Program-made: the position numbers and the translations under genes
The notes under the pieces: model-generated
Told to the model about the DNA's origin: nothing
The model's database searches: none
The model's input: the letters and a program-made list of their open reading frames with translations, nothing else
Shown: piece by piece, positions 1-64,000 of the stretch
Layout of the letters: each line of letters opens with the position of its first letter
Numbering within the stretch: the stretch's first letter is position 1
NCBI RefSeq assembly: GCF_963921235.1
Contig: NC_086108.1
Location: 93,126,001-93,190,000 of the forward strand
Origin: Mobula hypostoma
Taxonomy: Eukaryota
Direction of reading: 5' to 3'
Length of the DNA stretch: 64,000 nucleotides

Positions 1-262
1 ATACAAACACACGCAACTGGTGCTATTTAAAAACCAATTGCTCCAAGCACTGTGTAGTGTCTAACATCCATGCAAGTGCATGTGATTGATGCTAGTTAGA
101 AACTGTTCAGCAATAGTTTCAAGCCCCAATTAAGCAGCATGTTGTCCCAAATAAATGAAGGGAATCCTACCTACTTTCTCGATATAGTTTTTGTTCTTTA
201 AGGGTTGTCCCAAATAAAGGGCTGTCTCGATTAAACAACACCAAATTAACTAGAATCCACTG
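1..262. mobile_element. Right end of a Tc1/pogo (Tigger-like) non-autonomous DNA transposon, cut by the window start
   Basis: Ends ...AATTAACTAGAATCCACTG followed by TA; reverse complement CAGTGGATTCTAGTTAAT resembles a Tigger-type TIR; repeated TGTCCCAAATAA motifs. Confidence 0.5.
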
Positions 263-284
263 TATATAACATTAGGGAGGTCTT

Positions 285-795
285 CAAAAGGACTTAGACA
301 GAGTAGGACAATGGGCAAAGAACTGGCAGATGGAATATAATGAAGGCAAGTCTACGGTCATGCACTTTGGTGGAAGAAATAAAGGCATAAACTATTTTTC
401 AAATGGGAAGAAAATTCAGAAATCAGAGATGCAAAAGGACTTGGGAGTCCTTGTGCAGAAGTCCTAAACGGTTAACTTGCAGGGTGAGCCGGTGGTAAGG
501 AAGGCATATGCGATGTTAGCATTCATTTCGAGTGGACAAGAATATAAAAGCAAGAATGTAATGCTGAGGCTTTATAAGGCATTGGTTAGATCGCACTGAG
601 CATATTACGTACAGTTTTGGGCCCCTTATGCCTCTAATCTAAAAAAAAGGATGTATTGGCATTGAAAATGGTCCAGAGGAGGTTCACAAGAATGATCCCA
701 GGAATGAAAGGTTTAACGTGATGGAATAGCGGAGAAAATTCGATGGGCTGAATGACCTAATTTTGCTCCTATGTCTTATTGTCTTTTGGTCTTAT
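285..795 (+). mobile_element. Degraded CR1 (HER1-like) LINE 3' fragment
   Basis: Encodes decayed WQMEYN, MHFG, DLGVLV and QRRFTRMIPG motifs; ends in a TCTTAT/GGTCTT-type tail. Confidence 0.85.
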
Positions 796-1159
796 ATAGA
801 AACAAAGTTATTCATTGAAATGAATAGAACAGTGCAGTGGTATTGATCAGCCTAGCAAGTTCTGATTCCTTTGCACAGGTATTCAGTCAGTCCAATCCTT
901 GACTCTTTCCCATATTGCAGCACTTCCGCTTTCCATTAAGCTTTTATACTAATCCTTTATGAAATCTATTTAACCACTGTAGCACTCAGTCAATTCTAGA
1001 CCTTAAGCATTTGTTATGTTAACATTTTTTGCTTACATCACTGTTGATTTTTTTTTGCACCTTGGATAGGAAGTGGATTAGTCACAACAAACAGGTTTCA
1101 GTAAACAATGAATGTATTTCATACATCGAAGGACTGCAGAAAAGAGTCATGCTTTATGG

Positions 1160-2121
1160 GTTACTTACTTCTCGTGATTTTTATTAACGACCTGGATGTG
1201 GGGGTAGAAGGGTGAGTTGGCAAGCTTGCAGACAACACAAAAGTTGGTGGTGTTGTAGATAGTGTAGAGGATTGTCGAAGATTGCAGAGAGACATTGATA
1301 GGATGCAGAAGTGGGCTGAGAAGTGGCAGATGGAGTTCAACCCGGAGAAGTGTGAGGTGGTACACTTTGGAAGGACAAACTCCAAGGCAGAGTACAAAGT
1401 AAATGGCAGGCTACTTGGTAGTGTGGAGGAGCAGAGGGATCTGGGGGTACATGTCCACAGATCCCTGAAAGTTGCCTCACAGGTGGATAGGGTAGTTAAG
1501 AAAGCTTATGGGGTGTTAGCTTTCATAAGTCGAGGGATAGAGTTTAAGAGTCGCGATGTAATGATGCGGCTCTATAAACCTCTGGTTAGGTCACACTTGG
1601 AGTACTGTGTCTAGTTCTGGTCGCCTCACTGTAGGAAGGATGTGGGAGCATTGGAAAGGGTACAGAGGAGATTTACCAGGATGCTGCCTGGTTTAGAAGG
1701 TATGCATTATGATCAGAGATTAAGGGAGCTAGGGCTTTACTCTTTGGAGAGGAGGAGGATGAGAGGAGACATGACAGAGGTGTACAAGATAATAAGAGGA
1801 ATAGATAGAGTGGATAGCCAGCGCCTCTTCCTCTGGGCACCACTGCTCAATACAAGAGGACATGGCTTTAAGGTAAGGGTTGGGAAGTTCAAGGGGGATA
1901 TTAGAGGAAGGTTTTTTACTCAGAGAGTGGTTGGTGCATGGAGTGCGCTGTCTGAGTCAGTGGTGGAGGCAGATACACTAGTGAAGTTTAAGAGACTACT
2001 AGACAGGTATATGGAGGAATTTAAGGTGGGGTGTTATATGGGAGGCAGGGTTTGAGGGTCGGCACAGCATTGTGGGCTAAAGGGCATGTAATGTGCTGTA
2101 CTATTCTATGTTCTATGTTCT
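1160..2121 (+). mobile_element. 5'-truncated CR1 LINE (RT C-terminus and 3' UTR), pseudogenised
   Basis: ORFs 1282-1614 and 1642-2055 ([35 protein letters not shown]) separated by a TAG stop; (TTCTATG)n tail. Confidence 0.95.
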
Positions 2122-2369
2122 TAATGGATTGATTAGATAAAAATAATTAGTCTAGACTTATAGATCAGGAATACCTGGTTTAAATGAGCAAGGCAGCCCA
2201 AAAATATGGAGCAAAAATAAAAGAAAGAACACACAAAAAATGTTGGAGGACCTCAGCAGGTCAGGCAGCATCTATGGAGAGGAATAAAGAGTCGACATTT
2301 TGTGCCGAGACCCCTAGAAAGGACAGGAGCCTTTCTTCACTGCAACACAGACAGCATAAAACCATAAGT

Positions 2370-2740
2370 CCATAAGACATAGGAGCAGATATAGGCCATT
2401 CAGCCCATCATGTCATCTCCACCATTCCATCATGGCTGAACCCTGATCTCACTCAACCCCATACACCTGCCTTTTCACCATATTCTTTGATGCCCTGACC
2501 GATCAGGAAGCTATCAATATATGCACGGACTTGGGCTCTACCGCAGTCTGTGGCAGGGCATTCCACAGATTTACTACTCTGGCTAAAAAATAATTCCTTT
2601 TTACCTCTGTTCTAAAGGGTTGTCCCTCAATTGTTTAGGCTGTCCCCTCTAGTTCTGGATACTCCCACCACTGGAAACATCTTCTCCACATCCACCCTTT
2701 CTAATCTTTTCAATATTCGGTAGGTTTCAATGAGATCCCC
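2370..2740 (-). mobile_element. CR1 LINE 3' fragment
   Basis: Reverse-complement tail (CCATAAG)n followed by CR1 3' UTR and ORF2 end. Confidence 0.8.
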
Positions 2741-2761
2741 GGTGAATCCCAGTAAAAGGAT

Positions 2762-3025
2762 TTAAAAGATTAGCTTTATTTGTCACATCAAAACTTTAAA
2801 ACCTACAGTGAAATGTGTCATTTTGTGTCAACGACTGTGCTGGGGGCAGCCCACAAATGTCACCGTGTTTCCGGTACATGTCCACCACCTACTAACTCTA
2901 ACCTGCACATCTTTGGAATGTGGGATGAATGGGAAGAATGTACGGACTTCTTACAAGCAGCAGTGGGAATTCTGGGAATCAATGATTGCTGGTACTGTAA
3001 AGCAATTGCACGAACGTGCTGCCAT
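2762..3025 (-). mobile_element. V-SINE (HE1-like), tail type B
   Basis: Reverse complement of GTGACAAATAAAGCTAATCTTT tail; same body as 19110-19350 and 25435-25725. Confidence 0.65.
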
Positions 3026-3057
3026 GCTGAGAGCCCTTTCTTCTCCCTCCTGTTATA

Positions 3058-3506
3058 TTTATGAGGAGCATTCAATGGCTCTGGGCCTGTACTCACTGGA
3101 GTTCAGAAGAATGGGGGAGGATCTCACTGAAACCTATCAAATATTGAAAGGCCTAGATAGAGTGGATGTGGAGAGGATGCTTCCTATAGTGGGGGAGTCT
3201 AGGACCAGAGGGCACAGCCTCAGAATGCAAGGACACCTATTCAGGACGGAGGTGAGGAGAAAATTCTTTTACAAGAGGGTGGTGAATCTGTGGAATTCAT
3301 TGCCACAGATAGCTGTGGAGGCCAAGTCATTGGGTAGATTTAAAGCAGAGGTTTAGTAAGTTGTGCTTGATTAATAAGGTTATGAGGAGAAGGCGGGAGA
3401 ATAAGGGTTGAAAGGGATAATAAAGCAGCCATGATGGAATGGTGGAGCAAACTACATGAGCTGAATGGCATAATTCTGCTCCTATGTTTTATGGGCTTAT
3501 GGTCTA
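3058..3506 (+). mobile_element. CR1 LINE 3' fragment
   Basis: LGLYSLEFRRM..DL.ETYQILKGLDRVD..RTRGHSL..RVVNLWNSLP in ORF 2808-3356. Confidence 0.9.
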
Positions 3507-3569
3507 AATTTCGTACCATGAAATTTAATAGGAGGGACAAGAAAGGAAGAATAACAAGATAAAATAAAT

Positions 3570-3817
3570 GCTATGGTAATGGTTTACAATACAAGCAACC
3601 TGGGTTCAAATCTCACCGCTGTCTGTAAGGAGTTTGTACGTTCTCCCCATGATTGCATGTGTTCCCTCCCACAGCTGAAAGACGTACTGTTGATAGGTTA
3701 ATAGGTCATTGTAAAATTGTCCCACGATTAGGCTCGGATTAAATTGGGGATTGCTGGGTGGCCTGGCTCAAAGGGCCACAAGGGCCAATTCCACACTGTA
3801 TCTCAATAAATAAATAA
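3570..3817 (+). mobile_element. tRNA-derived V-SINE (HE1-like) with CR1-type tail
   Basis: B box GGTTCAAATC near 3603; GTAAGGAGTTTGTACGTTCTCCCC V-domain; (AATA)n tail; paralog at 37080-37362. Confidence 0.8.
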
Positions 3818-4269
3818 GCAAATGGTTCAATTTTAAAATGGCTTTAAGGAGCAGGCAGGGGAGTTCATAGATTCACCTGCAATGAGGACTATGTGGGAAA
3901 CCGAGCTGATTTAATACCTCAGTGGAGTCCTTGTTGAAATGACACCAGGAGAAGGTGTGATTGATATTTCTAAGATGAGAGCTCGTTTATTATAATGGAG
4001 CTTGCAAGCTGAAATTAAACTATGTGATCATGTGAAATATGAACTGCTGTATTTGTGGAAGCACACAATGTTACAATATGGCAGGAAATTCAAGAGTGAG
4101 AGCAAAGACAAAATGGTAAATTTATTCCAATCATAAAGTACTCTTCCATTTTCAGTGTTCTTCATGTGAGGACAGTGCAAATGAAGGAGCCCAGTAACCA
4201 TACGGTAGCATACCTGAAGTTCAAGACTTTAGCAATGAGTATTAGTCAAAGGAGAGCTTATTGAAGTAT

Positions 4270-4465
4270 TAAACACAAGAGATTCTGCAGGTGCTGGAAA
4301 TCCAGAGCCTAGTTTTTCCTCCTCCTCCACCTTCGTATTCTGGCATCATTTCCCCTTTCCATTCCAGTCCTGGTGAAGGACCTCGGCCTGACATTCTGAC
4401 TGTTTATTCATTTCCTCAGATGCTGCCTGGCCTGTTGAGTTCCTCCAGCATTTTGTGTGTGTTGC
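4270..4465 (+). mobile_element. Short Penelope-terminal-repeat-derived element with decayed hammerhead motif
   Basis: CCAGTCCTGGTGAAGGACCTCGGCCTGA..GATGCTGCCTGGCCTG matches the Penelope 3' end at 25117-25210. Confidence 0.7.
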
Positions 4466-5037
4466 TGTTTGAGGAGGATTAAGGATTTTGTCAAGGCAAA
4501 TACCAAAATGGGCAGAAATTCAAATTCTACATAACTACTTCACATAGAGGAAAGTTTCATCATTGCTAAAGTAAAACCCAAACAGTGTCTTGTTTGAAGA
4601 AAAACAGATAAATACTTCAAAAACAGATAATCTAATGGAATGTGGGGGAAAGGTTGAGGTAACTTTTACTTAAATATTTTGCCTGCATGAGGAACCAGCA
4701 CAAATAAGTTGAGAGGAGTAATTTCCTGTCATGTTGTAACATTGTTTGATTCCCAATATGCAAGTCACATGATAACACTAATTTCAGCCTGCAAGCTGAC
4801 TATGATAAAGGAAACATCAATTTAGGTATATCAGTCGCATTTCCTTTCTGGGTCATTACAACAGGACTTAAGGAAATGTACCCAAACCCTTCCCATTCAG
4901 TGACGTTTCATCCCCAGTAACTTGCAAAACAAAATATTGTATTTACTAGAACTTCGTGTTAAAGTGAAGCCAACATTTTTAAGATAATAGGTTAGTAGAA
5001 CTGTGTTCTGTTTAGATATCAAGAATACATTTACATC

Positions 5038-5355
5038 TGTTACGATATGCACCCAACCATGCCAGCTTCTGGGGTTTAGACGCTCCAACTCTCCAGAATA
5101 TGGATCGTTGGTGCGGCCGCTTTAAAGACTCAGGCTGCCCCACTAATTGGCCGCCACGTTTTAGCACCAGGATTTTAATATTTAAAGAGCACCTGCATTG
5201 AGGTTCTGTGTCACTCGTCAACTCTACTTCCGATTCTGGTCTAGCATCAATTTTAGAACCCTGTCCTCATCTCAGTCTCATATCGTGTCTCGATTCTAGT
5301 CTCGGATACTCCAGCACTTGAATCCTAACCATCTTCACCTAGGTCTCTCGTCACA
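5038..5355. mobile_element. Probable solo LTR (318 bp)
   Basis: TGTTACGA...TCGTCACA inverted termini (7/8); flanks ACATC/GCATC consistent with a 5-bp TSD with one mismatch. Confidence 0.55.
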
Positions 5356-5733
5356 GCATCGAGTCCCAGTTAAAGCAACAGTCTCATTTTCCAGAATTAG
5401 ACTGTAACTGTGTAGCACATAGAATTAAGAATGTTAACAGCACGGAAACTGATCATTTTTGATCTTGTTTATACTCTACACGACAATTATCATCATGATA
5501 TCCTGTATGTTAATTCTCCCTCGTGTGTTCATTCACTTCCTTGCTTATTAACCTCAATGCATCCTTTCTGAACCAAACTGGTTCCTCTTGAATTCCCTGT
5601 TAGATTTCAGAGTGACTTGCTTATTACCCTTAACCTTCACCTAATTGAGTACCTAATCAAAGACAGCAATGGGTTAATGATGTTATTTCATCTCTTCAGT
5701 ATTCTGACTCAGAACAGACTCAATGCACTAAAT

Positions 5734-6541
5734 CAAGGGTCCCCAACCTTTTCTGCACCGCGGACCGGTTTAATATTGACAATATTCTTGCGGACCGGCC
5801 GACCCAGGGGGAGGGGTGGTGTTCAAGTAGGGTTAAACTCACCTCAACATGTCTTTTACAGTTAGGGTTGCCAACTTTCTCACTCCCAAATAAGGGACAA
5901 AAGTAGCAGTCAAATCCCGGGACACTTGTGTTTTCCCCAGGAAAGACTACCATGACCATGAAGCCTTGCGCGGGCACCTGTGTGCGCATGCGTGATGTGC
6001 CCATGTGATGTGTGCATGCACGTACATGCCGATTTTTTTTTCCCACAAATCAGTTTTCTCTTAATCTTCCCGACTATACTGTACATACATTATTTCTACT
6101 TTATATAGGCTGTGTATTTATCATATCATTCCTGCTTTTACTATATGTTAGTGTTATTTATTTTTGGTTTTATGTGTTGTTTGGTATGATTTGTTAGGTT
6201 ATTTTTTGGGTCTGGGAACGCTTAAAAATTTTTCCCATATAAATTAATGGTAATTGCTTCTTCGCTTCACGCCATTTCAACACAAAAGGTTTCATAGGAA
6301 TGCTCTACCTTAGCGGGGAAAATACGGGACAAGGGCAGTCCCGTATGGGACAAACCAATTTAACCCAATATACGGGATGTCCCGGCAAATACAGGACAGT
6401 TGGCAACCCTATGTTCAAGATCAACAGTGCGTGACAGGGAATGAGGAAAGGTGCAGCTGACACATATCATTTCCTCACGACCCGGTAGCACATGCTTTGC
6501 GTCCCGGTACTGGTCTGCGGCCCGGTGGTTGGGGACCGCTG
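5734..6541. mobile_element. hAT (Charlie-like) non-autonomous transposon carrying a nested Blackjack-like hAT element (5828-6411)
   Basis: TIRs CAAGGGTCCCCAACC / GGTTGGGGACCGCTG, 8-bp TSD CACTAAAT/CGCTAAAT; inner TAGGGTT...GTTGGCAACCCTA flanked by perfect 8-bp TGTTCAAG. Confidence 0.9.
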
Positions 6542-6819
6542 CGCTAAATGGCCTAATTCTACTCCTATGTCTTATGGTCTTAATGAAACATACAATGCAA
6601 CAACCATAAGCCTTACATCCAAAGAAGTATTAGTCCCATGTCGTTTCTCAGTAATCAGGTAGGAATTCAATGTTTAATTACACCATACAAAGAACCTCAA
6701 AGATGCCTAAAAAGTCTGGGTGACATTGAACCCTTGAGGAAAGCGAAGAAGCTTGTTAATCTCATTCTTGTTTGTAGGATCTTACTCTCTAAGAAGCAAT
6801 ATACCGTAGTTCCAGAATC

Positions 6820-7165
6820 AGAACTTCCCAGTGGCCAAACATTTTAATTCCCATTCCCATTTTGGCATGTCAGTCCACTCTGGCCTATTACCTCTTCTCA
6901 CCTGCATATTACCTCCCCCGGATCCCCTCTTTCTTCCCTTTCTCCTGTGGTCCACTTTCCTCCCCAGTGCTTTATTCTCTCAACCCACCTGGCTTCACCT
7001 ATCACCTTCCAGCTATCTCCTCTCCCCAATCTTTTAGTTCTGGCGTCTTCCCCTTTCCTTTCCAGTCCCGGAGAAGGGTCTCGGCCTGAAATGTCGACTG
7101 TCTATCCATTTCCATAGATGCTGCCCGACCTGCTGAGTTCCTCCAGTATTTTGTGAGTGTTGCGA
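6820..7165 (+). mobile_element. Penelope 3'-end fragment with decayed hammerhead
   Basis: CCCAGTGGCCAAACATTTTAATTCC matches 24653-24678; pyrimidine-rich tract; AGTCCCGGAGAAGGGTCTCGGCCTGAAATGTCGACT at 7064-7099. Confidence 0.8.
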
Positions 7166-7966
7166 TATATTTACCTATGTTGATGACGGGGAAGAGAAAG
7201 AAAAATGAGCCATAAGCAGATTGAATTGAAGTGAAGGCTTAAAGACTTGAATGGCCTGCTCTTGCTCTTGCTCTTATTCTTTTTTATTACATTATCCAAG
7301 AAACTTCATGGAATTGCTGAGACTCTTAATACTCAATGATAGAACAAGAATATAGAATGTTGCAGGCCTTTTTAAGGTTGTACCAAGCTTTCAACCTGCT
7401 CTATGATCAATCTAACCCTTCCCTCCTGCATCCTCTATTTTTCTATCTTCCATGTGCCTATCTAAGAGTTTCTTAAATGTCCCTAACATATCCGCCTCTA
7501 TCACCAACCCGGAAGAGTGAGTGATGAATCATTCTTGCAGAATGATGTTGAATCATTCTTAGCAATCAGTATAGGTTGAGACTCAAAGCTTTGTTAAGAA
7601 AAAAAATGCTTTGTTTCCTTTTTTGGAGAAAAATTGTTAATGTCACATAGTGAGCCCATATGTTGTGCTGAAACTATAAATAATGCCTCAGAATTTATTT
7701 ATTTAGAAATAAAACCTGGAATAGGCCCTTCAGGATCTTTGAACCGCACTGTCAGCAACTCCCAGTTTAACCCTTGCCTAATCATGGGACAATTTACAAT
7801 GGCCAATTAACCTACTAACTGGTACATCTTTGGAGTGTGGGGGGAAATATATCAGTGACTCATATCGCATTAGTTACCAAACATTCTTTTTAAATCCATT
7901 TTCTATAATGTAGTTCTGTTCACTATTCTGGAAGATGGTGCATCAACTTGGTAAAAATTTTAAAAT

Positions 7967-8508
7967 ACTCTCAGTGGCCACTTTATTAGGTACACATGTC
8001 CACCTGCTCAATAATGTAAATGTCTAATCGGCCAATCACATGGCAGCAATTCAATGCATAAAAGCATGCAGATGTGGTCAAGAGGTTCAGTTGTTGTACA
8101 GATCAAACATCAGAATGGGGAAGAAATGTGATATAAGTAACTTTGACTGTGGAATTATTGTTGGTGCCAGATGGAGTGCTTTGAGTATCTCAGAAACAGC
8201 TGATCTGAGAATTTTACATACAACCCTCTCTAGAGTTTACACAGAATGGTGTTGGTGTGACAAACAAAACACATCCTGTCATCACAGTTCTGAAGGAATA
8301 AATGCCTTTTTAATAAGAGGTCATAGGAGAATGGCCAGACTGATTCAAAACTGACAGGAAGGTGACAGTAACTCAAGTAACCATCCATTACAACAGGGGT
8401 GTGCAAAATAGCATCTCTGAACACAAAACATGTTGAACCTTGAAGTGGATAGCAGAAGACCCCAAGCATACACTCAATGGCTACTTTATGAGGTACCGAC
8501 GTACCTAA
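7967..8508 (+). mobile_element. Tc1-type deleted transposon (N-terminal HTH remnant)
   Basis: CTCAGTGGCCACTTTATTAGGTACA terminus repeated near 8472; ORF MGKKCDISNFDCGIIVGAR..SISETADL..TTLSRVY. Confidence 0.8.
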
Positions 8509-8669
8509 TCATAAACATCAATTACTGAGCATTCTTTACATTTCTACTTTCCATAATGGCGTTTGGTTGACTTTTCTAGAAGATGGTGCATCAATTTTTC
8601 AAAGACTTTAAAATATCTCACAACACTCCAATTATGATCAAGTTTTTGTTGCAAGCTTTTAACAATAAG

Positions 8670-10912
8670 ACCTTAAGATGTAGGAGCAGAAGTAGGCCAT
8701 TTGGCCTATCAAGTCTATTCCATTTCATCATGACTGATCCAATTTTTCCTCTTGGCCCCAATCTCCTGTCTTCTCCCCACAACCCTTCATGCCCTCACTA
8801 ATCATGAAGCTTACATATACCCAGTGTCTTAGCCTTTGCAACTGCCTGTGCAAACAAATTCCACAGATTCACCACTCAGTGGCTAAAGAAATTCCTCATC
8901 TCTGTTCTAAAAGGACACACCTATATTCTGAGACTGTGTCCTCTGGTCTTTGTCTTCCCCACCATAGGAAACATCCTCTCCAAATCCACTCTATTAAGTC
9001 ATTTCAACATTCGATAGGTTTCAATGAGGTCAACCCTCACTCTTCTGAATGCCAGTGAGCAGAGGCCCAGAGCTCTCAAAGGCTCCTCATATGACGAGCC
9101 TTTCAATCCTAGAATCATTTTTGTAAACCTCCTTTGAACCCTCTCCAATGTCAGCACATCCTTTCTTAGATAAGAGGCCCAAAGCTGCTCATAATACTCC
9201 AAGTGAGGCTTCACCATTGCTTTACAAAGCTTCAAAATTACATCCTTGCTTTTATATTCTAGTCCCCTTGAAATGAATGCTAACATTGCATTTGCCTTCC
9301 CTACCACCAACTCAACTTGCAAATTAACCGATAGGGAATCCTGCACAAGGACTCCCAAGTCCCACTCCATCTCAGATTTTGAGATCTGAAAACAGTATTT
9401 GCTTTTATTTCTTCTACCCAGGTGCATGACTATACATTTCCTGATACTGTGTTCCATCTGTCACTTCTTCGCCCATTCTCTTAATCTGTGTAGGTCCTTC
9501 TGTAGCTTCTCTACTTCCTCAAAACTAACTGCCCCTCCACCTACCTTCATATCGTCCGCAAACTTGGCTACAGAACCATCAATTCTGACATCCAAGTCAT
9601 TAACATATAACATAAAGAGAAGTGGTCTCAACACAGACCCCTGTGGAACACCTCTAGTAACTGGCATCCAACCAGAAAAGGCTCCCTTCATTCCCACTCT
9701 TTGCCTCCTGCCAGTCAGTTATTTTTTTATCCATGCTAGTATCTTTCCTGCAATACCAAAGGCTCTTAACTTGTTAAGCAGCCTCATGTATGGTACCTTG
9801 TCAGAGGCCTTCTGAAAATTCAAGTAAACAACATGCACTAATTCTCCTTTGTCTGTTCTACCTGTTATTTCTTCAAAGAGTTCCAACAGATTTGTCAGGC
9901 AAGATTTTCCCTTAAGGAAACCACGCTGACTACAGTCTATTTTATCATGTGCCTCCACATCCTTAACAATCGACTCCAACACCTTCCCAACCACTGAGGT
10001 CAGAATAAATGGCCTATAATTTCCTTTCTTCTGCCTCTCTCCTGCCTCTCTCTCTTCTTGAAGAGTGGAGTGACATTTGCAATTTTCCATTCCTCCGGAA
10101 CCATTACAGAATCTAGTGATTCTTAAAAGACTATTACTAATGTCCAAGGTTGTCAAGCCGAGGAGTGGTAGTGAGGACAAGCTCCCACTACCTAAAAGTG
10201 CTCCTCACGGCATGCACCTCAAATAGCCCCTGACAACCAAGTCCAACTCCTGGCCTTCTCGTGTGGCTTAGCCTCTAAGCCCGGCGGAACTGTTTCTACT
10301 GACAGGAGAAGGGGCGAAGGCGGGTCCTGGCGCCTTAAAACCAGTGCTTCGGGTAGACGGAGCTCGTCAGCCTGGGTAGGCAGTCCATCTAAGAGAGGGA
10401 AAACTCTGATTTCAAACCTCCGCTGCCTTGCGGCCATACCCACTTATAGGAAAGGCTTCGGGAGTAAACCCTGAGGACAAATCCGGGGCTGGAGTCCCTA
10501 AGGAAGTCTGACGTTGCCTTCAACCTCGCTCTGGCAATTCCTACGACGTCACTGGTGTCAAGCTATATCGGTCCTTGCCCTTCCCTTGGACAACATCGGT
10601 GGCGTGGAGAGGGGAGGGTTGCTGCTTGGGCAACTGCCGGTCTTCCATACAACCTTGCCCAGGCCTGCGCCCTGGAGAGACTGAAGCAAAACTTTTCAGG
10701 CGCAGATCCATGGTCTCGTGAGTCTAATGGATGCCATCCAGATTACTAATGCCTCCGCAGTTTCTTCATCCACCTCTTTCAGAACTCTGGAGTGTACACC
10801 ATCTAGTGCAGGTGACTTATCTACTTTCAGAGCTTTCAGTTTCCCGAGAACCTGCTCCTTAGTAATGGCAAATTCACACACTTCTGCCCCCTGACACCCT
10901 CTGACTTCCAAC
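8670..10912 (-). mobile_element. CR1 LINE RT fragment, interrupted by insertion 10143-10741
   Basis: ORFs with [51 protein letters not shown]. Confidence 0.95.
10143..10741 (+). mobile_element. Non-autonomous LINE derivative (RTE/Vingi-type 5' UTR joined to a short 3' end)
   Basis: Flanked by 10-bp direct repeat ATTACTAATG (10133-10142, 10742-10751); non-coding; related copy on minus strand at 46878-52272; 3' half shared with 53075-53265. Confidence 0.7.
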
Positions 10913-11459
10913 TGATGCAAAATACTTATGAAGTATGAGGTATTCTTTCCCTAGTATGCAGGCAGACGCAGGAAGTGGTTGGCAAACGCAGGTCCATAAC
11001 TCATTCATGCTCCAAAAAGCCCTGCTACTGTTGAAATGCTGTGTTTTCTGAATGTCCAAGATTGAATCATTACTTCCTGCACTAAAACAGTATTGCGTAA
11101 GTCTCTGTTCCATTACCACTATTGCTGACCTGATTTGGAGAACCTAACTTTAAAAATAAATAGGGGTGAATGGCTGCATCATGTTGTGCGTGATACATAT
11201 TGTCAACTCGCAGCAGAATTGTATGATCTTTTGTTTCACTGATAAACTGAGTCATAACCCACTTAATATAATGGACTTTCATTAAAATGGAGAATGTAAT
11301 ATGAGAACCCTGTTTGTGCAGCCTGACTGTTATCTTTTGTATAACTCTGCATGTTATCAGCATGAGGATGTTAAAGCCAAAGTCACATTTTTAATGTTCC
11401 CATTTGATCAAACTTTCAATTTTTTAAATTTTTTGATAAAATTTTATTCAGAGTGTTCA

Positions 11460-12205
11460 CTGCGCAAGGGCACTTGATGAGGGACGGTACAGGTGAAGGC
11501 ATGATCAGGTCCTGAAGACCATCGCTGAAGCCGTCAGTGCAGGAGTTGAGTGGGTGAAGTGGTCCCGACCCTCCAAGCAGACCATTGCCTTTGTCAGAGC
11601 TGGGCAGCAGCCAATACTTGCCGAAAGGACATCTGCAGGCATTCTGACCTCTGCAAGGGACTGGCAGCTGTTGGTGGACCTCGAAGGGCAGCTGAAGTTC
11701 CCCAGCCATATCGCAGCCACCACCCTGCGACCAGACATTGTCCTAGTGTCTGAGTCTACTAAGCAAGTGGTGCTGCTGGAGCTGACAGTCCCATGGGAAG
11801 ATAGCTTGGAGGAGGCCTTTGAAAGGAAGCTCTCCAAGTACGCAGGACTGGTCAGCAACTATCAGCAGGCTGGATGGAGAACAAGGTGTCTCCCAGTGGA
11901 GGTTGGTTGTAGGGAATTCATAGCCCGTTCTTTAGTTAGAACCTTCAGCATTTTGGATATCGAGGGAGAGAGGAAGAGGAGAGCCATCCGCAGTACCACC
12001 GATGCAGCAGAGAGGGCCTCAGGATGGCTGTGGCTCAAAAGAGGGGAGCCATGGAGTCATAAGTAGCTAACCATCTGGACACAAGCTGGGGTCTGATCAG
12101 CCCCGGCTGGGTCACCTGGAGGAGGTTGTATGATGTTGAAAGACCCGAAACACCCGATGATTCCAGGAACATCACTGAAGATGTGTCCAGAAGCATCAAT
12201 AGATG
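11460..12205 (+). mobile_element. 3' end of a restriction-like-endonuclease non-LTR retrotransposon (HERO/NeSL-like)
   Basis: ORF 11554-12066 has RPDIVL..VVLLELTVPWE..AFERKLSKY..PVEVG, the PD-(D/E)xK RLE signature of R2/R4/HERO elements. Confidence 0.85.
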
Positions 12206-12221
12206 TATGTACACAGCAGAG

Positions 12222-13295
12222 ACCAGCCTATAAAAAGTATTCACCACCCCCTTGGAAGTTTACATGGTTTATCGATTTACAACATTGAATCACAATGGAT
12301 TTAATTTGGCTTTTTAGACACTGGTCAACAGAAAAAAAAACTCTTTCATGTCAAAGTGAAAACAAATCTCTACAATGTAATCTAAATTAATGACAAATAT
12401 AAAACAAAAAATAATTGATTGCATAAGCATTCACCCCCTTTAATATGACACACCGAATCATCACTGGTGCAGCCAATTGTTATTTGAAGTCACAGAATTA
12501 GTTAAATGGAGATCTGCTTTTGGAGACCTATCAAGGTGTCTTAATTGATTGTAGCAAAAAAACTGGAAGGCCCAACTGCTGGTGTGTCGGTATCTTGGCA
12601 AAAACTACACCATGAAGACAAAAGAACACTCCAAGCAACTCCACTAAAAGGTTATTGAAAAGCACAAGTCAGGAGATGGATACAAGAAAATTTCCAAGTC
12701 ACTGAATATCCCTTGGAGTAGTTGAGTCAATCGTCAAGAAATGGAAAGAATATGGCACAGATTTAAATCTGCCTAGAGCAGGTTCGTTCTCAAAAACTGA
12801 GTGACCGTGCAAGAAGAGGACGAGTGAGGGAGACCACCAAGAGACCTATGACAATTTGGGAAGCATTACAAGATTCAGTGGCTGAGAAGGGAGAGACTGT
12901 ACATACAACAACTGTTGCCTGGGTGCTTCACTAGTTACAGCTTTATGGGAGAGTGGCAAAGAGAAAGCCACTGTTGAAAAAAACTCACATGAAATCTCAG
13001 CTAGAGTTTGCCAGAAGGCATGTGGGAGACTCTGAAGTCAGCTGGAAGAAGGTTCTATGGTCTGATGAAACTATAATTGAGCTTTTTGACCATCAGACTA
13101 AAGGGTACATTTGTTGTAAGCCAAACAGCGCATATCATCAAAAGCACTCCGTCCCTACCGTGAAGCATGGTGGAGGCTGCATCATGCTGTGGGGATGCTT
13201 CACTACAGCAGGCCCTGGGATGCTTCACTACAGCAGGCCCTGGAATGCTTGTGAAGGTAGAGTTAAAATGAATGCAGTAAAATACAGGCAAATAG
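12222..13295 (+). mobile_element. Tc1-like transposon, left TIR and broken transposase, 3'-truncated
   Basis: CCTATAAAAAGTATTCACC TIR; ATG at 12612; KKVLWSDET and KHGGGCIMLWGCF motifs; short tandem duplication at about 13192-13245. Confidence 0.9.
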
Positions 13296-13299
13296 ACAG

Positions 13300-14485
13300 A
13301 GAAACATAGAAAACATGGAACACCTACAGCAACAATACAGGCCCTTTGGCCCATAAAGCTGTGCCAAACATATCTTTATCTTAGAAATTACCTAGGGTTA
13401 CCCATAGCCCTCTATTTTTCTAAGCTCCATGTACCTATCCAGGAGTCTCTTAAAAGACCTTATCGTATCCGCCTCCATCACTGCTGCCGGCAGCCCATTC
13501 CATGCACTCACCACTCTCTGTGTAAAAAGCTTACCCCTGACATCTCCTCTGTACCTTCTTCCCAACACCTTAAAACTGTGCCCTCTCGTGCTAGTCATTT
13601 CAGCCCTGGGAAAAAGCCTCTGATTATCCACATGATCAATGACTCTCATCATCTTATACACCTCTATCAGGTCACATCTCCAAGGAGAAAAGGCCGAGTT
13701 CACGCAACCTATTCTCATAAGGCATGCTCCCCAATCCAGGCAACATCTTTGTAAATCTCCTCTGCACCCTTTCTAAGGTTTCCACATTCTTCTTGTAGTG
13801 AGGCAACCAGAACTGAGCACAGTACTCCAAGTGCAGTCCTATATAGCTGCAACATTACCTCTCTGCTCCTAAACTCAATCTCACGATTGATGAAGGCCAA
13901 TGCACCATATGCCTTCTTAACCACAGAGTCAACCTGTGCAGCAGCTTTGCATGTCCTATGGACTTGGACCCCAAGATCCCTCTGATCCTCCACACTTCCA
14001 AGAGACCTACCATTAATAATATATTCTGCCATCATATTTGACCTACCAAAGTGAACTACTTCACAATTATCTGGGTTGAACTCCATCTGCCAATTCTCAG
14101 CCCAGTTTTGCATCCTATCAATGTCCCACTGTAACCTGACAGCCCTCCACACTGTCCACAACACCTCCAACCTTTGTGTCATCAGCAAATTTACTAACCC
14201 ATCCCTCCACTTCCTCATCCAGGTCATTTACAAAATTCATGAAGAGTAGGGATCCCAGAACAGATCTCTGAGGCACTCCACTAGTCACTGACCTCCAGGC
14301 AGAATATGACCTGTCTATAACCACCCATTGCCTTCTGTGGACAAGCCAGCTCTGGATCCACAAAGCAATGTCCCCTTGGATCCCATGCCTCCTTACTTTT
14401 TCAATAAACCTTGCATGGGGTACCTTATCAAGTGCCTTGCTGAAATCCATATACACTACATCTACTGCTCCACCTCATCAATGTG
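13300..14485 (-). mobile_element. CR1 LINE RT 3' fragment
   Basis: YMDFSKALDKVPH, GVPQRSVLG, KFADDTK, RTRGHSFK-like motifs; same subfamily as 43345-45132. Confidence 0.95.
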
Positions 14486-14494
14486 AAGGATGAG

Positions 14495-15928
14495 AAGGGA
14501 GAATTGATATGGGATAATAAGGAAATGGCAGCGGCTTTGAATGAATATTTTGTGTCGGTCTTCACAGTGGAGGACACGTCTAACATGCCAGAGAGATATG
14601 ATGGGAGGTGAGGACCTCAATACAATAGCTATCACTAAAGAGGTAGTGCTGAGCAAACTTGTGGGCCTGAAGATAGATAAGTTCTCTGGCCTTGATGGAA
14701 TGCATCCCAGGGTACTGAAAGACATGGCGGAGTTAGAGTAGAGGCTTTGGTGTTAATTTACCAAAATTCTCTAGACTCTAGGCAGGTCCAGCAGATTGGA
14801 AGATGGCAAATATCATACCACTGTTCAAAAAAGGATGTAGACAAAAGGCAGGTAACTATAAGCCAGTTAATTTAATATCTGTAGTTAGGCAAATGCTTGA
14901 AGATATCATTAAAGAAGAAATAGTGAAGCATCTGGAAAAAATTGTATCCATCAGGCAGATGCAACATGGATTCAGCAAAGGGAGATCCTGTTTGACAAAC
15001 TTACTGGAGTTCTTTGAGGATATAATGAGCACAGGGGATAGAGGGAAACAGATGGATGTCATTTACTTGGATTTCCAGAAGGTGTTCAATAAGGTGCCGC
15101 ATAAAAGACTCATCCATAAAATAAGGAGGCATAGAGTTGGGAGTGATGTATTAGCATGGATAGAGAATCAGTTAACGAATATAAGGCAGAGAGTTGGGAT
15201 ACACAGGTGTTACTTTGGTTGGCAATCAGTGGTGAGCAGTGTGCCACAGGGGTCGGTGCTGGGCCCGCAACTGTTCATGATATACATTAACAATCTGGAA
15301 GAGGGGACCAAATGTAGTGTATCTGAGTTTCATAATGGAAAAGCAAATTGTGCAAAAGAAAGGGTGAGTCTGCAGAGAGATATAGATAGATTAAATAAGT
15401 GGGCATGGGTCTGGCAGATGGAGTACAACGTCGGTAAATGCAAGGTCATCTACTATGGAAGGAAAAATGAAAGAGCAGACTATTATTTAAATGGTAAAAT
15501 TTGCAGCATGCTGCTGTGCAGAGGGATTTGGGAGTGCTCGTACATGAATCACAAAAGATTGGTTTGCAGGTACAGCAGCCTATCAAGAAGGCAAATGGAA
15601 TGTTGGCCTTCATTGCTAGAGGGATTGAATTTAAAAGCAGGGAGGTTATGCTGCAACTGTACAGGGTACTAGTGAGGCCGCACCTGGAGTAACTGCATGA
15701 AGTTCTGGTCTCCTTACTTGAGGGAGGATATATTGGCTTTGGAGGTGGTGCAGAGGAGGTTCCATCAGATTGATTTCAGAGATGAGGGCATTAGACTATG
15801 AGGATAGATTGAGTTGCCTGGGACTGTACTCACTGGAATTCAGAAGAATGAGAGGAGATCTTATAGAACCATATAACATTATGAAAGGGATGGATAAGAT
15901 AGAGGCTGCAGTGTTGTTTCCACTGGTA
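14495..15928 (+). mobile_element. CR1 LINE RT fragment
   Basis: ORF 14803-15672: [51 protein letters not shown]. Confidence 0.95.
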
Positions 15929-16329
15929 GGCCACCAGTCACAGGCTTACACTCAGAGAGGCAACCATCTACTACCACTCTCTGGCTTCTCCTGTGAAGCT
16001 AATGTCTAATCCTATTTACAATCTTATCCTGAATGTGCTGGTGAAACATTGGAATGTTTCTAGCCAAGGGAGCCATGGAGGTGCAGTCCATGACCAAGTT
16101 CCAAACAGACATCAGTGGTTTGTCTGAGTTTCCAGGATATGGAGTTAGTGCATCAAGGTTGGGCTGAGATCATAGTGACTAGCAGAGCAGACACATGGGG
16201 CCAACCAAACAGGCTCCTGTTTCTATTTCTTACGTACCTGCTTTTAGCAACTGAGCACCTCTTCATGTAAATCTCCATCCCACGCCCAAGAATGAAAGTT
16301 ACACGCTGAGCAAATGATGCCCAGTTAGA

Positions 16330-18840
16330 TCATAAGACCATAAAACCATTCAGCCCATCAAGCCTGTTCAGTCATGGCTGAACATGACAAATCACAGCTG
16401 ACTTGTTATCCCTCTCAACCCCATTTTCCTGACTTCTCTCCACAACCTTTGATACCCTGACTAATCAAGAAACTATCAAACTCTACTTTAAATATACCCA
16501 ATGAATTAGCCTCTACAGCTAAGTCACTGGCAACAAATTCCACAGATTCACTGTCCTCTGGCTAAAGAAATTCTTCCTTACCTCACTTCTGAATGGACAT
16601 CCCTCTATTCTGAGGCTGAAATATCCTCTCCATGTCCACTCTATCTAGGGCTTTCAATATTCAATAGGTTTCAATGATACCTCCCCCTCATTCTTCTAAA
16701 CTCCAATGAGTACAGACCCAGAGCCATCAATGGTCCTCATATATTAACCCTGTCAATCCTGGAATAATTCTTATAACCCTCTTCTAGACCATCTCCAATG
16801 CTAGCACACCTTTTCTTAGATAAGGGACCCAAAACTGCTCACAATACTCTAAGTGAGGTCTGACCAATGCTATACAAAGCCTCAGCATTACATCCTTACG
16901 TTAATATTCTAGTCCTCTTGAAATGAATGCTATCATTGCATTTGCCTTCCTTACTAATGACTCAATCTGCAAGTTAACCTTTATGGAATCCTGCACAAGA
17001 ATTCACAAGTCCCTTTGCATCTCTGATTTTTGGAATTTCTCCCCTTTTAGAAAATAGTTTACGCCTTTATTCTTTCTGCCAAAGTGCATGACCATACACT
17101 TCCCTACACTATATTCCATCTTCATGTAATGAGATCTTCAGGCATGGTGTAAACTGAAGGTTCAAAGGCAGAAAGTAACAATGAGGATTTATTCGAAGAA
17201 CATAACATATGACTCAGAATGGACATACCCAGGAGGGCTAGAGTACACAGAACGTTACTTCACTCAGAGATGAGTGCTAGACATGACAAACCCCCGTGCC
17301 AATCAAAATCAAAACTCAATAAACTAAAAATAGGATGCACGAGGAAGCCACATTCAAATAACAAGCGGCATGAAAACCACAAGAAAAACTTAATGACAAA
17401 ACTAGTTCCTTAACAAATTAGTGATATCCAGGTGTGTCGGAGTGCCGAGGCCTGACATTTTCTGGCACCCCATGCTAGTCTGAGGAGTTCATGACACAAT
17501 GTCCACCCTTCCAATCTGTCCAAGTCCTTCTGCAGACTTACCACTTCCTCAGCACTACCTGCTCCTCCACCTATCTTCATATTGTCCACAATTCCATCAT
17601 CCAAATCATTGACATTTGACGTGAGAAGAATTGGTCCCTATACTGACCCCTATGAACACCACTAGTCACTAGCCACCAACCAGAAAAGGCTCCTTTATTT
17701 CCACTGTTTTCCTCTTGCTAGTCAGCCAATCTTCTACCATGCTAGTATCTTTCCTGTAATACCATGGGCTCGTATCTTGTGCGGCACCTTGTCAAAGGCC
17801 TTCCAAAAATCCAAGTAAATAACATCTACTAACTCTCCTTTATCTATCCTGCCTGTTATTTGCTGAAAGAATTACAATGTATTTGTCAGGCAAGATTTCC
17901 CCTTAAGGAAACTTTGGTCTATTTTATCATGTGCCTCCAAGTACCCCAAAACTTTATCTTTATAATGGATTCCAACATCTTCCCAACCACTGTAGTCAAG
18001 CTAACAAGCCTATAATTTACTTTTTTCTGCCTCCCTCCTTTCTTGAAGAGTAGAGTGACACTTGCAATTTTCCAGTCTTCCGGAACTATTCCTGAATTTA
18101 ATGATGTATAAAAGATCAATACTACTGCCTCCACAATTTCTTCAGCTATTTCTATCAGAACCCTGGGGTATAGTCTATCTGGTCCAGGTGATGTATCTAT
18201 CTTCAGACCCTTCAGCTTCCTAAGCACCTTTTCCTTAGTAATAGCAACTACACTCACTCATGCCCCCGACACTCCTGAATTTTTGGCGTACTGCTAGCAT
18301 TTTCCACAGTGAAGACTGACACAATAGTCTCATTCAGTTCAGCCACCATTTCTTTGTTCTCCATTACTACCTCTCGGGCATCATTTTCCAGTGGTGCTAT
18401 ATCCAGTATCACGTCTCTTTTATTCTTTATTTATTTGGAAAAACTTTTGGTATCCTCTTTTTATTATTGGCTAGCTTCTCTCATACTTTACCTTTCTCTC
18501 CTTATGGCTTTTTCACTTGCCTTCTGTTGGATTTTAGAAGTTTCCCAATCCTCTAACTTCCCACTAATTCTTGCTCTTCTGTTGCTTTTCTGCTGTCTTT
18601 GACTTCCTGAGTCAGCCACGGTTGCATCATCGTTCCTTTAGAATACTTATTCTTCAGGATGAATCTATCCTGCGTCTTCCGAATTGCTCCCAAAAATTCC
18701 AGAGGCTGCTGTTCTCACCGTTCCTGATTGTGTCTCTTCCAATCCACTTTGGCCAGCTCCTCTCCCAGGTCTCTATCACTGCCATATTGATAGACTTTAG
18801 CTCCTCCTTCTCAAACTGCAGAGTGAATTCTATCACGTTA
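16330..18840 (-). mobile_element. Degraded CR1 LINE with internal deletions and an insertion at about 17125-17496
   Basis: SPGPDRLYPRVL, NYRLVSLTTVVGKMLES; nucleotide similarity to 8670-10912. Confidence 0.9.
17125..17496. mobile_element. Possible solo LTR inserted in CR1
   Basis: TGTAATGA...TCATGACA inverted ends (7/8) interrupting CR1; no TSD visible. Confidence 0.35.
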
Positions 18841-19109
18841 ATGGCAAAAACATTAAGATCAATGAGGAGCTCAAGAGAATCTTTAAATGTGTTAAAGTAC
18901 ATATTGGCGGGTGCATTAGATTACAAATGAAGTAAAACAGACACGGAGTTGGCAGAAGGAAGGGCCAGCACAATACAGAGTTTCTCTAAAAATCATTTCA
19001 TTACTGACATGAGCTGTGTCAGTATAGATGCTCCTGCAATTGTTCAGTCAACAAACTGATACAAGATAGACCAGAATAATACAGATTATCAATAATCTGT
19101 GCTTTTTAA

Positions 19110-19350
19110 AAAGATATTAGCTTTATTTGTCACAGGTACATAGAAACACACTGTGAAATATGTCATTTTTGTGTCAACAACAAACACAGCCTGAGGTTGT
19201 GCTGTGAACAGCCTGCAAGTCTCACCGTGCTTTCGGCAGCAACAGAACATGCCCATGATTTACTAACCTTAACCCATATGTCTTTGGACTGTGGGAGGAA
19301 ATTGAAACCCATATGGTGCCAGGGAGAATGTATAAACTCCTTACAGACAG
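19110..19350 (-). mobile_element. V-SINE, tail type B
   Basis: ATTAGCTTTATTTGTCAC...TCTTTGGACTGTGGGAGGAAA...AAACTCCTTACAGACAGC. Confidence 0.8.
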
Positions 19351-19579
19351 CATTGACACTAACTGGCACGCATCCATGCTGTCAGAGATCATACCTCTGG
19401 GCCGCCTACAATTGAATGTGCTTGTCCTGCGGTATTAGAGTAAGCTGAATTTAATCTGTCCAGTTTAAAGTTTAACGTACCGGAAGGTTTTAGAATAAAG
19501 CTATTCTTCATGTTGTAGTGACTAAACCTTAAGTCAGGAACCAAGCACGGCAGAGTGACACAGAGACTGACTCAGAGAC

Positions 19580-20165
19580 TGTTTGTCATTGTCACGTGCA
19601 CCAAGGTGCAGTAAAAAACCTGCCTTGCGTACGATCCATACAGATAATTCATTATGATAGTACATTGAAGTAATACAAGGTAAAACAATCACAGATTGCA
19701 GAGTAAACTGTTATGGTGCAGAGCAAGTGGAGTGCAGGCAGATAATAAGGTGCAAGGTCATAACGAAGAGATTATGAGGTCGAGGTCCATCTAATTGTAC
19801 TTGGAAAACTTTCGAAAGTCATACAGCAGTGGGATAGAAGTTGTCCTTGAGCCTGGTGGGATGTCCTTTCAGGTTTTTGAATCTTCTGCCCAGTGAGAAA
19901 AAGGTTGGTGAAATTTTTGATTATGCTGGCTGCTTCACCAAGGCAGCAAGAAATGCAGACAGAGTTCTCGAAGGCGAGGCCAGCTGCCATGATGTGCTGA
20001 CCTGTGTCCATAACTACCTGCAGTTTCTTCTGGTTCTGCACAGAGTAGTTGCCATAGCAAGCAGCGATGCATTTACCGTGCATTGATAAGAATCGGTGAG
20101 GGTGAAAGGGGACATGTGAAATCTCTTTAGCCTCCCGAGGAAGTAGAGGCTCTGGTGAGCCTTCT
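19580..20165 (-). mobile_element. Degraded Rex1/Babar LINE 3' fragment
   Basis: CIAACYGN..KKLQVVMDTGQHI..AASIIK matches other Rex1 C-terminal fragments. Confidence 0.7.
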
Positions 20166-20849
20166 ATTATTGAAGAACAATAGTAGATATTGAAGAAAAA
20201 GTATTTTTGGAAGTTACTTCTTCTCTCTGCCACCTTTTTACTGAAATACCAGCCATTAAATAATTGAAAAAAGGAAAATTAAGCAATTACAGCGCAAGTG
20301 TCGACCTTGTAATGAAGATGAAGGAGACTGTGAGTGTCTTTTGGACTCTGTACAACACCTAATCTGAACACAGCTTTGTAAATGTAGAATGTAATTTGAG
20401 GACTGGAGTAGATGAATAAATGTTCATAAGCAATCAAACACAAAAATATTTTAAATAGAATTATGTAAAGAAATTATAAAAGTATGCGTCATGTTTTGGA
20501 TCACAACAACTTTACTGGCCTGACTGTCCAGTTCTAACAAGTTCATTTAAGTTAACTAATAAACTTCGTCTAGTTAAAAAACGAATTGAATTTGAATGGG
20601 TGAGTTTTGATTTCCTAAGTTCGAGTACAAGGCTAAGAAAGCACTGTTGGGTTTTGATGGTGCAGTGATGGAATTCTATATGCTTCATAGAGAACTTCAC
20701 AAAGTCAAATGCAGGTAGGACTTTCACATGAGTGGCAGGGCTCTGGAGTGTTTTGTCAAATGGAGAGCCCTTGGAGTACAAGTACATTGTTCATGAAAGG
20801 TAAAGTCAAAGGAAAAACAAGTGGTGTAGAGGCTTTTGGCACACTGATC

Positions 20850-22362
20850 TGAATTGAATTGAAATGAATTGACTTTACTTCTTACATCCTTCCTATACAT
20901 GAGGAATAAAAATCTTTAGGTTACGTCTCCATCTAAATGTGCAATGTGAAATTTATAGTAACTTATAACAAATAGTATGTACAACAGGACGGTCAATGTA
21001 ATATAGAAATACAATTGTAACAGGATGAGTTAATCAGACTGATGGCCTGGTGGAAGAAGCTGTCCCGGAGCCTGTTGGTCCTGGCTTTTATGCTGCGGTA
21101 CCGTTTCCCGGATGGTAGCAGCTGAAACTGTTTGTGATTGGGGCGACTCAGGTCCCCAGTGTTCCTTCGGGCCCCTTTTACACACCTGTCTTTGTAAATC
21201 TCCTGAAAAGTGGGAAGTTCACAGCTACACTGGGCTGTCCACACCACTCTCTGCAGAGCCCTGCCATTGAAGGAAGGACTGTTCCTGTACCAGTCAGTGA
21301 TGCAGCCAGTCAAGTCGCTCTGAGTTATGCCCCTGTAGAAAGTTCTTAGGATTTGGGGGTCCATACCAAACTTCTTCAACCATCTGAGGTGAAAGAGGCG
21401 CTGTTGTGCCTTTTACACTACACAGCCAGTATGTACAGACCACGTGAGATCCTCAGCGATGTTTATGCCGAGGAACTTAAAACTGTTCACCCTCTCAACC
21501 CCAGAACCATTGATGTCAATAGGGGTTAGCCAGTCTTCATTCCTCCTATAGTCCACAACAAGCTCCTTTGTTTTTGCAACATTGAGGGAGAGATTGTCTT
21601 CTTGACACCACTGTGTCAGGGTGATGACTTCTTCACTATAGGCTGTCTCATTATTATTTGAGATTAGGCCAATCAGTGTAATGCCATCAGCAAATTTAAT
21701 TAGCAGATTGGAGCTGTGGATGGCGACACAGTCATGGGTATACAGAGCGTAAAGGCGGGGGCTTAGGACACAGCCCTGAGGGGCACCTGTGTTGAGGCTC
21801 AGAGGGGCAGAGGTGAGGGAGCCCACTCTTACCAGCTGTTGGTGATCTGACAGGAAGTCCAGGATCCAGCTGCACAAGGCAGGGTCAAGGCCAAGGTCTC
21901 TGTGCTTCTTGTTGAGCCCGGAGGGAATTTTGGTGTTGAATGCTGAACTATAGTCCAAGAACAACATTCTCACATAGGCATCCTTTTTCTCCAGATGTGT
22001 AAGGACAGTATGTAGAGCTGTGACGACTGCATCTTCTGTTGTTTGGTTGTGTCAGCAGGTGAATTGTACAGGGTCCAGTTTGGGTGGCAGCATGCTGCAG
22101 ATGTAATGCCAGACTAGTCTCTCAAAGCACTTACTTATTATTGAAGTGAGGGCGACAGGATGTCAGTCGTTCAGGCATGTTACCTTGGTCTTTTTAGGCA
22201 CAGGCACAATGGTGGATGTTTTGAAGCAGGAGAGCACTCTACACTGGGAGAGGGAGAGATTAAAAATGTCTGTAAACACACCTGTCAGTTGTGTCGCACA
22301 CATCCTGAGTACCCACCCTGGGATGCCGCCCGGTCCCGCAGCCTTGTGACTGTCCACCTGTT
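20850..22362 (-). mobile_element. Rex1/Babar LINE RT 3' part, pseudogenised
   Basis: [38 protein letters not shown] (YADD decayed), KTKELVVDYRR, PSGKRYRSIKARTNRL; (TTCAA)n tail. Confidence 0.92.
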
Positions 22363-22627
22363 GGAAACACTGGCTTTCATAAGTCAGGACATTGAGAATA
22401 AAAGTCAGCAGGGAATAGTACAGGATGCTGGTGAGGTTACTCTTGGAGTATAATGTTCATTTTTGGTCACCCTGACATGGGAAAGATCTTTTGAAACTGG
22501 AAAGAGAGCAGAAAAGATTTCTAAATATGTTGCCAGGGCTGAGTTATACTTTATTCCTTGGAAATGTAGAAAACTAAGAGGTGATTTTATAGAGGCAAAT
22601 AAAATCATGATGAGCAAAGGTAGCATA

Positions 22628-25210
22628 CCAGCTCTCATCCGTGCCAGGTCTTTACCATCCCCTCCGACCTTCAACTGTCGGAGGCAGAACACTCTGTCCT
22701 CAGTAAGGGCCTCACCTTCGTCCCCCTTTGCCCACACCTCAGCGAATTCCGTGTTCGCCACGATGCGGAATTCTTCTTCCGCCGTCTCCGAGCCTACTTC
22801 TTCAGCAAGGACTCTTCCACCCGCACCGATGACCCCTTCTCCTGTCTTCAACCCTCCTCTTCTTCATGGACACCCCGCTCTGGTCTTCTTCCTGCTCTGG
22901 ATCTCTTTATTGCTAACTGCCAACGGGACATCAACCGTCTCGACTTCACCGCACCTTGTTCCAATTCCAACCTCACTCCTTCGGAACGCTCTGCTCTCCA
23001 CTCCCTCCACACTAATCCTAACCTTATTATTAAACCCGCCGATAAGGGGGGCGCTGTTGTAGTCTGGCGTACTGACCTCTACCTTGCCAAGACACAGTGA
23101 CAACTCGCGGATACTTCCTCTTATTTACCCCTCGATCGTGACCCCACTAAGGAGCACCAGGCCATTGTCTCCCACACCATCACCGACTTTATCCACTCAG
23201 GGGATCTCCCATCCACTGCTACCGACCTTATAGTTCCCACACCTCGCACTTCCCGTTTCTACCTCCTACCCAAGATCCACAAACCTGCCTGTCCTGGCAG
23301 ACCTATTGTCTCAGCTTGCTCCTGCCCCACCGAACTAGTTTCTGCATACCTCAACACGGTTTTATCCCCCCTTGTTCAATCCCTTCCTACCTATGTTCGT
23401 GACACTTCTCACGCTCTTAAACTTTTCGATGATTTTAAGTTCCCTGGCCCCCACCGCTTTATTTTCACCATGAATGTCCAGTCCCTATATACTTCCGTCC
23501 CCCATCAGGAAGGTCTCAAAGCTCTCCGCTTCTTTTTGGATTCCAGACCCAATCAGTTCCCTTCTACCACCACTCTGCTCCGTCTAGCGGAATTAGTCCT
23601 TACTCTTAATAATTTCTCCTTTGGCTCCTCCCACTTCCTCCAAACTAAAGGTGTAGCTATGGGCACCCATATGGGTCCTAGCTATGCCTGCCTTTTTGTT
23701 GGCTTTGTGGAACAATCTATGTTCCGTGCCTATTCTGGTATCTGTCCCCCACTTTTCCTTCGCTACATCAACGACTGCATTGGCGCTGCTTCCTGCACGC
23801 ATGCTGAACTCATTGACTTTATTAACTTTGCCTCCAACTTTCACTCTGCCCTCAAGTTTACCTGGTCCATTTCCGACACCTCCCTCCCCTTTCTAGATCT
23901 TTCTGTCTCTGTCTCTGGAGACAGCTTATCCACTGATGTCTACTATAAGCCTACTGACTCTCACAGCTATCTGAACTATTCCTCTTCTCACCCTGTCTCT
24001 TGCAAAAATGCCATCCCCTTCTCGCAATTCCTCCATCTCCGCCACATCTGCTCTCAGGATGAGGCTTTTCATTTCAGGACAAGGGAGGTGTCCTCCTTTT
24101 TTAAAGAAAGGGGCTTCCCTTCCTCCACTATCAACTCTGCTCTCAAATGCATCTCCCCCATTTCACATACATCTGCTCTCACTCCATCCTCCCGCCACCC
24201 CACTAGGAATAGGGTTCCCCTGGTCCTCACCTACCACCCCACCAGCCTCCGGGTCCAACATATTATTCTCCGTAACTTCTGCCACCTCCAACGGGATCCC
24301 ACCACTAAGCACATCTTTCCCTCCCTACCTCTCTGCTTTCTGCAGGGATCGCTCCCTACGCAACTCCCTTGTCCATTCGTCCCCCCCATCCCTCCCCACT
24401 GATCTCCCTCCTGGCACTTATCCTTGTAAGTGGAACAAGTGCTACACATGCCCTTACACTTCCTCCCTTACCACCATTCAGGGCCCCAGACAGTCCTTCC
24501 AGGTGAGGCGACACTTCACCTGTGAGTCGGCTGGGGTGATATACTACATCCGGTGCTCCCGATGTGGTCTTCTATATATTGGCGAGACCCGACGCAGACT
24601 GGGAGACCGCTTTGCTGAACACCTACCTCTGTCCGCCAGAAAAAGCAGGATCTCCCAGTGGCCACACATTTCAATTCCACGTCCCATTCCCATTCTGACA
24701 TGTCTATCCACGGCCTCCTCTACTGTAAAGATGAAGCCACACTCAGGTTGGAGGAACAACACCTTATATTCCGTCTGGGTAGCCTCCAACTTGATGGCAT
24801 GAACATTGACTTCTCTAACTTCCGCTAATGCCCCACCTCCCCCTCGTACCCCATCTGTTATTTATTTTTATACACACATTCTTTCTCTCACTCTCCTTTT
24901 TCTCCCTCTGTCCCTCTGACTATACCACTTGCCCATCCTCTGGGTTCCCCGCCCCCTTGTCTTTCTCCCCGGACCTCCTGTCCCATGATCCTCTCATATC
25001 CCTTTTGCCAATCACCTGTCCAGCTCTTGGCTCCATCCCTCCCCCTCCTGTCTTCTCCTATCATTTTGGATCTCCCCCTCCCCCTCTCAAATCTCTTACT
25101 AACTCTTCCTTCAGTTAGTCCTGACGAAGGGTCTCAGCCTGAAACGTCGACTGTACCTCTTCCTAGAGATGCTGCCTGGCCTGCTGCGTTCACCAGCAAC
25201 TTTGATGTGT
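22628..25210 (+). mobile_element. Penelope-like retroelement (RT plus GIY-YIG endonuclease), near-complete but inactivated
   Basis: LSKGLTFVP, KPADKGGAVV, GVAMGTHMGPSYA, RYINDC (YIDD decayed), VIYYIRCSRCGLLYIGETRRRLGDRFAEH; TGA at 23098 and frameshifts; flanked by GTAGCATA direct repeats (22620-22627, 25211-25218) inside an old CR1 fragment. Confidence 0.95.
25117..25152 (+). ncRNA. Minimal type I hammerhead ribozyme motif in the Penelope terminal repeat
   Basis: AGTC-CTGACGA-A-GGGT-CTCA-GCCT-GAAAC-GTC-GACT: both catalytic boxes, stem I AGTC/GACT, stem II, palindromic ACGT stem III, GUC cleavage triplet. Confidence 0.8.
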
Positions 25211-25434
25211 GTAGCATATATGTACTCAGTCTTTTTTCCAGGGGTTGGGTAATCAAGAACTAGTGGGCATAGGTGAGGAGGGAGCATTTTATAGCAAGCT
25301 GAGGGAAATGCTTTTTATACAAAGAGAGGTATCTATGTGGAATGAGCTGTCAGAAGGAGTGATGGAGACAGTATAAAGAACAAAATTTAAAAGACAGCCA
25401 GACAGTTACGTGGATTGGAAAGGTTTAGAAGATT

Positions 25435-25725
25435 TTGGGTGGCACTGTATCACAGCAGTTAGTGTAATGTTTTACAGCACCAGAGACTGGAGTCCTGTTC
25501 CAGCTGCTGTCTGGAAGGAATTTGTACGTTCTCCTGGGACTGTGAAGGTTTCCTCCTGGTGCTGCAGGAGGGAGAGTTAAGGTTGGTAAGCTGTGGGAAA
25601 GCTATACTGGCGCCAGAAACGTGACAGGACTTGTGGCTGCCCCAGGACGTCTTCACACTGTTGACACAAACGATGCATTTCACTCTATGCTTGAATGTTT
25701 CAATACACCTGTGACAAAGAAACCT
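25435..25725 (+). mobile_element. V-SINE, tail type B
   Basis: GGAATTTGTACGTTCTCC body and GACACAAACGATGCATTTCACT..GTGACAAA tail. Confidence 0.7.
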
Positions 25726-26004
25726 AAAAAATTCCAAAATACTGGCAAGTGGGCATTGTGATCAACAAGGACTATTTGGGTTGGGGGGGGGGGGGGTGTC
25801 CTTTCTGAGTGAGTAGATTGATTCAGTAACGATTTGTAGCACATACAGGAAGAGAAATAAATCCATTTTTATACAGTATTCTTGCTGCAGCTCCAGTAAA
25901 TCTTACTGTGTTAAAGCAGACTTCCACATTGATCAATACTTACAATTTTCTAACTATTTTGGTGGGTCCATTTGATTGAGACACCCTTAAGAACTTTTGT
26001 GTAA

Positions 26005-26510
26005 GTTCAAAGGTTTAAAGATTCATTTATTATGGAAGTATGTATGCAGTATACAACTGAGATTCATCGCCTTCAGCTAGCCACGAAACAAAGAAACCGT
26101 GGAGGTTGTTAAAGAAAAACTTCAAACCACACTCCCCAACACACACAAAGAAAACAAACTGTGCAAGTGGCAAGAACATCAAACCACAACCCCCACCCGC
26201 TGCACAAAAAAAACTTGCATACGGCGCCAATGGCAACAAGAAATAACAGCCACGCAGTCATCAAACCCCATACACAAGAAAACAAAAAGCGTGCCAACAG
26301 CTACAAATCACCCCCACGCAGAGAAACAAATTGTGCAAACTGCAAGAACACCAAACTTCACGCTGCCCCTGCACACAGAAAAAACTATCAAATCATGGCA
26401 AACAGCAACAAGAAAGAGCAAACCTCGTAAGTACAGCAAATCTTCATTTGCAGCATTCATCATTGAGGACCTCACGATCCAAATCGTGCTCTCTTCTCAG
26501 AGCTGCCTTT
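26005..26510 (-). repeat. Unclassified retroposon 3' end, three copies in the window
   Basis: Shared AAGGTTCA..ATTTATTAT..AGTATGT..TATACAAC..GAGATT..AGCCAC start at about 26005, 32253 and 63200. Confidence 0.6.
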
Positions 26511-27169
26511 AAGGAAGGAGGTATAGGAATCTTAGGTTCTACAACACCTAGTAGCACATACATCCACAGTAATGAGGTGTTCTGAGAGGTTGGTCAGTTA
26601 CAAAAAAAAAGTTTGTGAACCTTTTGCAGTTACTTGGCTTTCTCCATTAGTTACTCATAAAATGTGCTCTGATCTTCATCTAAGTCACAATGACTGACAG
26701 TCTGTCTAAACTAATAAAACATAAAAATTATACATTTCAAGTCTTTATTGAAGACATTGTTTAATCATTCACAGTCCAGGCTGGAAGTAGTATGTGAAAC
26801 CTTGTATTTAATAACTAGTAGAACTTCCTTTAGCAGCAATAACCTCCACCAAACATTTCCCTGTAGCTGCTGATCAGACTTGCTCAACAACAAAGAGGAA
26901 TTTTAGACCATTCCTCCACAAACAAAAAACTGATTCAGTTCATCGATATTTCTGGCATACCTTGCTTGAACAGCTCTCTTCAGGTCATATGACAGCACCT
27001 CAGTTGGGTTAAGATTGGACTCTGACTTGGCCATTCCAAAACACAGAATTTCTTCTTTTGAACCATACTGTTGTCAATTTACTCTTGCGTTTGGATAATT
27101 GTCTTGTTCCAATATCCATCTTCTATTAAGCTTCAGGTGATGGACTGCTACCCTGACATTCTCCTGTAA

Positions 27170-28016
27170 ATAGATGGATATACTTTATTGATCCCGAGGG
27201 AAATTGGGTTTCGATACAGCTGCACCAACCAAGAACAGAGTACAAACATAGCAATACAAAACCACAAACAATCAAATAATAATATGTAAACCATGCCAGA
27301 CGGAAGTAAGTCCAGCACCAGCCCGTTGGCCCAGGGTATCCGACCCTCCAAGGGAGGAGCTGCAAAGTTTGATGGCCACAGGCAGGAATGACTTCCCATG
27401 ATGCTCAGTGCTGCATTCCGGTGGAATGAGTCTCTGGCTGAATGTGCTCCTGTGCCCAATGGTGTAAATGATGCTACACGCCAACGTCAGGTTGGCAGAG
27501 GGAGGGATGTACACAACAACCACAATTGCACGCGAGATATCCCTTGGCAAATAATATGGCCGGAGTCCAACAGCAATAAGTTCAATATCTGGGCTACAAA
27601 CACGTTCCTTGATAGTAATATGACCAGGATTGCACCATCTGTTGTTAACCAGAACAGCGAGCCCCCCTCCTTTATGCTTACCGCTCTCAGTGCGCTTCCA
27701 GTCAGCCCGAACGGTCTGGAAGCCCTCTATAGAAATGTTTTGGTTGGATATGTCCTCGTGCAGCCACATTTCAGTAAGACACATAACATTGCACTCCCGA
27801 AATGTTCTCTGACTCCTGACAAACGTCGTCAACTCGTCCATTTTATTACCCCGCGATCTCACATTGCCCATAATGAGAGAGGGAAGACACGGCTTATAAC
27901 TCCTCTTCTCCATAAGTCTCTGTTGTCTCGACCTGGTCCTCTTCCCTCACATTTTTGATCCCCCTCTGCATCCTCTGTGTGTTTTCCTCCAGATTTCAGC
28001 CGGGGTGTCTGCCGCT
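27170..28016 (-). mobile_element. Internally deleted Rex1/Babar LINE (endonuclease N-terminus fused to 3' end)
   Basis: ORF 27272-27913: GNVRS..NKMDEL..CLTEMWL..KGGGLAVLVNNRWC..VYIPPSAN then directly HRSTFSQRLIPP..SFLPVAIKL; GGGATCAATAAAGT 3' end. Confidence 0.85.
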
Positions 28017-28030
28017 GAATGTCCTGATAC

Positions 28031-29131
28031 TGTCATAAGCGGGTGGCTGGGAACGGGCCCAAGTGCAAGACACAGACACTGAAGTACTAGGGACAGGACT
28101 AGGATACAGGGTGAGGGCTAGGACATGGACACGAAAACCGGGAACCCGGAACAGGACAGGACAAGAGAGCTAGGAGCCAGGGCTTGGACTCCGAGCCAAA
28201 GACTGGACAAGGACCCAGAACCTGGATCTTGCCTCTGGCTTGGACCCCAGAACTAGGCAAAGACGTGACTTGGCTGGCAGGCAGGACGAGGCTGGAGTCG
28301 TCAGGCTCGAGACTTGAGGTGAGGCCAGGGGCTTGAGGCGAGGCCGGAGACCAGAGGCTTGAGGATTGGGGTCTTGAAGCTTGGCTTGAGGGGAAGCTCG
28401 GCTAGAGACTTGAGGTGAGGCTCGTCTAGAGGCTTGAGGCGAGGCGAGGCTAGAGACTTGAGGTGAGGCGAGGCTAGAGACTTGGGGTCTTGAAGTTCCT
28501 CCTGGGCAGGGCGCGGTACTCCACCCGATGGAGACAAGGGACAGGAAGGGACAGAACCAACTGCAGGGTAACGGCAATCTGGCCTGACTTACCCGACGGA
28601 GGCAAGGGACAGGAAGGGACAGGACCCACCGCAGGATAATGGCAATCTGGCCTGGCTTACCCGATGGAGGCAAGGGACAGGAAGGGACAGGACCAACTGT
28701 AGGGTAATGGCAATTTGGGGTGACTTACCCAACAGAGGCAAGGGGCAGGAAGGGAGATAGGCACAGGGTGGCTCCAAGACAAGACTTCAGGCGAGACGAG
28801 GCAAGAGTTACCAGCAAGACCAGGCAAGGCTTCAGGCAGTGCAAGGCCAGACAAGAACTTCAGGCGAGGTGAGAGTTACTGGCAAGACAAGGCTGGGCTC
28901 CAGGAGAGGAAACAGAAGGCAGGGGAAGGGATACGAGGAGTAAGGATAAGAACAGTTTAGCAGCCACGCCCTGGTCTCTGGAGGTATTTATGCAGCCAGG
29001 CCCAAAGAGAATCAGCTGCCTCAATTAGTGCCAAACAGGAACAGAAACAGGGTAGACAAGAAAACCTGGAGCAAGGGTCGAGGGACCGGACCATGAACCG
29101 GAATGCGGACTTCACGGATCGGACCATGACA
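28031..29131 (-). mobile_element. Solo LTR (1101 bp) with internal tandem repeats
   Basis: TGTCAT...ATGACA termini; perfect 5-bp TSD GATAC; minus-strand CATAAATA TATA-like box near 28985; 68-bp and about 24-bp arrays. Confidence 0.88.
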
Positions 29132-30269
29132 GATACAATTTAGAATTTATTGTTCCCTCAAAAGTTGCAAGCTGTCCAGGCCCTGAGGCAGCAAAGCAGC
29201 CTCAAACCATGATGTTCCTTCCACTGTGCTTGATAATTAGGATGAGTTTTTGGAGTTGGTGTCCAGTGCCCTTTTCCCTCCAACTATAGTGGTGTGCAAT
29301 TCTGCTTAAAAGTTCAACTTTTGTCTCATCTGTCCACAGGACATTGTCCCAGAAGCATTGTGGAATATCCAAGTGGCCTTTTGCAAACTTGAGACGTGCA
29401 CAATGATGTTTTTGGAGAGTAGTTGTTTCCTCCGTGGTGTCCTTCCATGAATACCATTCTTGTTCAGTGTTTTTCTTACAGTGGCAAATGAACAGAGACT
29501 TTAGCAAGTTCTAGAGATTTCTGCAGGTCTTTTGCTGTGACCCTTGAATTCTTTTCCATATCCTTCACCATTGCATTGTGCTCTTTGCAGGATGCCCACT
29601 CCTAGGGAGAGTAGCAACAGTACTGAATTTTCTCCATTTGTAGACAATTCCTCTTCCTGTGGACTGATGAACACCCAGGTCTTTAGAAATGCTTTTATAG
29701 CCTTTTCCAGCCTCATGCATCGCTGCCATTCTTCTTCTACAGTGCTCTGAAAGTTCTGATCAAGGCACATAAACAGATATTTCTTGAGAAGAACAGGCTC
29801 TGTCAGTAACTTGACTTTATGTATCTTTTTTTATAGGGCAGGGCATCTCTACAACCCACACCTCCAATCTCATCTCACTGATTGGAATACTTGATTCCAA
29901 ATAACTTTTGTAGGAGGCATTACTACAGAGGTTCACGTACTTTTTTGACCTAGACTGTGATTGTTTAAATAGTGTACACAGTTTTGATGGGAAGAAGTAC
30001 AATTGTTTGTTAAGTTTAGGCAGATTGTGTTTGTCTATTACTCTGACTTAGCTGAAGATCAGATCACATTTTATGAGTAATTAATGCAGAAAACCAGGTA
30101 AATGCAAATGGTTCACAAACTTTTTCTTGCAACTTGTGTATCAATTCCTGAACTCCTACTTGGATCTATTCTAATTTGCATAAAAGTGCAACAGGTCCTC
30201 AGCAGATGCCATCTCAGTGGCTCTTCACTCAGCCCTGGAACACCTGGATGGCAAAAATACATTCATCAG

Positions 30270-31575
30270 GATATTCTTTATTGACTACAGCTCCACATAA
30301 ATACCATCATCCTCTCAAAACTAATCAATAAGCTTCAAGGCCTTGCCCTCAATACCTCTCTGTGCAATTGAATCCTCCATTTCCTCACTTGCAGACCCCA
30401 GTCAGATTGGATTGGCAACATCTCTTTCACAATCTCCACCAGCACAGGTGAACCACAAGGCTGTGTGCTTAGCCCCCCTGCTCTAGTCATTTTACACTTA
30501 CGACTGTGTGGCTAATCACAGCTCCAATGCCACATTCAAGTTTGCTGATGACACCGCTACCATGGGCCGAATCAAAGGTGGTGATAGATCAGCATAGAGG
30601 AGGGAGTGGTGCCACAACAACAACCTGTCAGTCAATGTCAGCAAGAGCAAGGAGCTGATTTATTGACGTCAGGAGGAGGAAACCAGAGGTCCATGATCCA
30701 GTCCTCATCAGGGGATCAAAGATGGAGAGGGTCAGCAGCATTAAATTCCTTGGTGTTATCATTTCTAAGAATCTATCCCAGCACGTAAGTGCAATTACGA
30801 AGAAAGTATGACAGAGCCTTTGCTTCCTTGAGGTTTGCGAAATCTCAGCATGACATTGAAAACTTTGACAAACTTCTATAAATGTGTTGGAGAGAGTTTA
30901 TTGACTGGTTGCATCATAGCCTGGTATGGAGACATCAATGACCTTGAATGGAAAACTCTACAAAAAGAAGTGGATATGGCCCTGTCCATCATGGGTAAAG
31001 CCCTCCCCTCCATTGAGGACATCTGCATGGAGCGCTGTTCCAGGAAAGCAGCATCTATCATCAAGGATTGCTACCATCTGGACCATGTTCTCTTCTCACT
31101 GCTATCATCAGGAAGAATGTGCAGAAGGCTCAGGACTCACATTACCAGGTTCAGGAACAAGTATTACTCCTCAAATATCGGGCTCTTGAACCAGTGGATA
31201 ACTTCACTTCTTACAACTTCACTTGCTTCATCACCGAACTGCTCCCACAACCTATGGAGTCGGTTTCAAAAACTCATCATCACATGTTCATTCATTCATT
31301 CATTTATCTATCTGTTTATTTATTTATTAATCTATCTGTTTGTTTGTTTGTTTATTTATTATCTCTTTTGTATTTGCACAGTCTTTCATTGATTCTATTC
31401 TGGTTTTTGGATTTACAGAGTCTGCCCACAAGAAAACAAATCTCTGGTTTGTATACGGTGACATATATGTACTTTGATAACAAATTTACTTTAAACTTTG
31501 AAATTTAAGGTTGTCTTCTTTTGCACATTGTTTCTTATGGTGACATATACATATTTTGATAATAAATTTATTTTT
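30270..31575 (+). mobile_element. Degraded Rex1/Babar LINE 3' fragment
   Basis: DYSS, PQGCVLSP, KFADDT at nucleotide level; ORF 30835-31392 LTNFYKC..LTGCIIAWYG..KAASIIKD. Confidence 0.88.
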
Positions 31576-33404
31576 CCATGATCCTTTGCCTTCTGTGACC
31601 AAGTCAATATTGTTTAGTTTACCAACTCATTGTGGCTCCCGTGTAACTTAATCTCCTAAACCAGATTTCTATGACAGACCTTTTCAAAGTCATTTTGTAA
31701 ATGATATCCACTACCCTATTCCTCATCAATCATCTTCATCTCCTCTTCAATAAACTGAACCAAGTTTCTGAGACAGGTCTTCCCCTGTATTAAGGCATGT
31801 CAAACTTCCCTAATAATTCCATGCTTTTCCAAATGGGAGTAAATCAGTCGTTAAGAATCATCTCCATTAATTTCCCTAACGTATTCAGGAACTGTTGACC
31901 ATTTCATCACATTAAATCCACAAGTTTGCTATGTCTTGGGACATGCAATGCAGATTACGAGCAGCTAGATGGAACTAGTTAGATGTGACAAATACCCTTC
32001 TTACACGATGTAGAGTGAGTGCTGCCATGAAACATTAAACCAATCATGTCCATTTTAGATCAAACTTTACTTCTAAACAGTAATGAGAATTAAAGTAAGG
32101 AGCAAATAAAGTACTGATTAGGACCAGGTATAATCACTTGTTGCTGTAACTCTAGTGATGAGTTTCATTAGGCTTCAGTGGTACACTGTTATGTTGCACC
32201 AGCTACAGAGGTGAATGACTGGATCCTAAGTGTCTGAATGACCATGACTACTAAAGGTAAAGGTTCAAAGGTTCATTTATTATCAGAGTATGTCTGCAGT
32301 ATACAACTCTGACATTCTTCTTCTCTAGATAGCCACAAAACAAAGGAAAGACAAGGAAGTTAGTTCTGCAAACCCACCCCTTCCTCACACAAAGCACATG
32401 ATCATCAATCCCGAACTCGAAAATGATCCAGTTACTTGTGGACCATGATACCATAAACTACGATTTTTAATTCACCAATACAATAATACTGCTTGAAAGT
32501 ACCTTCTTGATTAGAGTCATAAAGTCAGAGAGCAATGAAACACGAATACAGGCCCTTCAGCCCATCTGGTTCATGCTGATGATGGTGACTATCTAGCTAG
32601 TTCCACTTTTCTGTGTTTGGCCCATATCCCTTTAATCCGGGTCCCTCCAGTTAAACCATTGATTCAAAAGCTTCTTAAATGATGCTATTCCCTCAACCAC
32701 TTCTTCTGGCAGCTTATTCCAATAAGCACACCACTCCCTGTGGGCAAAGGTTTCCCCTCAAGTCTCTTTTAGATTTGTCAACTTTCCTATATCCCCACAC
32801 CCCCACATGTTTTGGACTCCACTACCCTGGGGGAGAGACTGTTACTCTTCATCTATGAATATGACCAAAAAAAAAGATGAGAAAATTTATTCTGAGGAAC
32901 AGAAATCCGAATCAGAATTTTTTGCTTTGTCCACAATAGTGTTTCATGAATGGAGATATATTTTTGTGCTGCCTCCGTTGCTGTGTTAAAAACTAAATAT
33001 TTTTTAAATTTATACTTTTCTACCTAAGCAAGTTGAAAGTCTGAAATGTCATGAAAGGAAGTTTAACAGACAAATGTCCTCCCTGTATCAGAATGCATGA
33101 GGCATTAAAAGACAGATGCTGCCAGACAAAAACAAGCACAAGGATCAGACTTCCACAAGAACTGCGTTTGATCTCTGTTGGATGGAGATCACTCACAGAG
33201 ATTCATGTTCAGGGGTTGTCAGCATTTACCCTGCCAGGAAATTGTGCAATAAATTTTCTAAAATCATTAATGCAAAATCATTTTTTCTGTGGATTTTTAA
33301 CTAAGTCTGCATGGGTTTCAAACCTTCTAAAAAATTGATGCATACCTCTCAGTGTTCTATAGTTGGAGTTTGTGTCACTCGTTTACCTTAGGTTAATGAA
33401 GATT

Positions 33405-35170
33405 CATAGAATAGTACATCACAGAAACAGGACCTCCAGCCTAATTTCTTCATGCTGAACTAAATGCTTATCTAAGGCAATCCCAAATGCCGATATGCAA
33501 CCCATATCCTTTACTATCCATGCACTTGTCCAAAGTAAACATTGTAAATTTACCTGCTTCTACCACCTTCTCTGGGACTTATTCCCACCTTTGTCTCTGC
33601 GAAAAACTTTCCTCTCCTATGCCCTTTAAATTTTTCCCTCCACCATAAAGATATGGACCTAATTATAGGCTCCTCTGCCCTGGGGAAAAATAGACTATCC
33701 AATCTATTTACTTACTTACTACCCATTACACCACTGGCGTTTAGGACTGCAATGAAGGCCCTCTATCTCTGTCTGTCCATACCCTCACACGCAGATGTAG
33801 ACAGATTCTTCATTACTGTTTCCGTACAATTTTTTTTGTCCGGTATGGTTTATTAGTCCTGAACTGAACCGCTGAACCTGGAGGACTGGTAGACCACTCT
33901 TGGTCTGGCCTCTACACTTTGACCTGTTTGGCACGGCTGACTCTACCAACAGCCAAAGCACAAGGCCCTGACTCTAGCCAACAAAGCTCTCTGAGTTATT
34001 GTGGCACGCAAATCTCCAAACCCCGCAACAAGGTTGTGGTCCTCTTGGAGTATCCTATCTACGTCTATCATAATTTTATAAAGTTCTATAAGGTCACCAT
34101 CCTGCCTCCTTCTCTCATGGAAAAACTAACCCAGACTGTCCCTCCTTATAACTCAAGCCCTCTAGTCTAGGCAACATCCTTGTGAATTTTTTCTGCACCC
34201 GCTCCAGCTTAATCATATGCGTGGAATGCAGGGCTGTATATGGCACATTATTGCAAATGTGGTCCCATCAGAGTTTTGTAGAACTTCAACTCTTGTTCTC
34301 AATGCCTCAGCCAATGATGGCAAGTATGATATGTATCTTCTTCATCATCCCATCAACCTGTGTTGCCTCTTTCAGGGAACTATATATATACTTGTACAGG
34401 GGTTCTATCTCTCTATGTTCAACTTACATAATACTGAGCCTTGACATTTACTGTGTGTATTCTGCCTGGTTTAATTTACCAAAGAACTTCGCTTCACAGT
34501 TGTCTGAATTCAATTCCATCTGAATTAAATTCCATCTGCTGTTCCTTTTCCCATTTGATCCTTTACTGACAACTTTGATGTCATCTGCAAACTTATTGAT
34601 CATGCCCTCTACATTCCCATCAAAATCCTTCATATAGATAACAAGCAACAGGAGACCCAGCACCGACCCTTGTGAAGCATCACTTGATACAGGCCTCCAA
34701 ACTGAAAACAGTCCTCCACTCTCTGCCTCCTCCCACCAAGCCAATTTTTATCTAATATGTTACCTCACCTGAGATCCCATGTGTTCTAACCTTCTGGAGT
34801 GGCCTATCGTGTAGAACCTTGTCTGAGGCCTTGCTAATATCCATGGAAACAACTAACCCCCTTGCCTTTCTCAATCTTCTTGGTCACCTCAAAAAAAACT
34901 TCATCAAATTTGGGAGACATGATTTCCCTCAAACAAACCAAAATCTGTCCTCATCTTTCCAAATACAAATACAATTCTCTCTCTCAAAATCCTCTCAGTA
35001 ACTTTTGCACCACTGTTGTAATACTCAGCAGTTTCTAGATCCTTGGCTTGGCCCTTCTTAAATCAAGGCACAACATTAGCCACATTGCAATCTTTTAATC
35101 CTTTATTCATGCTTAATAAAGATATGAATAAATCTACCAGAGCCCCAGCAAATTCTTCCCTTGATCTCCA
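33405..35170 (-). mobile_element. Old CR1 LINE fragment (host of 33705-34050)
   Basis: SQGSVLGLLL..KFADD in ORF 34448-34744; CR1 3' UTR near 33405. Confidence 0.8.
33705..34050 (-). mobile_element. Short RTE-type non-autonomous element with (TAAG)n tail
   Basis: TTACTTACTTACT tail at 33708; RTE/Expander-like 5' leader (ACCACAACCTTG..GGGGTTTG..CAAACAGGTC..GGCCAGAC.AAGAG); flanks TATCCAATCT/TATCCTATCT; interrupts a CR1. Confidence 0.6.
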
Positions 35171-35321
35171 CAGCCTACAACATTCCATGTTAATCTAATT
35201 TTTTACATTATGAAACATACTGAGCAGCATTGTGTCTACCATGAATACAGCAGATTTTGTTTTTTCCTAAGATCCCAGAATCATCATTTGGAAATACTTT
35301 CAAAAATAACACTGAGTGATC

Positions 35322-35675
35322 TTAGAACATAGAACATAGAAATCTACAGCACATTACAGGACCTTCAGCCCTCAGTGTTGTACCAGCTACTCCAGAAACT
35401 GCTTTGAATTACCCTACTGCATAGCCCTCTATTTTTCTAAGCTCCATGTACCTATCTAACAGTCTCTTAAAAGACCCTATTGTACCCACCTCCACGACTG
35501 TCACCGGCAGTGCACTCCGCACCACTCTCTGTGTGAAAAGCTTACCCTTGACATCATCCTTGTACCTACTTCCAAGCACCTTAAAACTATGCCCCACGTG
35601 TTAGCCATTTCAGATCGGGGAAAAAGCCTCTGGCTATCCACATGATCGATGCCTCTCATCATCTTATACACCTCA
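35322..35675 (-). mobile_element. CR1 LINE 3' end
   Basis: GHSFKVLG..FTQRVV..FKRLLDRYM; (AGAACAT)n tail. Confidence 0.9.
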
Positions 35676-35919
35676 AACAATTACTCTATGGCATTAATCT
35701 TCTCACTAAACAATAATTCTATGGCATTGATTATCAGTATTTGTCTGTACTGTCTCATAGAAAGAGCAGCAGTGAATTGTGGCCTTGCAGGCAATGCCAG
35801 TTTGACAAAAATTTTAATTAAAAACTGAGAACAGAGAAAGCCTGATTGAAGTGACAAGTGTCAATGTGATTCTTGCACATGGGAGAAATCAATTTCAAAA
35901 TAATAACGTTTACCTGCAA

Positions 35920-36355
35920 TGTGACAGCATGAACGTCGATTTGCCTAACTACAGTAATTTCTCCTCCTTCCCTTTCTCTCTTCTTCCAGTCCCCATTCTG
36001 GCTCCCCTTTTACCTCTTCTCGTCTCCTTATCTCCTTCTTCTGCCCCTCCTCCTTCCCTTTCTCCCATGATCTACTCTCCGTTTTACCTTTTCCATATCA
36101 CCACCCAGATTCTCACTTTATCCACTCCCCCCCCCAACTTGGCTTGACCTATACCTTCTAGCTTGTACTCCTTCTGCCCTCCCCCTCACCTTCTTATTCT
36201 GCCTTCTATCCCCTTCCTTTCCAGTCCTGACAAAGTGTCTCGACACAGAACTTTGACTCTTTATTCCGCTTCATAGACGCTGCCTGACCTGTTGAGCTCC
36301 TCCAGCATTTCGTGTGTTACTCTGGATTTCCAGCATCTGCAGAACCTCTTGTGTT
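35920..36355 (+). mobile_element. Penelope 3'-end fragment with decayed hammerhead
   Basis: ATGAACGTCGATTT matches the Penelope ORF end; pyrimidine tract; CCAGTCCTGACAAAGTGTCTCGACACAGAACTTTGACT. Confidence 0.7.
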
Positions 36356-36409
36356 TGCCAAATAACAATGGTTTTCCAAATACAATGAATGCAATAACTG
36401 ATAAGGGAG

Positions 36410-36616
36410 CAACACTCCCTCTAATTTTTTTTTTAACAGCTGCGTGGACTAACCATTGATCCGAGCAGGAAATTTTTACACAGCCTGAAAACTGCACAGC
36501 ACTTTAGTAAAACATCGTAGTATAAAAGGAAATGCCAGCTGCGCGGCAACAAAGGCTACATGCATGGAAGCATTTTAGTTACTGCGCAACTGCGCCCCCA
36601 CACAGAGGAAACAGTG
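36410..36616. mobile_element. Possible degraded hAT-type MITE
   Basis: Imperfect inverted ends CAACACTCCCTCT / AGAGGAAACAGTG with GCTGCG repeats. Confidence 0.4.
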
Positions 36617-37079
36617 TAAGGAAGAAACAGTAGGTCTACTTTAGAAACATTTGAGCTCGTCCATTCCAACACGTTGAATGGAAAGGAGTGATCCAAACAC
36701 ATTGGGAAACTTTGGCACAGTCCCTGGCTGAGTGCCATTGGACCAGCTCCGTATTTATGCTTTCTGTGTAATACTAATGTTTTCCAACTCTGTGAAGCAC
36801 ACATCACTCTCTCGCTCCTGAGAGACTGCCTCAGGAATTCTGCAGAGTCATGCTGCTTCCTTCCCTGACTCAGTCCTCTGGCAGTAGCTTTCTTTCTTGT
36901 CCATTGTCTGGCTGCACCCACAATCGTCCCATGTTTTTGAGTATGAGCTGTTTCCACTCAGCGGATTCGACTACGGATCCAATTGGTGCCAAAGGGAAGG
37001 GGCAGACAGGCTGGGGATGGAGAAAGGCACTTCATTATAAAACTATATGGTATATATTGGTTTTCACTGCTGGGGTGAT

Positions 37080-37362
37080 AATGGGATAGTAGTCGTTAGC
37101 ACAACACTTTACCTGTGACCTGGGTTCAATTCCTGCCACTGCCTGTAAGGCATTTGTAATTCTCCCTGTAACTGTGTGGGTTTTCTCCGGGTGTTCTGAT
37201 TTTCTCCCACAGTCCAAAGATATATCAGTTGGTAAATTAATTGGTCATTGTAAATTGTCCCATGATTAGGCTAGGGTTAAATCGGGGGATTGCCGGTCGG
37301 GGCAGCTCGAAGGGCCAGAGGACCTATTCTGCACTGTATCTCAATAAAGTAAAATAAAATAA
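37080..37362 (+). mobile_element. tRNA-derived V-SINE (HE1-like) with CR1-type tail
   Basis: B box GGTTCAATTCC; GTGGGTTTTCTCCGGGTG..TCCCACAGTCCAAAGA V-domain; A-rich tail. Confidence 0.85.
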
Positions 37363-38439
37363 GCATATGAGATGGGTTACCCGCCCTGAACCAAATCAGC
37401 CCAGTTTTCAGTCACCCAGGAAGGGAAGCCCGAAAATTAGTCCCAAATTTCCACCTTCATTGTAAGTAAAAAATATAGAAAACACAACAGATCAGTTGTA
37501 TCTGTGAACTCAACAGATGTTTGCATTATGGCTTGTACCCATCGTCAGAACACTACACTTATGATTGCTTTATAGTTTAACTTGTGTCTATTACACATCA
37601 GCTTGTCTTGGTATCGGCACACTTTCCTTCACAAATCAAAGGGTGGTGGGTTCATGCCACACTGAGTACGTTATTTAGGTTTACCTCAGGTGAAGGATTA
37701 CGGGAATGTCAGTGGTATATTCTCAAGTTCAACTTTATTGTCATCCGCATACATGTATACCACCGAATGAAACAATGTTCCTCCTGACCAAGGTGCACAA
37801 CACAGGCCATATAACTTATTTAAAGTAATATTACCAAAAATAAATTAACAAATAATAAAATATATTTCAGAAGATTGACATTTAGCATGAGGTGCATTTA
37901 CAACACAAGTTAAAAAGTAAACAGTTTAATGTTACTATTGCTTCATACATGATGAGACTGGAAGGGAGTTCAGTAATTTCATGGACTAGGTTAGAAGCTG
38001 ATTCCCATCCTAACAGTCCTTATCCTGATGCTAAAGTGCCTTCTGCCTGATGGTAGGGGGTCAGAGAGATTGTGGGATGAATGGGAGAGATCCTTGTCAA
38101 CACTAAGGCCCCCGCGTACACAGATTTCCTGATAAGTATCTACAAAGAAAGAGTTGATGACAGATAGTCCTCTCAGCAATCCGTGCAATCTTGTGGTCTT
38201 GTGGTCATCTTTTGGATGAGCTGTTCAACTAATGAAGATCTGTCTGGTTAGGTGGATGTAAAATATAACCATATGCTCTTTGAAACTAGGGAGGGATGCC
38301 TTTGCAAACATTTCCCTCTCAGCCACCATACTCAAAGTTATTATGGTGCAACCAATCCTCTGCCTTGACTTCTGGTCAGGCCCCTTACAGAAAGCAACAG
38401 GAATTGCACTTCAAAACTAATTCCTCTATCAGCTCTGCA

Positions 38440-40435
38440 TGTCATAGAGTCATAGACAAGTATAGCACAGAAGCAGGCCCTTCAGCCCATCTAGTCCATG
38501 CCAAAACCATTTAAACTGCCTACTCCCATCGACTAGCATTGGGACCATAGCCATCCATACCCCTACCATCAAGGTACCTATTCAAACTTCTCCTAAACAT
38601 TGAAATCAAGTTTGCATGCACCACTTGTGCTGGCAGCTCATTCCGCACTCTCACAACCCTCTGAATGAAGAAGTTTCTCAAAATGTTCCTGAACTTTTCA
38701 CCTTTCACCCTTCACCCATGGTACCTGGTTGTAGTCCCACCCAACCTCAGTGGGAAAAACCTGCTTGCATTTACCTATCTATACTCTTCATAATTTTGTA
38801 TACCTCAATCAAATCTCCTCTCATTCTACTGTGTTCTAGGGAAAAACGTCTGAGCCTATTCAATCTTTCCTTATAACTCTGGTCCTCCAGACATGGCAAC
38901 ATCCTTGTAAATCTTCTCTGCACTCTTTCAAACTTATTCACATCTTTCTTGCAGGTAGGTGACCAAAGCTGCACACAACACTCCAAATCAGCCTCACCAA
39001 TGTCTTACACAACTTCAATATAACATTTCATCCCCTGTAATCAGTACATTGACTTATGAAAGCCAATGTGCCAGAAGCTTTCTTTATGACCCTATCTACC
39101 TGTGGTACCACATTCAATGAATTATATACATGTATTCCCAGATCCCTTTGTTCAACTGCACACCTCAGTGCCCCACCGTCCACTGTGTAAGAATTACGCC
39201 AGATGATCGTACCAAAGCGCAAAACCTCACACTTGTCTGCATTAAACTCTGTCTGCTACGTTTCAGCCCATTTTTCCAGCTGATGCAGCTCCCTCTGCAA
39301 GCCATGATAGCCTTCCTCGCTGTCCTCCAATGTTGGTGTCATCTGCAAATTTGCTGATCCAGTTAACCACATTATTATCCAGATCATTAACATAGATGAC
39401 AAACAACAATGGATCTAGCACCGATCCCTGCAGCACACCACTAGTCACAGGCCTCCAGTCAGAGAGGCATCTATCTACTACCACTCTCTGACTTCTCCGA
39501 CAAAGTCAATGTCTAATCCAATTTACTACCTCATCTTGAATGCCGAATGACTGAACCTTCTTGACCAGTTTCCTATGCGGGACTTTGTCAAGTGCTTTGC
39601 TGAAGTCCATGTAGACAACATCTACTGCCTTGCCTTCATCCACTTTCCTGGTAACTTTCTCGACAAACTCTAGGAGTATTTAGACATGATCTACCACACA
39701 TGAAGCCAAGCTGACTCTTTCACCTGTCCCTGTCTACCCAAATACTTTTATATCTGGTCCCTTAGAATACTTTCCAATAACTTACCCACATCTGATGTCA
39801 GACCCATAGACCTATGATTTCCTGGTTTATGTTTAGAGCCTTCTGTTTACAGCGGAATGATATTGACTATCCTCCAATCCTCTGGTGCTTCTTCTGGCAT
39901 TTCACTTCTACAAGATGACAGTGCCTCACTTCTGTAAACTCTGTGTCCATCTCCTGAGTAAGGACAGATGCAAAAAAATTATTGAAGATCTCCCCCATCT
40001 GTTTTGGCTCCACGTATGAATTTCCATTCTGGTCTTCCAGAGGATCAATTTTATCCCTTGTAATCCTTTTGCTCTTAACATATCTGTAGAATCCCTTAGT
40101 ATTCTCCTTCACGTTGTCTGCTAGGGCAACCTCATCCTTCTTTTAACCTTCCTGATTTCTTTCTGAAGTGTTATCTTGTATTATTATACTCCATAAGCAC
40201 CTCATTTGGTCCATTTTCACCTCCCTTTTTATCCTCCTTACTTGGTCTTCAATATCTCTTGAAAACCAAGGTTCCCTGCACTTGTTATCTGGACTTTTCA
40301 TTCTGATAGGCACATACAAGCTTTGTACTCTCAAAATTTCACTTTTGAGGGTCTCCCACTTACCGAGTGCACCTTTGCCAGAAAACAGCCTGGCCCAATC
40401 CACACTTGCCAGATCATTTCTGATACTATTAGAAT
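38440..40435 (-). mobile_element. CR1 LINE fragment
   Basis: [41 protein letters not shown]. Confidence 0.92.
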
Positions 40436-40571
40436 TGCTCAGGAGAAACCTCCAACAATCAGCACTAAAGATTAAAATACACACAATACAAACAGTTACA
40501 TCCCTAAACTTAAAATGCTTCCTGTGAAATGTAGAGGATTCCATCACTACTGATCATTAGTCACCAATAAT

Positions 40572-41082
40572 ATGTTGACATTGGAGAGGGTTCAAAGGGG
40601 GTTCACGAAAATGATTCCGGGATTGAAGGGCTTACCATGTGAGGAGCAGTTGATGGCTCTGGGCCTGTGCACACTGTAATTCAGAAGAATGAGAGGGGAT
40701 CTCATTGATGTCTATCGAATGTTGAAATGCCTTGCTAGAGTGGATGTGGAGAGGATGTTTCCTATGATGGGGGAATCTAAGACTAGAGGACACAACCTCA
40801 GAATAGATGAATGTCTATTTAGAATGGAGATAAGGTGGAATTTTTTTAGCTGGATAATAGTGAATCAGTGGAATTCGTTGCCACAGGCGGCTGTGGAGAC
40901 CAATTCATTGGGTGTATTTAAGGCAGAGGTTGAAAGGTTCTTGATTAGTCAGGGCATGAAGGGATACAGGTAGAAGGCAGGAGATTGGGGCTGAGAGGGA
41001 AATGGATCAGCCAAGATGAAATGGTGGAGGAGACTCAATATGCCAAATGGCCTATTTCTGCTCCTAAATATTATGGTCTTAA
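40572..41082 (+). mobile_element. CR1 LINE 3' fragment
   Basis: MRGDLIDVYRML..KTRGHNLRI..WNSLP. Confidence 0.9.
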
Positions 41083-41324
41083 TAACTTCTTTACCACAGG
41101 GAATAATTTGAATGTGGAATCTATTTATCACATGGAACATTTGAGGCATTTAATTAAAACCCTTGCTGAATAAATGAAGGAGAAAGGAAGGGAGAGTAAT
41201 ATTGGTCCCAGATGATGAAGACATGTCTATATGGAGCACCAATGACACACAGATCAATGGGCTGAATGAATGAATTCATTGATAATGCTTCAATCAAGTC
41301 ACCGCAGTGAAACTGTTAATGAAA

Positions 41325-41820
41325 AGACATAGAAACATAGAAAATAGGTGCAGGAGTAGGCCATTCGGCCCTTCAAGCCTGCACCGCCATTCAGTATGAT
41401 CATGGCTGATCATCCAACTCAGAACCCTGTACCAGCCTTCCCTCCATACCCCTTCATCCCTTTAGCCACAAGGGCCATATCTAACTCCCTCTTAAATATA
41501 GCCAATGAACTGGCCTCAACTGTTTCCCGTGGCAGAGAATTCTGTGTGAAGAAGTTTTTCCTCATCTCAATCCTAAAAGGCTTCCCCTTTATCCTCAAAC
41601 TGTGATCCCTCGTTCTGGACTTCCCCAACATCGGGAACAATCTTCCTGCATCTAGCCTGTCCAATCCCTTTAGGATTTTATACATTTCAATAAGATCCCC
41701 TCTCAATCTTCTAAATTCCAGAGAGTATAAACCTAGTCGATCCAGTCTTTCATGATATGAAAGTCCTGCCATCCCAGGAATCAATCTGGTGAACCTTCTT
41801 TGTACTCTCTCTATGGCAAG
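41325..41820 (-). mobile_element. Young CR1 LINE 3' end
   Basis: [40 protein letters not shown]; (ACATAGAA)n tail. Confidence 0.92.
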
Positions 41821-42904
41821 ACACCCCAATGGAATTCACTGAGGGGAACCTCTTCACTCAGAGGGCTGTGTGTGAGTGTGGAATGGACTGCCTACAGAAT
41901 TGGTGGATGTGGGTTTGATTACAACATTTGAGAGCAGTTTGGATAAGTACATGGGTGGGAGGGGTATGGATTATGCTTTCTGTTCCACACCATTACTTCC
42001 TTACAAAGACATGAACACAGCATGAATATTTTGCTGGGTGGTTGCACAAATTTCCCGTAGAATCATGCAGAATTGCATACTGGCGTGAGTTCAGTAAAGT
42101 GGTTAAGTTTATTAATGGCAGCTGGATGGGGTGTTGGCGTTTGAGAATTCATCCAAACTATGTAGCATAGATAATATTCTTTCTCTGTGCTTCAGATTCA
42201 CAAACATTTAAATATTGCTGCACAGCAGGAAAATTCCAGTGAGTTTTATTTTACTTTTTACCGTATTGATCAGTCCTCGATGATTTGATGCAAACAACGC
42301 ATTTCACTATAAGTGTCAAAGAACATGTGCCAAATAAAGCTAATCTTTTAATTGTCTTTGAGATTAGCAATAATGACACATGGTAGTTTTTAATATAACC
42401 ATTCTGCACGTCATTGAAGCAACAGTCAAAGTCCAAGTTGGTTTCATGCTGCACAGCAACAGGCTCGGAAACACTCCCTACCATAAAGACATAAAGCACT
42501 ACAGCACAGAAACAAGCCCTTCACCCCGTCTAGTTCATGCCGAACTGACATTCTGCCCAGTGCCATCGACCTAAACCTGGACCATAGATCTCCATACCCC
42601 TCATATCCATGTACTTATCCAAGCTGCTCTTAAATGTTGCACGTCTGCAGGAAGCCTTTTCCATATTCCCACAACCCCTGAGTGAGGAAGTTCCCTCTCA
42701 GGTTCCCCTTAAATATTTCACCTCTCACTCTAAACCTCTGACCTCTAGTTCTAGTCTCAGCCAACTTCAGTAGAAAAAGCCTGCTTGCATTTACCCTTTC
42801 TATGCCCCACATAATTTTGTACACTTCTATCAAATATCCCGTCATTATCCTGCCCATGGTCTCTGCCTCATTTCCAATTATCAATGCACACCCAACACTT
42901 CTAC

Positions 42905-45375
42905 TTCCTTAGGACTTGGCATGACATCTAAAATTCGGACAAATTTCTATAGTTGTGTGGTGGAGAGTATAGTGACTGGCTGCACCACAGCCTGGTATGG
43001 GAATACCAATGCCCTGGAATGGAAAATCCTACAAAAAGTAATGGATACGGCCCAGTCCATCATGGGTAAAACCCTCTCCACCATTGAGCACATCTACACG
43101 GAGCGTTGTCACAGGAAAGCAGCATCCATTATCAGGGACCCCCACCACCCAGGTCATGCTCTCTTCTTGCTGCTGCCATCAGGAAGAAGGTACAGAAGCC
43201 TCAGGACTACACCACCAAGTTCAGGAACAGTGATCCCCCTCAACCATCAGGCTCTTGAACCAAAATCGATAACATCATGCAACTTCACTTGCCCCATCAA
43301 AGAAATGTTCCCACAACTCATGGGCTCACTTTCAAGGACTCACTGTGAAGAGCAAGAGGATAAGACGTGAGAGGATAGGACCAATGAAGTGTGACAGTGG
43401 GAAAGTGTGTATGGAACCGGAGGAGGTAGCGGAGGTACCTAATGAATACTTTGCTTCAGTATTCACGATGGAAAAGGACCTTGGTGATTGTAGGGATGAC
43501 TTATACTGGATTGAAAAGCTTGAAGCATATAGACATTAAGAAAGAGATTATGCTGGAGCTTTTGGAAAGTATCAAATTGAATAAGAAACCGGGATCAGAC
43601 GAAATATACCCCGGGCTACTGTGGGAGGTGAGGGAAGGGATTGCTGAGCATCTGACAATGACCTTTGCATCATCAATTGGAGACTGGAGAGGTTCTGGAG
43701 GATTGGAGCATTGCAGATGTTGTTCCCTTATTCAAGAAAGGGAGTAGAGATAGCCCAGGAAATTATAGACCAGTGAGTCTTACTTCAGTGGTTGGTAAGT
43801 TAATGGAGAAGATCCCGAGAGGGAGGATTTTTGAACATTTGGAGAGGCATAATATGATTAGGAATAGTCAGCATGGCTTTGTCAAAGGCAGGTCATGCCT
43901 TATGAGCCTGATTGAATTTTTTGAGGATGTGACTAAACACATTGATGAAGCTTGAGTGGTAGATGTAGTGTATATGGATTTCAGCAAGGCGTTTCATAAG
44001 GTACCCCATGTAAGGCTTATTGAGAAAGTAAGGAGGAATGGGATCCAAGGGGACCTTGCTTTGTGGATCCAGAAATGGCTTGCCCACAGAAGGCAATGGG
44101 TGGTTGTAGATGGGTCATATTTTGCATGGAGGCCAGTGACCAGTGGTGGGCCTCAGGGATCTGTTCTGGGACCCCTTGGCTTCGTGATTTTTATCAATGG
44201 CCTGGATGAGGATGTGGAGGGATGAGTTAATAAATGTGCAGTTGACACAAAGGTTGCAGATGTTGTGGATAGTGTGGAGGGCTGTCAGAGGTTACAGCAG
44301 GACATTGATAGGATGCAAAGCTGGGCTGAGAAGTGGCAGATGGAGTTCAACCTAGATAAGTGTGAAGTGGTTCATTTTGGTAGGTCAAATATGAAGGCAG
44401 AATATAGTATTAATGGTAAGACTCTTGGCAGTGTGGAGGATCAGAGGGCCTTTGAGATTCAAGTGCATAGGCCACTCAAAGCTGCTGCACAAGTTGACTG
44501 TGTGGTTAAGAAGGCTACAGTGTATTGGCCTTCATCAACCGTGGGACTGAGTTCAAGAGCTGAGAGGTAATGTTACAGCTATATAGGACCCTGGTCAGAC
44601 CCCACTTGGAGTACTGTGCTCAGTTCTGGTCATCTCACTTCAGGAAGGATGTGAAAACTACAGAAAGGGTGCAGAGGAGATTTACGAGGATGTTGCCTGG
44701 ATTGGCAAGCATGCCTTATGTAAACAGGTTGAGTGATCTCAGCCTTTTCTCCTTCGAGTGATGGAGGATGAGAGGTGACCTGATGGAGGTGTATAAGATG
44801 ATGAGAGGCATTGATTGTGTGGATAGTCAGAGGCTTTTTCCCAGGGCTGGAAAGGCTGGCACGAGAGGGCACAGTTTTAAGGTGCTTGGAAGTAGGTACA
44901 GAGGAGATGCCAGGGGTAAGTTTTTTCCACAGAGAGTGGTGAGTTCGTGGAATGGGCTGCCAGTGAGGGCGAAAGAGGCGGATACAATACTGTCTTTTAA
45001 GAGACTCCTGGATAGGTACATGGAGCTTAGAAAAATAGAGGGCTATGGGAAACGTAAAGTAAGTACATTCGGTACAGCAGTGTGGGCCAAAGGGTCTGTA
45101 TTATGCTGTAGGTTTTCTATGTTCTCTGTTTCTATGACTCTTTATCTCATGTTCTCAATATTTATTGCTTATTTATTATTATTATTATTATTATTTCTTT
45201 CTTTTTGTATTTGCTCAGTTTGATATCTTTTGCACACTGGATGAATGCCCAAGTTGGTGCGATCTATCATTGATTCTATTATGGACTTATTGATTATGCC
45301 CACAAGAAAATGAATCTCAGATTTGTATATGGTGAGATATATGTGCTTTGATAATGAATTTACTTTGAACTTTGA
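42905..45375 (+). mobile_element. Rex1/Babar 3' fragment split by a CR1 insertion
   Basis: ORF 42921-43370 FYSCVVES..WYGN..RDPHHPGH..LPSGRRYRS; its 3' UTR resumes near 45135 and ends TTTGAACTTTGAA. Confidence 0.85.
43345..45132 (+). mobile_element. 5'-truncated CR1 LINE, RT region with stops
   Basis: Consecutive ORFs 43665-45223: [52 protein letters not shown]. Confidence 0.95.
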
Positions 45376-45867
45376 AGAAACCCTCCCTCACTCTTTATAG
45401 GGGAATAACCACTGGGCACTCCAACTTCAGATTGTGACATTTCCCACTGGATCTTTTCATTCAGGAAGCATTTCACAGTATGGGAAAGGCTAGGGAGTTA
45501 TAGTTATGAGCTGCTTTCTTGGTAATGAAATACATTGTGGGACTTAGCTGCTCTCACTTAAATACTGTGAGGCTTAGCCGAGGGAAACAAAGAGGATATT
45601 TTTTCACTTAATAATGAAGTCAGTAACTGGCAAAGTGGGTGTAAGATAATTGGGAGAAGGATGAAAGGATGAAAGGGGAGTTGACTATACATATTTCAAT
45701 TGAGTGGTGGGGATCTGATTTAAAAAATTATCTTTTGTTGTCACATGTGCATTGAAACATTGAAATATACAATGAAATGCATTGTTTGCTCAACGACCAA
45801 TGTAGTCCAAAATTGTGCTGGGAGAAGCCCGCAAGAGTTGCATGTTTGTGGCACCAACATAGTAAAC

Positions 45868-46140
45868 TCACACAATCATAGTATGCCAACAAACATAGCA
45901 TACCCTAACCAACATAGTATGCCAAACCAACATAGCATGACTACACCAAAATAGTATGCCCACACCAACATAGAATGCCCACAAGCATAGCATGCCTATG
46001 CCAAAATAGTATGCCATCACCAACACATCAGGCCTACACCAACATAGCATGCCCACACCAAAATAGCATGCCCACACCAACATAGTATGCCCACACCAAA
46101 ACTGCATGCCTACATAGCATGCCCAAACCAACCTAACATT
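45868..46140. repeat. Minisatellite, about 19-20-bp unit CACACCAACATAG(C/T)ATGCC
   Basis: About 13 degenerate head-to-tail units directly following a minus-strand V-SINE fragment (45720-45865). Confidence 0.9.
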
Positions 46141-47114
46141 CCCCACTACCTGAAAAGATATTGGAGGCCGAAGTACTCAAATGCACAAGCACTTGGCAAA
46201 CCATAAACTTCAAAGTGATGGAGTCAGTGAGTTTACCTGTGGCAAAATGATCAGCCAAATCCACTCCTGTGCTGTGATTTTTTTATTCTTTATTGAAGTC
46301 TGTTAGCCCTGCAGAACAGAGTCAAATTGGGCAGTTACATCTTAGTTTATTGCAAATCTTGATATTATTACAAGCACCATTGATAGCCCTAGTGACTCAC
46401 AAAATGGTTGGTCAGAATAAAATTCAGAATTTAATTTACTGTCCCTGACATATGACATGAAATATGTTGTCTTGTGGCATGAGTACAGTGCAAGACATAA
46501 AAATCTATAAATTAAAAGATAAATAAATAGTCCGAAGAAAAGATTAATGAGGTAGTCTTCAGGGGTCCATGGGCCATTCAGAAATCTGAAGGCAGAGGGG
46601 AAGAGCCCATTCTTAAAATGTTGAGTGTGGCTCTTGTACCTCCTCCCTCATGGTAGGAATGAGAAGAGGTCAGGTCCTGGATGGTGAGGACTTTTGGTTA
46701 TGCATGCCGCAGTCTTGAGGCATCACCTCCTGAAGATGTCCTCAGTGGTGGGGAAGGTTGTGTCTGTGATGCAGATGGCTCAGTCTACAACCCTCTGCAT
46801 TTTCTTATGATCCTGTGCATCGCAGCATCCATACCAAGTGGTGATGCAGCCATTCAGAATGTTTTCCGGCATGAATGAGCCTCCATCGGTCTGGGTTGAC
46901 CATTGATGGTGCATCCTAGCTGTCTACATACGCAAGCCTGGCCAATACGATATGGAGAGCAAGCTGTTACCCACGTAGCAAGCTCCCCATCTCCACGCAT
47001 CTGACAAACCCAAAGGAACGGCAGAGACCGATATATTTTGGTATCAGCAGCTTCACAGGAGTTGCCAGTCAGCATTGAACTCAACGCAGGATGACCTTGA
47101 CTCTGGACTTCACC

Positions 47115-47975
47115 TGTGACGAGAATACACATAAAATTAAGATGTTTGCTGGCCTAGGTTAGCATCAGTGACATCAGCAAGTGGTCTGCCACCTGCCCTC
47201 AGGGGAAGGAGAGATAAGGAACAATGGAGCAGCGTCTGGAGATGTGTAATGAAGGGACGTGGGAGAGAGAGCTGTCTGGAGCAGCTCCCCCTTTGAACCC
47301 TGAACTGTTTGAAGTGATGGACAGGCGATACCCCAGCAGGGGGATAAAAAGGGACCGGTTTGCTAAGGCAGGACACACGCCACCCGAGGTAACGAGACCC
47401 TGGAAGCGGTACGCTTCTCACGAGTCGGTGGGAAGTACCAGACAACGGCCAGGGTGGAAGGGTACGATCAGCGGGAACCCGGTGTGTGTCCGCCCTTGCC
47501 TGGGTGCCGGGTTCACTGCAGAGGAGCAACCGCATCTGGAGGAGGGGTCACAGTCGGTGACCTCAGGTGACATCACCAAGGACCTGCCCAAAAAGCTGCT
47601 TGTGAGCCATATCGTCGGTCTGTGAGTGAAGCCATGTCTGAATGATCAGTTGTTCCTGTTCTCTCTCTCTCTTCCCCCACGTTGTCCATCGCCATGGCAA
47701 TGATTACTGCGAACTGAACTACTAAACTGGACTGAACTTTGAGTCACTTTGAAATTTGGTCATTTACCCCTAGACAACGATAGAGCTTGATTGATGCTGT
47801 TATCTTAATTCTGTGCACATGTGTGGTTATCATTGCTGAACTGTTGCATCTATTATCCTTTCAATTACTGTGTTGCTTGTTTCTTTAATAAAACTTTCTT
47901 AGTTCTAGTAATCCAGATTCCAACTGAGTGATCCATTTCTGCTGATTTGGCAACCCAGTTACGGGGTACGTAACA
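47115..47975 (+). repeat. 5' LTR (861 bp)
   Basis: TGTGACG...CGTAACA; GATAAAAA TATA-like motif near 47343; AATAAA near 47887. Confidence 0.97.
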
Positions 47976-47979
47976 TAAG

Positions 47980-48005
47980 TAGGGTTCTCGTCCGCGATTT
48001 TGAAC
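47980..48005 (+). promoter_or_regulatory. Primer-binding site, degenerate tRNA-Pro-like
   Basis: TAGGGTTCTCGTCCGCGATTTTGAAC just after the 5' LTR, compared with canonical TGGGGGCTCGTCCGGGAT. Confidence 0.7.
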
Positions 48006-48074
48006 GCTAAATTTGGGACGGAGTAAATTGATTGGGTTAAAATTCCCGAAAGAAAGAAAAGACAAACAGCAGAA

Positions 48075-50972
48075 ATGGAGGCTGAGGAATTTATAAAGGC
48101 GCCGACCTTTGAGGCATTAGAGGATGCCAGGAAATCGGAATTGATAGCTGTGGCCAAACGGTTGAATCTTGCTAAGGTGAAGTCGACAATGAGGAGAGAG
48201 GAGATACACAGAGCTATTGTAGAGTACTATGTATCTAAAGGTGTGTTTCCCCATGGTGAGCTGGGGGTGGTGTCTATTGAAAAACCTGCTGGAGGCGCGG
48301 TACAGATACAGCTTGAAAAACTGAGACTCGAGCACGAGTTCCGGGTACGGCAGTTAGAACACAAAGAGAAGCAGTTAGAAAGGCAGGAGAGAGAGAAAGA
48401 GGTAGAAAGGCAAGAGAGAGAAAAACAGTTGGAGAGAGAAGAGAGAGAGAGGGACAGACAGTTGGAGAGAGAGGAGAAACAGAGGAAAAGGGAATTTGAG
48501 CTGGAGAAGTTAAAGATAAGGGCCGAGCAGGGGCTCGTGCCGAACCAAGGTGGAGGGTTCCGGGCGACCCAGGACATTAGGCTGGTTCCCCCATTTGACG
48601 ATACCGACGTGGATCGGTACTTTCTCCACTTCGAAAAAGTGGCTATAAGTCAGGACTGGCCGAGGGATAAGTGGGTTGTCTTACTTCAGAGTGTACTGAA
48701 AGGGAAAGCCCAAGAAGCTTACTCCGCTTTATCCGCGGAAGATGCCCAAAGGTATGAGGTGGTGAAAGAGGCCATCCTCAGGATTTATGAGTTGGTCCCG
48801 GAGGCATACCGGCAGAGGTTCCGAAATGCGAGGAAGCAGTGGGACCGCACGTATTTGGAGTTTGCCCGTGAGATGCAGACATATTGTGAGCGTTGGTGCG
48901 CCTCAAAGGGGGTAGAGGGGGATTATGACAGACTGCTACAACTGATCCTGATTGAGCAGTTTAAAGGTTGTGTCCCTGAGGGTATGAGACCCTACCTCGA
49001 TGAGAAAGAGGCAGCCACGTTAGCCGCAACTGCTAAGTTAGCGGATGAGTATGCGTTGACGCATAAAATGAAGTTTGCCCCGAGTAAAGGCTACCAGAAG
49101 GGTAGTCAGGACGGCGGGGAGAGTCCGCCGGAAAAGTCAGAAAGTAAGCCGGGGACTAGTGAGAAGGATAAGGTAGACCGGGAGCAGTCTGGTAGGAAGT
49201 CTCCTGGGGTCGTCTGTTATAATTGTGGGAAAGCCGGACACTTTGCGTCCAGGTGCTTTGCCCCAAAGAAGGAGACGGGAAAAGGAAAAACGGAAATGTT
49301 GAATGGCTGTATTGAGCTGTTAAGCGAACCGCTAGGGAAGGACAGGTCTGAAAAAGTCCAGGAAGGGCGCGAGAGGTTTATCTCGGCCGGATTGGTGTCA
49401 GTGAAGGAGAGGTTAAAACCAGTTCCAGTGCGGATCTGGAGAGACACGGGAGCGTGTCAGTCCCTAATACTGAAGAGTGTATTAGAGTTTAGCTCAGAGA
49501 CCCATACTGGGGAGGTAGAGGTCAAAGGTGTTGGGGAAGGGACAGAGTCAGTCCCTTTGCACCAGATATACTTACAAAGCAACCTGGTCTCTGGACTAGT
49601 CACGATCGGGGTGAGGTCCGAATTACCGATGAAAGACGTGGAAGTCTTGCTCGGTAATGACCTCGCCGGAGGAATCGTGTTCCCAGTCGTGAGATTGACA
49701 GGTCAGCCTGCCAGCATTGAGGCCCCGCCCATGGACTCACAGGTTCATCACGGGCCCGCGATAGTGAATTTAGCTGAAACGTTTCTGCCAACCTTGTATG
49801 AGACGGGGTGTAGTGAGACAAGAGGTAGTGAGGGAGCTGGGACAGACGTAGCAGTAGCCAGGAAAGAATTTGTGCAGACGCGGGAGCGAGACGAGGGGCT
49901 GATGGTTTTGGCAGAGACTGCTCTCTCTGACACAGCCTTGACAAGGGAACTAGTAGGCTATTGTGCGGAGGAGGAAGTGCTAAGGAAGAAAGGGAAATCA
50001 AGTACAGTATCCGCAGATGAGGAGTGGGGGGTGGTGCAAAAGAGTTATGGGGATGAGGTTTTTAACATGGCCCACGAGGTACCCCCTGGTGGACATTTTG
50101 TGGTGCTGGAGGAAACAGTTGGTGGAATCATGAAAGAGATTTACTGGCTGCCCAGGGGGAAAAATGTTATTGATCATGACCGACGCGAACTGAGACGGTC
50201 ACCGGCTTTTGATATGCTAACAAACCTAGTCGGTGTTAGCATGGAAATCAACGAAGCTAGGGGCCCCCTGATAAGAGGAAAAAACCATTTTGAAAAGATT
50301 AGGATGGGATCGGTCAGATGGGAGAAGGCTATTGTTTTGGCCAGGTCTACTGATAAGGTCTCTCCCTTAATCCCCGAACAAAGCGAATCTTTAGAAGAAG
50401 TAATTAAACGACTCGCACCCGTGTGTTTGATTGTCCCGAGGCAATGCAAAGAACTGGGACGTTGGGTGATTGTTGTTACAATAGGGCAGCCTAGTAAACA
50501 ACACCCATATTTAATGAGTAATTCAGTGACTAAAGGGCATATGAACACAGAGGTGTGTATTGGCAATTTAATACGGCTGTCTGAAGCCAGCTTGATAGTG
50601 AACCTTGAAAAAAATGAATTCGGCCACACAAGGGTCACTTACCTGGGAATTGTGGTGACACAGGGGCAGCTGGCAGTGATACAAGCTACAGTGCAGGCTA
50701 TCGCTGACCTCCCAACCCCGACAGACAAGAGGGCCCTCAGAAGGCTCTTGGAGATGGTGGGGTACTACAGGAAGTTTTGCAATAACTCTGCGGTCAATAC
50801 CCGTCCCCCTCCTACTAAGCCCTTGCGAGAGAAAACTGAGTCAGAATGGGACGACCCTTGTTATTGTGGTCCGGGACAAAACCAAATGAGAGGTTACATT
50901 GGTCGCAATTCATCAGTGTTTTTGGCCACTATGAAGTTTGCTGAGTTGGAGCCTGGTCTAAGGGATTATTAA
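48075..50972 (+). CDS. 965-aa Gag-protease polyprotein with degenerate IN/RT/RNase H tail
   Basis: Uninterrupted ORF; E/R/K coiled coil; capsid/SCAN-like PEAYRQRFR..LILIEQF; CX2CX4HX4C at 49215-49256; RDTGA at about 49440 and LLGND; AHEVPPGGH..YWLP; KQHPY; CIGNL; GYYRKF. Confidence 0.9.
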   Translation: MEAEEFIKAPTFEALEDARKSELIAVAKRLNLAKVKSTMRREEIHRAIVEYYVSKGVFPHGELGVVSIEKPAGGAVQIQLEKLRLEHEFRVRQLEHKEKQLERQEREKEVERQEREKQLEREERERDRQLEREEKQRKREFELEKLKIRAEQGLVPNQGGGFRATQDIRLVPPFDDTDVDRYFLHFEKVAISQDWPRDKWVVLLQSVLKGKAQEAYSALSAEDAQRYEVVKEAILRIYELVPEAYRQRFRNARKQWDRTYLEFAREMQTYCERWCASKGVEGDYDRLLQLILIEQFKGCVPEGMRPYLDEKEAATLAATAKLADEYALTHKMKFAPSKGYQKGSQDGGESPPEKSESKPGTSEKDKVDREQSGRKSPGVVCYNCGKAGHFASRCFAPKKETGKGKTEMLNGCIELLSEPLGKDRSEKVQEGRERFISAGLVSVKERLKPVPVRIWRDTGACQSLILKSVLEFSSETHTGEVEVKGVGEGTESVPLHQIYLQSNLVSGLVTIGVRSELPMKDVEVLLGNDLAGGIVFPVVRLTGQPASIEAPPMDSQVHHGPAIVNLAETFLPTLYETGCSETRGSEGAGTDVAVARKEFVQTRERDEGLMVLAETALSDTALTRELVGYCAEEEVLRKKGKSSTVSADEEWGVVQKSYGDEVFNMAHEVPPGGHFVVLEETVGGIMKEIYWLPRGKNVIDHDRRELRRSPAFDMLTNLVGVSMEINEARGPLIRGKNHFEKIRMGSVRWEKAIVLARSTDKVSPLIPEQSESLEEVIKRLAPVCLIVPRQCKELGRWVIVVTIGQPSKQHPYLMSNSVTKGHMNTEVCIGNLIRLSEASLIVNLEKNEFGHTRVTYLGIVVTQGQLAVIQATVQAIADLPTPTDKRALRRLLEMVGYYRKFCNNSAVNTRPPPTKPLREKTESEWDDPCYCGPGQNQMRGYIGRNSSVFLATMKFAELEPGLRDY

Positions 50973-51133
50973 TAACACGTGTAAAAGGAACAGAGAATGC
51001 GATGACTGTCTATCAAGGTGTTGACAGCTTCAAACTCGCTGTGTTAGCCAAATAGCTGATAAAGATGTATATTTGTGTATGTATCAAATAATGTATTCAT
51101 GTTTGTAATGTTTACCTCCCGGTAAAAATCCTT

Positions 51134-51145
51134 AAAGGGGGGAAG
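51134..51145 (+). promoter_or_regulatory. Polypurine tract
   Basis: AAAGGGGGGAAG immediately before the 3' LTR. Confidence 0.9.
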
Positions 51146-52005
51146 TGTGACGAGAATACACATAAAATTAAGATGTTTGCTGGCCTAGGTTAGCATCAGT
51201 GACATCAGCAGTTGGTCTGCCACCTGCCCTCAGGGGAAGGAGAGATAAGGAACAATGGAGCAGCGTCTGGAGATGTGTAATGAAGGGACGTGGGAGAGAG
51301 AGCAGTCTGGAGCAGCTCCCCCTTTGAACCCTGAACTGTTTGAAGTGATGGACAGGCGATACCCCAGCAGGGGATAAAAAGGGACTGGTTTGCTAAGGCA
51401 GGACACACGCCACCCGAGGTAACGAGACCCTGGAAGCGGTACGCTTCTCATGAGTCGGTGGGAAGTACCAGACAACGGCCAGGGTGGAAGAGTACGATCA
51501 GCGGGAACCCGGTGTGTGTCTGCCCTTGCCTGGGTGCCGGGTTCACTGCAGAGGAGCGACCGCATCTGGAGGAGGGGTCACAGTCGGTGACCTCAGGTGA
51601 CATTACCAAGGACCTGCCCAAAAAGCTGCTTGTGAGCCATATCGTCGGGCTGTGAGTGAAGCCATGTCTGAATGATCAGTTGTTCCTGTTCTCTCTCTCT
51701 CTTCCCCCACGTTGTCCATTGCCATGGCAACGATTACTGCGAACTGAACTACTAAACTGGACTGAACTTTGAGTCACTTTGAAATTTGGTCATTTACCCC
51801 TAGACAACGATAGAGCTTGATTGATGCTGTTATCTTAATTCTGTGCACATGTGTGGTTATCATTGCTGAACTGTTGCATTTATTATCCTTTCGATTACTG
51901 TGTTGCTTGTTTCTTTAATAAAACTTTCTTAGTTCTAGTAATCCAGACTCCAACTGAGTGATCCATTTCTGCTGGTTTGGCAACCCAGTTACGGGGTACG
52001 TAACA
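51146..52005 (+). repeat. 3' LTR (860 bp)
   Basis: Direct repeat of 47115-47975; hand count 16 substitutions and 1 indel. Confidence 0.97.
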
Positions 52006-52954
52006 CACCTGAAGCCTTCCCTATGAGTGGGTATAGCCACAAGGCAGTGGGGGTTTGAGATAGAGCTCTCCTTCTCCTGAGCTGCCAACAATGTCTGATG
52101 AGCCCCATCTCCCCAAAGCGACTGGTTTTAAGGTGCCAGTAACCCACTTTTGCCCCTTCTCCTGGAAATAGAAACGGTTCTGCGGGACTTAGTGAAGAGC
52201 AGGACCTGGACTTGGTTGCATTTAATAGATAGTGGGAGTTTATCACCATTACCACCCCTGGTTAAAACAACCTTAAGAAACCACCTCCAGCGTACATCGA
52301 CATAAATATGTACGAGTATATGGTGACATACCTTATCTAATCAAACTCCGGATGAAGTTGAGCTGCTGATATGTCTTCTTTGCAATTGCATCAATGTGTT
52401 GGGTCCAGGGCAGAACCTCGGAGACGCTGGGCACTGAGGAACTTGAAGCCGTCCCCCCCAATGAGGACTGGTGTATGTTCTCATAACTTCTCAACGTAGA
52501 TCACCGCTGCATTTTCTCTGCCAGTGTGGCTCTTCTGCAACAAATTCCAGGGTAGAACAATGTCTAAAATCAGCAGCAACAAGTCTAGCACCAGACTTGC
52601 TTAAGTGGAGTATAATGTATCCAGTCTTCGATGCTAGATATCTTTGTGACCTTTGGATATGTAGGACAACATGGTGGTACAGCTGGCTGGGCTGTTGCTT
52701 TACAACACCTGCAAATTGAGTTCAGCCCTGACCATTGGTGCTGTCTGAGTGGAGTTTATATGTTCTCTGTGTGATTGCACAGAAGACCAAAAGACCGTAA
52801 GACCATAATGCACATGAGCAAATTAGGCTATTCGGTCCATCGAGTCTGCTGTGCCATTCTATCATTCCTGATTTATTATCCCCCCCATCCCCATTCTCCT
52901 GCCTTTCCCCCATAACATTTGACACCCTTACTAATCAAGAACCTATCAACCTCT

Positions 52955-53269
52955 CATTTGGCGCGTGGCCAATTGGTTAAGGCGTTCGTCTAGTGATTGA
53001 AAGGTCGCTAGTTCGAGCCTTGGCTGAGGTAGCGTGTTGTGTCCTTGAGCAAGGCACTTAACCACACATTGCTCTGCGACGACACTGGTGCCAAGCAGTA
53101 TGGGTCCTAATGCCCCTCCCTTGGACAACATTGGTGGCGTGGAGAGGGGAGACTTGCAGCATGGGCAACTGCCGGTCTTCCATACAATCTTGCCCAGGCC
53201 TGCACCCTGGAGAGTGAAGACTTTCCATGCGCAGATCCATGGTCTCGCAAGACTAACAGATGCCTATTA
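52955..53269 (+). mobile_element. tRNA-derived SINE with CORE-like centre and a tail shared with 10143-10741
   Basis: A box TGGCCAATTGG, B box AGTTCGAGCC, GTGTCCTTGAGCAAGGCACTTAACC; TSD-like TATCAACCTCT/TATTAACCTCT; inserted in a CR1 3' end. Confidence 0.85.
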
Positions 53270-53449
53270 TATTAACCTCTGCTTTAAATATACCCAATGA
53301 CTTGGCATCCACAGCTATCTGTGACGATGAATTCCACAGATTCATCTTCACCTGCCTAAAGACTGAACAATTGGCATGACGATATTCAGTTGTTATCAAG
53401 CGTCAGCACTATCTTTCCCATAAATGGCACATATTTTTCATTATATCAA

Positions 53450-53830
53450 ATCATAAGACCATAAGATATAGGAGCACTATTAGGCCATTCAGCCCATCAA
53501 GTCTGCTGTCCCATTCCATCATGGCTGATTCATTATCCCTCTCACCCAGATTTTCCTGCCTTCTCCCCTTAACCTTTGACACCCTTACTAATCAAGAACC
53601 TATCAGCCTCCACTTTAAACATACCAATGACTTGGCCTCCACAGCTATCTGCAACAATGAATTCCACAGATTCGCCACTCTCTGGCGAAAGAAACTTCTT
53701 TTCATCTCAGTTCTAAAGGGCTGTCCTTGTATTCTGAGGCTTGTGCCCTCTGGTCCTAGACTCTCCCAGAACTGAAATCATCTTCTCTATGTCAAATCTG
53801 TCTGAGCCTTTCAATGCTGGATAGGTTTAC
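53450..53830 (-). mobile_element. CR1 LINE 3' end
   Basis: (CATAAGA)n tail and 3' UTR as at 2370, 16330 and 52785. Confidence 0.85.
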
Positions 53831-54709
53831 CGAGTATTGGACATGTGTTCTCCAGTTGCTCTATTTCCTTCTGCTGGTGAATGGCAGAGTCTTAGGAGAG
53901 TTGATGGGGAAATGGGGAGAACAAAATGTTATTAGTGTCGGATTGATATAAGTAGGTGCTTGATGGTTGGTACAGACCCAGTGGGCTGAATGGCCTGTTC
54001 CCATGCTGGATTCTATACTCAGTCAGAAACTGATAGTTCTTTGAACTGTGAAGGACAAGACAATGAAGATAATGAATATAGTGGATACTGTCAGTGTCCA
54101 AAGTTCTAGATTCCAGATACCAGAACAATTCCCTTAGAATGAAATGTAACAAACATAACCTCATATTGAAGAAAAAATGGTATAAGGGATCTGTGAGAAA
54201 TTGTTCAGTGAATCCTCATTACCAGTCATAGTCAGAATGCAAGTCACTGATTTGTGTTATCCGTTGCCATTTTTATGACAGGTTCCGAGAATCTGTCATT
54301 TTTTAATAGTCAGAATATGATCCCTGAAGCATGACCACAATAGCAAGCATGAGAACTGGGCAGCAAGCCTGTATTCAACAAATCTCAGTGCGTGCTGCAG
54401 GCCGTGTGCCAGGCTGGAAGTGAATGTCTTTAAATGCTTCCTGTCTTTTGTATATCCTTAATAAAGCAAAGTCTGAATTGGTGGAGCTGGCTGGAGACTT
54501 GGAAAGTATCATATTGTGAACCTGGCAATGAATCGGGGGAAAAAGAGGTTTCAGTGTTACCAGTGGATGGATTCTGTGCTTGGTGACTGTCCTGACCACA
54601 GCTGATGCTTTGTGTAACGAGATTACTGTTCACTCTGCTATGAAATCATTTTGGTCCCAAAGCACCATTCAGGTATATTTTATAGTTTGATGAAACAAAT
54701 GAAATGATT

Positions 54710-55930
54710 CTGACTGTCCACCCTATCTATGCCTCTTATAACTTAAAACCCTCTATCATGTCTCTCCTAAGCCTTTGACACCATAGGGAGAACAAATCAA
54801 TTTTGTCCAATCTTTCCTTATAGCACATACCCTCTAATCCAGGCAGCCTCCTCGCACCCTCTTCACTGTCTCTGCATTCTTCGTGAAATGGGTCGCCAGA
54901 AATGCACACAAGTGTGGTCTGATTAAAGTTTTATATAACTGCAGATTGGCCTCTTTACTCTTATACTCAACACCTCTACCAATGAAGGCAAGCATGCCAT
55001 GTGCCTCCTTTACCACCTTATCCAGTTGCATCACCATTTTTCAGTGAACTACGGGCCTGGACATCTAATGAAAGGAGAAAGTGTAAAGTTAATGATATTG
55101 AGGTGATAGTCTGTACCTCAATAAAATTCGCTGTGTACTTTCCCCTTTCACTTGACCAGCCAAGTGCTCACATTTGCCTGGGTTAAGCTCCATCTGCCAC
55201 TTGTATATCCCGCTATACTTTGATAGTCCTTTACGATGTTCACACTTCTCTAATCAAGGTGCCATTACAAATTTGTTAATTCAGCCACCTTCATTTTCGT
55301 CTAAATCATTGATATACATCACTAACACCAACAGTCCCTGCACAGACCCTTGTGGAACAGCACTGGTCCAGCCAGAATAAAAACTATCTACCCCTACTCT
55401 ATGGACAAACTAGATATGAATCCAAACCTGCAATTCACCCTACATCCCTTACGTCTTTATCTTCTGAATAAACCTACCATTCTCACCTTTGCATCCTTTG
55501 AAAAGACTCGATCAAGTTTGTAAGGCATGAACTGCCCTACAAAAGCCATGCTAACTATCCCTTAGAAGGCAATGCCTTTCCAAATGCACATAAACCCTGT
55601 CCATCAGAATCCTCCCCAATGGCTTCCCTGCCACTGATGTGAGGCTCACTGGTCTATAATTACATGGATTCTTCTTACTTCCTTTGCACCGCATTTGCTG
55701 CTCGCCAGTCCTCTGGGACCTCACTTTTTGCTGCTGCAGACTAACCTCTTTGAGTACTGGTGTGACATTGTCCCTTATCAGTAGTGTCATCCCTCCACCT
55801 CTTTTATACCCCCCCCCATCAAGTCTAGAACAACAAAACTCAGGAACATTCAGCTGCTAGTCATGTCCCTCACAGAACCATTTCTCTCCAACAGCAACAA
55901 TTCCATGTACTGATCCAGGCTCTAAGTTCG
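54710..55930 (-). mobile_element. Old, deleted CR1 LINE fragment
   Basis: NYRPVSLTSVAGK, VKEAHGMLAFIGRGVEYKS..LYKTLIRPHL. Confidence 0.85.
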
Positions 55931-55941
55931 TCCTCCAAAAT

Positions 55942-56436
55942 CATAATCATCATCATCTTTATGCACCATGTCATATGGTGTGGGTGATCATGGTCTTCCA
56001 TCTGTCCTTAATCTGACAAGTAGCAAGGGAGTGTTGCCTCTGCAGAGACCCACCCTCCCCCCTACTCCACCACTCTCATTCTCCTCCCCATGCCTGATTG
56101 TTCTTGCCAACATTTTCTACAGGATTGTTTTGCCATCGCCTTCTTCTGGGCAGATTCTTTACAAGACGGGTGATCCCAGCTGGTATCAATACTCTTCAAA
56201 GACTGCCGGCCTGGAGTCGACGGTTGCATAACCAGGACTTGTGATGTGCACCAGCTGCTCATAGGACCATCCGACCATCCACCCCCTGCTCCCATGGCTT
56301 CACGCGACCCTGTTTGGGTGGTGGTGGTGGGGGGCTGTTGGCATAAGACTTTGCCCAAGGGTGACCTGCAGGCTAGCAGAGAGAACGAGCACCTTACAGC
56401 TCCCTTGATACAAAAGTCCCTCCGCTCCACCACCCT
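55942..56436 (-). mobile_element. BovB/RTE-derived short non-autonomous element with (TGA)n tail
   Basis: Minus strand GAAGAAGGCGATGGCAAAACAATCCTGTAGAAAATGTTGGCAAGAACAATC resembles the Bov-A/BovB leader motif; TCATCATCATC tail; non-coding. Confidence 0.6.
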
Positions 56437-56718
56437 AAAACTACCATAGTCCTAACATTGGAATGAACACATTTTAGCTCATCAGTCTCACCATATTTAT
56501 TAGCCTGTCCTTCCCTTCAGTTTGACTAGTTATACCATCTGTGTTCTATGCTTCATAAAATAATAAAATGGTCCACAATGGATTTAGCCTCTGAGTATCA
56601 GGCGATGCTTATTGCAAACAAAAGAAAATCTGCAGATGTTAGAAATCCAAGAATGCGACACACATGCCCAGCATTCTGAATGTCAATCGCACTTTGATGT
56701 AAACATTAAAGCAGCAAT

Positions 56719-56915
56719 GCCGGCTGCTGGCGTAGTGGCATCCACACCGGACTTCGAGGCCAGAGGTCCCGGGTTCGAGTCCGGCCGGCTCTTTGCACAC
56801 TTCCCATCCGTGCCGGGGTTGAGTGTCGAGCTAGCAACTCGGCCTCGTGAAAAACAGACAACTGCTAAAGACATGATCATGGTTGTGCATCGTGGTTCCA
56901 CCACGTAAGAAAGGT
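56719..56915 (+). mobile_element. tRNA-derived SINE (tRNA-like head 56719-56790)
   Basis: A box TGGCGTAGTGG, B box GGTTCGAGTCC, GCCGGC acceptor-like stem, followed by non-tRNA body GAGCTAGCAACTCGGCCTCGTGAAAAA. Confidence 0.75.
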
Positions 56916-56973
56916 TGGTGGTAGGATTAGCAGACTCAACATCGATATCCTATCCTAACGCAAACCTGTAAGC

Positions 56974-57041
56974 CAGGGGTTTCCAACCTTCTTTAATGCC
57001 ATTAAACAAGCGGTCTGTGGACCCAAGGTTGGGAACCCCTG
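56974..57041. mobile_element. 68-bp hAT MITE
   Basis: TIRs CAGGGGTTTCCAACCTT / AAGGTTGGGAACCCCTG (16/17); flanks CTGTAAGC/CTTTAAGA (6/8). Confidence 0.8.
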
Positions 57042-57349
57042 CTTTAAGAAAACTTATCTTTGCTCCTGCCTGCTATGTTGATTGCCACCACTCAGTGAAA
57101 CACAGAGGGAGTGTTTCACCATTAGAAACACAATTTTCTAATTTTAAGCCAGAGCTCTATCCACTCTCCCGGATGGATGTAAAAGAGAACCTGGTCACTA
57201 TTTGTCCCTTTCTCAACACCACTAGTTGCTGACTAGTTATTATCACATTGCTTTATGGGGCAGCTTACTGTATGCAAAGTACCTGTGTACACAGTGCACG
57301 CACTTCAGAAGTATTTCTGGGCTAAAAGTGTTTTGGGATATCAGGAAAA

Positions 57350-57932
57350 GAATATAGTTCAAGGACCTTCAGCCCAAGATGTTCTGCAGACTTTTAACCT
57401 ACTTTAAGATCCATTTAACCTTTCCCCCCTCAAGACCCTTCTATTTTTCTATCATCCATGCGCCTATCCATGAGATTCTTAAATGTCCCTAATGTATCCA
57501 CCTCTACCACCATTCCCGGCAGGGCGTTCCACTCACCTACCACTCTCTGTGTAGAAAACTTACCTCATACATCCCCTCTATACTTTCCTCCAATCACTTT
57601 GGAATTACGCTCCTCATATTAGTCATTTCTGCCTTGGGAAAATGTTTCTGGCTATCCACTCGATCTATTCCTCTTACCGCTATCAAGCTGCCTCTCATAG
57701 ACCTTCGCTCAAAAAGAAAAACCCCAGCTCACACAACCTATCCTCATAAAACTTGTTCTCTAATCCAGGTAGCATCCTAGAAAACTCCCTCTGTGCCCAC
57801 TGCACGGTCTGTAAAGCTATCCACTCAATCTATGCCTCTTATTATCCTATACACCTGAACCAAGTTACCTCTTGTTCTCCTTCACTCCAAGTGAAAAGCC
57901 CCAGCTTGTTCAAACTGTCCTCACAAGACAAT
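57350..57932 (-). mobile_element. CR1 LINE 3' fragment
   Basis: Similar to 13330-13770 and 7345-7515. Confidence 0.8.
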
Positions 57933-58136
57933 AGTGTGCACTTAATAAATGCAAATAATTTCCTTTCTTTCTTTGTTCTCAATCTAAAGATGATAGGAAT
58001 TTAATTGAGAAAAATCCAATAAATTAGCTCTAAAATCCCCCTCCCTGTTTGAACTCCTGCCACAACACCGGAGCCTGAATATCATATACCTTGATGTCAA
58101 GCAAATCATAAAAACAAGATATTCTGCAAATGCTGG

Positions 58137-60006
58137 TGTAACACTTGGCTTGATCAACCCACGTTTGTCTAGGGGAAGCTGCCGTCTGCCCGCCAAACTG
58201 CGTCTCACGTTTGTGTAGATGCTGTGTAATGCACCCTGGTACAAACCCACAATGTAAAACAGGGGTCCCCAATCTTTTTTGCACTGCAGACCGGTTTAAT
58301 ATTGGCATTATTCTTGCGGACCAGCTGACCCGGGGAGGGTGGGGTGTAGGGTTGCCAACGGACAAAAGTAGCAGTCATATTAGTTGTGTTTACCCAGAGA
58401 AAGACTACAATGACCACAAAGCCTTGCGCAGGCACCAGTGGCATGCGTGACCTGCCCATGCGTGTACCTGCTGATTTTTTCCGCTGCAAATTGTTTTTGG
58501 CGATTCTGCTCGGGGGCGGTGGGGGGTTGTTAATCACGACCAGAATATAGGTGATAAGTGGCTTATACACTCAATTTCATTTGTAAAAGGGTTTATCTAA
58601 CGAATTTAATATTAAACACACAGCGCATATTTTCCTCGCACGAATATAGTGATAAGTCAATTATCAGGGGAGGACAGAGGAGCTTGAAAGTAGAGGCAGG
58701 TTCGATATTATCATTAAAAGAAAAATTGGATCGGTATATGGACTGGAAAGGAATGGAGGGTTATGGGCTGAGTGCAGGTCGGTGGGACTAGGTGAGAGTA
58801 GCGTTCGGCACGGACTAGAAGGGCAGAGGTAGCCTGTTCCCGTGCTGTAATTGTTCTATGGTTATATAAGTAAGTCAATGGCATCATAACATTTTAAGCA
58901 ACATTTGGACATTAAACACACAGCACATATTTTCCCCGTATGAACATATAAAATCATTGCAACACATCAATATTGGTGAATCAGTGCGGGCCCTGGGCTT
59001 GTTTCCCTGCAACAAGACGGTCCCATGGAGGGGTGATGGGAGACAGCGATACTCGAAGGGGGTTCCTTATGCCCAGTCTATTCCGCAATTTAGTTTTCGT
59101 TGCATTCATTGCAGAAAACTCCGCTTCGCAGGAAAATGTTGGAAATGGAAGCAACGTTTTCAGTGTTTTCGTGGCTACCTCAGGATATTTAGCCTTGACT
59201 TTGATCCAGAATACCGGCAGAGATGTTATGTCAAACATACTTTTCAGCCCGCCGTCATTTGCAAGCTCGAGGAGTTGATCTCCTTCCTGCGCTGACATGG
59301 GTGATGCGCGGGTTTTGACCTTGCATGCATTCAAGCTCAACAGTGGGTGTGACAGGGAATGAGGAAAGGTTTCCTCACGGCCCGGCAGGGAATGAGGAAA
59401 GGTGCCGCTGACAGGGAAAGGTGCAGCTGACTCATATTGCCAAATCATATCGTTTCCTCGCGGCCCGGTAGCAAATGCCTTGCGGCCCGGTGGTTGGGGA
59501 CCGCTGATGTAAAACATCAGATAGTACACAATACGTGATTAAATGATTACACTTTATAACTCTTATTTGATGATGTGGTTAGTAGAAAAGCAAAATTGTA
59601 AAGAAAAAGGCGCTACTGTAGTTAATTTTAATCAGTCTGTGCACAAGTAAATTCATTGGAGCTCACGGAAACAGGTCTCCTTTCCACTAATCGATCTTGT
59701 CCGAACTCCGTCGACCCTTGGCTGGGACCAACCCCGGTGGTCTACCAGAGCGCTCCGAGCGCGGCTGCCCTCTTCTCTTCTCCTCGACAAAAAGCCCGCG
59801 CACTAGCTCCGGTTCCCACAGATACAAGATAGAATAACATGACTTCCATTGGTTAGTTCCCCGTTATCTGTAGCTATAACCCAAACATGGCAGCTACAGA
59901 GAAACATTACCTCATCAGTTAACATTGCAGAGAAGCCATTTCATTATAACACTAGAGAGAAGCCATTTTATTATTAGCAGTTAACATTACTGAGAGCCCC
60001 CCTACA
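58137..60006. mobile_element. Solo LTR (about 615 bp net) interrupted by a hAT element
   Basis: TGTA...TACA termini with 4-bp TSD CTGG; removing it restores TCTGCAAATGCTGG/AAATCCAGAGCAAC of a Penelope-derived short element. Confidence 0.75.
58260..59506 (-). mobile_element. hAT Charlie-like deletion derivative with transposase C-terminus
   Basis: TIRs CAGGGGTCCCCAA / TTGGGGACCGCTG; perfect TSD ATGTAAAA; ORF 58981-59529 FWIKVKAKYPEVA..LLPFPT..CEAEFS..TKTKLRNRL..KQAQGPH (hAT dimerisation domain). Confidence 0.93.
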
Positions 60007-61134
60007 CTGGAAATCCAGAGCAACTCACGCAAGGTGCTGGAAGAACTCAGCAGATCAGACAGCATTTGTGGAAATGAATAAACAGTCAAGATTTCAGGCG
60101 AAGATTCTTCTTCAGGACTGGAAATGAAGGAAGAAGACGTGAGAATAAAAAGAAGGGGGAGGAGGAGAGCTAGAAGATATCATGTGGACAGGATCGAATG
60201 AAGCAGCAGAAAGCTGTGAACTCAGTCAGCTCATTAGTGGGCCCTCGCCTCCCCAGGATCCAGAACATCTTCAAGAAGGCAGCATCCATCATTAAAGACC
60301 CCCATCACCCAGGGCTCTTCTCATTGCTACTATCAGGGAGGAGGTACAGGAGCCTGGAGGCACACACTCAATGATTCAGTAGCAGCTTCTTCCCCTCTGC
60401 CATTGTGTTTTTAAACAACAAATTTCACCAGATATGCCAATGATATGAAACCTGATTCTGAGATGCTAGGTGAAGCCAGGTGATAATGTTTCTTTTGGAA
60501 GGCACAAAGTATTAAGCTCAGTCCTACAACTTCCCCATCTCAATCTGTATCAAACTGATGGAGCAATCCCAAGTGCCTTTAATGCAAAATAAACTATTGC
60601 CCTTCTCAGCACAGACTCTGCAGCCTCCTCTTGACCCATAAAGAAACACAAGGCCTTATTAGTGGCTGCAGCAAAGCAGTAAATAATCTCTACCACTTAG
60701 CCTAAAGTAGCTCAAAGCAAATAATGTCACAGTGAGAAAGAGCAGGCATCTGGCATCTGAATGAACAGGACGAGTAAAACTGCACATCCTCAGCCAATGA
60801 CAGGATAGTGATGCTAACAGCATGAAGCCCGAGAAGTAAATTTTAACGATGAGCTTTATTTTCGTTTCATCAGCCCTTTTCATAAATGCAGAAAGAAGTG
60901 TTCCAATATGATTGCTTTTCCACACTGGGTTTTGTGTGGGAAATGCTGCGCAATCTAATCAGTGTTGTGTCACCGCTCCCCAGTGTGAACATTCCTTGTT
61001 AACGCAGCCAGAAAATTTAAACTATTGCTACACTGAATTGTCCTGTGTGTCTGAGCTTAATTCTTCTGCTGAATGTGAGCTGGGCCAACGTTAACTATTG
61101 AACTGAATGGCATCGAAAGGTTATCATTTCAGAG

Positions 61135-61955
61135 GCTCTCTTAATACAGCAAAGACTAAGGAGCTAATTATCAACTTTGGAAAGTCACGGGATGATGATT
61201 ACGCTCCAGTCTACATTAACGGAGACATAGTGGAGAGAGTGTCCAGTTTCAGGTTTCTGGGAATACACATCTCAGAAGACCTTACATGGTCCACTAACAC
61301 CACTACAATAGTTAAGAAAGCACAACAGCGCTTGTTTTTTCTCAGGATGCTGAAGAAAGCTGGTCTACCTGAACAGATGCTGGTGACCTTTTACCGCTGC
61401 ACCATAGAGGGCATCTTAACATACTGCATCTCTGTGTGGTATCTGGGTTGTACAGCAGCTGATAGGAAAGCTCTTCAGCGGGTCGTCTCTAGCGCACAGA
61501 AGATCATCGGGACACAGCTCCCAGCCCTGGAGGACACCTACAGCTCTCGCTGCCTAAGGAAAGCTACAAACATCTGTAAGGACAATACACACCCATGCAG
61601 TCATCTGTTTGAACTTCTTCCAGCTGGCAGATGTTATAAGATTTTCTATGCCCGCACTTCCAGACTGAAAAATAGCTTTTTCCCCGGAGCTATAATTGCT
61701 CTGAACCAATTGATCAAGCATCATCCATAAATTTGTTATATTGCTACTTTAATACTGGTTTTATGGCTGTCAGGCACCTGAGTTGTGCTTTTGTACTGCT
61801 GGACATTGCTTGTACTGGCTGGTTACTTGATTTATTTATTGTTTATTTATTTTATTTGTTGTTTTATAGCATTGAGTACGAGAGTTGCAAACTCATTTTC
61901 ACTGTGTTGGTGCATGACAAATTGTACTATGCAATGACAATAAAGATACTTCATT
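61135..61955 (+). mobile_element. Rex1/Babar LINE 3' end with open RT C-terminal frame
   Basis: ORF 61107-61730 LNTAKTKELII..FRFLGIHISEDLTW..KKAQQRLFFLR..RTSRLKNSFFP; ATGACAATAAAG end. Confidence 0.92.
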
Positions 61956-62039
61956 TCGTCCGTCCTGGAACCAGCATGTGAGTGCCTTCACTAAGAAGGC
62001 ACGGCAGTGAAGATTTTGAATGTTATCAAAAACTTAGAC

Positions 62040-63922
62040 AAACATCTGTAGTGCAGAATATCCTCACTGGTATGGAAACACCAATGCTTAAGAATGGAAA
62101 TGCCTACAAAAAAGTGGTGGATATGGTGGATATGGCCTAGTCCATCACAGGAAAGACCCTCCCCACCATTGAACAGATCTACAAGGTGCCCTGCCATGAG
62201 AAAGTAGCATCCATCATCAAGGACTCTTCCCCCCACCATCCAAGTCATGCTCTCTTCTCATTGCTGCCACTGGGAAGGTGGCACCGAAGATTTATATCCC
62301 ACACTACCAGGGTCAGGAACAGTTATTGCCCTTTAATCATCAGGCTCCTGAACCAGTGTGAATAACTTCACTCACCTTAACATTCCTCCACAAGCTATGG
62401 ACTCACTTTCAAGGATTCTACATCATTTATTCTTAGTATTATTTATTTATTTATTAATCGTTACATTCGGACACGTCTCATTAGCAGGGCAGCAGTATGG
62501 TCGCATTGTTTATTCCAGGGACCAGCTGATTGCGCTTATGCCGGCCGGTTTAGCAAACAGAGCGGCGGACACCCCTGCTGAAATCTGGAGGAAAACACAC
62601 AAAGGATGCAGAAGGGGATCAAAAAGGTGAGGAAAGAGGACCAGGTCGAGACAACAGAGACTAATGGAGAAGAGGAGTTCTCCACTTGGACTACATGTGG
62701 ACATACCTGACCAAAACTTTTCCATGGAGGGCTTCCAGATCATTCGGGCTGACCGGAAGTGCACTGAGAGTGGTAAGCGTAAAGGAGTTGGGGGCTCGCT
62801 GTTCTGGTTAACAATGGATGGTGCAATCCTGGTCATATTACGATCAAGGAACGTGTTTGTAGCCCGGATATTGAACTTTTTGCTGTTGGACTTTGGCCAT
62901 ATTCCACCAAGATACAACACTGGGCGTCATCGGAGGTCATTCCTGCCTGTGGCCATCGAACTTTGCAGCTCCTCCCGTGGAGGGTCAGACACCCTGAGCC
63001 AATAGGCTGGTCCTGGACTTATTTCCATCTGGCATAGTTTGCATATTGTTGTTTGATTGTTTGTGGTTTTTGTATTTCTATATTTATGCTCTATTCTTGG
63101 TTGGCGCAGCTGTGACAAAACTCAATTACCCTCGGGATCAATAACATATGTCTATGTCTATGTCTAATAGTTTTTTTGTATTTGTCCAGTTTGTCTTCAA
63201 AATTCAAAGTATATTTATTATCAAAGTATGTATAGATTATACAACCTTGAGATTTGTCTGCTTACAGACAGCCACAAAGCAAGAAACCCAGAAGAACCCA
63301 ATTTAAAAAGGCCAACACCCAATACACAGAGAGAGAAAGCAAAAGCAAATCATGCAAACAGTAAAGCAACAGCATTCAGAATGAACTTAAGTCCATAAAC
63401 CCGAAGTGGGGCAAATCATAGCTCGGAGAAGCCGAAGCAAGTCACTGCCTCAGTGCCAAGGAGAGCAGGGTAAAAGTCGTGGAGCAGAACTGGCCCTGAC
63501 ACTCTGCCTCCTCAGTCCAACTGGCCCAGCGTTTCAATTGACAAAGCACCGGGTAGTCCCTGCTCTCGGACCTGGTCCCCGTTGCAGCAATATGTTCTGG
63601 ACTGGGCCCCGCATTCCGGTCCATACTTGACCAAATCGGTGCAGCGTTTAAGTGGATCCAAGCTCACTCCTGGTTTAGGTGGATGGGCTCCAAAATCACT
63701 CCAACTTTCCTCCACTCCGCTCGCTCCAACTCCATCTCAAACATGCCTCGACCTCGCTCTGCTCCATCTCACACATTGGCTGTTTGTCAGTCTTTCTGTG
63801 TAGTTTTTCATTGATTCTATTGTATTTCGTTGTTCCACTGTGATTGCCTGCAAGAAAGTGAATCTCATGGTATATGGTAGCACTTATGTATTTTGAAACT
63901 AAATCTACTTTGAATTTTGAAG
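62040..63922 (+). mobile_element. Degraded Rex1/Babar 3' fragment hosting two insertions (62460-63166, 63200-63770)
   Basis: Similar to 42905-43340; UTR resumes near 63167 and 63770 and ends TTTGAATTTTGAA. Confidence 0.7.
62460..63166 (+). mobile_element. Internally deleted Rex1/Babar LINE, second copy
   Basis: Same 5' region and 3' end as 27170-28016 (MEKRS..FQIIRADRKCTESGKRKG..RRSFLPVAIELCSSS); (TATGTC)n tail. Confidence 0.85.
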
Positions 63923-64000
63923 ATAACAGTTAAGAATAGGCCACATTCGTATTAATCTTGTCACTTGAGAAAAAGATGATATTCCCACTAGAGAATCAGG

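Follow-up and report, generated by a model that had tools for sequence, protein, structure and literature searches.

The window, that is, the whole stretch of 64,000 nucleotides of Mobula hypostoma DNA that was analyzed, contains an LTR retroelement at 47115–52005, in which one 965-codon open reading frame (ORF) lies between an LTR pair, with CACC at both flanks (Table 1). The cis signals listed in an earlier note on this DNA were all located, namely, the LTR pair, the CACC target site duplication (TSD), the polypurine tract (PPT) directly before the 3' LTR and the primer-binding site (PBS), and so were the single open 965-aa ORF (48075–50972) and every motif quoted from it. The PBS, although present and derived from tRNA-Pro, is not an exact match but the commonest mismatched form of the family with one more, private substitution. 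Among the 82 copies in which the PBS was read, 10 match tRNA-Pro, 40 have the mismatched variant, and the others are hybrids, as expected if the tRNA is partly recopied into the site at each cycle. An earlier tRNA pattern match was set aside, as it is not a tRNA gene. The two LTRs differ by 16 substitutions (13 transitions) and one indel, resulting in a divergence of 1.9%, in agreement with the previous estimate of ~2%. A 19-bp tandem repeat was also observed at 46001–46133 of the window, ~1 kb upstream of the element.

A Pfam scan of the 965-aa ORF at E≤1 found nothing beyond SCAN and zf-CCHC, with rve, RVT_1, RNase H, and Integrase_H2C2 being absent at that threshold. The DTG region was modelled as a retropepsin fold (pLDDT 80; alignment of 53 rows), the top Foldseek matches of the model were retroviral proteases (E 7.5e-4), and we regard the region as a putative retropepsin-type protease. 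Together with the SCAN domain and the zf-CCHC knuckle, the model bears out the earlier impression that Gag and protease look intact. The nearest named proteins to the ORF were NCBI models from Mobula hypostoma (92–94%).

Table 1. Features of the element (window positions unless given as ORF residues).
Feature	Position	Strand	Basis or remark
5' TSD CACC	47111..47114	+	direct sequence reading
5' LTR, 861 bp, TG..CA	47115..47975	+	LTR comparison
PBS derived from tRNA-Pro, variant form	47980..47998	+	match to 3' ends of genomic tRNA-Pro genes
ORF, 965 codons	48075..50972	+	last base of stop codon at 50972
gag	48075..49264	+	Pfam and alignment to autonomous partner
gag parts in order: N-terminal region, charged coiled-coil repeat, SCAN capsid, CCHC knuckle	48075..49264	+
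SCAN domain	ORF aa 242-331		PF02023, E 4.6e-13
zf-CCHC knuckle	ORF aa 380-394		Pfam at E≤1
Approximate recombination boundary	49265	.	jump in divergence from partner, ~3% before and ~20% after
Aspartic protease, DTG at 49443, lineage-specific	49415..49714	+	predicted fold and variant counts
Protease-integrase linker and His-His half of integrase zinc finger	49715..50173	+	alignment to partner
Junction in place of integrase CCHC half, catalytic core, and C-terminal domain	50174..50221	+	net 888 nt gone, in frame
Integrase-RT linker and RT start (KQHPY)	50222..50510	+	then in-frame 384-nt deletion of RT fingers/palm
RT remnant with thumb region, net 54-nt deletion	50511..50860	+	partner's catalytic YIDD is CIGN here
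RNase H C-terminal scrap, after in-frame 258-nt deletion	50861..50972	+	alignment to partner
PPT, identical in partner	51129..51145	+	directly before 3' LTR
3' LTR, 860 bp	51146..52005	+	AATAAA ~945 nt past stop codon
3' TSD CACC	52006..52009	+	direct sequence reading

A young family with common deletions

When the genome was searched with 701 bp of the pol remnant, 2,554 first-look candidates were obtained, and the 40 that were scored were all full-length matches (39 at 97%), with two full LTRs in 38 and a 4-bp TSD in 33. Exact matches to a 20-mer diagnostic of the deleted cassette number 2,050 genome-wide, which is a lower bound, so that the family occupies roughly 10 Mb of the genome (2,050 × 4.9 kb). 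To avoid choice by similarity, the first 40 consecutive matches on one contig (C1) were taken as an unselected sample. In these, the four pol junctions were found in 40, 36, 40, and 38 copies when taken singly and in 35 when taken together, indicating that the deletions are not private to the window copy. LTR pairs were present in 35 of the 40 and had a median divergence of 0.34%, with four pairs identical; a 4-bp TSD was present in 31, and an ORF of at least 900 codons was kept by 16. The LTR was of the window's type in 29 and of an older type in 11. Identical junctions occurred in copies with different TSDs, spread over many contigs, and the copies thus represent many independent insertions with a common defect, as in a non-autonomous family. 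A domesticated gag-derived host gene was ruled out, as there are ~2,050 dispersed young copies and not one fixed LTR-less locus.

Among 14 sequencing runs from four organisms, no RNA run was listed as containing the element. Contigs from four sequencing runs spanned 30, 30, 5, and 29 of 30 element bins, which has no bearing on transcription; in one run, both the integrase and the RNase H junction were crossed by contigs, and for the other three, no such bridging was seen under a 31-letter rule in the pieces listed. Tandem elements with a common LTR were also observed in both classes, deleted and full-length (L129/L130, G000:C80:24468000-24481800, and L066).

A rare full-length partner

The autonomous partner predicted in the earlier note, with common LTR ends, PBS, and PPT, was reached by a stingray integrase query and one long-frame gag match. 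Eight full-length copies (6.3–6.65 kb) are of the young LTR type, their LTRs being 91–95% similar to those of the window element and their PBS and PPT the same as its own, and four further copies bear the older LTR (80–83%). An exact 20-mer specific to the partner integrase occurs 65 times, again a lower bound, and the deleted copies are accordingly ~30 times as many by these counts. Pfam analysis of two partner ORFs (1,535 and 1,548 aa) detected SCAN, knuckle, Integrase_H2C2, rve, integrase C-terminus, RVT_1, and RNase H, all on one ORF in the order PR-IN-RT-RH, whereas the window ORF lacks the integrase, RT, and RNase H domains, as had been proposed. Gmr1-like elements are defined by a SCAN capsid and PR-IN-RT-RH order in the available passages of bioRxiv 10.1101/2025.03.03.638093. 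Because the partner has both and the remnants of the window element are colinear with its pol, the partner and the deleted family can be judged to be Gmr1-like. From missing catalytic domains combined with young insertions, we infer mobilization in trans by the partner. The rve profile matches elsewhere in the genome were not the partner; 25 of the 30 loci fetched match the RT thumb only, and no DNA shared with the element was found in the loci of that search.

With one partner ORF as a ruler, the window element is short by a net 888 nt in integrase, 384 and 54 nt in RT, and 258 nt in RNase H. These four deletions and ~8 smaller indels have net lengths divisible by 3, the exceptions to in-frame alignment being one short block placed out of frame by the aligner and the last 13 codons. 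The best-preserved piece of the remnant is the RT thumb block (85% DNA identity to the partner). The RT YIDD site is CIGN in all of 54 young deleted copies and CIGD or YIGN in all of 17 old ones. A stop at codon 805 was found in 4 of the 54 young and 5 of the 17 old selected copies (9/71 together) and in none of the 29 unselected young copies; its presence in several copies suggests that the element does not strictly depend on its last ~160 codons. CGA>TGA changes recur among the deleted copies.

The remnant differs by ~2% among deleted copies and by 22–34% from the partner, far more than the LTRs of the window copy from each other, which upholds the claim that the element moved after enzyme loss. 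Thus, the sequences indicate that the deleted family inserted very recently, after losing its enzymes. The reading of the window element as a dead copy that acquired its own deletions after insertion, or of the copies as products of segmental duplication, has practically no probability left; it is refuted by the common junctions with distinct TSDs on many contigs, and the same difference in remnant divergence speaks against it.

An abrupt boundary ahead of the protease

Divergence between the deleted family and the young partner changes abruptly at ~49265. Upstream, it is 3.9% in the LTR and 2.1–3.2% in gag (capsid, 3.2%; knuckle, 2.7%); downstream, it is 20% in the knuckle-protease linker, 11% in the protease, and about 22–35% in the remnant. 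Every segment is 1–6% apart within the deleted family, and in LTR and gag, the distance to the partner is like that between deleted copies (2–4%). The boundary position is identical in all 54 young copies examined, none of which has the partner's linker-protease.

In a search with the older LTR, the 20 best copies fetched included 17 with an LTR pair, all of them 4.8–5.05 kb long and with the same pol blocks missing. The deleted cassette thus also occurs in the older subfamily, which has a partner of its own of similar age. LTR distances are 3.9% between the young deleted family and young partner and 4.6% between the old ones, as compared with 14% across ages. In trees, LTRs clustered by age and protease plus remnant by class (support 1.0). 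In a further set of trees, built from 31 of 83 copies, gag sequences of the two classes were intermixed, and the autonomous copies formed one clade for the protease (100/100). AU tests on this set of 31 rejected a single autonomous clade for the LTR (p 1e-4; young copies alone, p 0.005) and for leader plus gag (p 4e-7; young copies alone, p 0.001).

Mobula birostris groups with M. yarae. In a protein model of M. birostris (P0121; 58% identity), three junctions, those of integrase, RT fingers, and RNase H, are present in frame, and the 54-nt junction is absent. These junctions and the presence of the same cassette in the old LTR subfamily indicate that the cassette is old. The passages seen of a preprint place the split of M. 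hypostoma and M. yarae at ~20 Mya (bioRxiv 10.64898/2026.10.27.761883), and a date of ~20 My for the cassette presumes vertical descent.

It is likely from these comparisons that the old cassette repeatedly took up the current LTR and gag of its helper, and we infer template switching within shared particles as the route of exchange. Homogenization of LTR and gag by ectopic gene conversion among chromosomal copies is quite improbable as an alternative. Dispersed copies do number thousands, and in a few, the LTR pair is mismatched or the TSD is missing, one pair being 9.3% apart with its TSD intact; however, most copies have matching TSDs and near-identical LTR pairs (31/35), the boundary common to all 54 young copies must have been inherited through transposition, and old copies still have their old LTRs, unconverted.

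Selection by domain and the open frame

Variants were scored against the commonest codon of each column and were called shared when present in two or more of the 54 young copies, recurrent CpG changes being included among the shared ones. Copies without two full LTRs had been left out before the counts (2/40, 2/20, 8/20, and 3/20), as had the tandem copy L066 and a partly deleted partner copy (L136), and codons 81–160 (repeat) and 701–715 were excluded. The pN/pS of shared variants was 0.13 for capsid, 0.16 for nucleocapsid, 0.30 for protease, and 0.90 for the remnant, compared with 0.85, 0.59, 1.26, and 0.89, respectively, for singletons (Fisher's p 3e-7 for capsid, 0.003 for protease, and 1 for the remnant). 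In the 29 unselected young copies, the shared values were 0.16, 0.27, 0.08, and 0.75, respectively (p 0.002, 0.67, 0.017, and 1). The inherited gag variants, at 0.13–0.17, were not near 1, the value that the earlier note had named as evidence against its proposal. The counts show that the capsid is under purifying selection, although this signal could be imported from the partner by recombination. No clear constraint was found in the variant counts of the Gag N-terminus and the knuckle-protease linker.

For the protease, omega was 0.17–0.22 between the lineages and 0.15–0.19 between the partner and the older partner, with a weaker signal between the old and young deleted groups (0.41; 7 S/7 N); the variant signal is based on small counts (18 S/13 N; 10 S/2 N). 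These values indicate purifying selection on the deleted lineage's own protease, a constraint that cannot be imported, since the linker-protease of the partner was seen in none of the young deleted copies.

The remnant, in contrast, evolves near-neutrally while its frame stays open. Shared variants of the RT remnant gave a pN/pS of 1.58, and fixed differences between the old and young deleted groups gave 0.91 for the remnant. There was no stop in 407 remnant codons, as compared with 6–11 expected on the assumption of 0.15–0.23 substitutions per site, and none among the 100 fixed remnant changes between the two groups. All 8 remnant indel classes present in at least three copies were in frame, and the proportion was lower for LTR indels (2/24; p 4e-6) and for singleton indels (6/22; p 5e-4). 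Five apparent shared frameshifts of the remnant include four that, judged by net length, belong to pairs adding up to an in-frame change (+5/+7, +22/-1). Near a C run, single-base changes were seen repeatedly, in two young and four old copies.

One could suppose that the remnant peptide is functional, the zinc-finger half, linker, and RT thumb serving as a tether between the defective Gag-PR and the Pol or RNA of the partner, and that the frame stays open for that reason. We hold this to be unlikely. The long preservation of the frame, the better preservation of the thumb, the value of 0.75 in the unselected copies, and the cis-acting Gag-Pol fusion described for mouse IAP 1delta1 in excerpts of PMC6466679 and PMC7411935 are in its favor, but the N/S ratio of the remnant is equal for shared and singleton variants, the fixed differences and RT-remnant variants show values near or above 1, and a lineage with a stop ahead of the thumb has spread to several copies. 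The open frame is most likely due to an RNA-level need rather than to a function of the peptide, in that translation to near the native stop would, for example, avoid the decay of an RNA with a long 3' UTR. With a length of ~950 nt as it stands, the 3' UTR would grow to more than 2 kb if the stop came right after the protease.

Proposed mechanism

Taken together, it is probable that this is a high-copy non-autonomous Gmr1-like family that keeps capsid, nucleocapsid, and protease and moves by the enzymes of a rare full-length partner. The RNA of the deleted element would be translated as Gag-PR-remnant, which would co-assemble with the partner's Gag-Pol polyprotein, and the RT and integrase of the partner would copy and insert whichever RNA had been packaged. 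When both RNAs were co-packaged, RT could switch templates in the homologous LTR and gag and would not do so within the diverged, deleted cassette, which would leave the old protease-remnant cassette under successive LTR and gag subfamilies. Selection on a protease unique to the defective lineage implies that the protein may favor its own RNA, namely, a cis preference.

The earlier suggestion of a lineage that makes its own particle and borrows RT and integrase stands with respect to the enzyme loss and the partner, but not for Gag, which is shared with the partner rather than the lineage's own. Because Gag is 2–3% apart and intermixed in trees, mixed particles with the partner are more likely than a separate one.

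The relationship might also be mutualistic, if the single ORF of the partner yields Gag and Pol at 1:1 and the additional Gag and protease that the partner requires come from the deleted family, as has been proposed for the extra Gag supply in Quinta/Cereba in the excerpts of PMC11302176. The single ORF of the partner, the 30-fold excess of deleted copies, the near-identical and so compatible Gag, and a partnership that lasted across at least two LTR subfamilies are consistent with this. It is nevertheless rather doubtful, since persistence and excess are equally compatible with parasitism, and a purely trans good would be open to free-riding and hardly accounts for selection on the defective lineage's own protease.

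We tentatively propose, as a possibility a little short of even, that the ~20-My protease plus dead-pol cassette is a Gmr1 parasite in devil and manta rays that renews LTR and gag from its helper, with the protease selected in cis and 400 drifting codons kept readable. Translation to the native stop may then be a general packaging licence in single-ORF LTR elements, because junk frames of >1,000 codons are likewise kept by further defective Gmr1 lineages of this genome.

Relation to known systems

Non-autonomous LTR families that encode Gag, with or without protease, are already known from plants and mouse, and these systems, as far as described in the excerpts on which this comparison is based, cover each ingredient separately. 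The family in the window shares the SCAN capsid and the PR-IN-RT-RH order, in partner and remnant, with Gmr1-like Ty3/Gypsy elements but differs in being non-autonomous and in reaching ~30 times its partner's number. A literature search (Gmr1, Mobula Gypsy, elasmobranch/fish non-autonomous LTR), with subscription journals and repeat databases outside its scope, found no account of the deleted family and no non-autonomous Gmr1 or elasmobranch case, and the passages seen of the ray genome preprint give only class totals for repeats.

In wheat, RLG_Quinta is a Gag-encoding non-autonomous family, 28–35 My old, that has LTR termini, PBS, and PPT in common with its partner RLG_Cereba, with recombination noted, and Sabrina/WHAM is cited there as a similar pair (excerpts of PMC11302176). 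The family described here likewise has a Gag ORF and termini, PBS, and PPT in common with a partner. According to those excerpts, however, Quinta has a divergent Gag and no protease or pol remnant, whereas Gag is here 2–3% from the partner's, with partner monophyly rejected, and the private part is the protease with an in-frame remnant. Mouse IAP 1delta1 carries an internal deletion with an in-frame Gag-Pol fusion, needs a full-length helper, and outnumbers it among new insertions (excerpts of PMC6466679 and PMC7411935). An in-frame Gag-Pol fusion after deletion is also found in our family; unlike that class II endogenous retrovirus, described with one 1.9-kb deletion taking part of gag, it has gag and protease whole, four deletions, and a cassette shared between Mobula species. 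The soybean SNRE non-autonomous elements, with >1,000 copies, are reported to renew the partnership with their autonomous relatives by LTR swapping (Du et al 2010); copy number and renewal are similar here, but SNRE is a plant element, and the exchange here comprises LTR plus gag, with a sharp boundary ahead of the protease. TR-GAG elements are <4 kb and encode Gag only, without protease or pol similarity (excerpt of PMC4350172), unlike the 4.9-kb element with its predicted protease fold and pol remnants, and in sugar beet, 28 families retain GAG/PROT and 8 more also decayed pol domains (excerpt of PMC13570524). These are likewise non-autonomous LTR elements with Gag, but in plants, and the passages seen report no selection test or open-frame constraint on remnants. 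Sorghum CR recombinants (excerpt of PMC4079200) are another example of one of these ingredients.

As an autonomous/non-autonomous LTR pair from an animal, the system is unusually clean, in that thousands of its copies are dated and selection can be resolved domain by domain, into a shared capsid, a private protease, and a neutral yet open remnant. Two questions thereby become accessible to measurement in sequences, namely, whether proteins of the Ty3/Gypsy type show a preference for the RNA that encodes them and what maintains reading frames in defective elements.

Other defective elements and gene models

A second defective Gmr1-like LTR kind was observed, with 4,513 first-look candidates. 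Two of its copies, L171 (G000:C1:210482000-210491000) and L172 (G000:C45:69241300-69250300), have open frames of 1,090 and 1,041 codons, with a scrambled capsid, no protease motif, and a deleted integrase core; they were chosen for long frames and are hence a biased pair, as frames of >900 codons were found in 2 of 12 loci. In stingrays (Hemitrygon akajei and Hypanus sabinus), the Gag(-protease) proteins P0014, P0016, P0032, and P0011 have a C-terminal acidic tail of ~300 aa that includes a second copy of part of the SCAN region, and they lack the integrase core and RT; they possibly represent an independent non-autonomous family. Finally, a 966-aa copy of the window ORF, XP_062899817.1 (P0001), is named by NCBI as metastasis-associated in colon cancer protein 1 isoform X1 (MACC1), and another member of its cluster is named UBE2G2 isoform X1. 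Both are likely to be gene models that absorbed copies of the element, and the family would thereby account for a set of misannotated Mobula gene models.

Follow-up and report, generated by a model that had tools for sequence, protein, structure and literature searches.

A dead but open pol tail in a Gmr1-like retrotransposon family of Mobula rays: evidence for selection on the reading frame with relaxed residues

Background

Why does a pol region that has lost its catalytic motifs stay open over some 370 codons? The question is raised by a locus in the window, that is, the whole 64,000-nucleotide stretch of Mobula hypostoma DNA analysed here, where an earlier note, made from the letters alone, had pointed to such a remnant and had proposed that continued translation is selected or, alternatively, that the tail has taken on a new structural function. 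The case is of interest in that it separates selection on the frame from selection on the protein, which are usually confounded in retroelements.

Structure of the element and its surroundings

The element at 47115-52005 is a young, complete LTR insertion of the Gmr1-like type and comes from a multi-copy Mobula family; all of its features described below lie on the + strand. It is flanked by a 4-bp target-site duplication, CACC (47111-47114 and 52006-52009), and its 5' LTR (47115-47975, TGT...ACA) is identical to the 3' LTR (51146-52005, with an AATAAA at 51917) at 844 of 860 aligned bases (98%). The 5' LTR is followed by a putative primer-binding site (47980-47997) that resembles, with mismatches, a tRNA-Pro one, and the 3' LTR is preceded by a polypurine tract (51134-51145). 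An ATG-initiated ORF of 133 codons within the 5' LTR (47224-47625, +) has no Pfam match and is broken in the 3' LTR copy by a 1-nt difference.

A single ORF of 965 aa (48075-50972) encodes Gag, protease and a degenerate pol tail. A Pfam search of this ORF recovered a SCAN-like capsid domain (48798-49067; PF02023, E 4.6e-13) and a CCHC zinc knuckle (49212-49256; PF00098, E 1.5e-5) in the front part, and no domain was detectable in the tail. Profile-to-DNA alignment places an aspartic protease at 49383-49700, with the DTG motif (49443-49451) and all 29 of 29 conserved columns kept. The earlier note was correct in describing the tail as open, with 49860-50969 comprising 370 codons and no in-frame stop, but the tail is the end of the Gag-protease-tail ORF and not an ORF of its own. 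Within Gag, a Glu/Arg-rich coiled-coil repeat (48330-48520, +) varies in unit number among copies and is the site of many contig joints.

Beyond the protease, the four missing blocks that had been surmised are borne out, namely the integrase core (289 aa), the RT fingers/palm (128 aa), the segment after the YxDD motif (18 aa) and the RNase H core (86 aa). The integrase N-terminal remnant (49809-50180) keeps its two histidines, has lost the CxxC at the junction, and carries net changes of -5 codons near 50028 and +1 near 50106. The junction of the integrase core/C-terminal deletion (50172-50190) leads into the integrase end and the IN-RT linker (50190-50519; net -7 codons near 50217, +1 near 50470), and the RT fingers/palm deletion has its junction at 50517-50522; both junctions are shared with P0175, a Mobula protein discussed below. 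The YxDD position follows at 50556-50567, which reads TGTATTGGCAAT and translates to CIGN, as had been stated, and lies just before the 18-codon deletion near 50570. The RT thumb/connection remnant (50574-50861; profile alignment, 125 bits; +1 codon near 50808) matches the Ty3 RT structure 4ol8 (E 3e-6), the best among solved structures, and such matches to the tail fall on RT thumb regions only. After the 86-aa deletion comes the RNase H C-terminal remnant (50862-50936), in which the TDH motif reads IGR, and finally the old C-terminus in shifted frames (50938-51024). A single-sequence AlphaFold prediction of the tail was uninformative (pLDDT 30.5).

That CIGN occupies the YxDD position is confirmed by alignment to the YIDD of intact relatives through the upstream context, with an 18-codon gap between CIGN and the following RLSEA. 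Predicted Mobula proteins read YIDD (P0337), YIGD (P0175) and CIGD (P0329, P0331) at this site, and CIGN is found in 14 proteins, that is, the window and 13 others; the series YIDD, YIGD, CIGD, CIGN thus fixes both the position and the order of loss. All four catalytic-motif residues that the deletions spared (three in YxDD and the RNase H Asp of TDH, at about 50898-50906) are changed, for which a hand estimate of 0.34^4, about 0.013, is post hoc and weak.

Other features of the window include a weak RT match followed by a weak GIY-YIG match (23101-24802, +), which represent a degenerate Penelope-like element, and a further RT piece on the minus strand (21413-22051). Inverted repeat arms of 86-94% identity lie about 35 kb apart (27258-28016 and 62561-63070), and tandem repeats are present with a 68-nt unit at 28523-28755 and with a 19-nt unit at 45834-46133, about 1 kb upstream of the LTR element.

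A multi-copy family amplified in deleted form

Relatives of the tail include many predicted proteins of Mobula hypostoma and M. birostris, about 88-94% identical and encoded on different chromosomes, and the same junctions recur in many of them across both species. The element evidently belongs to a multi-copy family that was amplified in its deleted form, and a domesticated single-copy gene, considered as a candidate, was ruled out by the copy number and the young LTR pair. The flagged stretch is also contained in contigs of three organisms, at a very high depth that does not amount to a copy number, and the presumed-RNA run X6 covers all 30 bins, which is no proof of transcription.

In Gmr1-like Ty3/gypsy elements the integrase lies upstream of RT and RNase H. 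The remnants in the window (integrase N-terminus, integrase end, RT, thumb, RNase H) are collinear with intact relatives, and the best protein matches are SCAN-bearing proteins with integrase before RT; among intact SCAN-Gag/protease/integrase/RT/RNase H relatives the nearest named ones are sawfish and stingray proteins. By domain order and SCAN capsid the element can be classified as Gmr1-like Ty3/gypsy. LTRs, a PBS-like stretch (its identity presumed), a polypurine tract and a short target-site duplication are all present, and it has no intact RT YxDD, RNase H or integrase DDE, as an autonomous element would. A TR-GAG element, defined by Gag only with no pol remnants, is likewise a poor description of an element with a protease and a 370-codon pol remnant.

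P0175, which is 60% identical, has the same integrase, RT and RNase H junctions, still contains the 18 residues that follow the motif, and has YIGD at the motif itself; it is best described as an intermediate in a stepwise loss of pol. Two other Gmr1-like proteins show in-frame integrase gaps relative to P0163, namely P0290 of Hypanus sabinus (73, 67 and 12 aa) and P0294 of Mobula hypostoma (133 and 52 aa), and may represent independent families with compressed pol or introns of the gene models. In RefSeq, several element-derived ORFs (P0002, P0019, P0024, P0336, P0337) bear the names of host-gene isoforms (MACC1, UBE2G2, PPM1Lb, a TMEM38A-like channel and HSPBAP1), which reflects insertions in genes or mis-joined models.

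Reading frame and stop codons in the tail

A profile of 25 intact relatives, taken by score from 50 candidates, was matched to the DNA without any penalty for a frameshift at a junction, and scored 419 as against 33-52 for three null strands. As the null strands gave pieces of up to 19.5 bits, pieces below 20 bits rest on collinearity and on P0175. The segments from 49383 to 50936 all lie in the frame of the ORF, bar one 6-codon piece in frame +2 (50267-50284, 12 bits), which appears only at a lower junction cost and was rejected as noise. The last three segments lie in frames +1 (50938-50958), +2 (50966-50998) and +1 (51004-51021), which indicates that the method can detect frameshifts and agrees with the shifted old C-terminus that had been described. 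Three frameshifts within the 90 nt after 50936 have moved the stop by only 52 nt, from 51022-51024 to 50970-50972.

Frame-keeping itself holds as the earlier note had claimed, but its count of four deletions does not: nine net indels are fixed in the family over 49860-50936 (in codons -5, +1, -289, -7, +1, -128, -18, +1 and -86), all nine in frame, for which chance gives (1/3)^9 = 5e-5. A gap of -12 codons and a polymorphic one of -7 lie just upstream of the flagged stretch. Some 15-20 small integrase deletions, implied by pairwise alignment to a distant intact Pol, were discarded, as P0175 shows one 289-aa deletion. About 34% of the scorable tail residues changed on the lineage of the window, and under two mutation spectra 6.1-8.5 nonsense changes would be expected over 370 codons where none is seen (P 0.0002-0.002); the other five frames of 49860-50969 contain 30, 26, 15, 9 and 22 stops.

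Could the open frame be mere luck in one successful lineage, with template switching at in-frame microhomologies and no selection on frame at all? Two R-M/I motifs meet at the RT junction and two Arg-containing motifs at the IN junction, so that these two large junctions, on repeated in-frame dipeptides, may be in frame by mechanism, and it is just such an open-tailed family that would catch a reader's attention. Even if the three large junctions are granted as free, however, (1/3)^6 = 1.4e-3 remains, to be multiplied by a probability of no stop of at most 0.002, and short indels that are not multiples of three are common in the non-coding part of the element and in the last 90 nt. We regard this explanation as very improbable.

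Among the contig indels listed (12 of 23), seven fall within 590 nt after the ORF, none of them a multiple of three, in 3-4 runs; four lie in gag, each in a single contig of one run; and none falls in 49860-50900. The remaining one, found in five contigs of run X9 (about 8% of depth), is an insertion of +4 at 50902, which is 70 nt short of the stop. Further in-frame deletions are common to several copies, one of 4 aa in 10 of 22 proteins, one of 6 aa in 8 of 22 and, just upstream of the tail, one of 9 aa in 10 of 22, and an 18-codon deletion of P0332 corresponds to a contig joint of net -54 nt that runs X1 and X6 show at 49911-49967; X9 has a similar joint. These continuing deletions suggest that erosion of the tail is in progress.

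Sister copies had been proposed as a check, and breaks do occur in them: the 25 family proteins compared are predicted gene products, a set that favours long ORFs, and of these 11 extend to the native end, 10 are broken within the tail and four stop short of it. The 10 of 21 that reach the tail and break there are matched by breaks in gag and protease at about the same frequency (15 of the 25 are broken or late-starting upstream), which points to ordinary decay after insertion; individual copies evidently decay in both gag/protease and tail once inserted. Two pairs share a break: P0004 and P0005 have the same end after residue 862, which may be an inherited truncation, and P0006 and P0334 break after about residue 736, at an A-run. 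Overall there is good evidence, as far as sequence comparison can provide it, that the frame and the freedom from stops in the tail are under selection, the frame being lost only in the last 90 nt or so before the old end.

Amino-acid constraint in the tail, Gag and protease

Residue-level constraint was assessed against the Mobula intact-type proteins P0007 and P0337, proxies whose parentage is unproven, together with 30 intact references, with columns called conserved at >=90% of references. Of the conserved columns, 24 of 70 are changed in the tail and none of the 45 in capsid/protease (P 2e-6). Within the tail, conserved and variable columns have changed alike (24/70 vs 11/34, P 1.0), whereas in capsid/protease the changes are confined to variable columns (6/24 vs 0/45, P 0.001). 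Relative-rate counts are 48:9 for the tail and 8:12 for capsid/protease. In seven matched copies the diversity of the tail is about 0.05, as against 0.015-0.029 in gag/protease, and shared and singleton variants stand at 87:127 for the tail as compared with 12:57 for capsid/protease (P 0.0004, with unequal copy sets). Those variants listed (40 of 368) include 33 coding ones, whose synonymous/nonsynonymous counts of 3/5 in gag-protease and 8/17 after the protease, with a neutral expectation of 0.29, do not discriminate, as they are too few and have private changes mixed in. There is thus good evidence that the residues of the tail are relaxed, amino acids changing equally at conserved and variable columns, and Gag and protease are evidently under purifying constraint while the enzymes after the protease are lost.

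The thumb is the one block that might tell a different story, namely that the tail peptide acts in cis, by binding its own RNA or by docking a helper Pol through the thumb or the integrase N-terminal remnant, or has acquired a new structural role. A fusion protein of this general kind works in cis in the mouse IAP 1-delta-1 element, according to the available text of a review (PMC6466679), and the thumb is the best-kept block of the tail: 28 of its 35 conserved columns are kept as against 18 of 35 in the rest (P 0.022), its identity to P0175 is 69% as against 43-64% in other blocks, and its diversity over 12 copies is 0.089 as against 0.117-0.132. Yet 7/35 of its conserved columns have changed, far above the 0/45 of capsid/protease (P 0.002) and close to the 3/11 of its own variable columns, the difference in identity to P0175 between thumb and rest has a P of 0.10, and in the seven matched copies its diversity of 0.054 equals that of the other tail blocks (0.050, 0.053) and is about twice that of the protease (0.022). 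With the Pfam search of the tail also negative, a cis-acting or structural tail seems unlikely, and of the two proposals with which we started selection for continued translation is the one that finds support.

A proposed translated spacer

Together, these results suggest that being translated, rather than the protein that is made, is what counts for the tail. The reading that we favour, and consider probable though by no means assured, is that the family is semi-autonomous, that translation to near the old end is selected, and that the tail serves as a translated spacer whose residues hardly matter. The element would encode a Gag and a protease in one ORF, package itself with this Gag, and borrow RT, RNase H and integrase, visibly lost here, from a helper. 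The search for a helper yielded partial intact-type Mobula proteins only (P0007, P0337); in addition, 13 contigs of run X1 show an undeleted loose end at 49749.

A parent without a stop between gag and pol would leave its derivative with just one stop, close to the 3' LTR, and since the RNA is both mRNA and genome, variants with a stop far upstream would be lost from the replicating pool. Once such variants are purged, the tail could erode only through frame-keeping indels and missense changes. The route of loss would most likely be premature-stop (UPF1-type) decay, by analogy with the unspliced RNA of RSV, in which premature stops that are not followed by a stability element lead to Upf1-dependent decay, as stated in the available text of PMC2925335; a single-ORF element would presumably have no such protected stop after gag. 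An alternative route would be poorer co-translational capture by the element's own Gag. The 3' UTR is now about 0.95 kb, measured to the AATAAA at 51917, and would be about 2.2 kb if the stop came after the protease. The spacer model alone does not account for the 370 codons that remain, and the shared early breaks of P0004/P0005 and P0006/P0334, together with the X9 insertion of +4 at 50902, count against it.

Frame constraint with relaxed residues would fit equally well if Gag-protease needed a long polyprotein of any sequence for processing, turnover or co-assembly, and the full conservation of the protease is in keeping with this. The tail is still shrinking, however, through shared deletions of 4, 6, 9 and 18 aa, and plant semi-autonomous families with Gag and protease only are described in the accessible parts of PMC9744471 and PMC13570524; a requirement for protein length or tethering is therefore judged improbable.

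If premature-stop decay is the cause of the translated spacer, it would explain long, open but meaningless pol remnants in parasitic LTR families, and would warn against taking such ORFs for domesticated or neofunctional genes (the annotation places several of the copies within host gene models). The family would also offer a high-copy system in which to measure how costly a stop is at different distances from the 3' end. More tentatively, and with rather less confidence than the reading of this family itself, we suggest that single-ORF LTR elements that lose their enzymes must keep a translated junk spacer up to the ancestral stop and thereby escape RNA surveillance; the ray family would then be a stepwise record of a process that recurs independently, as P0290 and P0294 suggest.

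Comparison with known systems

SCAN-type Gag has been linked to Gmr1-like Ty3/gypsy elements in the available text of PMC3424704. The ray family resembles these elements in its SCAN-like capsid, CCHC knuckle, protease, integrase before RT/RNase H and single ORF, and differs from their intact members in that all three enzymes after the protease are gutted. In the text available to us, a mobulid genome preprint gives LTR content only in bulk. In the openly accessible literature that was searched, we found no account of the ray family, or of a dead pol tail that is kept in frame with relaxed residues.

Retention of Gag and protease with no working RT or integrase is shared with the wheat element RLG_Sabrina_SA (PMC9744471), and TR-GAG and sugar beet families (PMC13570524) likewise keep Gag and protease with some decayed pol pieces. 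As far as the accessible parts of these papers go, pol remnants in the plant semi-autonomous elements are absent or patchy and none is described as one in-frame fused ORF; the terms 'reading frame' and 'in-frame' have no occurrence in the main text of PMC13570524 in the form available. In defective flavivirus genomes (PMC8052367, available portion) fit deletions are nearly always frame-keeping, as in the ray family, but the downstream proteins there are functional, whereas the protein downstream in the ray tail is dead and drifting.

The family also works much like mouse IAP 1-delta-1, in which, according to the accessible text of the review cited above, an internal deletion has created a gag-pol fusion that works in cis. 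Both are non-autonomous, have a single gag-pol fusion ORF and need enzymes in trans. For the mouse element the translation product is reported to matter in cis; the ray family, described here from its sequence, belongs to Gypsy/Gmr1 and not to the ERVs. IAP 1-delta-1 arose by one 1.9-kb deletion that also removed part of gag; the ray family retains gag and protease in full, and its pol has nine separate indels and a turnover of about one-third of its residues.
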